This document shows, in pieces, positions 1 to 64,000 of a DNA stretch of 64,000 nt. The position numbers and the translations under genes were made by a program. Below the pieces are notes generated by a model. It was not told the DNA's origin. It was given only the letters and a program-made list of their open reading frames with translations, and made no database searches. Position 1 is the first letter of the stretch; each line of letters begins with the position of its first letter. Location of the stretch: NCBI RefSeq assembly GCF_009914755.1, contig NC_060940.1, one strand, 5' to 3'. Source of the stretch: the human T2T-CHM13v2.0 reference genome, Homo sapiens.

Positions 1-1267
1 GAACCCCAGACTGCCCCTGGTGGGGAGGGCAGTGAGGAAGAATGTCCAAGTGTCTGCAGCTTGATCTCAGGAAAGTCTGGACTCTTCCTCCCAGGCTCCT
101 CATGTGGGAAGTGGAGGAGCGGGGTCAGGGGATCCCTACAGTGCCTTCTGCCTCAAGTGGGTTCAGGGGTGAGATTCAGCATAGCCAAATGGCCTCCATC
201 TACAGAACAGAAAACCAAGGCACAGTGAGAGGAAGGCCTTCCCCAGGCTCACCTGCAGAGTCAACGACAGATCCAAGGTCCAGGCCCCTCTGACCAGCAA
301 CTTCTTACTGACACCCACTTTGTGCCCCATCCTGTTAAATGAGCATTCTCAGCCCCATTTTACTGATGGGCAAACTGAGGCTTAGGCAGGTGGCACAAAC
401 TGCCCAAGGTCACACAGCTAAAAAGGGATGGAGCCAGGATTTATACCCCGAAGGGAAGACAAGGAGGGGATTTGAGAATATACTCCTCCTCCTTCTCTTT
501 GTGAGCCAAAACAGAAAGCTTGCTGGGGTCTGTATTTGTGTTGAGGACCAAGGGGAGGGAGAGGCCTTATCTAGAGGCTTGTGGGCTCCCAGGAGCCCTG
601 TCCCTGCTGTTGTGTGTAGAAGTATGCATGTGCTACATGGGACATTTTTCAGGGAAGAAGGTCCTGAGCCTCATGGTGCCCCGTGAAGGCAGAACTAGTA
701 GCTTACCTCATTTCACCCACTGGAAAACTGGAGAGAAGGAGGGGCTGGCCAGGGATGACCAGGGCTCCCTGGGACCAACAGCAGAGGCCAGAGTCTTTCC
801 AAGAACCTCACTAGCCTGGCTTGGTGGCCCCCACCCTCTGGCAGTGAATAGGAGATTCCACAAGTGAACAGACTTCTGCACTGGAGTAAACAAAGGTGAA
901 GGTCGGGGACATCCTTCAGGGAAGGTGTTACAAGGCAGAGAGCCAGGCTGGTACATCCACCTCGGGACATAGAGGGAGGCCTCCACTCTGGGCAGGGTGT
1001 GAAGGGGGCTCCCAGATTCCTCCCCTGCTTCTTGAGCACAGACTGGCCTGCTGTGGGAATTCAGGGGGCAGTTGTTCTCCTCTGGCCCTTCTCTGGGGGT
1101 GCAGGCAGGTGGGCGGGCAGGTGCCACCCCTCCCTGGCACTTTCCTCTGGCACTGTCTGGTCTCTTGGTTCCTTTTACTCCCCAGACCCAACTGGATTGT
1201 ACCCGGTAGGAATTTTCATGCCTACGCTACCCCTTTTCACCCAGTTCCTGCCATTCTCCTCAGAGGT

Positions 1268-1950
1268 TAATTCATTTATTCAACAAACATTTACTAAGTG
1301 CCTTCTATACTCCAGGCACATGTTAGCAGCTGGAGGATACAGCAGTGAACAAGACCAGACAGCAAAATTCCTGCCCTCCAGCTGCTTAAGTTCTAGTGAG
1401 GAAAAGAGACAGTCATAATAGATGTCAGAAGTTGGTACATTATATAATACATGAGAAAGTGATACATCCTACCAGGAAAAAATAGAGCAGGGCATGGGGG
1501 GGGGGGTCAGGAGTGCAGTAGGGCAATCCTGGTTGAGAAGGTGTCATTTTGTCATTTGAACAGAACTTGTAGGGAATGAGCTGTGCTGTGGATATCTAGG
1601 GGAAGGCAGAAGGACTTGCCCCCAGACAGGGGGCTGGCATGTTCAGGGAACAGTGGGGGGACCAGCGTGTTGAGCAGAGGGAGGCAGAATATGGGGGGGA
1701 GATGGGCCAAAGGGTAAATGGAGGGCCATGGTAAGGGCTTTGGAACACAATGAGAGCCAGTAGAGGCTGCTGAGCCTGGGGGTAAGGGAATGCTCCTTGG
1801 CAGCTGTGTTGAGAGGGCTTGGAGGCAGGGACCAGTTAGTAAGTTGCTGTGGTAGCTGAGAGGTGACTGATGATGGCTCAGAGAGGTGGGAGTGAGTGGA
1901 GAGTGACCAGGTTGGGTGCTGAGGTGGCTAAGCACCTTGCTAATGTCTAG
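1268..1950 (-). mobile_element. L2 LINE 3' fragment
   Basis: ttcatttattcaacaaacatttactaagtgcc is the typical L2 3' end on the minus strand. Confidence 0.7.
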
Positions 1951-2010
1951 TGTTGATTCTAGAGTTATTTTATGCAAATACAAATGAGAAACCTGTTCTT
2001 ACTTCTCACT

Positions 2011-2433
<423 letters not shown>

Positions 2434-3070
2434 TGAGGGAGCTAGTGACAACTGCTGTGTTTCACCAAGAAGCAGCCCCTTCCTACGTGGCTGGGAGAGG
2501 TTCAGTGCCACAGCTCTGTGGGGTGGGATGGGGGGTGTTGGGCACTCTCCAGAAATTCCAAACTCACTCACCCTCTAACCTAGCAAGCCTATTTCTAGAC
2601 TTTATCATACGGACTCACCTGCACATGGCAAAATGACTTCTGTACAAGGCTACTCATTGTTTATAGTAATAGCAAAAGGTTAGCCACGACCCAAGTGTCT
2701 GTCATTCAGAGTTTGGTCAAATGAATGGCAGTACATCCATATATGCCTTTCCAGCGCTGGGGGCCTGGGTTCCAGTTCTGCGGCATTTCCTCCGTGCCTG
2801 GCTCCCTATCCTCCTGGAACCTCCCCCAGCCTCGCACTTAATGCTGGACAGGCCTTGGTGCTGTCCACGCCTGTGGTGCTGAAGACACTGGAGCTGGAGA
2901 GAGGCCTGGCGCTGCGAACCAGAGACCAAGAATAGAGAAGGGGAGATAGAGCAGTGGGACGTTCAGGGTTCAGTCCCTGGCTCTGCCACTCAGGAGCTGA
3001 GTGACTTTGGGCAAGTTGCTTAACCCCTTTGATCCTCAGTGTCCTTATCTGTAAAATGGGGCTGCCATGA

Positions 3071-3563
<493 letters not shown>

Positions 3564-3739
3564 AGCCATATGGTGGAACTTCAGGCCCTGAGCACCTCTG
3601 ACCTCTCTCACCTGCTTCACTTTACTTCTCTGTAAGGCAAGGGGACCAGAGCTGAATTCCCTTAGCCTGCAGGACCAAGCCCACTCTCTGCACCTCCATA
3701 TGACCCCTCACCTGCCTCAAGGTTTCTCCCCGCCAGATC

Positions 3740-4375
<636 letters not shown>

Positions 4376-5570
4376 TGATCTTTCTTATATACGTAGTCAG
4401 ATAAACTGTCTTAAAACCAGATTTGACCCAATCCTTGCCTTGCTTACATATTTTCAGTGGATTCTTGAATGGGCATGTGGTGTTTTCTGTTCCACATCAG
4501 TTTCTCTTCCTTACAGTAATGGCCCTCTCTCTGCCCGTGAAGTTTGGAAGGGATGTCTCCACCATGGTTTTGCAGGGAGGGCCTGGCCAATAAGCAGATC
4601 GATCCCATCTGCTAGGTCACTGTGACTTGTTCAGAGATGAACAAGTAACCAAAGGTGACCCACCGAGATCTAGCCCCAGGACTGTTGCTGTAGCCATCAG
4701 GAAAGAGGGACCCTCTCACCCTGGGCTGCAAAGCTGCAGGACACAGCTGTGCCGCTGCTGTGGGCCGGCTTTTCCATCATGGGGGAAGGGGAGAGCCCGC
4801 TTGAGAATAAAGCAATAAAGATATAAGCAGAGAGGAGAGAAAGGTGGAGAGATTTCCGATGACTTTGAGTTCTGGGGCCAAGCATGCCTAAAGCCAATTA
4901 TACTCTTGAACATTTGTTTCATGAATCAATATACTTCCTTTTTGGCTTAATTCAGCTGGTTTGAGTTGAGTTTATGTAACTTGCAAGCTATTCGGGCTCA
5001 GGCACTGTGCGGGGTGTTGGCATGGGGTGCCTATGTTAGAGCAATGCAACAGACAAGTGGGAATGAGCCCACAAATCAGAGAGGCAGATAAAATATGGAC
5101 ACAGATAACCATGAGGCCAGGGCAATGGTCAGGGCTCCAACATTTCCAAGGAGGGCCCTGGCAGTAGGGATCTGGGCGGCTTCCTAAATCAGGAGGTGGC
5201 ACCTGAATAGGCCTTGAAGGGGATTAACAACCCAGCAAGAAACCGAAGAGCTCCTTGAAAGCAAGCCCTGTGCCTTCCTCATCTCACTATTCCCAGCACT
5301 TAGCCAGGGTGTGACAAACGCTGGGTGAATAATTCTCTACGTGTTTGGGAAATTGTAACTTTTTATACTTGGCTTTCCTGAATGTGACCCTGTAGGCACA
5401 TAGCTATTTTCCCAAGGGCCTGTGCAAAGTATCATTAGCCCCATTTTACAGGCACAGAGACTGATGGCCAGAGAGGAACAGTGATTTGCCGAAAGTTACG
5501 TAGGAAGTCAGTGGCAGGGCTGGGCTAGAAGCCAGGGCATCTGCAGGGCAAGGTGCTCTCTCCCTCCAGC

Positions 5571-5603
5571 AGCCCCAGCCCCAGCCCCAGCCCCAGCCCC
5601 AGC
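5571..5603. repeat. (CCCCAG)n, about 5 copies; (GGGGCT)n on the minus strand, G4-capable
   Basis: Seen directly. Confidence 0.9.
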
Positions 5604-5991
5604 ACAGTGCAGTACAGATGGGGGTGGCTGTGAGTAACAGCGGCCGCTGTGAACAGAGAGGCTGGGGGTGCTAGAAGAGGTTGATGATGCCAACGGGGAG
5701 GAGAGTGATGATAAATAGCCGACACTCAGGGAACCCCTGTCATGTACCAAGCGCCTCATGTAAATGAACTCATCTAATCCCCACAATGTCCTATGACACA
5801 GAGACTTATTAACCCCAATACACAGATGTGGAAACTGAGGCACAGAGTGGTCATGTCATTTGTTCAAAATCATCCATCCAATAGGCGGCAGAGCCAAGAT
5901 TCAAATCCAGGCACCATCACTCCAGTGTCCAAAAGCTTAACCACTATGCTTCGCTGTCTCTAAAATGACAGAGTAAAAATTACCATTTATT

Positions 5992-6509
<518 letters not shown>

Positions 6510-6689
6510 TTATTCTCCCACAGAGCAGGATAGGAACAAGCCGTCTTCTCTTTACAGGCTGGTCACTCTCCACCTACTTCTGTAACTGGGTCCTTGTCAC
6601 TTGGTGCCCAGTATTGTCACTGTCCTGGTTAACCTCCTCTGGCCACATTCCAGGGAGGTGGACACGCTGAGGTTCAAATCTAATCTCTC

Positions 6690-7480
<791 letters not shown>

Positions 7481-7509
7481 AGATCTGAGCTCTTCTGCTT
7501 ACTTGCTGC

Positions 7510-7955
7510 ATAACCCTTGAATTGGGGTAGTGCCAGCTGCTGTAACAAACAAGCCCCCATATCCCAGCAGCCAAACATGATCGAAGTTTCCCAGTGGCTC
7601 CCACAACAATGCAGACGGGCAATCCTCCACAGCAGGAGGCTTTCCACACAGTGACCTGGGGACCCAGGTGCTTCTTCTCTTGTGGCTCCACCATCTTCTG
7701 GGGTTTTGGAGTCCTCTGCATCAAACCAGCTGCAGAAGAAGAGAGTGCAGATAAACCTTCCCCGATCCTTTGAAGCCCCAGGCTGACAGCGACACACATA
7801 CCACTTCTGTGCACATTCCAGTGGGGAGCCAGTCACATGGCTGGCCTGGATGCAAGGGAGGCAACGTGGTTCCCTGCTGGATGGCCGCTCTCCAGCCCGA
7901 CTTTGTAGTATAGGAGAGGACACACGCGTTGCTGAGGGACAGGTGGCTGTCTGTG
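7510..7955. mobile_element. Old MaLR LTR (MLT1J-like); a similar element lies at about 31225-31560
   Basis: gctgctgtaacaaacaagcccc start and cacattccagtgg..agtcacatggc motif; subfamily uncertain. Confidence 0.5.
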
Positions 7956-9979
7956 TCATAACTATGGGCGGATCATCCACCTCTTGGGCCTCTTTTGTTG
8001 TCTGTTAAATAGAAGGCATCACTCAGTTGTGGCGATGACTGCACAGCCCTTTACGTTTACTCAAATCATTCAATTGTGCACTCCATGGGAGTTAGGTGGT
8101 ATATAAGTTCTACCTCAATTAAGCTATTTTTTCAAAATAGGAATTCAAGCTGGACGTGGTGGCGCATGCCTGTGGTCCTAGCTACTCGGGAGGCTGAGGC
8201 AAGAGGATCATTTGAGCCTGGGGGTTCAAGACCAGCCTAGGCAAAATGGGGAAACCTTTTATTTTTTAAAAAAATAAAATAATAGGAAGCACCCCCCCTT
8301 CTCAGGGGTTTTGTGAGGACTCAATGAATGAAATTTTTCCAAGTTGGCCACACCATGTAGGTCTGTGTATACACGTGTGTCTGTGTGTGTGCGCATGTGT
8401 GCATGTGTGTCTGTGTGGATGCTTGTGCATCCGTGTGTGTGTTGGTGGGGAGAGCAACAAGGACTCCAAAGTAGGCCTGAGCCAGACGATGAGTTGGGTG
8501 TCGTTTCATAAGGGTGGTGCCAACGCTTGCCGACCGCCAGCAGGAAGTGGTGGGCGGCTCAGTCTTGCTTCTTGCTTGGGAAACCCTCCCCCACCACGGT
8601 GGCCCTCCCAGCTTGTGGCAGAGCCGTGACTACTGCCATGAAGTCGAGGGGGACCCCCACCCACCCTCAGCAACACAGATGGCAGATGGAGGCCTCCCTC
8701 AGGGCCGGTGAGGACACACCCTTGAGGCGTGAGGTGTGTGCGCCCTTCCTCCACCCTCTTGAGTGTGGGTGGATGCGGCGCTGACAGCCCGGCGTGAACA
8801 GAGGTCAGAGAGGCCTCCGCTGCCTGGTGCTGGCAAGTTCACAGCCATCACATCCACAGCTGCTCCTGCAAGTGGAGGCAGGGACGACCAATGACGAAAT
8901 ACTTTGAGGGTCGAGTTCCCACTGAGACTCGGCCCTCTTCTGGGCCTCAGTTTCCCCACCTGGCTGGGGAATCTGGGTGCGATGTTCCCAATATCCTGCC
9001 TTGGGAAAGCACAAGAGTGAAAGGTACCAGCTTTGGAGCCAATACCAATGCTAGCTGTGTGACCTTGGGCAAGTTGCCTGTTTCCTCATCTCAAAAGCCT
9101 GTGCTGCTGCTCACACCTGTAATCCCAGCACTTTGAGAGGCCAAGGCAGGAGGACTACTTGAGGCCAAGAATTGGAGACCAGCCAGGGCAGCATAGTGAG
9201 ACCCTGTCTCTATTTTTTTTTAAGTGGAGCTAACAATAATGCCTACCTTGTATTTGTGAGGATTAAGTGCATTAGTCCTGAGAACGGCCAGGCAGGTGGT
9301 AAGTCCTGTGTGAATGTTGGTTCCATTATTATTGTTACTTGATTTCTTCATGGTAGGGATGGGGAAGCAGAGGCCCAGAGCAGTGGTGTGACTTGCTCAA
9401 GGTCACCCAGCAAAAAAGTGGCGCACATTAGGATCAAGGCCAAGCCTCAAGGCCCATTGCTCCCCCTGTGCCTCCGACGCCACGTGCGCCGGAACTGGGT
9501 CAGAGGCAGCATGTACCTGGCGGATGACGCAGAGGCAGGGATGGGTGCGTGGATTAATTCCTTGTCTCCTGCTGACACCTTGCGGAGAAAAGGCCTGAAG
9601 GGAGAGGGAGGTGTGGAAGGAGAAGAAGGAGGGAGGGGACAGTAGGGGGACTCCCAAAGCTGAGCCCTGGGAACCAGGAAAGGGATGCAGGAGAGGGGTG
9701 AATCCGATCCAGCCCCTGCCCCTGGGGAGCTCTTGGTTTGTTGATGGGCAGACAGGGACACAGCTGAGGTATTCAACAAGGGCCCTGAGAGAGGGACAGG
9801 CAGCCCCTGTGAATCTTGCTGTTCAGCAGAGACAGGAGTCAGCACGTGTGAGGGCAGCAGGGAAGTCTTCCTGGAGGAGTGAGACCTGGCGATGAGGAGG
9901 CACGGCAGGGAGGTGGAACAGGCAGGAGAGACTCTTCAGGAATTGAGGAGATAGAATAGAGGACACTAAAGCCTTAGAG

Positions 9980-10245
9980 AGGCCAGGGGTGGTGGCTTGG
10001 CAGGATCATCGCTTGAGGCTAGGAGTTTAAAAGCAGCCTGGGCAACATAGCGAGACCCCATCTCTAAACACAAAAAATAAAAAATTAGCTGTGCACCATG
10101 ACGCACACCTGCAGTCCTAGCTACTCACAAGAAGGCTGAGATGGGAGGACTGCTTGAGCCCAGGAGTTCAAGGCTACAGTGAGCCATGATCTGCACTCCA
10201 GCCTGGGCAATAGAGCAAGATCCTATTTCTAAAAAAAAAAAAAAG
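9980..10245 (+). mobile_element. AluJ-like
   Basis: Alu arms and poly-A. Confidence 0.85.
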
Positions 10246-11249
10246 AATTAAAGTAAATAAGTGCATTAAATAAAGCCATAGAGAGGCAGCGTGGGGTAGT
10301 GGTCAGAGCATGGGCTGAACCTGACAGTGGGGGGCACACATGGGGCCCAAACTGAGCCCACTGGACTGTGTCCCTGATCCAGCCCAGCCCTTCCCAGGGC
10401 AACTCTGAGGCAGACATGCCAGAGGGCAGAGATAAGCCAAGCATCCTGTCCCTGGGTGTGGGAGGCAGGGAGGGCTTGTAGCCACTGGTGGCCACCAATT
10501 AAGCTCCCAGAGTACACAGAACAGCCTGAGGTGGCCTTGCAGGGCCAAAGCCCAAGGCGGGAGGATTGCACACGTGTGGATGTGTGTGCTGTATGCACGT
10601 GGACCGCCCACCTCAGCAGCCCTTGGGGACTCCACACACGTCAGGAAAAGTAGGTCAGGGGAGCAGCCCAGCGTCTCCCTGGTGGGCGTGGGGAGGAGTT
10701 TGCGGCAAAGAGGGCTGCGTGCTCATCAGAGCCCCTGGGGGACAGCCCCACAGTCCACACAGAAAGGGCCCAAGGACGCGCAGGCCCCGGGGAGGCCTGC
10801 ACAGAAGCAGCCTTGCCTCTCCCTGCTGGTGTTGCCGCGGTCACCTCGGTTTTCTAACTCGGAAGCCTCATCACCCCGTTGGTGGGTGGACATTTCACAG
10901 GGGTTGGAAGAGATTTTTTCCAAGCCTGAGACCAGGGAAAGACGATCACGCGGAGATGTCGCCCCATGTAAGCCCAGCTGGTGGCTGCGGGAAAGAGCCA
11001 GTGCTGTCCAGCCCAGAGCTGGGACTGCGTGGAGACATGGTGGCAAGTGGCATGTCTGCATTTGGATCAGCACACTAGAGTAGAGAGGAAGGGCATGTGG
11101 GACCGGGTTCTCTGGGCCTGGCACTGTTCCTACCTCTGGTGGAGGGGACTGTGGAATGAGCGAGGCCAGGGCACATGTTTAGGTGGAAATGAGCTAGGAA
11201 AGAAAAGACAGTTGCTGGAGAGGAAGTTCCTGTTGGAACAGGGGCAAGG

Positions 11250-12147
11250 AGGCCAAGTACAGTGGCTCAGGCCTGTAATCCCAGCACTTTGGGAGGCCGA
11301 GGCAGGAGGACTGTTTGAGCCCAGGAGTTCAAGACCAGCCTGGGCAACAAGGTGAGACCCCATCTCTACAAAAAATAAAATATGGGCCGGATGCGGTGGC
11401 TCACGCCTATAACCCCAGCACTTTGGGAGGCTGAGGCGGGCAGATCACCTGAGGTCGGGAGTTCGAGACCAGCCTGACCAACATGGAGAAACCCTGTCTC
11501 TACTAAAAATACAAAAATTAGGCATGGTGGCACATGCCTGTAATTGCAGCTACTCCAGAGGCTGAGGCAAAAGAATCGCTTGAACCCAGAAGGCAGAGGT
11601 TGCGGCGAGCCAAGATTGCACCAGGCAACAAGAGGGAAACTCTGTCTCAAAATAAAATAAATAAAATACGAAAAAAAATTATCTGGGCGTGGTGGCACGT
11701 GCCTGTGGCCCCACCTTCTCAGGAGGCTGAGGTGGGAGGATTGCTTGAACCCAGGAGCTGGAGGCTTCAGTGAGCCATGGGGGCACCACTGCACTCCAGC
11801 CTGGGCAACAGAGCGAGACCCTGTTTAAAAAAAATTTAATTTAATTTAAAAAACGACAGGAGGCTGGGTGCGGTGGTTCACACCTGTAATCCCAGCACTT
11901 TGGAGGATTGCTTGAGGTCAGGAATTCAAGACCAGCCTGGGCAACATGGTGAAACCCCATCTCTACAAAAAATACAAAAATTAGCCAGGTGTGGTGGCGT
12001 ACACCTTGTGGTCCCAGCTACTCAGGAGGCTGAGATGGGAAGATTGCCAGAGTCCGGGATACAGAAGTTGCAGTGAACTGAGATCACGCCACTGCACTCC
12101 AGCCTGGGTGACAGAGCGATACCCTGTCTTAAAAAAAAAAAAAAAAA
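11250..12147 (+). mobile_element. Nested Alu cluster (AluS inserted in the linker of an older Alu, plus a following Alu)
   Basis: Left arm 11250-11370, full Alu 11385-11670, right arm 11680-11835, Alu 11862-12147. Confidence 0.85.
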
Positions 12148-12654
12148 CATACTGACAGGGGAGATGAGCTGGTTCATGAATGGAGGGAGGCAGGAGGCTG
12201 GGAAGACAGGGATGGGAGCAGGCTGCAGGGCGGGGAGGGGAGGGTTCCTTCCTCCCCAGCCAGCTGAGAGGACGGTGCAGATGGAGCTCCGTTTGGGGCT
12301 GGGTGGGAGGCCAGGAAGTTCTCTCCTGATGTTCCTCCTCTCCGTGTGAAGTGGGAGGCTGGGTCGTGCCGAGAGTGAAGGGGAAGGCAGAGGAGGAGGA
12401 GAGGCTTGGGGCCTGGAAGGGAGCCGCTGGGCTGCGAGAGGATGCGGGGCTCATGGAGTGCTCACCCCCTCCCAGCCTCCAGCAATGCCCACCCGCCCGC
12501 CCACCCTTGCTCAGCCAGAGAGAAAGCCGGTGATGATGACGAGAACAACACAGCAAGCCTGGGCACCTATGGAGCACTTACTGCATGCCACATGCCAGGG
12601 CTTCACGCCTGTTAACTTACTTAACCCTCGCAAGAACGCATCGGGAGAAGGCAC

Positions 12655-13697
<1,043 letters not shown>

Positions 13698-14011
13698 CTA
13701 CCTCTCTCCATTTACAGATGAGAAATGAATGCCCAGAGTGGTTGCCTGGAAGACCGGGGTTGGGGGGATGGGGTTTTAGAAAGGGGCAAAAGGAAACTTT
13801 GGGGTAATGGATGTGTTCGTGGTCTCGACGGCAGGGATGTATACATATGTCAGAATCATCACACTGTACACTTCAAATATGTGTAGTTTTTTGAACACCA
13901 AATATACCTCAATAAAACTAGAAAAATGACATGAGATAAGGGGAAATAAAGAAATGAAGGCCACGGATGGAGAGTTAGTTCACTGTCACCCACATGACAA
14001 GTCAGGTCTTA

Positions 14012-14593
<582 letters not shown>

Positions 14594-15012
14594 CTAAATA
14601 CAATTTTTGAAAAAGTCAGGTTGGCCAGGCGCAGTGTTCATTAGTCGGGTGGTGAGGTCGTCTGCAGTGGGGGAGGCACTGCCAGGCTGTGCTGATGTGT
14701 GGCCATGTGTATGGTGGGATGGTGTGGCCACATCTATACCATCCTGCCAGTTTGGCCTGAGACCACGTGGCCAAGGTATGTGATGATGCAATCATGGCCC
14801 TCAGACCTCTTCCCCACCCCCTACCTTATGGACAGCCATACCACTTTCGATCGTAATATACAACTGATGTGATCACTGTGTCTACTGCCCTTCTCCCCCT
14901 GGGGTGTAAGCCCCATGGTGGCAGGGAATCCTAGGTGTTTGTTCCATGCTGTGTCCTCCAGGCTTTGGAGAGCCCTGGGGAACAGCAGGTGCTTCGTCAG
15001 TACTTGTGAATA

Positions 15013-15550
<538 letters not shown>

Positions 15551-15921
15551 CCAAATAAAACCAACGCTTCTGAATGGGAGTACCCGTGTGAACTCGGTAT
15601 CTGGCTGTGTCTGTGTGACATAAACAGGGGCCTTGCCTGACACTGTGTGTGGGTGGCAGCATGAGGCAGAGGGGCTGGTGCCACCAAGCGCAGGGTCTGG
15701 CAGTGACTGGTCTTCGGGGAGCTGACTCAGGCCTGGCCCCTGAGGCTTTGGGGAAGGCGACGCGACCAAGATGCTTGTCGCCCCCTTGTGGTTATCTTGG
15801 GCCTGGCATCCGGGCCCATCCTCAAGTTTTCTGGGTTCTGGGGAGGGCAGAGGGGCTGGAGGAGGGGACCCTTGCCTGATGTCACACTTCATGCTCACCA
15901 CCCCTACCCAACAGGGAGAAG

Positions 15922-16147
15922 ATGAGCGTGGGCTGCCCAGAGCCTGAGCCGCCCCGCTCCCTGACCTGCTGTGGGCCGGGGACTGCCCCTGGGCCTGGTG
16001 CCGGTGTGCCCCTTCTCACTGAAGACATGCAGGCCCTGACTCTCCGCACACTGGCCGCCAGCGACGTCACCAAGCACTACGAACTAGTCCGGGAGCTGGG
16101 CAAAGGCACCTATGGGAAGGTTGACCTGGTGGTCTACAAGGGCACAG
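15922..16147 (+). CDS. SBK1: SBK1 first coding exon (MSVGCPEPE...YKGT, kinase Gly-loop GKGTYGKV); exon acceptor at 15913-15914
   Basis: Acceptor ccaacAG|ggagaagATG; donor acaG|GTgaac at 16148; 226 coding nt (phase 1); GxGxxG motif. Confidence 0.96.
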
Positions 16148-17524
16148 GTGAACAAGTGCAGGGTGGCAGGGCTGAGAGGTTGGGGTGGGGCAGGGCTGGG
16201 AGGTCAGGGTTGGGGGACATGACCTTGCAGCTGGGCCGGGGCTCTCTGGTGCTCTGTGGAAGCCAGGAGGCAGGGTCAGGGGCCAGATGTAGAGGATGAG
16301 GCCTGAGGCAGCCCAGGGGGAAAGAGACTGGGCAGATGGGGCAAGGGAGGAATCCGGGGCAGAGTGGCCAGGGTACAGGATGGGCTGCTGTGGGGCCATC
16401 TGGGGTGACTTTGAGACAGCCAAGGGGCTGTGCCAGGAGTGTCTGGGGAGGGCAGGGCTGCCGGCTGTGTCTGAGTATCACCAGCGTCTCAGGGATGTCT
16501 GGCCCCAGGAAGGTGGATGGAGAGTGAGGGTGGTTCCTCAGGAACAGGGTGCCACACTTAATGGGTGGTGGAAGGACCTGTGAGGTCAATATTGCAATCA
16601 CCATCTCTCAGGTGAGGACAGGGAGACCTAGGCCAATTCAGCCACATAGCCAATGCCCTGCAGCTACAGAGGCTGTGAACCAAAACGAGACCCCAGGAGT
16701 CATCTCCAGAGCCTTGTCGCTTAGTCACTGAGCTTGATACCTCCCCCACACTGTAGGTCACAGCCGTGCCACCCAGCCAGCCAGGGGCTGGGGCTGTGTG
16801 AGCTCCCACAGCTGCACGCGCTTGGGTCCAGGGGCTTTGTGCTAACTGAGGGCAGCAGGAGGAGCACCTAACATGGGGTCACCTGAGCTTTGTTACTTGC
16901 TTGCTGTGTGACCTTGAGCAAGTGACTTCACCTCTCTGTGCTTCAGAGTCCTTCTCTGTAAAATAGGGTAACATTAGTGCACAACCCATACAATCATAAT
17001 GAAGTGTGAGTTGTGAATGTGCAGTGCTGAAGGCAGGGCCTGCGATGTGTAAATGCTCCGTGGACACACATGTGTGCTCCACCCAGCTATGTACCAGATG
17101 GGCACAGATGCTTGCCCAGGCACAGAGTTGTGGACACATGCCTTGCAGTGTCTCATTTCTTATTCATTCATCCATTTAGCAAGACAGGAAGCTTAGGGAG
17201 ACCCGTTCTAGATGGGGTAGGCTGACAAGATAAATAAGCATATGGCGGGCAGGACAAAATGAGAGAGGTGGAGGGCATCACAGGCCCCCTCGCCCCCTCC
17301 TCTTGGAGAGCTGCAGAGTGGGTGTAGAAGGCTCAGGTTGACCCTGCCTGCATGGCCTTGGGCAAGTCCTTTCCTCTCTCTGGGTCTGTTCCCATCCGTG
17401 AGATGAGGACAGTCATGCCTGCTGGGGACCCTGTTGCACCAGGGTCCAGAGACAGGCATGGGTGCATCCAGTGCGGAGGCACTGGGAGAGGGGGCTTCAA
17501 CCCTGTTGCTGTTGCTCCCATCAG

Positions 17525-17727
17525 GCACAAAAATGGCACTGAAGTTTGTGAACAAGAGCAAAACCAAGCTGAAGAACTTCCTACGGGAGGTGAGCATCAC
17601 CAACAGCCTCTCCTCCAGCCCCTTCATCATCAAGGTCTTTGACGTGGTCTTTGAGACAGAGGACTGCTACGTCTTTGCCCAGGAGTACGCACCTGCTGGG
17701 GACCTGTTTGACATCATCCCTCCCCAG
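17525..17727 (+). CDS. SBK1: SBK1 second coding exon ([11 protein letters not shown]...DIIPPQ; catalytic Lys, alphaC Glu, hinge)
   Basis: ctcccatcAG|gcacaaaa acceptor and cag|GTactc donor; 203 nt, in frame with both neighbours; ALK and EYAPAGDL kinase motifs. Confidence 0.96.
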
Positions 17728-18609
17728 GTACTCGGGATGGTGGCATAGGGTGGGGAAAGGGTCTTCAGGGTCCCAGAGTGTGAGAGTGGGAGTGGAGTCA
17801 GACCATTTAATTAACAAGTATTTACTGGGTGCCTGCTGTATGTCAGTTACCATTTGGGGAGGTGGGGATGTGCAGTAAGGAAGACAAAAGTCCCTGTTCT
17901 AGTGGGAAACTGACACTCCACAGCGGGCCAGATAATAACAGATGGAGATGAGTGCCTAAAAGGAGACAGTGAGAATGATGGGATGAAGTCACTGGGCCCT
18001 CCCCTGGGGCTACACAAGAGGAGAGGTGTCAGATCCACCTGGGAAGGGGCCCTCAGAGGAAGCGACCCTGGAACCGGGACGGTGGGGGAGGGTTCCAGGC
18101 ACTAGCTTTAAATCTGCTCTGCCACTTGCTGGCTGAGTGATGAGACCTTCGGAGCAGGTCCTCCTTCTTTGCTGAGCACCTACCTACTACATGCCAGAAT
18201 CTGGAGACACAGATGCACGGACACAGCAGGGAACAGGACGGGAAGCTCAGGGAGCCCCGTTCTAGTTGGGGAAGACCGACGAGATAAGTATCTAGCAGGC
18301 AGGGCAAAATGACAGCAGGTGGAGGGCGCCGCGGACCCCCTCATCAACCTCCTGGAGAGCCGCGTGTCCCTCCTGGAGCCCCGATGTCCCCATAGGAGAA
18401 GCAGGCATGGTAGCCACTATGAGGATTGGATGAGACAGCGGGGGAAAGGGCGCTCAGCAGCATCCGGGCCGCGTCTGCGCGGTCGCCCCAGTTACTGGGG
18501 ACAGGGTGGGAGGCGAAAACCGCCTTGCTAGAGAGGGAGCTGGAGGGGAGGGCGGCGGGGCGGGCGCTGGAGAGCTGGAAACAGCGCGGCTTCCCCCGGC
18601 CGCCCGCAG

Positions 18610-19455
18610 GTGGGGCTCCCTGAGGACACGGTGAAGCGCTGTGTGCAGCAGCTGGGCCTGGCGCTGGACTTCATGCACGGGCGGCAGCTGGTGCACCGCG
18701 ACATCAAGCCCGAGAACGTGCTGCTGTTCGACCGCGAGTGCCGCCGCGTAAAGCTGGCCGACTTCGGCATGACGCGCCGCGTGGGCTGCCGCGTCAAGCG
18801 CGTGAGCGGCACCATCCCTTACACGGCGCCTGAGGTGTGCCAGGCGGGCCGCGCCGACGGGCTGGCGGTGGACACGGGCGTGGACGTGTGGGCCTTCGGC
18901 GTGCTCATCTTCTGCGTGCTCACCGGCAACTTCCCGTGGGAGGCGGCGTCGGGCGCCGACGCCTTCTTCGAGGAGTTCGTGCGCTGGCAGCGGGGCCGCC
19001 TGCCGGGGCTGCCTTCGCAGTGGCGCCGCTTCACCGAGCCCGCGCTGCGCATGTTCCAGCGCTTACTGGCCCTGGAGCCCGAGCGCCGCGGCCCAGCCAA
19101 GGAGGTGTTCCGCTTCCTCAAGCACGAGCTCACGTCCGAGCTGCGCCGCCGGCCCTCGCACCGCGCGCGCAAGCCCCCCGGGGACCGCCCGCCCGCCGCC
19201 GGGCCACTGCGCCTCGAGGCGCCTGGGCCGCTCAAGCGGACGGTGCTGACCGAGAGCGGCAGCGGCTCCCGGCCCGCGCCCCCCGCCGTCGGGTCGGTGC
19301 CCTTGCCCGTGCCGGTGCCGGTGCCAGTGCCCGTGCCGGTGCCTGTGCCCGAGCCCGGCCTAGCTCCCCAGGGGCCCCCCGGCCGGACCGACGGCCGCGC
19401 GGACAAGAGCAAAGGGCAGGTGGTGCTGGCCACGGCCATCGAGATCTGCGTCTGA
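18610..19455 (+). CDS. SBK1: SBK1 last coding exon ([20 protein letters not shown] motifs; Pro-Val repeat tail); spliced protein 424 aa
   Basis: cccgcAG|GTG acceptor; full kinase C-lobe; TGA at 19453-19455; 143+281=424 aa, the length I recall for SBK1. Confidence 0.97.
19297..19356 (+). repeat. SBK1: Coding (GTGCCN)n hexamer repeat encoding [20 protein letters not shown], the proline-rich SH3-binding segment of SBK1
   Basis: Seen directly in the sequence and translation; the SH3-binding role is recalled knowledge. Confidence 0.85.
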
Positions 19456-21412
19456 GTCGCCTCCGCCGCCCTCGGACCCGGGAGCAGCCCGGGCCCGCCC
19501 CGAGCCGGTGCCCGGTGCGGCGGTAGGGAATGGAGCCACCTCGCCGCGGGGCAGGGGGCGCAGCGGTAGACTAGGCAGGACGCGGCCCGGCACCTGGTCC
19601 GTCCCCGGCGGGCTGGTGAGGGGGCCACCAAAGACCCCTAGCGCGGCCTGGTGAGCGGGGGCTTGGCCCAGAGGAGCCAAGCCGCACAGACCCGAGAATT
19701 CGGAGGCCACCACACAACACACACACACACACATACACACACACACACACACACGCCAGGAGCAAGGGAGCTTTCGGGCCACACTCCCAGACGCCTCCCT
19801 GAGCCCTGGAACCCGGACTCGTTGCTCCTGGCCTTCCATACCCCCTGGCAGATCATCCTGCGGTCCCACCCCAGATCCCCTCCTCCTCGCCATCCCATTC
19901 TGCCCCCTCCCCACCCTGGGTACAGAAAGGGACTGAAGTGTTGGGCAGAGAGGGGGCTTAAGGCCCCTGGGCACAGGCTGGGATCAGGGCAGTGAGCGAA
20001 GGGCAGCTGTGTCCTGCCCTCCCTTCTGGAGGCTGGAGGGGAGAGGCCAAGCCCTTGGAAAATGTAGCAAATGTCTGGATGTCGCATAAGTGCGTGTATG
20101 TGCGGGACAGGCCCCGAGAAGCTAGTGACTCCTGCACACCCCCATTGCACAAATGAAATCACAGCCCAGGAGGGAGGGTAGCTTGGCACTGGCTGAGAAA
20201 TAGAGCTCTCTCCCCGCCCCTCCCCCTAACCACAAGGGATTGTCCTGACAACTTGTGGGGATAGAAGGGCTCACAGGGCAGGGGTCTCAGCTGCCCCCAT
20301 CCTTAGGGCAGGGGAGTTAGTGTGGAGCCGAGAGCAGGTCCCAGCTCCCCCTGCCAGCCGCACTGTCCCAGGCCCAGGGACCTCTGCCGGGTCCTCCCAG
20401 CCCTTGCCACACAGCCTAGACGTAGTAGCCTGGGCTTCCAGCAGGTGGCGAGCTGGTTCGTGCTGGAAATTTCTCCTGGGTTTCTTGGGGTCAAACATGC
20501 CAACCTCCAAGACCCCATCCTCACGTCTCCCACTTTTCTGGCGCTGGAGTGTGCAGGGCGTAGGACCTGCATGTGTGGGTGTGAGAATGGGGGCGGTGGA
20601 CACCAAGGGGCGAGTGTGTGACTAGGTGTGTGTGCACATGTGTAGGGTGCAGACGCATGGGTGCCATCCTTTGCGTTCAGTGACTGTGCGTCCAGACCCC
20701 TCACCAGCGGCCCCCCCACCACACCCTGGTCCTCCCAGGCAGCTGTCCCAGGGCGCCCAGGCCTGCCTTGCACCACAGCCCTCAGGAAATCCGGCAAGGA
20801 GGCCCCTGCAGGTTGGTTCAGGCCCCCAGGTAGCAAAACAGAGACAACAGCAGCCCCGCCTGACCCCCTGCCCCTCTCTGTGGAGGCCCGGGACCCCCGC
20901 AATAAGCACCACATGGGTGAGGCTGTCCCTGTCAGGGTCCCCTGCCAGGGTCCCTCCTGGGGTTCTGGGCCATTTGAGGGGCTCTTTGATGGGCCAGGCC
21001 GGCCAGAGTGAACTCCGAGCACTTTCTGGCTGGTGCCCCAACCTCTCCACTCCCCACTCATTCCCACCTTGAAAAAGGGCTATAGGTCCCCTGCCCTGCC
21101 CGGGTCCAGTTTACAAACAGTGTGGGGTGGCCCCAGGGCCTGGCCCCACTCTCCCTGCTGTGCCCACTCCTCTCCAGACTCCACCTCCCCAGTGGGTATG
21201 GGCCCTCCACATGCCAGGTAAGTAGCAAACCCCCACTCCCTCCAAGGACCAGGTCTCAGAGAAGGCCCTGGTCACTGCCCCCGGCCCACCTGGAGCCCAT
21301 CGGGGCTGCCTCTCCCAGCCGCGACTTCTCCTTTTGCCTTAGGCCTCGCGACATCCTGATCTCTCCTGCAATAACTAGGAATCGAGATTCCACAGTAGAC
21401 GTCCCTTGCCGT

Positions 21413-21431
21413 GCTCGCTCTCTCTCTCGCG

Positions 21432-21488
<57 letters not shown>

Positions 21489-21510
21489 CTTTCTCTCTCT
21501 CCCTCTCTCT
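21413..21510. repeat. (CT)n polypyrimidine microsatellite with an embedded (CG)4, in the SBK1 3' UTR
   Basis: Seen directly; a (CA)n run also lies at about 19712-19755. Confidence 0.9.
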
Positions 21511-22328
21511 GTTAAGATCCTGTTCGGGAGTTTCCCCAGCCGTTGTAGTATCTAGTATGTTAGAGTTGGGAGGGGACCATAGTTATGTAGCCCAGCCCCC
21601 TCATTCCCAGAGGCACCCAGAGGGCCAGCCTCCAGCCTGACCCCAGAGCAGAACCGGAACACCAGGTTGGGGCCCTGGTGCTGCCACCTCCTCTGCTGGT
21701 CGGGCTGGGACCCTTTGCCCCTTAGGAGAGGTGTTGGTCACAGATGTTTACCTCAGTTTATGTCACTGTCGAAGAAACAAAAAATAATAGCAAAAAATAA
21801 CACTGTAGACATGAAGACTTAGAAGACAAAAAAAAAAAAATCACACAAAAAATCTCCCTTGTTGCGATTCTTCTGTGAAGGTACAGTGTGTATGTGTGTA
21901 TGTGTGTATGTGTGTGCGTGTCTCTGTCCCAGACCCTGTGTCCCCCACACTGCCCCCTGTCCTTCGGTGCTTCCCAGAGACCCCTCTGAGCTGGCCTGTG
22001 GGGCACGGGAAGCCCCCTGGATGGGAGGCGGGGCCACAGGTCGGCTAGAGGGTCTCCACCAGGCCCACTGAACAGAACCCCACGGCTGCCAGAATGTTCC
22101 CTGAGCCCACACTGTGGCCAGTGGGACAGTCCTGGTGGCTGACATCAGCGTCCATGCTTGGCTCAGGGCCTGGGGCGGGGTCCTGGGTAGAGTCCTAGCC
22201 CCAGAGCCCCAGCCCCTCATGTCTTGCCGCCCTTCCTCCATGTGTTTGTAAATACTCTGGCATCCTTTGGCCCTGAGAAGGTTTTTAAATGTGTTATTTA
22301 CTTCTCTAAACATGACGATTGCTATAAA

Positions 22329-22334
22329 AATAAA
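22329..22334 (+). terminator. SBK1: SBK1 polyadenylation signal AATAAA
   Basis: Canonical hexamer after an AU-rich segment, followed by GU/U-rich sequence (gtggctgtcttttct). Confidence 0.75.
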
Positions 22335-22440
22335 CAAAAGTTTAGAAAAATGACCACTGGGTGGCTGTCTTTTCTCAAGTTTGGGGTGGAGAGGGCGGTG
22401 GGGGTGGGGGCACACAGGTACTCTAGAAACTGAAAACTTG

Positions 22441-25080
<2,640 letters not shown>

Positions 25081-25081
25081 A

Positions 25082-25240
25082 TACAGTGTGCAATAAATGT
25101 AACGTGCTTGAATCATCCTGAAACCATCCCTCCATCCCCATCTTCGCTTCACCCCACCCCACCCCACCCCTGGTCCGTGAAAAAATGGTCTTCCACAAAA
25201 CCAGTCCCTGGTGCCAAAAAGCGTGGCGACTGCTGTTCTA
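25082..25240 (+). mobile_element. MER1-type (hAT-Charlie) DNA transposon, 3' part
   Basis: ggtccgtgaaaaaatggtcttccacaaaaccagtccctggtgccaaaaag matches the recalled MER1B end. Confidence 0.75.
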
Positions 25241-25580
25241 AAGAGCAAAACAGACATTCTATAAGTTACATAATTATATATGAAATGATGGGGTGGGGGC
25301 AGAAAGAAAAAGAGAGGGAGGGCAAAAAGAACAGCAAAAAGCCCTACCGGGGCAGAAAGGACTGCTACCCAACTATTTGATTTGGTATATGTTAAAGAAA
25401 AGCTCTGTCATTTCAAAATGTCTGCCGCTTCTCTGCCATGATAAGGGTGTCATCCACTTTAATGGATTGTTAGGGGATAGAGGAGAAATCTACAAAGCAA
25501 AAGAGCATCACTGGTTCCCCAGCTTGGTGGACAAACATCACCTCTTCAGATCCCCCACTTAGCCACAGAGTGGCGGGACT

Positions 25581-25596
25581 TGCCACTAGGGGGCCC
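25581..25596 (+). promoter_or_regulatory. CTCF-like motif TGCCACTAGGGGGCCC
   Basis: Close match to the CTCF core CCAC/GYAGRKGGCRS, in non-repeat DNA. Confidence 0.55.
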
Positions 25597-25916
25597 AGGC
25601 TTTCGGCAGCCATGGCTTCTGTCTCCGCCATTCACTCATGTCACTGCTGAATTCACTTGGGCAATATCAGGCATCCTCCAGGCTACAAAGCTTTTGCCCT
25701 GCCGTGCCCATGGCTTGACTGGAAGGGCTTCTAATCTCACCCACACGCTGCAAGAGAACTAGCCCTGTCCCTGTAGCCCCTTCTATCCTTTAATTTAGCC
25801 TTGGTCGCCTCCCCTGATCATGGCACATTCCTTCTTGAGGGTGCTGGTACCCTGTCCATAGTCTTCCATCCAGACTAATCAGTCTATCAAAAAGGTTCCA
25901 ATAACATTAAACTTCC

Positions 25917-28688
<2,772 letters not shown>

Positions 28689-28735
28689 TCATTACAATTG
28701 TAATAAGGACCACAAGATGCTAAGAGTAATGAGAT

Positions 28736-29615
<880 letters not shown>

Positions 29616-29850
29616 ATTGGTTCCCAGTGAAACCTCATCTGTAAGACCTCTGAGCCACCAGTATCCACGGGGCTTGTCCTATAACAGCTCTTGTGCAATC
29701 CAGTAGCCTTGAACACTGGAAGCCACTGAGCCCTTCTGTGAGTAGATGCACACCTCTGAGGCTAAGATTACTGGTGTACTCATTGGGACCAGTTTGGTCT
29801 CAGTGACTGAAAACTCAACCCAAACTTGTTCATTTGGAAAGGAAAAGTCA

Positions 29851-35087
<5,237 letters not shown>

Positions 35088-35096
35088 AACAGATGA

Positions 35097-35793
<697 letters not shown>

Positions 35794-36084
35794 GATATAC
35801 TGTAGAAAAGAATAGTCCGTAAATTCCCCAGCAGTAACACTTCGCATATTTTGCCTCTTATTACTTGGAGTATACTGTGTTTCATATGGCTTTTTAAACT
35901 TTGTAAAAACTGCAGCAAGTGCCTGATTACTTAGGGCTTGTTTATCTAGTGACAGACTATTTAGTCCATTAATTTTGTGCTGTACAACAGGAAAGAGAGA
36001 GAAAGAAAATGACTTCTGAAGAGACTGAATCATCTTTATGTCCTCTATGGTAGTTGGCACTTGGTAGATATTAAATAAACAACA

Positions 36085-40900
<4,816 letters not shown>

Positions 40901-41027
40901 AATATTTTACATAACCAACCACTTCTAAAGATTAAAAAAAAAAACCCTACAATTAATTAAAAACCTCAGGTCCCTCAGGCAATCATACCAGATATTGAAA
41001 CAAAGCAATAACATAAGGACTGCAGTA

Positions 41028-41057
41028 TTTATTTTATTTTTATATTATTTATTTATT
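41028..41057 (-). terminator. NPIPB6: Cluster of AATAAA polyadenylation signals for the NPIP gene
   Basis: Four TTTATT on + (41028, 41033, 41048, 41052), about 65-95 nt past the stop codon. Confidence 0.7.
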
Positions 41058-41122
41058 CTTCGTTAGTTTGTTTTTGGAGCGTGGGTTTTGTTTTGTTTTT
41101 TGATTTTTTTCTTTTTTTCGAC

Positions 41123-41767
41123 CTACGGATTTATTCTTATTGCCCAGGCTTGAGTGCAATGGCGTGTTCTCAGCTTACTCAACCTCCGCCTCTTGGGTTT
41201 GGGTAATTGTTGTGCCTCGGCCTCCCTCTGCCTCTTGGGCTTGGGCGATTGTTCCACCTCATCCACCCTCCGCCTCTTGGGTTTCGGTGATTGTTCCACC
41301 TCATCCACCCTCCACCTCTTGGGTTTGGGTGGTTTTTCCACCTCGGCCTCCTGAGTAGCTAAGGGAGGAGTCTTGAGATTATCATCCACTGAGGGTGGAA
41401 GAGGAGAGGGTGGAAGCGGGACAAAGAGACATTCCTTCAGATTATCATCCACTGAGGGTGGAAGAGGAGAGGGTGGAAGCGGGACAAAGAGACATTCCTT
41501 CAGATTATCATCCACTGAGGGTGGAAGAGGAGAGGGTGGAAGAGGAGCAAGAGGACACTCCTTGATATTATCATCCACTGAGGGTGGAAGGGGAGTGAGC
41601 AGACACTCAGGAGGTGTCTTGAGGCTCAGGGAGTTATCAGTTATAGAATGTTGTTGAGTTGGAGGAGGTGGCTGGCGGCCCATCCTGTTTTTTAAAGTTT
41701 CAGCTGTGAGGTAGAGCCAGTAGGGCAATCCTGAAGAATGACGATGCTCCGCTGCCGCCATTCTGAC
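41123..41767 (-). CDS. NPIPB6: NPIP last coding exon ([17 protein letters not shown]...AIRINP*), 214 aa, with two coding VNTRs
   Basis: ccctacAG|GTC acceptor; NPIP signature [11 protein letters not shown] repeats; TAG at 41123-41125. Confidence 0.93.
41183..41350 (-). repeat. NPIPB6: Coding tandem repeat, 4 x 42 bp (14 aa, [14 protein letters not shown]), derived from Alu
   Basis: cctcttggg recurs at 41189, 41231, 41273 and 41315; unit and flanks align by eye to the Alu right arm. Confidence 0.9.
41372..41625 (-). repeat. NPIPB6: Coding VNTR with 63-bp period (21 aa, [21 protein letters not shown]), about 3.5-4 copies
   Basis: atcatccact recurs at 41381, 41444, 41507 and 41570. Confidence 0.92.
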
Positions 41768-43126
41768 CTGTAGGGCCAAAGGAGGGAATGTTTTCACACA
41801 TATTCATTTGATGGACAAAATTACCACCACCAACACAGTCTGCACCTTCTGTTGCTGGTGATAGATTTTTGCACCTTTCCATCCTCCAGGTTTCAAAATA
41901 GCAGTATCAGTGTCATAATATCACCCTTCCACTGAGTACTGCCGACAGCTGGGGGGTAAAGAAAAGTCATTGGGACACACTGTTGTCTCCACATGCCACT
42001 GTGTCTGTCTGCAAATGTAGGCAGGCTGGGGTCCTGCCCCAGGGAAGACAGAGTCATAACAGAGTAATAAAGAAGCATGTTTGAGACACAGGAGTGTCTA
42101 TGTCTATCCTCATTCCTCCCTCACAGCCATCACCAGAGCATGTTTCTTGCACCAGGTCAACAGACAGTAAGAGACAGTAAGAGAGGCATGAAAAGCCCAT
42201 TGTCCACACATGTTGCAGCTTCTTTTTGGAGAATGTTTTCCAGGCCTTTCATGTTCTGTCTCTGACTCTCAGAACTCTGCAAGGTCAGTGTGACCACCCT
42301 GCTCCAAATCTAAGAAAACAGAGGTTTCCAGAGGAAGGAGAAATTGTGCCCAGGGTCACACAGCTTGCAAGAGGCAGAGTGGAAGTTGATTCCAGCTCTG
42401 CCTGCAGGACCCTCTCATTTCCCCTCTGTTTCCCTTCTTGACAAAGGATCTTCTTCACTCTGGAGGTGCCACCCATGAGAACAAAGAGCTCTGGAGAGAT
42501 GTGGATTCCTGAAGAGCTGCAGGGGAACTGGGAGAGGGTTTTCTGACAGAACAATCTCACCTCAAGAAGTCACTTAGGCATGGCTGTAATATTTCTTTTC
42601 ACTCCCAGGTAATACCAAATTGTAAGTGCACTAGGACATAAAGAATACTTTTGTCCATGGAAAAATGAGGTGGGAATTCTAAACAAAGCAAGTTTTAAAA
42701 CTGTGTTTCACTTCAAGTGTACAAGTCCCATCACGTGTAATCATAGGACTCGGCAGCTTTTGAAGGTACAGAGGCCACACAAGAACCAGCTTAGCTGAGC
42801 ATCATTTAAGGCCTTCATTTGGAATTGTCCCTGTGGGTAATAAGTTACATTCACTCTTCACTAATTTACAGTCAGGGCCCATTTGCTATTACAAATATGG
42901 AACCTCTGACACTTTGAATTTAGATCAGGGGCCCCACTGGGTGGGGATGAAGGTGTTTTTGCACAACACGGTTACCAACAGGGATGGGACTGTGATGCCT
43001 GTAGGCAGCCTTCCTCTCTGCCATCTCCCTCTGCAGGGCTTGAGCACAGAGCTGTAGGGAGAAAAATGTATCCATGTCCTGACCTGGCAGACTATGTTCA
43101 AAAGCAAGGAAAACAAACAAACTTAC

Positions 43127-43162
43127 CCAGTTGCAAAGAGGCTTTCTTGCAGAAGGGGGGAT
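43127..43162 (-). CDS. NPIPB6: NPIP micro-exon IPPSARKPLCNW (36 nt)
   Basis: tttttcAG|ATC ... TGG|GTaagt; phase 0/0; matches the NPIP family sequence. Confidence 0.92.
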
Positions 43163-43271
43163 CTGAAAAAGCCAACACATGAGAAATTGAATGTTGAGAG
43201 AGTCTAAGAGCCGTGGCATCATCTGCATCAGCACTGAACTATCCTGCAACTGCGGGGAGGAAGCTCCTTAC

Positions 43272-43332
43272 TTTGCATTTGTGGTAGTCCTCTGCCCGCC
43301 GCCGCAACTCTTGCGCACGTTGAAACATTTTC
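43272..43332 (-). CDS. NPIPB6: NPIP exon (Q)KMFQRAQELRRRAEDYHKCK (61 nt)
   Basis: ccatAG|G ... AAA|GTaagg; phase 2/0. Confidence 0.92.
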
Positions 43333-43579
43333 CTATGGATTACAATCACTTTCATCAGATAAAGCACCACGTTCAGGATGATTTTAAATAATCTGCCATG
43401 TTTCTGTTATCCTCACAACTGTACCCTTACACAATCTATCTCTACCTAGAAAACGTATTTCAGATGGCTATAAGAGTACAGTCTGAGCCGGTCACGGTGG
43501 CTGATGCCTGTAGTCCCAGCACTCTGGGAGGGCGAGGCGGATGGATCACGAGGTCAGGAGATTGAGACCATCCTGGCTA

Positions 43580-43846
<267 letters not shown>

Positions 43847-44353
43847 TTACTGCCTGTTGACTTCTGAGATGATAGTTTCCTTCCCCATTCTCAGTATATC
43901 CCTAATTCATCCTTCATTGAGCATCTTTTATCATAAAGCTGTATTCTCTTTGTATTAATATCCTTACCGTGTTTCACAGGGCAGAAACAGCTGGGCTTAT
44001 AAACAGGCATAGTCCTTTTGAAGGATGTGGTTGATCCTACAACAACACACTTTCCTAAGGATGACAACAACTCACCCCACCCCTAGAATGGCTGGTATGA
44101 ACCGAGTTTCCACACAGTCTAGCTGGCAATGGGGTCAGGAGCCGTTTTGCTACTTCACATCTTTTGGTCACTGGTAAATATTAAGGTACTTTGTTTTCTG
44201 TTTTGTGAACTCTCTCTCGCTCTCTCTCACGATATGTCTTCTGACCATTTGTTTCTATTTCTGCATTTACTGGGTCTAAACATTGTACAGAGGTTAAAAA
44301 CAGCACTCCAATGGGCGTTTCCCAGGAGGGTGGGGTTCAGTTTCTGAACTCAC

Positions 44354-44461
44354 TTGTAGGTGTGTATTTCTTTCATATCCAATTTCCCATTTTCCTCTGC
44401 CTCTGATACCTGCCTCTCCTTTTCTGCGTGCTCACATTCTTTCATGCTTAGTTTCCTCAGG
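44354..44461 (-). pseudogene. NPIPB6: Silenced NPIP exon ([35 protein letters not shown]) whose acceptor reads AA instead of AG
   Basis: Open 108-nt phase-2/2 exon with intact |GTgagt donor; the acceptor reads ccttctAA|c. The equivalent exon is coding in NPIPA-type proteins as I recall them. Confidence 0.8.
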
Positions 44462-46429
44462 TTAGAAGGGAGAGAAATGCACACACATGATCCACCAGTC
44501 CATGTGGGATTCCCTCTGCCCTTCTGGCATCTGAAGGCTGTGATTCAAAGATCCCCCCTGCAACCTTCCCACAAATGAACCAACTGATTCTCACAACCGA
44601 AGGGAGAATGGACACCTCCCATTGAGGGACCAAAAAAAATCACACTCTGGCCTGCTGGCAAGTCACCTGTCATTTCCAGCTCATCTTCATAGTTCCATAG
44701 TTAGTCCTATTCTTTAGTAAATATAAAGACTATTAAAAGCTTCTATGAGGTGCACTATGTGTGTCTCTGGGGTCAGTCTTGTGCTTGACACAGCGAAAGA
44801 TCATTTTAGTTCAGTGTGAAAAACCAGACCTCACCAACTCATCACAACTAACTCCATCGGAAGCAGAGGATTGCTCCTCATCTGACTCTTCCTGTGTGAG
44901 ACCTGCTTCTCAGTCAGAGGCTGATGCCGGAACTGAGACCATCAGCCATAGAGAGATCCTTCCAGAATATGGTGTCATTAACCCCGCAGTTCACTACTGC
45001 ACTTTGCCATGATTCAGGACTGGAACTCTTGTCATCGACTTTAAAGATCCTGGTTGAGAGAAAAGGCAATCTGAATGCTGGGCGCATCTATTGAATTAGA
45101 AATGATCGGAATGGCTCCTAAGTCAGGGTGTTATGTCCTGAAAATAGGTGACAACGGCAAACCATCCACCCTGGTGTTGACTGACTTTAACAAGGTTCAC
45201 TTCACAGACATTGAGGGCAGAAAAAGGAAATGGCCTAAAAAGGGTAAGTTTGCTGTGTTGCCCTCACACCACTTGATTCATGGTCCTGATCCTAAGGATC
45301 TCACCTGATACTTGGTTTTATAGGAAGGATGTGTAAAATTCCCAGAACGCTAGGAAACAGGGGCGAAAACACTTCAAAGAGAAAGTTAATGAACTTGTTT
45401 CTGACCACAGGGCATCCTTCAGCACATGCTGTCTGGAGTGGCCTCCAACAAGGAGTGTGTGGTGTGGTGCTGAGAATGCAATGGGAGCAGGGTCCTGTCC
45501 CCACGGTAAAGAAGCTCACAGCTTAATGCAAATGAGAAGCCAGTGAGGACATCACTACTCCTGCTGTCCACTTGGGAACTAGAAACACAAAACCTGACTC
45601 TGGAGGGAAGCTAAGGAAGCATTCTACTCTTGAGTTGACATAAGTGCATCTGAAGCTTCTGATCTCTGATGAGAACAATGGGGGACACCAAACAGAATAT
45701 AAAACCCATGATTGAATACATCAAATTGCTAACATGGCAGTAAACAGACATGAGGTGAAGATGGAGAAGAAGGAAACCCAGGACGAAAGTCAGCCTCGCA
45801 TTTGGAACCCATTTCCCTGAGTTTCATTGCTGAATTCCAGAAGGAACTACTGAGATGCAAAGAAGCACAGCAGCTTTTGCACACATGCGTGGGATTAGAT
45901 GGAAAACAAGTGGATTGAGGGTCTGCCAATGAAAGCGACCCGTACTGAAATCCACTGGCTCTGGTTGAGACCCAGAAGAGTCATGCATCAGAATAGAGGT
46001 GGACAGGAAATACCCTGGCCTTTGTAGGGACTGAGCCTGCACCGACGACCTCAATTGCAGCCTGTATGGAGGACCCGTGACCATCCCCCAGAAGTAGACT
46101 CCCATCTCTTCTGCAGCAAGATAACATGCCACTAGGCCTCAATTCATTGCTAAATATTTTTTAACAAGTATCTCACATTTAACAAAAAGAGATCAGTCAT
46201 ATGGCAGCAAAATACAATGTAATATGACCAAAACATGAAAGACTGTGAAAATGAATCTGGAGGTGACCCAAGCATTGAATTCAACAATCCAGGCTGGGTG
46301 CGGTGGCTCACACTGGGAGGCTGAGGTAGGCAGATCACCTGAGGTCAGGAGTTCAAGACTAGCCTGGCCAACATGGTGAACCCCTGTCTCTACTAAAAAT
46401 ACAAAAATTGGGCCGGGCACGGTGGCTCA

Positions 46430-46747
<318 letters not shown>

Positions 46748-46940
46748 CTACTCAGGAAGCTGAGGCAGAATTGCTTCAAACTGGGAGGCAGAGGTTGCAG
46801 TGAGCCAAGATTGCACCATAGCACTCCAGCCTGGGCGACAGAGTGAGATTCTATCTCAAAATTTAAAAAAAAAAAAAGGCTGGATGTGGTGGCTCACGCC
46901 TCTAATCCCAGCACTTTGGGAGGCTGAGGCAGGTGGATTA

Positions 46941-47195
<255 letters not shown>

Positions 47196-47413
47196 CTAGC
47201 AACTCCTCTTCCCCCGAAAAAATTACAAACAAGAATGTAGGAAGGGAAAGGAATTATACAGCTTAAACTAATGAAGCAGAAAGGACAAACTCAATTTTGA
47301 GCCCACTGAATTTGCCACAAATATTGTAGAAAATATTCTCAAGGACTTTACAGTTGTCTACTTTGATTGGCACATGGTTCATACAACAGTATTTGTGTCA
47401 AGGCACATCTTAC

Positions 47414-47609
47414 TGTTTTCTGGCGGTCTTCCTCTTTCCATTGATTTTGTCATGACGGTTGATTTTCGTTGTCACCTTCCTCTTACGGATTTTAGCTCTA
47501 ACTTTTGTTTCCACATGCCTCCGTAGAGTAATGACGTCTTTCAGGCCAATTTTATTTCCTCGAAAGGAAGAAACTCTTTTCTTTGTGTGCATACAAATGG
47601 ACCTCAGCC
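47414..47609 (-). CDS. NPIPB6: NPIP exon (G)[10 protein letters not shown]...KRKTARK(Q), highly basic (196 nt)
   Basis: ctcaccaAG|GG acceptor; CA|GTaaga donor; phase 1/2. Confidence 0.9.
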
Positions 47610-47721
47610 CTTGGTGAGAGTGAGGAGAGGAGAAGGTGAGAAACCTGAGGTCAAGAAGCTGTTCTTTCCCTTTCCAGGGCAAACTCATTTCCACACTATG
47701 GGGACTCCAACAGAGCCATAC

Positions 47722-47821
47722 CTTTCTGTCTACTGCGGTTGGACCTCCAGGCTCTCTGCTGTACATCCATGGATCCATCATGTCCATTTCGAGACCAGAA
47801 GATAGTCTTCAGGAAAGACAC
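47722..47821 (-). CDS. NPIPB6: NPIP exon [33 protein letters not shown](G) (100 nt)
   Basis: tttcctAG|GTG; AAAG|GTatgg; phase 0/1. Confidence 0.92.
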
Positions 47822-48126
47822 CTAGGAAATAATAATATAAGAATGACGGCTGGGCACGGTGGCTCATGCGTATAAATAATCCCAGTACTTTGGGAGGCCG
47901 AGGCAGGTGGATCACGGGGTCAGGAGTTCAAGACCAGCCTGGCCAAGATGGTGAAACCCTGTCTCTACTAAAAATACAAAAATTAGCCAGGCATGGCAGC
48001 GGGCGCCTGTAATCCAAGCTACTCGGGAGGCTGAGGCAGAGAACCGTTTGAAGCTGGGAGGCGGAGGTTGCAGTGAGCCGAGATCACACCACTGTACTCC
48101 AGCCTGAGCGACAGAATGAGACTCTG

Positions 48127-48164
<38 letters not shown>

Positions 48165-48295
48165 GAATGACATGAGGCTGGCACGGTGGCTCACTCCTGT
48201 AATCCCAGCACTTTGGGAGGCCGAGGCAGGCGGATCACCTGAGGTCGGGAGTTTGAGACCAGCCTCACCAACATGGAGAAACGCTGTCTCTGCTA

Positions 48296-48499
<204 letters not shown>

Positions 48500-48502
48500 T
48501 CA

Positions 48503-48846
<344 letters not shown>

Positions 48847-49241
48847 TTATAAGTATTTTACCACAGGTTAACATGTTTCACAACTTGAAAAGGAAGTAAT
48901 TACCTTCAGCTCTCTGAGTTCTAGAATTTGTAACATTTCACCCCCTGCTCCTTCCTGATCTGCACTGGAGCATCTTCCTTTTGTCCCTGCTCTACTCAGA
49001 GTTCACTTTCCCTTCCCTCACATCAGCTTCATTGAGGCTGGTTTGAACTTAACGCAAAACATTCTCACTAATGACTGAATTCCCTCCAAGATTTCCATAT
49101 TATCACAGTATGCTTTTAATCTTCTAAGATATTAAATATTTGTTCTCATCATAGCGAAAATGCAATGCAAATCCCATCTCAGATGTGGGTCAGATACCTA
49201 TGAATGTCCTGAGGTAGTCATTGAAATGACTTTTTTCTTGA

Positions 49242-49562
<321 letters not shown>

Positions 49563-49950
49563 TGATTTCTGCACATAGGATAAAAAAAAAAAATCATGTA
49601 CTAGGATTTCGAGAGAAGCAATGGGTAATCTAAAAAGATGAAAAGAGCAACCACGTCAATCCCACAGCTACTACTAGATTTCATAGGAAAGGTAGCTGGC
49701 CCAGTTTGGAGCTAGGAGAAATGTCAAACACATGAAGAAATGACAAGCAAAGAAATGCCATCACGCATGAATGCTTCATGGCACCCATGATGTCCCTGCT
49801 TAGGAGGTAATGGTATAGATGACTAGATGACAAGGACAAAGATGAGAGGTGCGAAGTTGTCCAAGTCCAGCAGCTCAACTGAACTTTCCTAAATGGAACT
49901 GTTAAAAAGTGGTAAATTTAAAAACTTCCCCTGGCTCACGTGGTGGCTCA

Positions 49951-50274
<324 letters not shown>

Positions 50275-51278
50275 TCAGGACTAAGTGGCATAGAGAATGT
50301 TAAATGTGCCTAGATATCTTCATAACTCATATATTTTCTGTTTTCTACATATCTTGAAAGGCAGTGCCAAATGACGTGTAATTATCTAGGTGGTAAAACT
50401 GAAACATACTTCCTCTTCCCTTGAATAAATTCTTACCAAGTACAGACTTTTGACATACTGATCTCTCTCCAGTTGCAAGTGGGAACATGCACTTTGAATG
50501 ATGTCATTCAAAATTACCCTGCCCAGACACACTTTTCATTGATTCTCTTGGAGGGCAGTTCTAAGAGATTCTCTGGGGCTTTCTCTGCATCATGAGACGC
50601 AGTGCAGTTCTGCCCTTCACCTTCCGGCAGTTTGTCACCTCGTCCCTATGACCTCAGAGGAACTTTGTCTCAGGCCAATTGTTTGTTCCTTGGCCTCTTT
50701 CATTTCCCCTAAAAATCATTTGCTGCCCCTCTAAATGGCCTACATCTCCATCTATCTCCCTCTCCCCTCAGAAGAGGGTGCTCTTTAAGCATCAACCATC
50801 CGGCCCTTCTAGCAGTCTCATTTTTCAGCTGGTTCCCATGTTTATGCCTGTTCTATGTTTTTCTTTTCCTGTTAAGCTGTCTGTTGTCAGCTCATTTCTG
50901 CAGTGAATCTTCAGAGAGGAGATTGGAAGCTTTCCTTCCACCCATACGATAGAACTATAAAGCAGAAGAGTTTAGAAAGAATTTCCTATTTAAGTGACGA
51001 AACCTCATACTCCATTTGTGATAAATAGCACAAAGGCTAAAAAAACTTATTTTTGACCAAAAGCTCTGTTGACATTCTATTAAACAAACACCGACCTATT
51101 TAATTTTCATAATGTAAATGGCAGACATTTTCATAATTCTTATGCTAATAAATCATTTCCCTGATTTTTTGGGTAAAACCACATATTCATAATGAAGTCC
51201 AGAAACGTGAATTGTTTTATATAATTTATTCTTATTTGTGATTACAAGTATACCTCTACAGAAAGTTAGTATACTCAC

Positions 51279-51461
51279 ACAAAGGCAACTTGTGCAGAAG
51301 AGAATGTTAAATGTGTAACGTCTCAGAAACCCAATAATGATAATTATCAAATTATCCAATTTTTGTGGAGATGGGGTTTTGCCATGTTGGCCAGGGTGGT
51401 CTCGAACTCCTGCACCAAAGTCAGTCTCACGATGACGATAGACAGCCAGACTATTGATAAC
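51279..51461 (-). CDS. NPIPB6: NPIP exon VINSLAVYRH...ILFCTSCLC (183 nt), with an Alu-derived insert and a hydrophobic stretch
   Basis: ttattccAG|GTT; TGT|GTgagt; phase 0/0. Confidence 0.92.
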
Positions 51462-51699
51462 CTGGAATAATAATAGTTGAAATAATGAAAAGGTCAATGA
51501 CACCGACAATATTTCACTCAGAAAGAATCATCCTTAGAAACCGTCAACCTCCTCCAAAAGGTAACCACATCCCTCAGATATCACCGTGGGATTCCACTGC
51601 TACAAAAAAGAACAGAAGTTAGAAGTCTCATGTTTTTCAGATGGCTGGTAGTGTTTTTAGGCATTGCAAATGTGGGGTGTTGTCTTTCTTGGTATAAAG

Positions 51700-52540
<841 letters not shown>

Positions 52541-52551
52541 GTATAAAGTAA

Positions 52552-52680
<129 letters not shown>

Positions 52681-53173
52681 TAACTGGGATTACAGGCACC
52701 TGCCACCGCACTCGGCTAATTTTTGTATTTTGAGTAGAAACAGGGTTTCACCATCTTGGCCAGGCTGGTCTCCAACTCGTGACCTCTTGATCCACCTGCC
52801 TCGGCCTCCCAAAGTGCTGGGAATACAGGTGTGAGCCACTGCACCTGGCCAGTAGTTATCTTTTCTTTAAAGTTATTTACTTGTTTTTTAAATTGATGTA
52901 TAACATTGGATGCATTTATTATATATCACATGGTAAAAGAATCCCTCTAAATAATACTTCTCTCTTGGATTATATGAATCTTTGTCATTTGAAGCTCAGC
53001 ATAAGTAAAAAAAAAATACAATGAAGAGATTACTTCATTCACAAATAAGTATCAAATTTTAGTGCTCAAAAATTAACAAGGTGGGCCGGGTGTGGTGGCT
53101 CACGCCTGCAATCTCAGCACTTTGGGAAGCCGAGGTGGGTGGACCACGAGATCAGGAGATTGAGACCATCCTA

Positions 53174-53542
<369 letters not shown>

Positions 53543-53989
53543 TTAACTATATATTCTTGAAAACATCTCAATTTTAAATGTTTCTTTCAAGATGGTGAAT
53601 TAAACAGAGATAGCCCTTCAACAGGTGGAACTCAGCATATGCTCAGTCTGAAATGGAAATGATGGAGTTAGAGAACCATACAACAATGGTAATGATTTCA
53701 GAAACATGGTGTTGAGCAGAACAAAGCAGACACAAAAGAGTACCTATGGCATGGCATGCATCTGTATACGCGAAATTCCAGAATAAGCAAGCTAACCTAT
53801 GATAAGAAAGAGACTGGCTGGGAAGACTGAGAGTTCACTTTCTGGGGTGACATAATAGTGTAGATCTTGGCTGGGCACGGTGGTTCACGCCTGTAATCCC
53901 AACGCTTTGGGAGGCCGAGGCGGGCGGATCACCTGAGGTCGGGAGTTCAAAACCAGCCTGACCAACATGGAGAAACCCTATCTCTACTA

Positions 53990-54199
<210 letters not shown>

Positions 54200-54413
54200 T
54201 TATGCTGGTGTATGTACTTTCCAAAGTTAGTAAACTTACACTTAAGGTTATAAATTTTGGCCAGGCGCGGTGGCTCACACCTGTAATCCCGGCACTGGGA
54301 GGCCGAGGCAGGCGGATCACGAGGTCAAGAGATGGAGACTATCCTGGCGAACATGGTGAAACCCCGTCTCTACTAAAAATACAAAAATTAGCCAGGCGTT
54401 GTAATCTGAGCTA

Positions 54414-54542
<129 letters not shown>

Positions 54543-54607
54543 TCATCAAACCAGATGACACAAATCAAATGACATTTCACTTTGTTTTGGTCCATTTTGT
54601 TTGTTAG

Positions 54608-54769
<162 letters not shown>

Positions 54770-54925
54770 TGATGCCCTGGCTAGTCTTCAACTCCTGGAC
54801 TCAAGTGATCTGCCCACCTCGGCCCCCTAAAGTGCTGGGATTACAGGCCTGAGCTGTGTAATTTCATGCCGCGTGACACAGCCCAGTAAAAAGGAAGAAA
54901 CCCCGCGGGTCCAGCGTCTACTCAC

Positions 54926-54991
54926 AGGGGTGGGCTGATGGCTGATAAATCCCAGCAGGAGCCAAATGAGGAGCCAAAAGCGCAGCCGCAT
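54926..54991 (-). CDS. NPIPB6: NPIP alternative first coding exon MRLRFWLLIWLLLGFISHQPTP (signal-peptide-like); gives a 428-aa spliced product
   Basis: ATG at 54991; CCT|GTgagt donor, phase 0; basic n-region followed by a hydrophobic h-region. Confidence 0.85.
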
Positions 54992-55044
54992 GTCCTGATC
55001 CTTTCAGGGTGCCCTGAGGCGGCCAGGACAGAGGTGGAGGTGGC

Positions 55045-55245
55045 TTAGGGCAGGGGGGAGGGAAGGGGACGGGGACCGGGGCCGGATCTGAGTTGGGGAG
55101 GGGCAGGGGAGGGGGAGGGGAAGGGGAGGGGGAGGGGAAGGGGAAGGGGAGGGGAAGGGGGGAAGTAAGGGAAGGGAAAGGAGAAGGGGGCTGTTGGGCA
55201 CCTGGAGGAGGTGGAGGAGGAGGACGAGAAGAAGAAAGGGGTCTG
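55045..55245 (+). repeat. Polypurine (GGGGA/GGGAA)n tract, G-quadruplex/triplex-prone, just upstream of the MRLR start
   Basis: More than 15 G3-G6 runs in about 150 bp, purine-only for long stretches. Confidence 0.85.
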
Positions 55246-55739
55246 GGAAAGGATCCGGTTCAAATTAAGTTCTCAAGCGCTGGTGGAAGGTTTAGCTACA
55301 GGTCACGGAGAAGATCAGGGAAGCAACAGGACACGCGGGGCAAGGGAGCGTGAGGCTTAGGAGCAATTAGAGGGAGACAAAAAGGTTCTGCTATCCGCCA
55401 AACCTTCTTCGGTCTGGGCCCTCCCTTAGCAAACCTGGGGCTTTATACTCCCTCTCCACCAATCCCTGATGACCCCGGTGGTGCCTCACAATGGACAATG
55501 CCAAGTAGCGCCCGCATCATTCCAATGACCCCTCCCCCATCTCAGTCTCCCACACTCCTCGCAAGGACAGGTCCTCTCTGGAACCTTCACAAACCTGATT
55601 TCTGGTCCTCCCCAACCAGCTCCCTGTCCCTGCTTCCGGGCGCTCCTTCCTTCCTGAGCTCCCAGGGTTCCTCAAGGTCACTTTTGGCGACAAAACATAA
55701 AAAACAAATGATGGCAGGATGGCAGGAAGAACCTCATAC

Positions 55740-55802
55740 CCAAGCAGAGTGCCAGGTTTTACAGCCTCCGCTCAGCCATTCATATCCTAAGCAACAAAAC
55801 AT
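55740..55802 (-). CDS. NPIPB6: NPIP alternative first coding exon [21 protein letters not shown] (NPIPA-type start)
   Basis: ATG at 55802; TGG|GTatga donor, phase 0; same as the NPIPA1 N-terminus as I recall it. Use in this paralog not shown. Confidence 0.7.
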
Positions 55803-56930
55803 CAGCAGGATGCGGAAGGTCCCGATAGTAAACCATCTCCATCACATCCATGTAGCCATCCGTCCATCAACCCGTATCTCAGGAACAAATGTAGATACAT
55901 TCATTTTAAGCATGCATGGTACATTTACAAAAATTAACCTGACTTATTTTGTTCCAGCAAATCTCAATATATTTGAGAGCAATCAAATCACACAGCACGT
56001 TTCTGATCATATAACTGTGCTAGAAGTCAATGATTAAAAGCTAATTCAAAATTATTATTTGCTTGGAAATTCAAAGTGCCCTTATAAGACATAAACATAA
56101 GAAAGAATCCAAAATGAAACAAGATTGCCTTTCAACTCAATGATAAGATCATAACATGGCAATAAAATGTCTCCCTCTGGCCTGGGAATTCCTCTTTGTG
56201 GCACAAGGTTGTGTGATCTCAAATCACCCCTAACCCACCTAGACATTTTAACATCCGAAACCGAGTGATGATGTCCTTATCTATAATCATCTTACTGCCT
56301 GTGTGTGTGGACTTTAAATTCTGAACCCAAATGAGGGGGAGAAAACCAAGTTGACCTTCATGATTGACCTCTCAGGGATGTCCAAGGAATCTGTGCATTT
56401 CAAGAAACAAAGTTCATCAGCTTCTCTCCTAAGGTATTTGCCCACAATACCCAGAGGGCTTGGCAGCATCATGTGTGATGGGTGGGGAGCTCCAAGCAGG
56501 TGGGCAGGACGCAGGGGTCTGGTGACCAGGACAGACCCCCACTGTCCATCACCTTTCCTGGCCCTGTCCTCAGCTAAACTTCCCACAGGCCTTCTGCCTG
56601 ATCACACAGAGTGTGCCCAAACTCACTCAGGCCTCTGGGAGCTGAAAACCACTGCTTTAAATCCCTTTACCATTTACTATGACATAAGGTTATTGTAAAC
56701 AGGAAATATTCTATTGATGCTACAAATGGAAAGCCAATGCCTTTACCATAAATAGAAAAACAACCCTAAGAAACAAGCAAAACAAAAACAAAACAGGGGC
56801 TGGGTGTGGTGGCTCACGCCTGTAATCCCAGCACTTTGGGAGGCCGAGGTCGGCGGATCACAAGGTCAGGAGTTCCAGACCAGCCTGGCCAATATGGTGA
56901 AACCCTGTCTCTAATAAAATATAAAAATTA

Positions 56931-57074
<144 letters not shown>

Positions 57075-57194
57075 TCAAAAACAGCAACAACTACAAACAA
57101 ACAAAAAACAGGGTTAACAAAACTATGGAATTCAATTCTATTTATATGCTGCAGCCATGTTCCAGCCCTAGATTTGGCTGGGCATGGTGGCTCA

Positions 57195-57546
<352 letters not shown>

Positions 57547-58789
57547 TTAGACCAAAAGTGAATGGCAGAGAGTATTATAATGTCCATGAAGGGTTGCTAG
57601 AGTCACCGTGATCATAGCCCAAGCAGAGACAGGGAAAGGAAGATGTGAGCAGAGTTTGGGGTCTCGAACAATGGAGGTTATTCGTGCAGCCCAGGAAAGG
57701 CTCCCCAAAGCCAGGATCAACCTCCCTTGCAGGCGGTCCCTCATGGAGGCATGGCCAGGCACCTTAGATTTGAGACCAGCTATGTTGCTGCTGACCAGCT
57801 GTGTGACCCTGGGCTGGTTTCCTTCCATACAATGGGAGTGCCAATGGCTGCATGCATGCAAAGACCGTCTGAGGATAGGAGGAAGCAATCTGTTGAGCAC
57901 CCGTGTACCTGAGTGTCATCACCTCCCAAGGGCATCTTTCGTTCCAGAGCTGGCACCTTGGAAGGCCCTTGGTCACTGAAGGCAGTGATGATGGTAACAG
58001 CAGTAAATCATCATTTACGGCTGATGAGGGAAGGCCAGGGGTAGGGCTCCTAGGTCCTGGATAAGAATGAGGGTCTGGGCACTCCTGGGGACAGCTGAGT
58101 GGTAGGACTCCTGGGTCCCCAGGGTGCAGGTCCATCTTCAGTGGCATTGGGCCTAGGCTGGGATGCTGAGTTATCCACTGGAGCATCAGCAGTACAGGCA
58201 GGCACAGAGGCAGTGGATCCATCGGAGGTGGCAGGTGTAGGATCATCTGGTGAGCAAGTAGAGTCACCAAGCCTGGCTGACCACTACCCCCACTATCCCC
58301 ACAGACGATGCCCTGTCCCTTGCCTCATGCTCCGGCAGGGTACAGGCTCGCACCTGGGGCCTCATGGAGCATCTCTCTAAGACCTCTGTGTCCTGGTCAT
58401 TGAATGGGCACTTGAGTCACCCAGGGCCATTGGAACAAAGAGGAAGAATCAGGCCCCACGCTGTTTTGGGAGAGTGTTTAGCACAGGAAAATGCACAGAA
58501 TACATGCACGACACGGGGGCACTGTCAGTGTGGGAGCAATAGTTTACAACCTCCAGCCCTAATCTGAGCACTCTCACCTGTGCAATCTGAAAGGAACAGG
58601 AGACTTGCAGGAAAGACAGTGCCTGGATTTAACTTAAAGGAACTAAAAATGTTGGAATTTTTACTCTTGATATCCTTCCAAATCAACTCTCTCAATGTTC
58701 CCATCCTCAAAACTATCATATGGGGTAACTGAGGCAGTCAGAGATTTACTGACTCAATGTCACTCAATTGATTCTGAGTTCACTGCTGA

Positions 58790-58876
58790 TTACATCCGAC
58801 CAAACTGCTTTTTCTGAAGTCTACTCTGTTTCATCATGCTGGTGATGATTTTGTGCAGCTCTGGGACAAACTCCAC
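58790..58876 (-). pseudogene. ACSM1-like terminal exon remnant VEFVPELHKIITSMMKQSRLQKKQFGRM*
   Basis: cagccAG|GTG acceptor; colinear with, and the same length as, the recalled ACSM1 C-terminus [28 protein letters not shown]. Confidence 0.82.
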
Positions 58877-60100
58877 CTGGCTGAGGATAAAGCAAATCTG
58901 CGGTGACTTAGTCCTCCTGTCATTTCCCATCAGTTCCCCACTCTCCTCCTCTGCCCCTCCACAGTCTCCCATGCAGGCTGACACCATATGACAGCCTTAA
59001 TGGAGTCCACCGAGTATTTCAGGTTCTCTCTTGGGCCACTTGAAAGTGGATGTACCCATGGGATTTGCTTTGACCCAAGAGATGTGAGTGGAAGTGAAGC
59101 GTGTCACCTCGAGGCAAAAGAGTTGGGAGCCATTGAGACTGGCCACCCTCTCCTTCATCTCTTAGAGCAGCTGACAGCTCCCATATGGAGGCTGCTCCTT
59201 TATTCTCGTGGCAGGATGAGGGCATGTGGGGCACAGGGCACAGGAGAGCCATGGAGGATGTGCAGCATGGGCAGGAAAAGAGCCTTCAGTGGTGTACATT
59301 TCCATCGTTTGGGGCTGTTTCTTACCTACAGTGATACCTAGCCCATCCTAGCAGGCATGCACCATCTACCCCACACTCTGTGATGCAGACTAGCGTGCCG
59401 TCAGAACAGGAACTGGTGGTCAGACACACGTAGGTTTCAGTTCCAGCTCTGCCTCTTATTGACTGTAACCTCAGGCTTAACTTTCAGTCTCTGAGCCTCA
59501 GTTTCAACTCTGTAAAATGAGGTGGCTATACCATCTCAGGTTGCAGAGAGAATTAAATGAAATATAAGTGCATGTAGAGCATTGAACCCAGGGCCTGGCA
59601 CACACAGTCAGTACTCAATGTTAGCCATGTAGCTTCATGATGCATACTGATTGTCAATATTCAGACAATCCAGTAAAGTATTACCAAAAATAAAAGTAAA
59701 CTTATTTGCATATGTATTCTTTCAATCTTTATTTTTAAACAGGGTAAAACTATGCATATTCTTTCATAGCCAGTGTTTTTCTCTTCATAGTATATTGTTA
59801 AAATAATTTTATCTTGGACCGGGTGCAGTGGCTCACACCTATAGTCCCAGCACTTTGGGAGGCCACGGTGGGCAGATTACGAGGTCAGGAGTTGACACGA
59901 GCCTGGCCAATATGGTGAAACCCCATCTCTACTAAGAATACAAAAATTAGCTGGGCATGATGGTGCACACCTGTAGTCCCAGCTACTCAGAGGCTGAGGC
60001 AGAGGAATTGCTTGAACCCGGGAGACGGAGGTTGCAGTGAGCCAAGATTGTGCCACTGCACTCCAGCCTGGGCGACAGAGTGAAACTCTGTCTCTCTCTC

Positions 60101-60159
<59 letters not shown>

Positions 60160-60472
60160 CTATATAAATCTCAAAAATAAAAGATCATTTTTGAGATTAT
60201 CATTTTAAAAGACAAGATAATGTTCAACTTAATGACTAATTTAATTATTACTATTGGACTTTTTGTAGACTGCACAGAGCATTCAAAACAAATGAAGGAG
60301 AATAAAAAATATGTATTACATGTTGTAAAATAAATGTGATGTGGTTAATTCTTTTATTCAAAATTATAGAACATATATATGTACTATAGAATGTATTTCT
60401 TATTATGAGTCATGTTAAAAAGTAGTTTAGAAGCTGTTGATTTGAATTTCCTTTTCAAATTTTGCAGGATAA

Positions 60473-60685
<213 letters not shown>

Positions 60686-61071
60686 TGAAGTCCTGGCCTC
60701 AGGTGATCCACCAGCCTCAGCCTCCCAAAATGCTGGGATTACAGGCATGAGTCACCATGCCCAGCCTAAACCTGGCAAGATAATAAATAACCTTTTTAAG
60801 TGTTGTTGGGCACTTGTCTGGTTGTTTTTCTTTAGGTTACCATGCCAGCAATGATTCCTTTTGAGTTTCTGACAGAAGATAGTGGTTTTCATCCAAATAA
60901 GTCAACTACTCTACCCCATCCCTAAGCCACTTGTATGGAAAGAAAAAGAGGAAGAAGCCAGTACTGTGACTGCGTAAGCTTCCCCCAGCATCACCCGATA
61001 TGAGATGTGTGGCAGCTGAGACCCGGGAACTGCTCAAGGGCACCAGGCCCCATCTGTCTGCACTCACTCAC

Positions 61072-61191
61072 CTTCCTCAGGTACTCGCATGGGCATGTCA
61101 CTGACTTTACATGCTGCTGCAGCTCCTTGGTGAGCTGGCTCTGGTCATGCGACAGGAACTGTGGGGTCAGGACAATAGAGAGCTTCACCAT
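61072..61191 (-). CDS. NPIPB6: ACSM1-derived exon used as NPIPB-type first coding exon [40 protein letters not shown]; gives a 446-aa spliced product
   Basis: ATG at 61191; AAG|GTgagt donor, phase 0; similar to recalled ACSM1 [40 protein letters not shown]. Confidence 0.82.
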
Positions 61192-61700
61192 TTGCAGAAT
61201 GAGAACAGCGGCTCATCATGAGTGCCAACCTATTAGATAATTTAAAAAAAAAAAGTGTTGAATGAGTGGAAAAACAAGGTGATGTTTGAGTCTATAGTGG
61301 TCAAGGGCTTCAGAAAAGGACAGAACCAAGTTCAAATTCCTGTACTTTGAATTTCTACTTCATGCCATGCAAAATTACTTTACCCCTTTTAACCTCAGTT
61401 TTCTTCTGTGTGAAACAGGAACAATAGTTTCATTCGTCATTCAGTTTCTCTCAAGGTTTCACGAGATCATACCTATAAAACATCCAAGTCATTTAAATGT
61501 ATCATCATTTCTGTCATAATTAGTGGGATCCATTTCACTATTATTGGATATACAGTTCTGTGCCTGAAACCTACAAAAAAAGAAAATGTTAAGTCTAAAA
61601 AGCATTAGTGATTTCTCATTTTTATATTACTAATTATAACCCTATTTAATCACACAAGGCCTTGTCCGTGGCAGGTGCTCAATAAACACTTGTCGAATCA

Positions 61701-62036
<336 letters not shown>

Positions 62037-62829
62037 CTAAAAACCAATTTCTAGTGGTTTCTAATAAGGAAAAAATGGTTCAAAAAACTGCTAAGCGAGA
62101 TCAAGCAAAACAAAAAAATCTATTACGATAATGTTTTTATAACTGGTATTTAAAACATTGTTGATTCATTCTTTATTTTTATTTTGAGACAGAGTCTCAC
62201 TCTGTCACCCAGGCTGGAGTGCAGTGGCAGGATCTCCGCTCAGTTCAAGCAATTCTCCTGCCTCACCCTCCCGAGTAGCTGGGATTACAGGCGCCCGCCA
62301 CCACGCCCAGCTAGTTTTTGTATTTGTAGCAGAGACCGGGGTTTCACCATGTTGGCCAGGCTGGTCTCCAACTCTCGATTTCAGGTGATCACCCCCTGCC
62401 TGGGCCTCCCAAAGTGCTGGGATTACAGGCTTGAGCCGCCGCGCCCGGCCCTTGTTTTGTTTTCTAGATTGAAGAAAGGTTTTTCTCAGAAGTTATCTAG
62501 AATTTACACCGATTTGGTAAAGCACACTTTTGTGAACAAAGGTGGGTGGAAGCGTTTGTTTTTCCTCCCTATCTGATCCTTCTAAAGTTTGGAAACTATT
62601 CATAAATATTCTTATTTTCATGTACATATGTTCTCTTTATAAGCAGGCTACAATCAGAAAGATTGGTTATATTATCAAGGCTTTGACTGAAACATCCTAT
62701 TTAAGAATATGCAGAAAATTCCTGGCTTCGAGTTTGCAGCCTTACGTTACAGTCAGGGGGAAACTGTCACTCCCTGCAGGCCTGAGAACCTTAGAGCTTT
62801 TCGGGGAGCAACTTGGCAAGGGGGGGTCC

Positions 62830-63450
62830 CAGCAGCTGCTCGCGTGCCAGGAACCATGGGGCACAGCCCCGGGCGACCCTCGGGCCGGCGGGGGCCTTCC
62901 GCTTCCTGGCGTCTTTCTTCCCCGCCCCGCCGGCTGCTGGGGAAGCGGCGGGCGCCCAGTGCCTGGAGGTCGCTCCCTCGCCTCCTCTGGCTGCGGGAAC
63001 GGAGAGGCGGCGGCGGCCGGAGCAGGGTGGGCGGCCTGAGCCGAGAGCCCGGCCGGCCCCCGCGAGGAATATGGCGACCTGCGGCGACCGGAGCAGCAGC
63101 GGCGTCAGTTGCTGCACCGCCGACTTCTTGGAGCAGCGAAAGCGACTCGCGAGAAGACGCCGCCAAGTGGAACCCGGGCCCTGCGGCCCTGGGAGGGGGC
63201 AGCACCGACACAGCCATGAAGCCCCGGGCGCGGCGCTGGGCGCCAACGAGAGCCACGGCAACCTCCAGACGGCGCCACAGCAACCTCTAGGCAGTGCCCA
63301 CACCAGCCTACAGGTGGCGCCCCTCGCACTGCACCTGCCGCGGCCGCCCCGGGTGTGAACTGCGCTGTCAGCAGGGCCGCGCTGACACGGGTGGCCCAGG
63401 CCCGCAGCAGCCGAGGAGCCCAGGGGCACTGCCCGGGGTGACGAGAAGGA
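62830..63450. promoter_or_regulatory. CpG island overlapping the 5' part of the PAWR retrocopy
   Basis: Dense CpG and GC boxes, set against AT-rich DNA at 61.2-62.7 kb. Confidence 0.8.
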
Positions 63451-63689
63451 GAAGACGGTGCCCCAGAAAAAGGCAAGAGCTCAGAGCTCGGGTCCCCGTG
63501 CCAGGAATGGCCAGGAGCAGAAGATGGAGAGGTGGAGATGGAGAAGGAGAAGCAGCAGGTGGGAAGGAGCGGCGCTCCACCGGTGGGGTCAACATGCGCT
63601 GGCTGAGCTTAGAGTATGAAGAGGATGAAGCAAGTCAGAAAGAGCGGAAACGAGAAGGTGCAATGACACAGCAGAGCACAATGCAGAAT
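63071..63689 (+). pseudogene. Processed PAWR (Par-4) pseudogene, frameshifted and 3'-truncated; 5' UTR-like homology may extend to about 62850
   Basis: MATCGDRSSSGVSCCTADFLEQRK ~ PAWR MATGGYRTSSGLGGSTTDFLEEWK; GVNCAV..LTR; RRSTGGVN..EYEEDEASQKERKREGAMTQQSTMQN ~ RRSTGVVN..EYEDDEAGQKERKREDAITQQNTIQN; several frameshifts; no intron. Confidence 0.9.
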
Positions 63690-64000
63690 CCAGCCCTAGG
63701 ACTCCAATAAAGGCTGGGTTTAATTCCAACTCACACCCTCCCACCCCTAATCAGAGAGGATCACAGGAGAGAGAGGACCCAAGGAACACTGGAACCTGAA
63801 GGACAGGAATCTGAGGCCAAGACTGATTGCTGGAAATTGTGGGAATCAGGAAAGGAGAAACTGAGGCAGAATGGGGGGATGGAGGGTGGTGGTGGGGGGC
63901 AGTGAGCTGGGTTAGGAAGGATTAGAAATCAGAACCCTAGGAAGGATCCAGAAAGGAACTGTCCTTAAGAAGGTGCATGCTGCGGCTGGGTACTGTGGCT

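What the first reader, a model, noticed from the sequence alone, without database searches (positions are those of the whole stretch)
51360..51412. Coding NPIP exon contains a 53-bp perfect copy of a neighbouring intronic Alu (local templated insertion)
Seen: 51360-51412 (tttttgtggagatggggttttgccatgttggccagggtggtctcgaactcctg) is identical, in the same orientation, to 52313-52365 inside the Alu 953 bp away. The match includes non-consensus bases (gtGgaga, ttttGccatg, ccagGgtgg); I did not see that combination in other Alus here. It encodes [17 protein letters not shown] in frame in mid-exon, and the exon is 18 codons longer than the NPIPA version I recall. There is no poly-A tail and no target-site duplication, and it is not at an exon edge. 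Inference: this is neither retrotransposition nor ordinary Alu exonisation. It looks like a repair or template-switch event that pasted local intron DNA into the ORF, just before the hydrophobic LIIIIIGFL segment.
Basis: partly seen in the sequence, partly recalled or inferred. Interest (0 to 1): 0.85.

Follow-up and report, generated by a model that had tools for sequence, protein, structure and literature searches.

The report
Intronic Alu piece pasted into NPIPB6 exon
A 52-base piece of an Alu repeat lying about 1 kb away in the intron was copied into the middle of a coding exon of one branch of the human NPIP gene family, most likely as a DNA-repair patch, and now adds 18 amino acids to the protein.

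Summary
Window 51360-51412 equals 52313-52365 (53 of 53, same strand). In the whole T2T genome the 53-mer occurs 16 times, all in chr16 NPIP (LCR16a) copies: 15 are that intronic Alu and one is this exon.

Of 28 LCR16a copies, 8 carry the exon insert. These 8 form one clade (SH-aLRT 100), with an empty-site copy as sister. All 28 copies carry the Alu's unusual bases, so the copying ran from Alu to exon, once.

Seven of the 8 have A where this copy has G at 51412. The ancestral identity is therefore 52 bp, and the 53rd base is private to this copy.

The junctions show an 8-bp target deletion, a 3-bp microhomology, a 2-nt filler and an 8-bp one-sided local duplication. There is no flanking target-site duplication and no tail, and the splice sites are untouched. 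This fits a templated repair patch or template switch, not retrotransposition or exonisation.

The Alu origin of the insert, its frame and a junction peptide are already published (PMC6924539). In six full-text searches I found no paper naming the neighbouring Alu as donor. This is a tidy new example of a known process and of moderate interest.

The parts
51279..51461 (-). Second coding exon of NPIPB6 (third exon of NM_001395275.1), 183 bp, codons 41-101. This is the recipient of the insert.
   Evidence: Hub annotation. Open frame and full CDS. The exon is 183 bp in 8 of 28 LCR16a copies and 129 bp in 20 of 28. Frame and splice dinucleotides are kept in 28 of 28.
51360..51411 (-). The 52-nt Alu-derived core, sense Alu relative to the gene. 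It is identical to the donor in all 8 insert-bearing copies. It encodes the third base of codon 57 through codon 74 ([17 protein letters not shown]).
   Evidence: 23 perfect genome matches, made up of 8 exons and 15 intronic Alus.
51412..51413 (-). Two-nucleotide junction filler. It reads GC here and AC in the other 7 copies (plus strand). The G at 51412 happens to extend the match to 53 bp and changes Val57 to Ala.
   Evidence: On the tree this copy is nested among copies carrying A.
51414..51416 (-). ACC (plus strand), a 3-bp microhomology. It is present in the empty-site exon just after the deleted octamer, and in the donor Alu one base after the copied tract.
51342..51357 (-). Two adjacent octamers (AATTATCA / AATTATCC), a near-tandem duplication of exon sequence on one side of the core. 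The empty-site copy has one octamer. It encodes part of LDNL before the isoleucine run.
   Evidence: The 11 nt left of the core match the empty-site exon flank at 10 of 11, against 6 of 11 for the donor's own flank.
52139..52436 (-). Donor Alu in the intron upstream of the exon (transcript sense), same orientation as the gene. Its T-rich tail region (plus strand) lies at about 52116-52138.
   Evidence: repeat families D1-D4. It is present in all 28 LCR16a copies.
52313..52364 (-). Donor tract, 52 nt, about positions 73-124 counted from the Alu's own 5' end. It runs from the end of the left arm into the A-rich linker. Base 52365 (G) is the 53rd matching base in this copy.
   Evidence: The tract is perfect in 15 of 28 LCR16a copies, has 1 mismatch in 11 and 2 mismatches in 2.

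Best explanation
Once, in the common ancestor of the NPIPB6-type copies of LCR16a, the coding exon broke or a replication fork stalled in it. The lesion was repaired with a short copied patch: 52 nt of the sense-oriented Alu that lies about 0.95 kb upstream in the adjoining intron of the same duplicon.

The event removed 8 bp of exon (GGACTTCC on the plus strand, part of the GSPW codons). It added the 52-nt tract plus 2 filler nucleotides, and it left an 8-bp duplication of exon sequence on the other side. The net gain is +54 bp, in frame. The protein gained 18 residues: GSPW became (V/A)[21 protein letters not shown], directly N-terminal to the isoleucine-rich hydrophobic stretch. The donor stayed intact.

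Segmental duplication then carried the new exon to 8 copies in this genome.

Shown: the donor family, the direction, the single origin, the junction anatomy and the open frame. A junction peptide is published.

Inferred: the enzymology. My preferred version is DNA-templated copying from the cis Alu by microhomology-primed template switching (MMBIR/FoSTeS-like, or polymerase-theta-type end joining). I give that version about 0.5. The broader claim, a templated repair patch taken from LCR16a's own intronic Alu from a DNA or RNA template in cis or from a paralogue, I give about 0.85.
For: - Perfect matches to the 53-mer and 52-mer are confined to LCR16a (16 of 16 and 23 of 23). There are none among all other Alus of the T2T genome.
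- Of 28 copies, 8 carry the insert. They form one clade (SH-aLRT 100), so one gain suffices. The sister copy L025 has the empty site with the ancestral octamer intact, so it did not lose an insert.
- The donor bases are in 28 of 28 copies.
- The fragment is internal to the Alu. It has no tail and no flanking duplication. The junctions show an 8-bp target deletion, a 3-bp microhomology (ACC), a 2-nt filler and an 8-bp one-sided duplication.
- Splice dinucleotides are unchanged in 28 of 28 copies and the frame is open in 28 of 28.
- These junction features are the ones listed for class 2 templated sequence insertions made at double-strand breaks (PMC5110952, passages read).
- LCR16a duplication junctions have themselves been ascribed to replication-based template switching (PMC9132208, one passage read).
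Against: - Only one junction has microhomology. The other is blunt.
- At 52 nt copied from about 1 kb away, the tract is longer and more distant than the typical polymerase-theta templated insert. This comparison is recalled and not tested here.
- The cis donor cannot be told from 14 other copies with the identical 53-mer, nor from the pre-mRNA, which contains the same Alu in sense.
- The 2-nt filler and the one mismatch between the two octamers need extra small steps or later mutation.
- No ape genomes were available, so a stepwise origin is not excluded.
- Two unrelated Alus come within 1 mismatch of the 52-mer.
Confidence: 0.75

Rival explanations
1. The patch was RNA-templated. A piece of NPIP's own unspliced pre-mRNA, which contains this Alu in sense, or a cDNA made from it, was used to repair a double-strand break in the exon. 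This would be a class 2 templated sequence insertion with a local rather than a distant donor.
For: The donor lies in the intron of the same transcription unit and in the same orientation as the gene (hub annotation). The junction features (no duplication flanking the insert, no tail, microdeletion, microhomology, filler) are those described for class 2 insertions, which that paper derives from RNA (PMC5110952, passages).
Against: Nothing in the sequence requires RNA. There is no splice junction, tail or editing-type change in the 52 nt, which match 52 of 52. The one-sided 8-bp duplication of exon DNA is more easily explained by a copying polymerase slipping between nearby DNA templates. Orientation gives no discrimination.
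Confidence: 0.2
2. The template was the same Alu in another LCR16a copy (a paralogue in trans), not the one 0.95 kb away in cis.
For: Fifteen copies carry the identical 53-mer in that Alu. LCR16a copies are numerous on chr16 (28 found).
Against: The only argument is proximity. The insert has C at the position where the NPIPB3-type copies and chr18 have T. This excludes 9 of the 28 present-day copies as donors but not the NPIPA-type ones.
Confidence: 0.12
3. The origin had two steps. A tandem duplication of about 950 bp with breakpoints in the exon and in the Alu was followed by a roughly 900-bp deletion that left only the 52-nt tract.
For: This would produce the same Alu-to-exon junction. LCR16a is prone to duplication. 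Two NPIPA-like copies of this very segment lie 4.4 kb apart at chr16 15.12 Mb.
Against: It needs two independent rearrangements with a frame-preserving outcome. None of the 28 copies shows an intermediate.
Confidence: 0.04
4. The insert is an unrelated Alu fragment, from non-classical endonuclease-independent insertion or ordinary retrotransposition followed by trimming. On this view it matches the neighbour by chance or through later gene conversion.
For: Alu fragments without tail or duplications are known repair products (recalled; the search listing shows such literature exists). Two unrelated Alus are 1 mismatch from the 52-mer and 44 are at 2 mismatches.
Against: No Alu outside LCR16a is a perfect match, while the neighbour is 52 of 52. 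Conversion over a 52-bp island with sharp ends and no flanking homology is unlikely. The 8 copies show no trace of an older, different tract.
Confidence: 0.03

Closest known systems
[quoted passage not shown] 2019, PMC6924539)
   Same: It is the same feature. [quoted passage not shown] Table S1 lists it for NPIPB6 as 'Insert, frame preserving', AluJb, part of exon, 72 bp, with peptide ETDFGVGVR.
   Different: In the sections and table rows I read, the paper names no donor and no mechanism. [quoted passage not shown] Added here: the neighbouring intronic Alu as source, the single origin, the empty-site sister copy and the junction anatomy.
Class 2 templated sequence insertions (Onozawa and Aplan, PMC5110952)
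   Same: There is no target-site duplication, no poly(A), microdeletion at the target, microhomology, a few extra nucleotides and an intact donor. The insert has all of these (against the passages).
   Different: Those patches come from distant loci and are ascribed to RNA. Here the donor is about 1 kb away in the same gene, and a DNA template is at least as likely. This one is also fixed, coding, translated and multiplied to 8 copies.
Replicative template switching (FoSTeS/MMBIR) and polymerase-theta templated insertions
   Same: A short tract is copied from a nearby template in direct orientation. One junction has 3-bp microhomology, and a small extra duplication suggests more than one switch.
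   Different: These names and their typical sizes are recalled; only PMC9132208 was seen using the FoSTeS/MMBIR model, for LCR16a junctions. The second junction has no microhomology, and no enzyme can be assigned from sequence.
Alu exonisation
   Same: The result is Alu-derived protein sequence in a primate-specific gene.
   Different: No Alu splice site is used and the insert is mid-exon. The Alu is in sense rather than the usual antisense orientation (the orientation preference is recalled). The exon already existed in all 28 copies.
Classical L1-mediated Alu retrotransposition
   Same: The sequence is Alu.
   Different: The fragment is internal, about positions 73-124 of the donor. It has no 3' half, no tail and no flanking duplication, and 8 bp of target are lost. 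It carries the neighbour's own mutations.

Membership tests
Classical (target-primed) Alu retrotransposition | Poly(A) tail at the 3' end of the inserted element | tested here: not met
   The tract ends inside the Alu's A-rich linker after five A's (sense) and runs straight into exon sequence. The right arm and the tail are absent.
Classical (target-primed) Alu retrotransposition | Target-site duplication flanking both ends of the insert | tested here: not met
   The only duplication (octamers at 51342-51349 and 51350-51357) lies wholly on one side. On the other side 8 bp of target are deleted.
Alu exonisation | An exon boundary created by a splice site inside the Alu | tested here: not met
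   The core lies 81 and 50 bp from the exon ends. The flanking AG/GT dinucleotides are the same in 28 of 28 copies, with or without the insert.
Class 2 templated sequence insertion / break-repair patch | No target-site duplication and no poly(A), with microdeletion, microhomology and/or extra nucleotides at the junctions | tested here: met
   8-bp deletion, 3-bp ACC microhomology and a 2-nt filler. Criteria are as quoted from PMC5110952.
Class 2 templated sequence insertion / break-repair patch | The donor locus stays intact (copy, not cut-and-paste) | tested here: met
   The donor Alu is complete in all 8 insert-bearing copies, 952-959 bp from the insert.
Class 2 templated sequence insertion / break-repair patch | The patch is derived from RNA of a distant locus | not testable with these tools
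   The donor is local and intronic. The sequence does not distinguish an RNA template from a DNA template.
FoSTeS/MMBIR or polymerase-theta templated insertion | Microhomology at each template switch | tested here: inconclusive
   There are 3 bp at the junction next to 51412-51416 and none at the junction 51359/51360.
Ectopic gene conversion between repeats | A pre-existing homologous acceptor tract | tested here: not met
   The empty site (L025 and 19 other copies) has no Alu sequence there, only a 5-of-8 resemblance of the deleted octamer to the end of the tract.

The most novel reading that the evidence does not exclude
The exon is a recurrent site of breakage and error-prone, template-switching repair within LCR16a. 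On this reading the Alu patch is the visible scar. Part of the famous excess of amino-acid changes in this exon would be mutational rather than purely selective. The exon differs 4-15 times more than its flanks between clades. On the very branch that gained the insert, 4 of 17 substitutions fall in the exon, all four are amino-acid changing, and three lie within 40 bp of a junction. It would also be a clean example of a third route, besides retrotransposition and exonisation, by which repeat sequence becomes translated protein.
Probability: 0.15. Interest if true: 0.6.

Novelty: new member of a known kind. Interest (0 to 1): 0.38.

Why it matters
Alu-derived protein sequence is usually explained by exonisation or by retrotransposition into exons. 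Here the donor can be named to the base, and the junctions point to a repair patch copied from the gene's own intron.

That gives a dated, fixed and translated example of templated insertion creating coding sequence. It sits in the fast-evolving exon of a gene family tied to the 16p11.2 and 16p13 duplication architecture.

It also corrects the reading of published annotation: the insert listed as 'AluJb' (PMC6924539 Table S1) is not an independent Alu insertion. It offers a simple marker (insert present or absent, A/G at the junction) for sorting NPIPB paralogues in ape and pangenome assemblies.

The protein consequence is 18 polar, Pro/Gly-rich residues placed directly before the hydrophobic stretch. 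Its effect is untested.

Tried and rejected
- Leftward extension of the copied tract. The exon and the donor share a CAAATT-like stretch just left of the core, and RepeatMasker as cited in PMC6924539 bp Alu. The 11 nt left of the core match the donor at only 6 of 11, against 10 of 11 for the exon's own flank. I therefore read them as a local exon duplication, not as diverged Alu.
- The chr16:68.99 Mb Alu, which is 2 mismatches from the 52-mer and has both unusual bases, as a possible alternative donor or LCR16a remnant. It is only 85% like the donor Alu over 314 bp and has no flank homology. Rejected.
[quoted passage not shown] It differs in size (51 against 54 bp), in stated cause and in distribution: it is described for NPIPB in general, while the NPIPB3-type copies lack the insert. 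The 196-bp exon 47414-47609 opens with a plausible 17-19-residue extension. This is probably a different feature. I did not compare it with NPIPA DNA.
- Inverted-repeat pairing between the insert and neighbouring Alus. There are no inverted repeats in 50800-52700.
- Stem-branch clustering of substitutions as evidence for error-prone repair. In the output, 6 of the 23 are alignment artefacts of the indel. Of the other 17, 4 fall in the exon, against 1 of 43 on the sister branch. This exon is fast in every lineage, so the excess cannot be separated from selection.
- Literature searches for a statement of the local donor found none: plus passages in five papers. Subscription papers, including the original morpheus paper, and the supplements of the bioRxiv preprint were not visible.

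Full report
**Observation**

Window 51360-51412 and 52313-52365 are identical over 53 bases on the same strand. Even allowing 3 mismatches, these are the only two matches in the 64-kb window, against none in 100 shuffles. The next Alu, 319 bp from the donor, is 83% identical over the same 53 bases. The identity is therefore far above what two Alus normally share.

The exon 51279-51461 is open on the minus strand. It reads ...[35 protein letters not shown].... Joined to the other annotated coding parts it gives a 425-codon ORF. The Alu-derived core lies 81 and 50 bp from the exon ends.

**Genome-wide distribution**

The window's own assembly could be searched.

- The 53-mer has 16 perfect matches, all on chr16. 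By their flanks, 15 are the same intronic Alu in different NPIP/LCR16a copies and one is this exon.
- The 52-mer (last base dropped) has 23 perfect matches: those 15 Alus plus 8 exons.
- At 1 mismatch there are 13 matches: 11 further LCR16a copies of the Alu and 2 unrelated Alus (chr11, chr12).
- At 2 mismatches there are 46, of which 2 are LCR16a.
- In all, 868 places lie within 3 mismatches.

The unusual bases are therefore not individually rare among Alus, but the exact combination is confined to LCR16a. One near-match on chr16 at 68.99 Mb proved to be an unrelated Alu: 85% identity over 314 bp and no flank homology. The tool states that pattern counts are whole. Its general caveat about repeats being lower bounds applies to the 1.5-kb DNA search.

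**Which copies have the insert, and the direction of copying**

A 1.5-kb query found 28 LCR16a copies, 27 on chr16 and 1 on chr18. In the alignment the exon is 183 bp in 8 copies and 129 bp in 20. The 8 are five at 28.6-29.3 Mb and three at 80.2-80.4 Mb. The frame is open and the flanking splice dinucleotides are unchanged in 28 of 28.

The donor Alu is in all 28 copies. The tract is perfect in 15 copies, has 1 mismatch in 11 and 2 mismatches in 2.

A maximum-likelihood tree was built on 4,405 columns. Columns filled in under 80% of rows were dropped, so the insert columns did not count. It puts the 8 insert-bearing copies in one clade (SH-aLRT 100) and needs one gain. The copy at 75.80 Mb (L025) is their sister (SH-aLRT 99). 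L025 has the empty site with the ancestral octamer that the filled copies lack, so it never had the insert.

The chr18 copy is described as shared by human, chimpanzee and gorilla (PMC7419210, Discussion passage). The Alu state is therefore old and the exon insert is young, and the copying went from Alu to exon.

**The 53rd base**

Seven of the 8 copies have A where this copy has G at 51412. This copy is nested within the five-copy 16p11.2 clade. G is therefore derived, and the original identity was 52 bp. It changes Val57 to Ala.

The published peptide for this junction, ETDFGVGVR (PMC6924539 Table S1), is the Val form. Whether the A-to-G change is a plain transition or a one-base conversion from the Alu cannot be told.

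**Junction anatomy** (plus strand)

- Empty site (L025): ...GATAATTATCCAA | GGACTTCC | ACCAAAG...
- Filled site: ...GATAATTATC A AATTATC CAA | 52 nt of Alu | AC | ACCAAAG...

The event did four things:

- It deleted 8 bp.
- It inserted 52 templated nucleotides plus 2 more.
- It left two adjacent octamers (AATTATCA / AATTATCC) where the empty site has one.
- The net gain is +54 bp.

The 11 nt left of the core match the exon's own flank at 10 of 11 and the donor's flank at 6 of 11. I therefore read them as duplicated exon, not as diverged Alu.

At the other junction, ACC follows the deleted octamer in the exon. ACC also lies one base beyond the copied tract in the Alu, giving a 3-bp microhomology.

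The tract covers about positions 73-124 of the donor, counted from its 5' end. This is the end of the left arm and the start of the A-rich linker. There is no tail, no right arm and no duplication flanking the insert.

At the protein level, GSPW is replaced by (V/A)[21 protein letters not shown] directly before the isoleucine run.

**Mechanism**

Classical retrotransposition fails on tail, flanking duplication and fragment shape. Exonisation fails on splice sites and position. Gene conversion fails for lack of an acceptor tract.

The features match those quoted for class 2 templated sequence insertions at double-strand breaks: no duplication, no poly(A), microdeletion, microhomology and added nucleotides (PMC5110952, passages). 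They also match, from recalled knowledge, replicative template switching (FoSTeS/MMBIR) or polymerase-theta end joining. One paper invokes FoSTeS/MMBIR for complex LCR16a duplication junctions (PMC9132208, passage).

I commit to a templated repair patch from LCR16a's own intronic Alu (about 0.85). Within that, I favour DNA copying from the cis Alu by template switching (about 0.5). The extra octamer duplication looks like a second short copying step on nearby DNA.

Three things remain open:

- An RNA patch from the gene's own pre-mRNA, which carries this Alu in sense.
- A paralogous donor. Fourteen other copies have the same 53-mer. The C at one position excludes only the NPIPB3-type copies and chr18.
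- A duplication-then-deletion path.

**Timing**

Flank divergence is 0.68% (28 of 4,130) between the two insert-bearing subclades. It is 1.85% (76 of 4,115) to the empty-site sister and 2.0% (84 of 4,128) to chr18. With a recalled human-chimpanzee divergence of about 1.2%, the event falls roughly 4-10 million years ago. Gene conversion among paralogues could distort this, and ape assemblies were not available.

**Context**

Outside the insert zone, the exon differs 4-15 times more between clades than its flanks. For example, the window copy against an NPIPB3-type copy shows 27 of 117 in the exon against 64 of 4,118 in the flanks. This is the known rapid evolution of this family: an excess of replacements in certain exons in African apes (PMC7419210 passage).

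On the branch that gained the insert, 23 changes were scored. Six are artefacts of aligning the indel. Of the other 17, 4 fall in the exon. All four change amino acids and three lie within 40 bp of a junction. On the sister branch 1 of 43 falls in the exon. This may be selection or repair-associated mutation, and I cannot separate the two.

**What is already known**

Martinez-Gomez et al. [quoted passage not shown] I read section 18, passages of sections 19-20 and Table S1 rows. Table S1 lists it as a frame-preserving AluJb insert of 72 bp with a validated peptide.

Cantsilieris et al. 2020 (PMC7419210, passages) and the preprint 10.1101/116087 (passages) describe a 17-residue / 51-bp extension of 'exon 4' and an AluY insertion in the last exon. 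Neither is this feature.

In six full-text searches I found no statement that the neighbouring intronic Alu is the donor, or that the insert arose by templated repair. Subscription journals and preprint supplements were not visible.

**Verdict**

The existence and Alu origin of the insert are known. New here are the identified donor, the single origin, the empty-site sister and the junction anatomy. It is a new member of a known class of events, of moderate interest.

Noticed in passing
window 51279-51461 and loci L017-L044: Outside the insert zone, the exon differs 4-15 times more between LCR16a clades than 4.1 kb of flanking intron (for example 27 of 117 against 64 of 4,118). All 28 copies keep the frame and splice sites. 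This is the known fast-evolving morpheus/NPIP exon.
   Followed up: partly
G000 chr16 80.198, 80.313 and 80.427 Mb (L022, L024, L023): Three insert-bearing copies are spaced about 114.4 kb apart and are nearly identical, which implies a tandem triplication of a large block in this assembly.
   Followed up: no
G000 chr16 15.1165 and 15.1209 Mb (L042, L034): Two NPIPA-like copies of the exon-plus-Alu segment lie only 4.4 kb apart. They have long end branches (0.041 and 0.022) and share a private base in the Alu tract. This looks like a local duplication inside one LCR16a copy.
   Followed up: no
window 47414-47609: This 196-bp exon opens with [19 protein letters not shown]. It is probably the '51 bp / 17 amino acid extension of exon 4' described for NPIPB in the literature, and is distinct from the Alu insert.
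   Followed up: partly
window 51412: This T2T copy encodes Ala57 (G). The other 7 paralogues and the published NPIPB6 peptide ETDFGVGVR have Val (A). It is either a haplotype variant or a paralogue-assignment difference between assemblies.
   Followed up: partly
window 51820-52700: Three Alus in tandem lie upstream of the exon in the intron, all in the same orientation as the gene. There are no inverted repeats in 50800-52700.
   Followed up: no
G000 chr16:68988636-68988687 (L047): This unrelated Alu is 2 mismatches from the 52-mer and carries both unusual bases. It has no flank homology to LCR16a, so it is a chance near-match.
   Followed up: yes

What the first reader, a model, noticed from the sequence alone, without database searches (positions are those of the whole stretch)
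51360..51412. Coding NPIP exon contains a 53-bp perfect copy of a neighbouring intronic Alu (local templated insertion)
Seen: 51360-51412 (tttttgtggagatggggttttgccatgttggccagggtggtctcgaactcctg) is identical, in the same orientation, to 52313-52365 inside the Alu 953 bp away. The match includes non-consensus bases (gtGgaga, ttttGccatg, ccagGgtgg); I did not see that combination in other Alus here. It encodes [17 protein letters not shown] in frame in mid-exon, and the exon is 18 codons longer than the NPIPA version I recall. There is no poly-A tail and no target-site duplication, and it is not at an exon edge. Inference: this is neither retrotransposition nor ordinary Alu exonisation. It looks like a repair or template-switch event that pasted local intron DNA into the ORF, just before the hydrophobic LIIIIIGFL segment.
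Basis: partly seen in the sequence, partly recalled or inferred. Interest (0 to 1): 0.85.

Follow-up and report, generated by a model that had tools for sequence, protein, structure and literature searches.

The report
Alu fragment copied into NPIPB exon
About 52 bases of an Alu repeat from the neighbouring intron were copied into the middle of a coding exon in one branch of the ape NPIPB gene family, adding 18 amino acids; the insert is already published, but its local source is not.

Summary
Window 51360-51412 equals 52313-52365 (53/53), and all 16 exact genome hits lie in NPIP duplicons on chr16. It is not a private NPIPB6 event. The same in-frame insert is in 8 of 28 NPIP copies in T2T-CHM13 (NPIPB6, B7, B8, B9, B10P, B15, LOC124907807, LOC124907808). 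It also appears in chimpanzee, bonobo and gorilla NPIPB proteins, so it predates the gorilla split. All 28 copies carry the donor Alu. NPIPB14P and two gorilla proteins keep the pre-insertion exon. The templated tract is 51-52 nt, not 53. The 53rd matching base (window 51412) is T in the other 7 human copies and is inferred to be G in apes, so the perfect 53-mer is a secondary coincidence of the CHM13 NPIPB6 copy. The copy replaced 5-6 nt (+46). An 8-bp tandem duplication 10 nt downstream (+8) restores the frame, giving +54 nt, or 18 codons. There is no poly-A tail, no flanking target-site duplication and no splice-edge involvement. A replication or repair template switch is therefore the best reading. 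The Alu-derived insert, with peptide support, is already published (PMC6924539). The local donor, the compensating duplication and the intermediate allele are, as far as my searches show, new details. Interest is moderate.

The parts
51279..51461 (-). Second coding exon of NPIPB6 (exon 4 of NM_001282524.2). It is 183 nt, or 61 codons: [61 protein letters not shown].
   Evidence: RefSeq rows given with the finding; exon order; translation; the homologous exon is 129 nt in NPIPA1, NPIPB2, B3, B1P and B14P.
51360..51411 (-). Alu-templated tract, 52 nt (AGGAG...CACAAAAA in gene sense). The first A could equally be the last base of the exon's own GGA codon, so 51-52 nt were copied.
   Evidence: Identical to 52313-52364. 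Identical in all 8 insert-bearing copies. The junction-specific 36-mer occurs exactly 8 times in the genome.
51412..51412 (-). Junction base. It is C in gene sense here (Ala codon GCA) and T in the 7 other human copies (Val, GTA). It is inferred to be G in Pan and Gorilla (Gly codon), which is the pre-insertion exon's own base. It makes the match 53 nt only in this copy.
   Evidence: Human proteins show V in 12 of 14 and A in 2 of 14 (both CHM13 NPIPB6 isoforms). Pan (14 of 14) and Gorilla (1 of 1) have Gly at this position or lack the codon.
51342..51357 (-). 8-bp tandem duplication 3' of the insert (gene sense GGATAATT then TGATAATT, 7 of 8 bases identical). It adds +8 nt and restores the frame shifted by the +46 of the Alu replacement.
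   Evidence: Comparison with the NPIPB14P exon (...GGTGGAAGTCCTTGGATAATTATC...); coordinates. Either change alone breaks the reading frame and both together are in frame.
52116..52436 (-). Donor Alu in the upstream intron. It is sense to the gene and is present in all 28 NPIP duplicon copies examined.
   Evidence: Sequence read. Exact 53-mer in 15 paralogous Alus and 1-2 mismatches in 13 more.
52313..52364 (-). Donor tract within the Alu (left arm up to the start of the A-rich linker), 953 bp upstream of the insert in gene sense.

Best explanation
A germline template-switch (replication slippage or break-repair) event struck one NPIPB lineage. It happened after that lineage split from the NPIPB14-type copy and before the gorilla-human split. 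The event copied 51-52 nt of the Alu lying about 950 bp upstream in the same intron-exon unit of the LCR16a duplicon. The copy is in direct orientation and lands in the middle of the second coding exon, where it replaces 5-6 nt (AGTCC).

An 8-bp tandem duplication lies 10 nt further on. It arose either in the same error-prone synthesis or soon afterwards as a compensating change. It brings the net gain to 54 nt, so the ORF continues with 18 extra residues (GSPW becomes [24 protein letters not shown]). The new stretch is hydrophilic and rich in Pro, Gly, His and Lys, and it sits directly before the hydrophobic segment.

The allele then spread by segmental duplication to 8 human copies (16p11.2 and 16q23). 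It is transcribed and, according to the literature, translated in testis.

Shown: the identity, its distribution among paralogs and species, polarity, frame arithmetic, and the absence of retrotransposition hallmarks.

Inferred: the enzymology, whether it was one event or two, and whether the donor was in cis.
For: - Identity and uniqueness: 53/53 identity here. The genome has 16 exact hits, all in NPIP. Only 2 unrelated Alus come within one mismatch, out of 827 hits at up to 3 mismatches.
- Polarity: the donor Alu is in 28 of 28 duplicon copies and the insert in 8 of 28.
- Phylogeny: on a 3,059-column tree that excludes the insert columns, the 8 copies form one clade (support 100/100) with NPIPB14P as sister (100/99).
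- Intermediate allele: NPIPB14P and gorilla P0072/P0073 carry the derived flanking residues but not the insert. Two gibbon proteins and all NPIPA, B2, B3-5, B11-13 and B1P copies lack it.
- Age: Pan (14 proteins) and Gorilla (P0067) carry it, including the KLDNL that the 8-bp duplication encodes.
- Reconstruction: slicing the tract and the duplication into the B14P exon reproduces the ape junction DFGGGVRD. Either change alone shifts the frame or gives stop codons.
- No retrotransposition hallmarks: there is no poly-A tail, because the tract ends in the 5 A's of the Alu's internal linker. There is no flanking duplication, and the insert is mid-exon.
- Expression: the exon is coding in RefSeq models of NPIPB6, B7, B8, B9, B15 and two LOC genes. 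cDNA-derived human proteins carry it (P0059, P0065). PMC6924539 reports PeptideAtlas peptides for all three Alu regions of NPIPB6.
Against: - Junction microhomology is minimal: 1 nt (A) at the 5' junction and 0 at the 3' junction.
- The copy is direct and 953 bp away. The MMBIR-type templated insertions catalogued in PMC8421209 are inverted and lie within 100 bp.
- The same Alu sequence exists in every paralog, so a donor in trans cannot be excluded.
- An RNA template (the gene's own pre-mRNA, same sense) cannot be excluded either.
- No copy shows the insert without the 8-bp duplication, so one event versus two cannot be decided.
- The ape evidence is protein models only. The junction base G is inferred from Gly codons, not read from DNA.
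- Three chimpanzee 'LOW QUALITY PROTEIN' models (P0018, P0037, P0071) have the derived flanks but are 18 residues shorter (DFCGGSLIIIII). I take them for annotation artefacts but could not show it.
- Perfect identity of insert and donor after millions of years is not itself informative. At most about 1.4 differences are expected, from the branch lengths.
Confidence: 0.78

Rival explanations
1. A truncated Alu retrotransposed (or was captured at a break) from elsewhere in the genome into the exon. Its identity to the neighbouring Alu is chance or later gene conversion.
For: Alus are abundant. The 53-mer is only 3 changes from a very common variant (827 hits at up to 3 mismatches). One unrelated Alu (chr16:68988635) shares all three private bases.
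Against: No unrelated Alu matches exactly, and only 2 do at one mismatch. The piece is an internal 52-nt fragment with no 3' end, no poly-A tail and no flanking duplication. Conversion of a 52-nt island embedded in non-homologous exon sequence is an extra assumption.
Confidence: 0.05
2. There were two separate mutations. First a frameshifting 46-nt net Alu-templated replacement occurred in a redundant, temporarily disabled paralog. Later an independent 8-bp duplication happened to restore the frame and was favoured.
For: Each change alone breaks the frame. The family has many redundant copies, so a disabled intermediate could persist. The second repeat unit differs by one base from the first.
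Against: No copy or ape protein shows one change without the other: 8 of 8 human copies and 15 of 15 complete ape proteins with the insert have both. The two changes are 10 nt apart, as expected from one bout of low-fidelity synthesis.
Confidence: 0.15
3. The insert is ancestral to NPIPB and was deleted or converted away in NPIPB14P, B2-5, B11-13 and NPIPA.
For: Interlocus gene conversion is frequent among NPIP paralogs (preprint 10.1101/2025.02.04.636496, passages).
Against: The insert clade is nested. Twenty of 28 human copies, two gibbon proteins and two gorilla B14-like proteins lack it. A loss in NPIPB14P would have to remove the Alu tract, restore AGTCC and remove the 8-bp duplication, all while keeping the derived neighbouring bases.
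Confidence: 0.02
4. Ordinary Alu exonisation, that is, splice sites gained within an intronic Alu.
For: This is the commonest way for Alu sequence to become coding (background cited in PMC6924539).
Against: The tract lies at exon positions 50-102 of 183 with non-Alu exon sequence on both sides. It is Alu-sense. The exon's splice sites are the same as in the paralogs that lack the insert.
Confidence: 0.01

Closest known systems
[quoted passage not shown] 2019, PMC6924539). It is probably also the '51 bp / 17 amino acid' extension of exon 4 in bioRxiv 10.1101/116087 and PMC7419210.
   Same: It is the same sequence feature, in the same subfamily. That paper reports it in the main isoform with PeptideAtlas support (passages read).
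   Different: The passages I read do not name the donor or discuss a mechanism. The words 'template' and 'gene conversion' have 0 occurrences in the PMC6924539 main text. The 2017 preprint ascribes its exon-4 extension to alternative splicing. None of them mentions the 8-bp duplication, the NPIPB14P intermediate or the ape distribution.
Complex deletion-insertion variants made by serial replication slippage or serial template switching (for example the SPINK1 rearrangement in PMC12469571)
   Same: A small deletion at the site, a templated insertion of about 50-120 nt copied from the nearby intron, and a second small indel a few bases away.
   Different: That variant is a recent loss-of-function allele. 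This one is in frame, fixed, multiplied by segmental duplication and translated. Microhomology here is 0-1 nt.
MMBIR-type templated insertions (MMB-TI; PMC8421209)
   Same: A short insertion copied from a nearby template, and a germline occurrence.
   Different: As catalogued there, those are inverted copies within 100 bp and mostly have 2 nt or more of microhomology. This one is direct, 953 bp away and has 0-1 nt.
Alu exonisation and Alu retrotransposition into exons
   Same: Alu sequence ends up in a coding region.
   Different: There are no Alu-borne splice sites, no poly-A tail and no target-site duplication. The piece is an internal sense fragment only.

Membership tests
Alu retrotransposition insertion | 3' poly-A tail at one end of the insert | tested here: not met
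   The tract ends in 5 A's, which are the start of the donor Alu's internal A-rich linker. The donor continues ATACAAAAATTTG while the exon continues TTGGATAATT.
Alu retrotransposition insertion | Target-site duplication flanking the insert | tested here: not met
   Comparison with the pre-insertion NPIPB14P exon shows a 5-6 nt deletion at the site. The only duplication (8 bp) lies wholly 3' of the insert and does not flank it.
Alu exonisation by splice-site gain | The Alu provides an exon edge (splice site), usually in antisense orientation | tested here: not met
   The tract lies at exon positions 50-102 of 183 and is Alu-sense. The splice junctions are shared with paralogs that lack the insert.
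Templated insertion by template switching (serial replication slippage / MMBIR class) | Inserted bases identical to a nearby sequence that predates the insertion | tested here: met
   52 of 52 bases are identical to the Alu 953 bp away. That Alu is present in 28 of 28 paralogs, against the insert in 8 of 28.
Templated insertion by template switching (serial replication slippage / MMBIR class) | Microhomology at the switch points | tested here: inconclusive
   There is 1 nt (A) at the 5' junction and 0 nt at the 3' junction. A 2-nt TT overlap appears only if a slip between the two ACAAAAA repeats of the Alu linker is assumed.
Templated insertion by template switching (serial replication slippage / MMBIR class) | Accompanying small deletions or duplications at or near the junctions | tested here: met
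   A 5-6 nt deletion at the site and an 8-bp tandem duplication 10 nt downstream.
MMB-TI as defined in PMC8421209 | Inverted copy of a template within 100 bp | tested here: not met
   The copy is direct and the template is 953 bp away. The definition comes from passages read.
NPIP protein family (Pfam PF06409) | Match to the NPIP domain model | tested here: met
   PF06409.17 is precomputed for the NPIPB6 isoforms P0057 and P0058, for 37 of the 42 hits (5 carry no Pfam domain) and for all 35 hits. I ran no separate hmmscan.

The most novel reading that the evidence does not exclude
One bout of error-prone, multi-switch DNA synthesis in an African-ape ancestor created, in a single step, an in-frame 18-residue coding segment from an intronic Alu. 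The segment sits immediately before the membrane-interacting segment of NPIP. This new loop changed the topology or targeting of the protein. It thereby helped found the testis-expressed NPIPB6-9/B15 subfamily, whose members B9 and B15 score most extreme in both pangenome selection tests, with B7 also extreme in one. If so, local template switching, not only retrotransposition and exonisation, would be a route by which Alus become selected protein sequence.
Probability: 0.15. Interest if true: 0.6.

Novelty: new member of a known kind. Interest (0 to 1): 0.35.

Why it matters
NPIP is one of the fastest-evolving ape gene families, and its function is unknown. Knowing exactly how and when its subfamilies acquired new coding sequence helps in three ways:
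- It defines the subfamilies. The insert is a clean marker for the B6-10/B15 lineage, with NPIPB14 as the pre-insertion form.
- It dates them. The insert lineage is at least as old as the gorilla split, which qualifies a 'human-specific ~2.6 mya' reading of that clade.
- It offers a natural with/without pair for functional tests.

More generally, it is a fixed, duplicated and reportedly translated example of Alu sequence entering a protein by local templated copying rather than by retrotransposition or splice-site gain. It also shows two individually disabling changes that together stay in frame.

It is not a new class of mechanism, and the insert itself is already in print.

Tried and rejected
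- Structure prediction. AlphaFold2 on NPIPB6 isoform P0058 with a 20-sequence alignment gave mean pLDDT 39 and pTM 0.17, with no residue at or above 70. It says nothing about the insert, and I ran no fold search.
- Hydropathy. It shows only that the 22 new or changed residues are hydrophilic (mean Kyte-Doolittle -1.37) and precede a hydrophobic stretch (19-residue maximum 1.8 near residue 87). Topology is not settled.
- Full-length protein search. I could not give the spliced NPIPB6 protein to the protein search. I therefore first searched with the 224-aa ORF of the last exon and then used a returned bonobo protein with the 'region' option. The third protein search (more outgroups) was not spent, so no orangutan or monkey protein covering this exon was examined. 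I rely on 2 gibbon proteins and on the statement in PMC7419210 that NPIPB is specific to African apes.
- Absolute dating. I gave only relative branch lengths from the tree, plus the chr18 copy as a rough yardstick. Gene conversion and Alu-rich sequence make a clock unreliable.
- Extending the match across a 9-nt gap in the Alu linker adds only 2 bases. I rejected it as not meaningful.
- Damert 2022 (PMC9132208) has nothing on this exon.
- Literature searches for a prior statement of the local donor or mechanism: NPIPB, NPIPA, LCR16a, Alu; NPIPB6, Alu-derived; NPIPB, templated, template switch, intronic Alu. None was found in the passages I read.

Full report
**Observation.** Window 51360-51412 and 52313-52365 are identical over 53 nt, on the same strand and 953 bp apart. 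The match does not extend by a single base on either side. Nothing else in the 64-kb window comes within 5 mismatches on either strand. NPIPB6 is on the minus strand. The exon 51279-51461 translates in frame as [61 protein letters not shown]. It is the second coding exon, exon 4 of NM_001282524.2. In gene sense the tract is Alu-sense. It corresponds to the end of the left Alu arm up to the first A's of the linker. The donor Alu spans about 52116-52436.

**Is it more than chance?** An exact search of the whole T2T-CHM13 genome gives 16 hits, all on chr16 and all in NPIP duplicons. Fifteen are the same intronic Alu in NPIPA1, A2, A5, A6, A7, A8, A9, NPIPB6, B7, B8 (just upstream of its annotated start), B9, B10P, B15, LOC124907808 and LOC124907807. 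One is exonic, and it is this window. With one mismatch there are 20 more:
- 7 are the exon copies of the other insert-bearing genes.
- 11 are the same Alu in further NPIP paralogs.
- 2 are unrelated Alus on chr11 and chr12.

With up to 3 mismatches there are 827 hits, of which only the first 100 were listed. The sequence is therefore three substitutions away from a very common Alu variant. Still, no unrelated Alu is identical. The tool warns that closed regions are not shown.

**Distribution among paralogs.** I collected the exon-to-Alu segment from 28 duplicon copies. These are 7 NPIPA genes, the two tandem copies in NPIPP1, 8 insert-bearing copies, and NPIPB2, B3, B4, B5, B11, B12, B13, B14P, B1P (chr18) plus two B13-like pseudogenes. 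All 28 have the donor Alu with at most 2 mismatches to the 53-mer. Only 8 have the insert: NPIPB6, B7, B8, B9, B10P, B15, LOC124907808 and LOC124907807. A 36-mer across the 3' junction occurs exactly 8 times in the genome, and nowhere else at up to 3 mismatches. RefSeq annotates the 183-nt exon as coding in at least one model of NPIPB6, B7, B8, B9, B15 and both LOC genes. Other models of NPIPB6, B9, B15 and both LOC genes skip the exon or carry it outside the CDS.

**Polarity and the pre-insertion allele.** A maximum-likelihood tree was built on the 3-kb flanks (3,059 of 3,305 columns). Columns filled in under 60% of rows were dropped, which removes the insert, present in 8 of 28 rows. The tree puts the 8 copies in one clade (100/100) with NPIPB14P as sister (100/99), inside NPIPB, with NPIPA as outgroup. 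NPIPB14P's exon reads ...GACTTTGGTGGAAGTCCTTGGATAATTATCATTATTG.... It has the derived downstream bases of the insert clade but not the insert.

Relative to it, the derived exon differs in two ways:
- AGTCC is replaced by 51 nt of Alu. Equivalently, AAGTCC is replaced by 52 nt, since the A is shared. The net change is +46.
- GGATAATT is followed by a near-copy, TGATAATT. The net change is +8.

The total is 129 to 183 nt, or 18 codons. Building the hypothetical intermediates in a script shows that the tract alone leaves the exon 175 nt long (frame +1). The duplication alone gives immediate stop codons. Both together give [30 protein letters not shown].

**Species distribution.** Protein searches restricted to named public sources returned 73 NPIP proteins, of which 29 carry the insert:
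- 14 human
- 8 Pan troglodytes
- 6 Pan paniscus
- 1 Gorilla (P0067, [25 protein letters not shown])

A second gorilla model is truncated inside the insert (P0070). All of them include KLDNL, the product of the 8-bp duplication. Gorilla P0072 and P0073 show the pre-insertion form with derived flanks (DFGGNPWIIIIIGFLRRYTFTILFC). Two Nomascus proteins and all NPIPA-type proteins lack the insert. The insertion therefore predates the gorilla-human split.

This fits the tree. The stem of the insert clade (0.0095) plus its crown (about 0.004) is about as long as the terminal branch of the chr18 copy (0.013). PMC7419210 describes that copy as shared by human, chimpanzee and gorilla. The preprint 10.1101/2025.02.04.636496 calls the B6-10/B14/B15 start-site clade human-specific at about 2.6 mya. 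That figure may describe the crown expansion. As I read the passages, it does not fit the age of the B14 split implied here. I did not see their figure.

Three chimpanzee 'LOW QUALITY PROTEIN' models (P0018, P0037, P0071) have the derived flanks but are 18 residues shorter. I regard them as unreliable but could not prove it.

**The 53rd base.** In gene sense the junction reads GGTG-C-AGGAG in this window. It reads GGTG-T-AGGAG in the 7 other human copies. At the protein level:
- Human proteins have Val in 12 of 14.
- They have Ala in 2 of 14, both CHM13 NPIPB6 isoforms. A GRCh38-era NPIPB6 model, XP_005255799.1 (P0056), has Val.
- Pan has Gly in 13 of 14, with one bonobo model lacking the codon.
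- Gorilla has Gly.

Gly requires G at that base, and G is the pre-insertion exon's own base (GGT GGA). The most parsimonious history is G, then T on the human stem, then C in this copy. Alternatively the C arose by conversion from the Alu. Either way the original copy was 51-52 nt, and the 'perfect 53-mer' is a secondary feature of this one copy in this assembly. The ape base is inferred from proteins, not read from DNA.

**Mechanism.** Retrotransposition is disfavoured. The piece is an internal fragment without the Alu 3' end or a poly-A tail. No duplication flanks it, and it is identical to the resident Alu. Exonisation is excluded by position and orientation. Homology-driven conversion lacks any homology in the pre-insertion exon.

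What remains is non-homologous templated copying. A nascent 3' end left the exon after GGTGG(A) and copied 51-52 nt of the upstream Alu. It returned 5-6 nt downstream of where it left, then slipped back 8 nt after 10 more bases. This is the pattern described as serial replication slippage or serial template switching for complex deletion-insertion variants (PMC12469571). It is related to MMBIR-type templated insertions, although those as catalogued are inverted and within 100 bp (PMC8421209).

The weak points are these:
- Microhomology is 1 nt and 0 nt.
- A donor in a paralogous copy cannot be excluded.
- An RNA template cannot be excluded.
- One event cannot be distinguished from two.

Perfect identity of insert and donor is not evidence of youth. 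At most about 1.4 differences are expected over both sequences, from the branch lengths.

**Consequence for the protein.** GSPW becomes (G/V/A)[21 protein letters not shown]. This is a hydrophilic stretch of 22 residues (mean hydropathy -1.37, 3 Pro and 3 Gly) directly before the hydrophobic LIIIIIGFL...FLKTIF segment. AlphaFold2 gave no usable model.

The literature adds the following:
[quoted passage not shown] It says the Alu is part of the main isoform and that PeptideAtlas peptides validate all three Alu regions of NPIPB6, with expression in testis (passages).
- The pangenome preprint reports testis-enriched expression rising at puberty for B6-9 and B15, and strong selection signals for B9 and B15 (passages).
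- The '51 bp / 17 amino acid extension of exon 4' in 10.1101/116087 and PMC7419210 is probably the same feature, there ascribed to alternative splicing. I could not confirm the equivalence.

**Novelty and verdict.** The insert itself is known. In the text I could search and read (supplements closed), I did not find the following:
- the identification of the neighbouring duplicon Alu as donor
- the non-retrotranspositional mechanism
- the compensating 8-bp duplication
- NPIPB14P as the pre-insertion allele
- the presence in gorilla and Pan
- the secondary nature of the 53rd base

The mechanism class is established. I rate it as a new, well-documented member of a known kind, of moderate interest.

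Noticed in passing
L017 (chr16:15114000-15123500), NPIPP1 / PKD1P6-NPIPP1: The exon-plus-donor-Alu segment is present twice in tandem, 4,393 bp apart. Pan NPIPA5-like proteins P0025 and P0034 show this exon's peptide twice in a row, so a tandem exon duplication exists in some NPIPA-type copies.
   Followed up: partly
chr16:28747320-28747572 (NPIPB7 copy of this exon); protein P0012: A CLN3 RefSeq transcript (NM_001286109.2) has an exon overlapping NPIPB7's copy of the insert-bearing exon. A partial human protein combines a CLN3 domain (PF02487) with NPIP (PF06409) and carries the insert. This is a CLN3-NPIPB7 read-through.
   Followed up: no
L029 (chr16:68988635-68988687): An unrelated Alu shares all three private bases of the 53-mer but differs at two other positions. 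The combination is rare but not unique to LCR16a.
   Followed up: partly
window 41435-41497: Both curated NPIPB6 transcripts splice out 63 nt inside the last coding exon (an intron within the repeat-coding region).
   Followed up: no
proteins P0018, P0037, P0071 (Pan troglodytes, 'LOW QUALITY PROTEIN'): These models have the derived residues flanking the insert but read DFCGGSLIIIII, exactly 18 residues shorter. They are probably projection artefacts of an older assembly. If real, they would be Pan copies without the insert.
   Followed up: partly
tree versus preprint 10.1101/2025.02.04.636496: The preprint dates the B6-10/B14/B15 clade as human-specific at about 2.6 mya. Yet the insert, which is younger than the B14 split on my tree, is in Pan and Gorilla proteins. 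A B14-like pre-insertion form is in gorilla too.
   Followed up: partly
protein P0007 (Pan paniscus): One bonobo model lacks one Gly at the junction (DFC-GVRD against DFCGGVRD), as a 3-nt slip in the GGAGGA repeat created by the insertion would give.
   Followed up: no
window 41123-41767 (last coding exon): PMC6924539 states that a repeat type in the last exon of NPIPB genes is also Alu-derived. I did not examine whether those pieces also match a resident Alu.
   Followed up: no

What the first reader, a model, noticed from the sequence alone, without database searches (positions are those of the whole stretch)
62740..63450. Retrocopy-derived CpG island as a candidate antisense promoter and first exon for NPIPB6
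Seen: the PAWR retrocopy is heavily frameshifted but still CpG-rich. It lies head-to-head with the NPIP gene, about 1.6 kb upstream of the MVKL exon. A minus-strand donor (aac|GTAAGG at 62745-62740) sits at the island edge facing the acceptor at 61230. A CTCF-like GCCTACAGGTGGCGCC lies at 63306-63321. Inference: CpG retention implies escape from germline methylation, and the island may drive a three-source chimeric transcript: antisense-PAWR first exon, then the ACSM1 exon, then the NPIP core.
Basis: inference. Interest (0 to 1): 0.72.

Follow-up and report, generated by a model that had tools for sequence, protein, structure and literature searches.

The report
PAWR-retrocopy CpG island upstream of NPIPB6
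An old, broken copy of the PAWR gene upstream of NPIPB6 has stayed a CpG island and very likely serves, read backwards, as an alternative start site for NPIP transcripts, as published long-read data show for a sister gene.

Summary
Window 62725-63540 is a CpG island (816 bp, GC 0.70, o/e 0.74). It lies on a frameshifted, intron-less PAWR retrocopy on the + strand, head-to-head with NPIPB6.

- The island keeps its CpGs in all three diverged copies: NPIPB6 with its identical twin at 29.03 Mb, chr16:14.74 Mb, and chr10:96.06 Mb. That argues for long-term germline hypomethylation.
- At the 14.74 Mb paralogue, published Iso-seq isoform A2_2 starts antisense inside this island. It splices through a 98-nt exon into the MVKL exon.
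- RefSeq's NPIPB6 span ends at 63151, inside the island.
- The A2 donor is absent in NPIPB6. None of the four listed B6/B9 isoforms starts in the island.
- The CTCF-like motif is at chance level.

Two additions:
- The retrocopy and the ACSM-like MVKL exon came together in one chr10-type duplicon, so these are not independent sources.
- NPIPB6 and its twin carry a 3.48-kb deletion. It removes three 5' ends used by MVKL isoforms of other paralogues and brings the island closer.

The parts
62725..63540 (.). CpG island (816 bp, GC 0.70, 75 CpG, o/e 0.74)
   Evidence: composition profile
62805..63689 (+). Partial processed PAWR retrocopy: 5'UTR, the ATG-containing exon (BLAST 62854-63595) and the next 78-bp exon (63612-63689). 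It is frameshifted. No chr12 match was found beyond 63689.
   Evidence: The parent's name is recalled. The ELNNNL motif in the chr12 ORF is the one cited for human Par-4 in the abstract of PMC2923778.
63102..63151 (-). Inferred minus-strand start zone. 63115 is the equivalent of the 5' end of Iso-seq isoform A2_2 at the 14.74 Mb paralogue. 63151 is the end of the RefSeq NPIPB6 gene span.
   Evidence: hub annotation line
62740..62745 (-). Candidate donor AAC|GTAAGG. It lies about 60 bp outside the retrocopy in chr10-type flank. GTAAGG is also present in the 14.74 Mb and chr10 copies. Usage is not shown.
62983..62994 (-). Position equivalent to the A2_2 exon-1 donor. The 14.74 Mb copy reads GAG|GTGGGG; NPIPB6 reads GAGGAGG, with no GT.
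61881..61882 (.). Junction of a 3.48-kb deletion specific to NPIPB6 and the 29.03 Mb twin. The right side is a truncated Alu. There is 1 bp of microhomology.
61473..61570 (-). 98-nt exon used between the island exon and the MVKL exon in isoform A2_2. The acceptor (..tttgtAG|G) and donor (TAG|GTATGA) are intact in NPIPB6.
61394..61879 (-). RefSeq-selected first exon of NPIPB6. Its 5' end is 2 bp from the deletion junction. Its donor GAG|GTTAAA scores only 2.1.
   Evidence: hub annotation
61072..61229 (-). MVKL (ACSM-like) first coding exon
   Evidence: hub annotation; PMC12790995 section 10
63307..63321 (+). CTCF-like motif (13 of 15 positions), not above chance
54527..64000 (.). Block collinear with chr10:96047087-96063572, and onward to at least window-equivalent 67952 (chr10 96065672). 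It includes the MRLR exon (ATG at 54991), the MVKL exon and the PAWR retrocopy.

Best explanation
The island is the CpG-rich 5' part of an old processed PAWR retrocopy, comprising the 5'UTR and the first two coding exons. It has remained an unmethylated-type CpG island at every locus that carries it.

It belongs to a chr10-type duplicon that also supplies the ACSM-like MVKL exon and the MRLR exon of NPIP genes. Read on the antisense strand, it acts as an alternative CpG-island promoter and non-coding first exon for MVKL-type NPIP transcripts.

Shown:
- the anatomy of the island and retrocopy;
- the shared origin with the MVKL exon;
- CpG retention across three diverged copies;
- an Iso-seq transcript at the 14.74 Mb NPIPA2/A3-type paralogue that starts in the island and splices via a 98-nt exon to the MVKL exon.

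Inferred for NPIPB6:
- The same start zone (about 63115-63151) is used.
- Because the paralogue's donor is missing here, splicing most likely uses the 62745 donor.
- It then joins the 98-nt exon at 61570 and/or the MVKL exon at 61229.
- A 3.48-kb deletion unique to NPIPB6 and its 29.03 Mb twin removed 5' ends used elsewhere. It moved the island from 4.9 kb (14.74 Mb copy) to about 1.5 kb upstream of the 98-nt exon, which probably raises the island's share of MVKL-type transcription.
For: - Island and retrocopy.
- One insertion, shared by descent. Both flanks are collinear among NPIPB6, 14.74 Mb and chr10. The block runs from 54527 to at least 67952 at 79-88% identity.
- CpG retention. Island columns hold 73, 72 and 74 CpGs in the three copies, against 89 in the parent. 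36 are shared by all three, and 45 of NPIPB6's 73 are shared with chr10. CpG-involved sites differ only 1.6-2.6 times as often as other sites, and about half of those differences are transitions. In the flanks, CpG sites differ at 0.40-0.56 for chr10 comparisons (n = 10-18 sites).
- Transcript evidence. A2_2 exon 1 maps to chr16:14741045-14741166, equivalent to window 63115-62985 on the minus strand. It is followed by the 98-nt exon and the MVKL exon.
- The hub gives the NPIPB6 span up to 63151.
- Deletion. 13 of 13 other copies carry the same sequence after 61881. 12 of 12 share 1925 bp of it with the 14.74 Mb copy, and chr10 has its homologue.
- The 5' ends of isoforms B3_1, B5_1 and A3_1 map 622, 1283-1288 and 1716-1721 bp into the deleted segment, and are absent from the window plus 6 kb.
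- 62745 is the only good donor in the island.
Against: - No B6 or B9 isoform in Table S5 begins in the island. B6_1 starts at the MVKL exon edge, B6_2, B9_1 and B9L1_1 encode the MRLR start (ATG at 54991), and the B9_1 cDNA begins further upstream, outside the island.
- The paper states that B6-B9 use the MRLR site as transcription start.
- The single base before the MVKL exon in B6_1 is G. That fits the 98-nt exon, the RefSeq exon 1 or unspliced RNA, but not the C that ends a 62746 exon. This is weak evidence because 5' G additions occur.
- Isoform B3_2 shows that a start near the 61815 equivalent exists inside the retained 5'UTR exon, so NPIPB6 does not strictly need the island.
- I could not see the RefSeq exon that ends at 63151. 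It could rest on reads cross-mapped from the 14.74 Mb paralogue.
- There are no methylation, CAGE or chromatin data here.
Confidence: 0.62

Rival explanations
1. The island is a hypomethylated orphan CpG island that NPIPB6 does not use appreciably. It might be a poised or Polycomb-type island, or a promoter for an unannotated + strand RNA. NPIPB6 MVKL transcripts would start inside the retained 5'UTR exon (about 61.8 kb), and most output would come from the MRLR start at about 55 kb.
For: None of the 4 B6/B9 isoforms in Table S5 starts in the island. The paper assigns B6-B9 to the MRLR start. Isoform B3_2 starts at the 61815 equivalent. The A2-type donor is absent in NPIPB6.
Against: The hub's RefSeq span reaches 63151. 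The same island does fire antisense at the paralogue. The start zone is conserved between the copies. Table S5 lists only the most abundant and longest ORF-bearing isoforms, so minor 5' exons would not appear.
Confidence: 0.27
2. The CpG richness is only a passive relic of the GC-rich parental exon. It has no epigenetic protection and no function.
For: The parental exon is itself a CpG island (o/e 0.7-1.1), so the copy started CpG-rich.
Against: The copies differ from the parent at 17-21% of non-CpG sites, and from each other at 6.5-17%. Yet they keep 72-74 CpGs, and 45 of NPIPB6's 73 are shared with chr10. With the roughly tenfold faster decay of methylated CpGs (established knowledge), only a few percent should survive in both lineages. 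Flanking sequence is CpG-depleted.
Confidence: 0.03
3. The element acts mainly as a CTCF-bound boundary or an enhancer rather than as a promoter.
For: A motif matching 13 of 15 positions lies at 63307-63321, and a second 2-mismatch match lies at 63262-63276.
Against: Such matches are at chance level (22 observed against 13.7 expected). The motif lies in a stretch that is not conserved with chr10 or the parent. No binding data are available.
Confidence: 0.06

Closest known systems
Retrocopies associated with CpG-island promoters (Carelli et al. 2016, PMC4772013; passages read)
   Same: A retrocopy whose transcription is tied to a CpG island. That paper reports about 3% of expressed retrocopies inheriting parental promoter sequence. 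It also reports about half of novel retrocopy promoters lying in CpG islands, and head-to-head sharing of bidirectional promoters.
   Different: Here the island is the retrocopied parental 5'UTR and coding sequence itself. The retrocopy is dead as a gene. The transcript documented at the paralogue runs antisense, out of the retrocopy and into an unrelated chimeric gene.
New promoters and first exons gained by core-duplicon genes through juxtaposed duplications (NPIP: PMC7419210 and bioRxiv 10.1101/116087, passages read; LRRC37: seen only as a reference-list title)
   Same: A primate-expanded gene family gains alternative promoters and 5' exons from sequence placed next to the core duplicon.
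   Different: Those NPIP papers describe an Alu/ERV1-associated promoter and a repeat-rich 5'UTR for NPIPB. In the passages I read they mention neither CpG islands nor PAWR.
Published NPIP gene models (Cell Genomics 2025, PMC12790995; section 10 and Table S5 read)
   Same: The MVKL exon of ACSM origin, the MRLR start for B6-B9, and isoform A2_2, whose cDNA begins in this island.
   Different: My term searches of this paper did not include 'PAWR', and the preprint version had no occurrence of 'CpG'. The library-wide NPIP + PAWR search returned two papers, neither of them this one. The paper attributes the MVKL exon to ACSM1 exon 12, whereas the nearest genomic relative I find is on chr10.
L1 antisense-promoter chimeric transcripts (PMC9396940; search listing and abstract start only)
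   Same: A retroposed element's 5' region fires antisense and splices into neighbouring gene exons.
   Different: The source here is a cellular mRNA retrocopy carrying a CpG island. It is not a transposon with a dedicated antisense promoter.

Membership tests
CpG island (length/GC/o-e criteria) | At least 200-500 bp, GC >= 0.5-0.55, CpG o/e >= 0.6-0.65 | tested here: met
   816 bp, GC 0.70, o/e 0.74
Processed retrocopy of PAWR | Parental exons contiguous, introns absent | tested here: met
   Two chr12 exons 68.5 kb apart abut at window 63595/63612
Processed retrocopy of PAWR | Covers the mRNA to its 3' end, with a poly(A) tail and target-site duplications | tested here: not met
   The search gave no chr12 match beyond 63689, which is the end of the 78-bp match. 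No A-run follows in 63690-63760. Target-site duplications were not searched for. The copy is partial, or its 3' part was lost.
Processed retrocopy of PAWR | The parent is PAWR (Par-4) | tested here: inconclusive
   The chr12 ORF contains ELNNNL, which the abstract of PMC2923778 gives for human Par-4. The gene name and map position are otherwise recalled. PDB and Pfam gave nothing.
Active CpG-island promoter / first exon of an NPIP gene | Transcript 5' ends inside the island on the gene's strand | tested here: inconclusive
   Met at the 14.74 Mb paralogue (A2_2). For NPIPB6 there is only the hub's gene end at 63151. None of the 4 listed B6/B9 isoforms starts there.
Active CpG-island promoter / first exon of an NPIP gene | Unmethylated in the germline | tested here: met
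   Indirect only: CpG retention across three copies, with 6.5-17% divergence between them at other sites
Active CpG-island promoter / first exon of an NPIP gene | H3K4me3, Pol II or CAGE signal | not testable with these tools
   No functional-genomics data are held
Used splice donor at 62745 | Consensus-like GT site, and junction reads | tested here: inconclusive
   The sequence is good: score 6.9, the only site >=4 among 16 in the island. Junction usage cannot be tested here. The paralogue uses another donor.
CTCF site | Motif match better than chance, and occupancy | tested here: not met
   22 matches against 13.7 +/- 3.1 expected at the same stringency. Occupancy is not testable.

The most novel reading that the evidence does not exclude
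A PAWR retrocopy older than the chr10/chr16 duplication has been kept as a CpG island at every locus because it is a working promoter module. It travelled with the ACSM-like exon into the NPIP family. In the NPIPB6/29.03 Mb pair, a 3.48-kb deletion removed the repeat-rich upstream start sites and made this antisense retrocopy island the proximal promoter of the MVKL-type protein isoform. That would be a paralogue-specific promoter switch inside a fast-evolving human gene family.
Probability: 0.35. Interest if true: 0.62.

Novelty: new member of a known kind. Interest (0 to 1): 0.5.

Why it matters
NPIP is one of the fastest-evolving human and ape gene families. Its paralogues differ mainly in their promoters and 5' exons. 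This analysis adds four points:
- One such 5' module is a dead PAWR retrocopy read backwards.
- It arrived in the same duplicon as the ACSM-like coding exon.
- Only three of the 15 copies of the MVKL/5'UTR region in T2T-CHM13 keep it.
- Two of those three carry a deletion that removes start sites used elsewhere.

Together these give a concrete, testable explanation for paralogue-specific regulation. They also refine the published origin of the MVKL exon. If the island proves inactive at NPIPB6, the finding reduces to an annotated alternative 5' end with an unusual ancestry.

Tried and rejected
- Pfam scan of five + strand ORF translations from the island: 0 families.
- PDB sequence search with the chr12 parental ORF: only chance-level rows, E 0.48-0.68.
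- PF00501 search of the whole assembly, intended to name the chr10 gene: 15 rows, none on chr10, with only 14 of 97 candidates scored.
As a result I did not determine the right end of the chr10 block beyond chr10 96065672, or the rest of the chr10 gene.
- CTCF reading rejected as chance-level.
- 'Passive relic' reading rejected on CpG retention.
- Independent PAWR insertions on chr10 and chr16 rejected, because both flanks are collinear.
- Literature searches returned only unrelated gene-list or GWAS-type papers, judged from titles and abstract starts: NPIP + PAWR (2 papers), PAWR pseudogene/retrocopy terms (1 paper), NPIP + ACSM6 (1 paper).
- Filters applied: BLAST rows below stated length cut-offs were dropped (80/150 nt, 350, 400 nt and 88%, 120-200 elsewhere). 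In some searches only the best HSP per query interval was kept, to suppress Alu cross-hits.

Full report
**What is there**

Window 62725-63540 is a CpG island: 816 bp, GC 0.70, 75 CpGs, o/e 0.74. The flanks are CpG-poor (o/e 0-0.35). Only the SBK1 island at 18185-19780 is comparable in this window.

I searched the window's own assembly with 62700-64000. This gave 7 matches, with 6 of 6 candidates scored:
- the window itself;
- a 100%-identical inverted twin at chr16:29.03 Mb;
- an 89% copy at chr16:14.74 Mb;
- a 78% copy at chr10:96.06 Mb (two matches, 96062399-96063572 and 96063832-96063889);
- two stretches on chr12.

The chr12 stretches are 79669134-79668398 (68% to window 62854-63595) and 79599862-79599785 (87% to window 63612-63689). 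They lie 68.5 kb apart on chr12 but abut in the window. The element is therefore a processed copy.

The chr12 exon is itself a CpG island. Its ORF carries ELNNNL, the motif that the abstract of PMC2923778 gives for human Par-4. The name PAWR is otherwise my recollection.

The parental peptide aligns to the window in three frames with stops, so the copy is frameshifted. The search found no chr12 match beyond 63689, and no poly(A) run follows. The copy is therefore partial.

The donor AAC|GTAAGG at 62745-62740 is real. I scored all 16 minus-strand GTs in 62700-63160 with a recalled donor matrix. This is the only one scoring >=4 (score 6.9), which puts it in the top 3.4% of the 6575 GTs in the window. 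It lies about 60 bp outside the retrocopy.

The CTCF-like site exists. However, matches at that stringency occur 22 times in the window against 13.7 +/- 3.1 in shuffles. I give it no weight.

**Origin: one duplicon, not three sources**

Window 54527 to at least 67952 (using 6 kb fetched beyond the window) is collinear with chr10:96047087-96065672 at 79-88% identity. Only Alus and indels interrupt it. This block contains:
- the MRLR exon (ATG at 54991);
- the MVKL exon;
- the 5'UTR exon;
- the PAWR retrocopy.

On the chr10 minus strand lie two ACSM-type terminal exons. One is an exon-12-like ORF with an in-frame stop at 96052285. The other is a last exon with PKTVTGKIKR at 96050685.

Taking the MVKL exon alone, identity is:

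| Locus | Identity |
|---|---|
| chr10:96.05 Mb | 86.5% |
| chr11:3.43 Mb | 84.2% |
| chr22:17.72 Mb | 84.2% |
| chr16:20.41-20.56 Mb, three hits (ACSM cluster by recalled position) | 79-83% |

The retrocopy and the ACSM-like exon therefore travelled together. The published origin, 'ACSM1 exon 12' (PMC12790995, section 10), may need refining to this chr10-type locus. I recall that position as the ACSM6 region, but no tool confirmed the name.

**CpG retention**

I aligned NPIPB6, the 14.74 Mb copy, chr10 and the parent. The island columns hold 73, 72, 74 and 89 CpGs respectively. Of these, 36 are shared by all three copies, and 45 of NPIPB6's 73 are shared with chr10.

| Pair | Non-CpG sites differing | CpG-involved sites differing |
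|---|---|---|
| NPIPB6 vs 14.74 Mb | 6.5% | 17% |
| NPIPB6 vs chr10 | 17% | 27% |

About half of the CpG-site differences are transitions. In the flanks, CpG sites differ at 40-56% in the chr10 comparisons (n = 10-18 sites).

Methylated CpGs decay roughly tenfold faster than other sites (established knowledge). Such retention at this divergence therefore implies long-term hypomethylation. It holds at all loci, chr10 included. Island status thus predates the chr10/chr16 duplication that placed this block in the NPIP loci, and is not specific to NPIPB6.

**Who keeps the island**

The MVKL/5'UTR region has 15 copies at >=95% identity. In 13 of 13 copies other than NPIPB6 and its twin, homology to the window stops at 61881 (61878 in one). 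The same CpG-poor sequence follows in all of them.

12 of 12 share 1925 bp of that sequence with the 14.74 Mb copy. None of the 12 has the PAWR block within 8 kb upstream. Their chr10 collinearity ends at chr10 96061874, about 290 bp short of the PAWR-bearing block, which starts at chr10 96062162.

The 14.74 Mb copy and chr10 both carry the sequence missing from NPIPB6. NPIPB6 and its twin therefore have a 3,481-bp deletion. Its junction is at 61881/61882, with the right side in an Alu and 1 bp of microhomology.

The RefSeq-selected first exon ends at 61879, 2 bp from this junction. I infer that this 5' end may reflect truncated alignment of paralogue-derived evidence.

**Transcripts**

The Cell Genomics paper built Iso-seq gene models. 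Its Table S5 shows the first 400 nt of each cDNA.

Isoform A2_2 (MVKL start) begins with 122 nt that map to chr16:14741045-14741166. This is antisense inside the PAWR island, equivalent to window 63115-62985. It then continues with a 98-nt exon (window 61570-61473) and the MVKL exon. I mapped it by exact short motifs at each exon end, and the spacing agrees with the cDNA.

Its donor (GAG|GTGGGG) is specific to that copy. NPIPB6 and chr10 read GA there.

For NPIPB6:
- The hub gives a gene end at 63151, 36 bp upstream of the A2_2-equivalent start. I could not see the exon.
- Table S5 lists B6_1, B6_2, B9_1 and B9L1_1.
  - By the paper's naming, B6_1 (MVKL) is the most abundant B6 model. Its cDNA begins with one G followed by the first base of the MVKL exon, so it is 5'-incomplete.
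  - B6_2, B9_1 and B9L1_1 encode the MRLR start.
  - None of the four begins in the island.
- The paper says B6-B9 use the MRLR site as their start and are testis-enriched.
- The 5' ends of B3_1, B5_1 and A3_1 map 622, 1283-1288 and 1716-1721 bp beyond the junction. That is inside the segment deleted in NPIPB6, and they are absent from the window plus 6 kb.
- A B3_2-type start near the 61815 equivalent is retained.

**Mechanism and odds**

| Proposition | My probability |
|---|---|
| The island is an alternative antisense CpG-island promoter and first exon for MVKL-type NPIP RNAs, used to some extent at NPIPB6 | about 0.6 |
| The 62745 donor is the one used | about 0.4 |
| A direct 62746>61229 junction is the main form, rather than going via the 98-nt exon | about 0.2 |

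The main rival, at about 0.27, is that the island is hypomethylated but essentially unused by NPIPB6.

**Novelty**

None of my searches returned a paper linking NPIP to PAWR, a PAWR pseudogene in a relevant context, or NPIP to ACSM6. The three NPIP papers I searched for 'CpG' had no occurrence of it.

The transcript and the gene boundary are already in public data. The ACSM origin of the MVKL exon is published. What appears to be new is:
- the retrocopy ancestry of this 5' module;
- its co-origin with the MVKL exon;
- the NPIPB6-type deletion.

In kind, this is a new member of known phenomena: retrocopy-associated CpG-island promoters (PMC4772013) and promoter gain by juxtaposed duplications.

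Noticed in passing
window 61072-61229; chr10:96052032-96052367 (L027): The nearest genomic relative of the MVKL exon is on chr10 (86.5% for the exon alone, inside a collinear block of at least 18 kb). The three hits at chr16:20.41-20.56 Mb, which I recall as the ACSM cluster, are 79-83% identical. The published attribution to ACSM1 exon 12 may need refining.
   Followed up: partly
window 54527-56795: The chr10-collinear block extends left across the MRLR signal-peptide exon (ATG at 54991), at 80% identity to chr10:96047087-96049363. Left of 54527 only Alu matches were found against chr10 96040001-96047087.
   Followed up: partly
window 61879-61882: The 5' end of the RefSeq-selected NPIPB6 transcript (61879) lies 2 bp from the junction of a 3.48-kb deletion specific to NPIPB6 and its 29.03 Mb twin. 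This suggests the annotated start may be an alignment limit rather than a true TSS.
   Followed up: partly
L024/L025 chr11:3.43 Mb; L026 chr22:17.72 Mb; L029/L030 chr10:81.10 and 80.40 Mb: There are further diverged copies (71-84%) of the ACSM-like exon region outside the NPIP family. None has the PAWR block, according to the genome search.
   Followed up: no
chr10:96050665-96052285 minus strand (L037): chr10 carries an exon-12-like ACSM ORF with an in-frame stop, and a last exon with an intact PKTVTGKIKR motif. This looks like a decayed 3' end of an ACSM-family gene, with the PAWR retrocopy about 10 kb upstream on the opposite strand.
   Followed up: partly
window 63067-63079: The PAWR start-codon context (..GAATATGGCGACC..) read on the minus strand gives GTCGCCATATT. 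From memory this resembles a YY1 core motif. It lies 37-80 bp downstream of the inferred minus-strand start zone. Not tested.
   Followed up: no
window 63690-63934: The sequence just after the last PAWR-homologous exon is shared with chr10 and the 14.74 Mb copy, and the search gave no chr12 match for it. The retrocopied RNA may have been an alternative PAWR isoform, or the 3' part may have been replaced.
   Followed up: no
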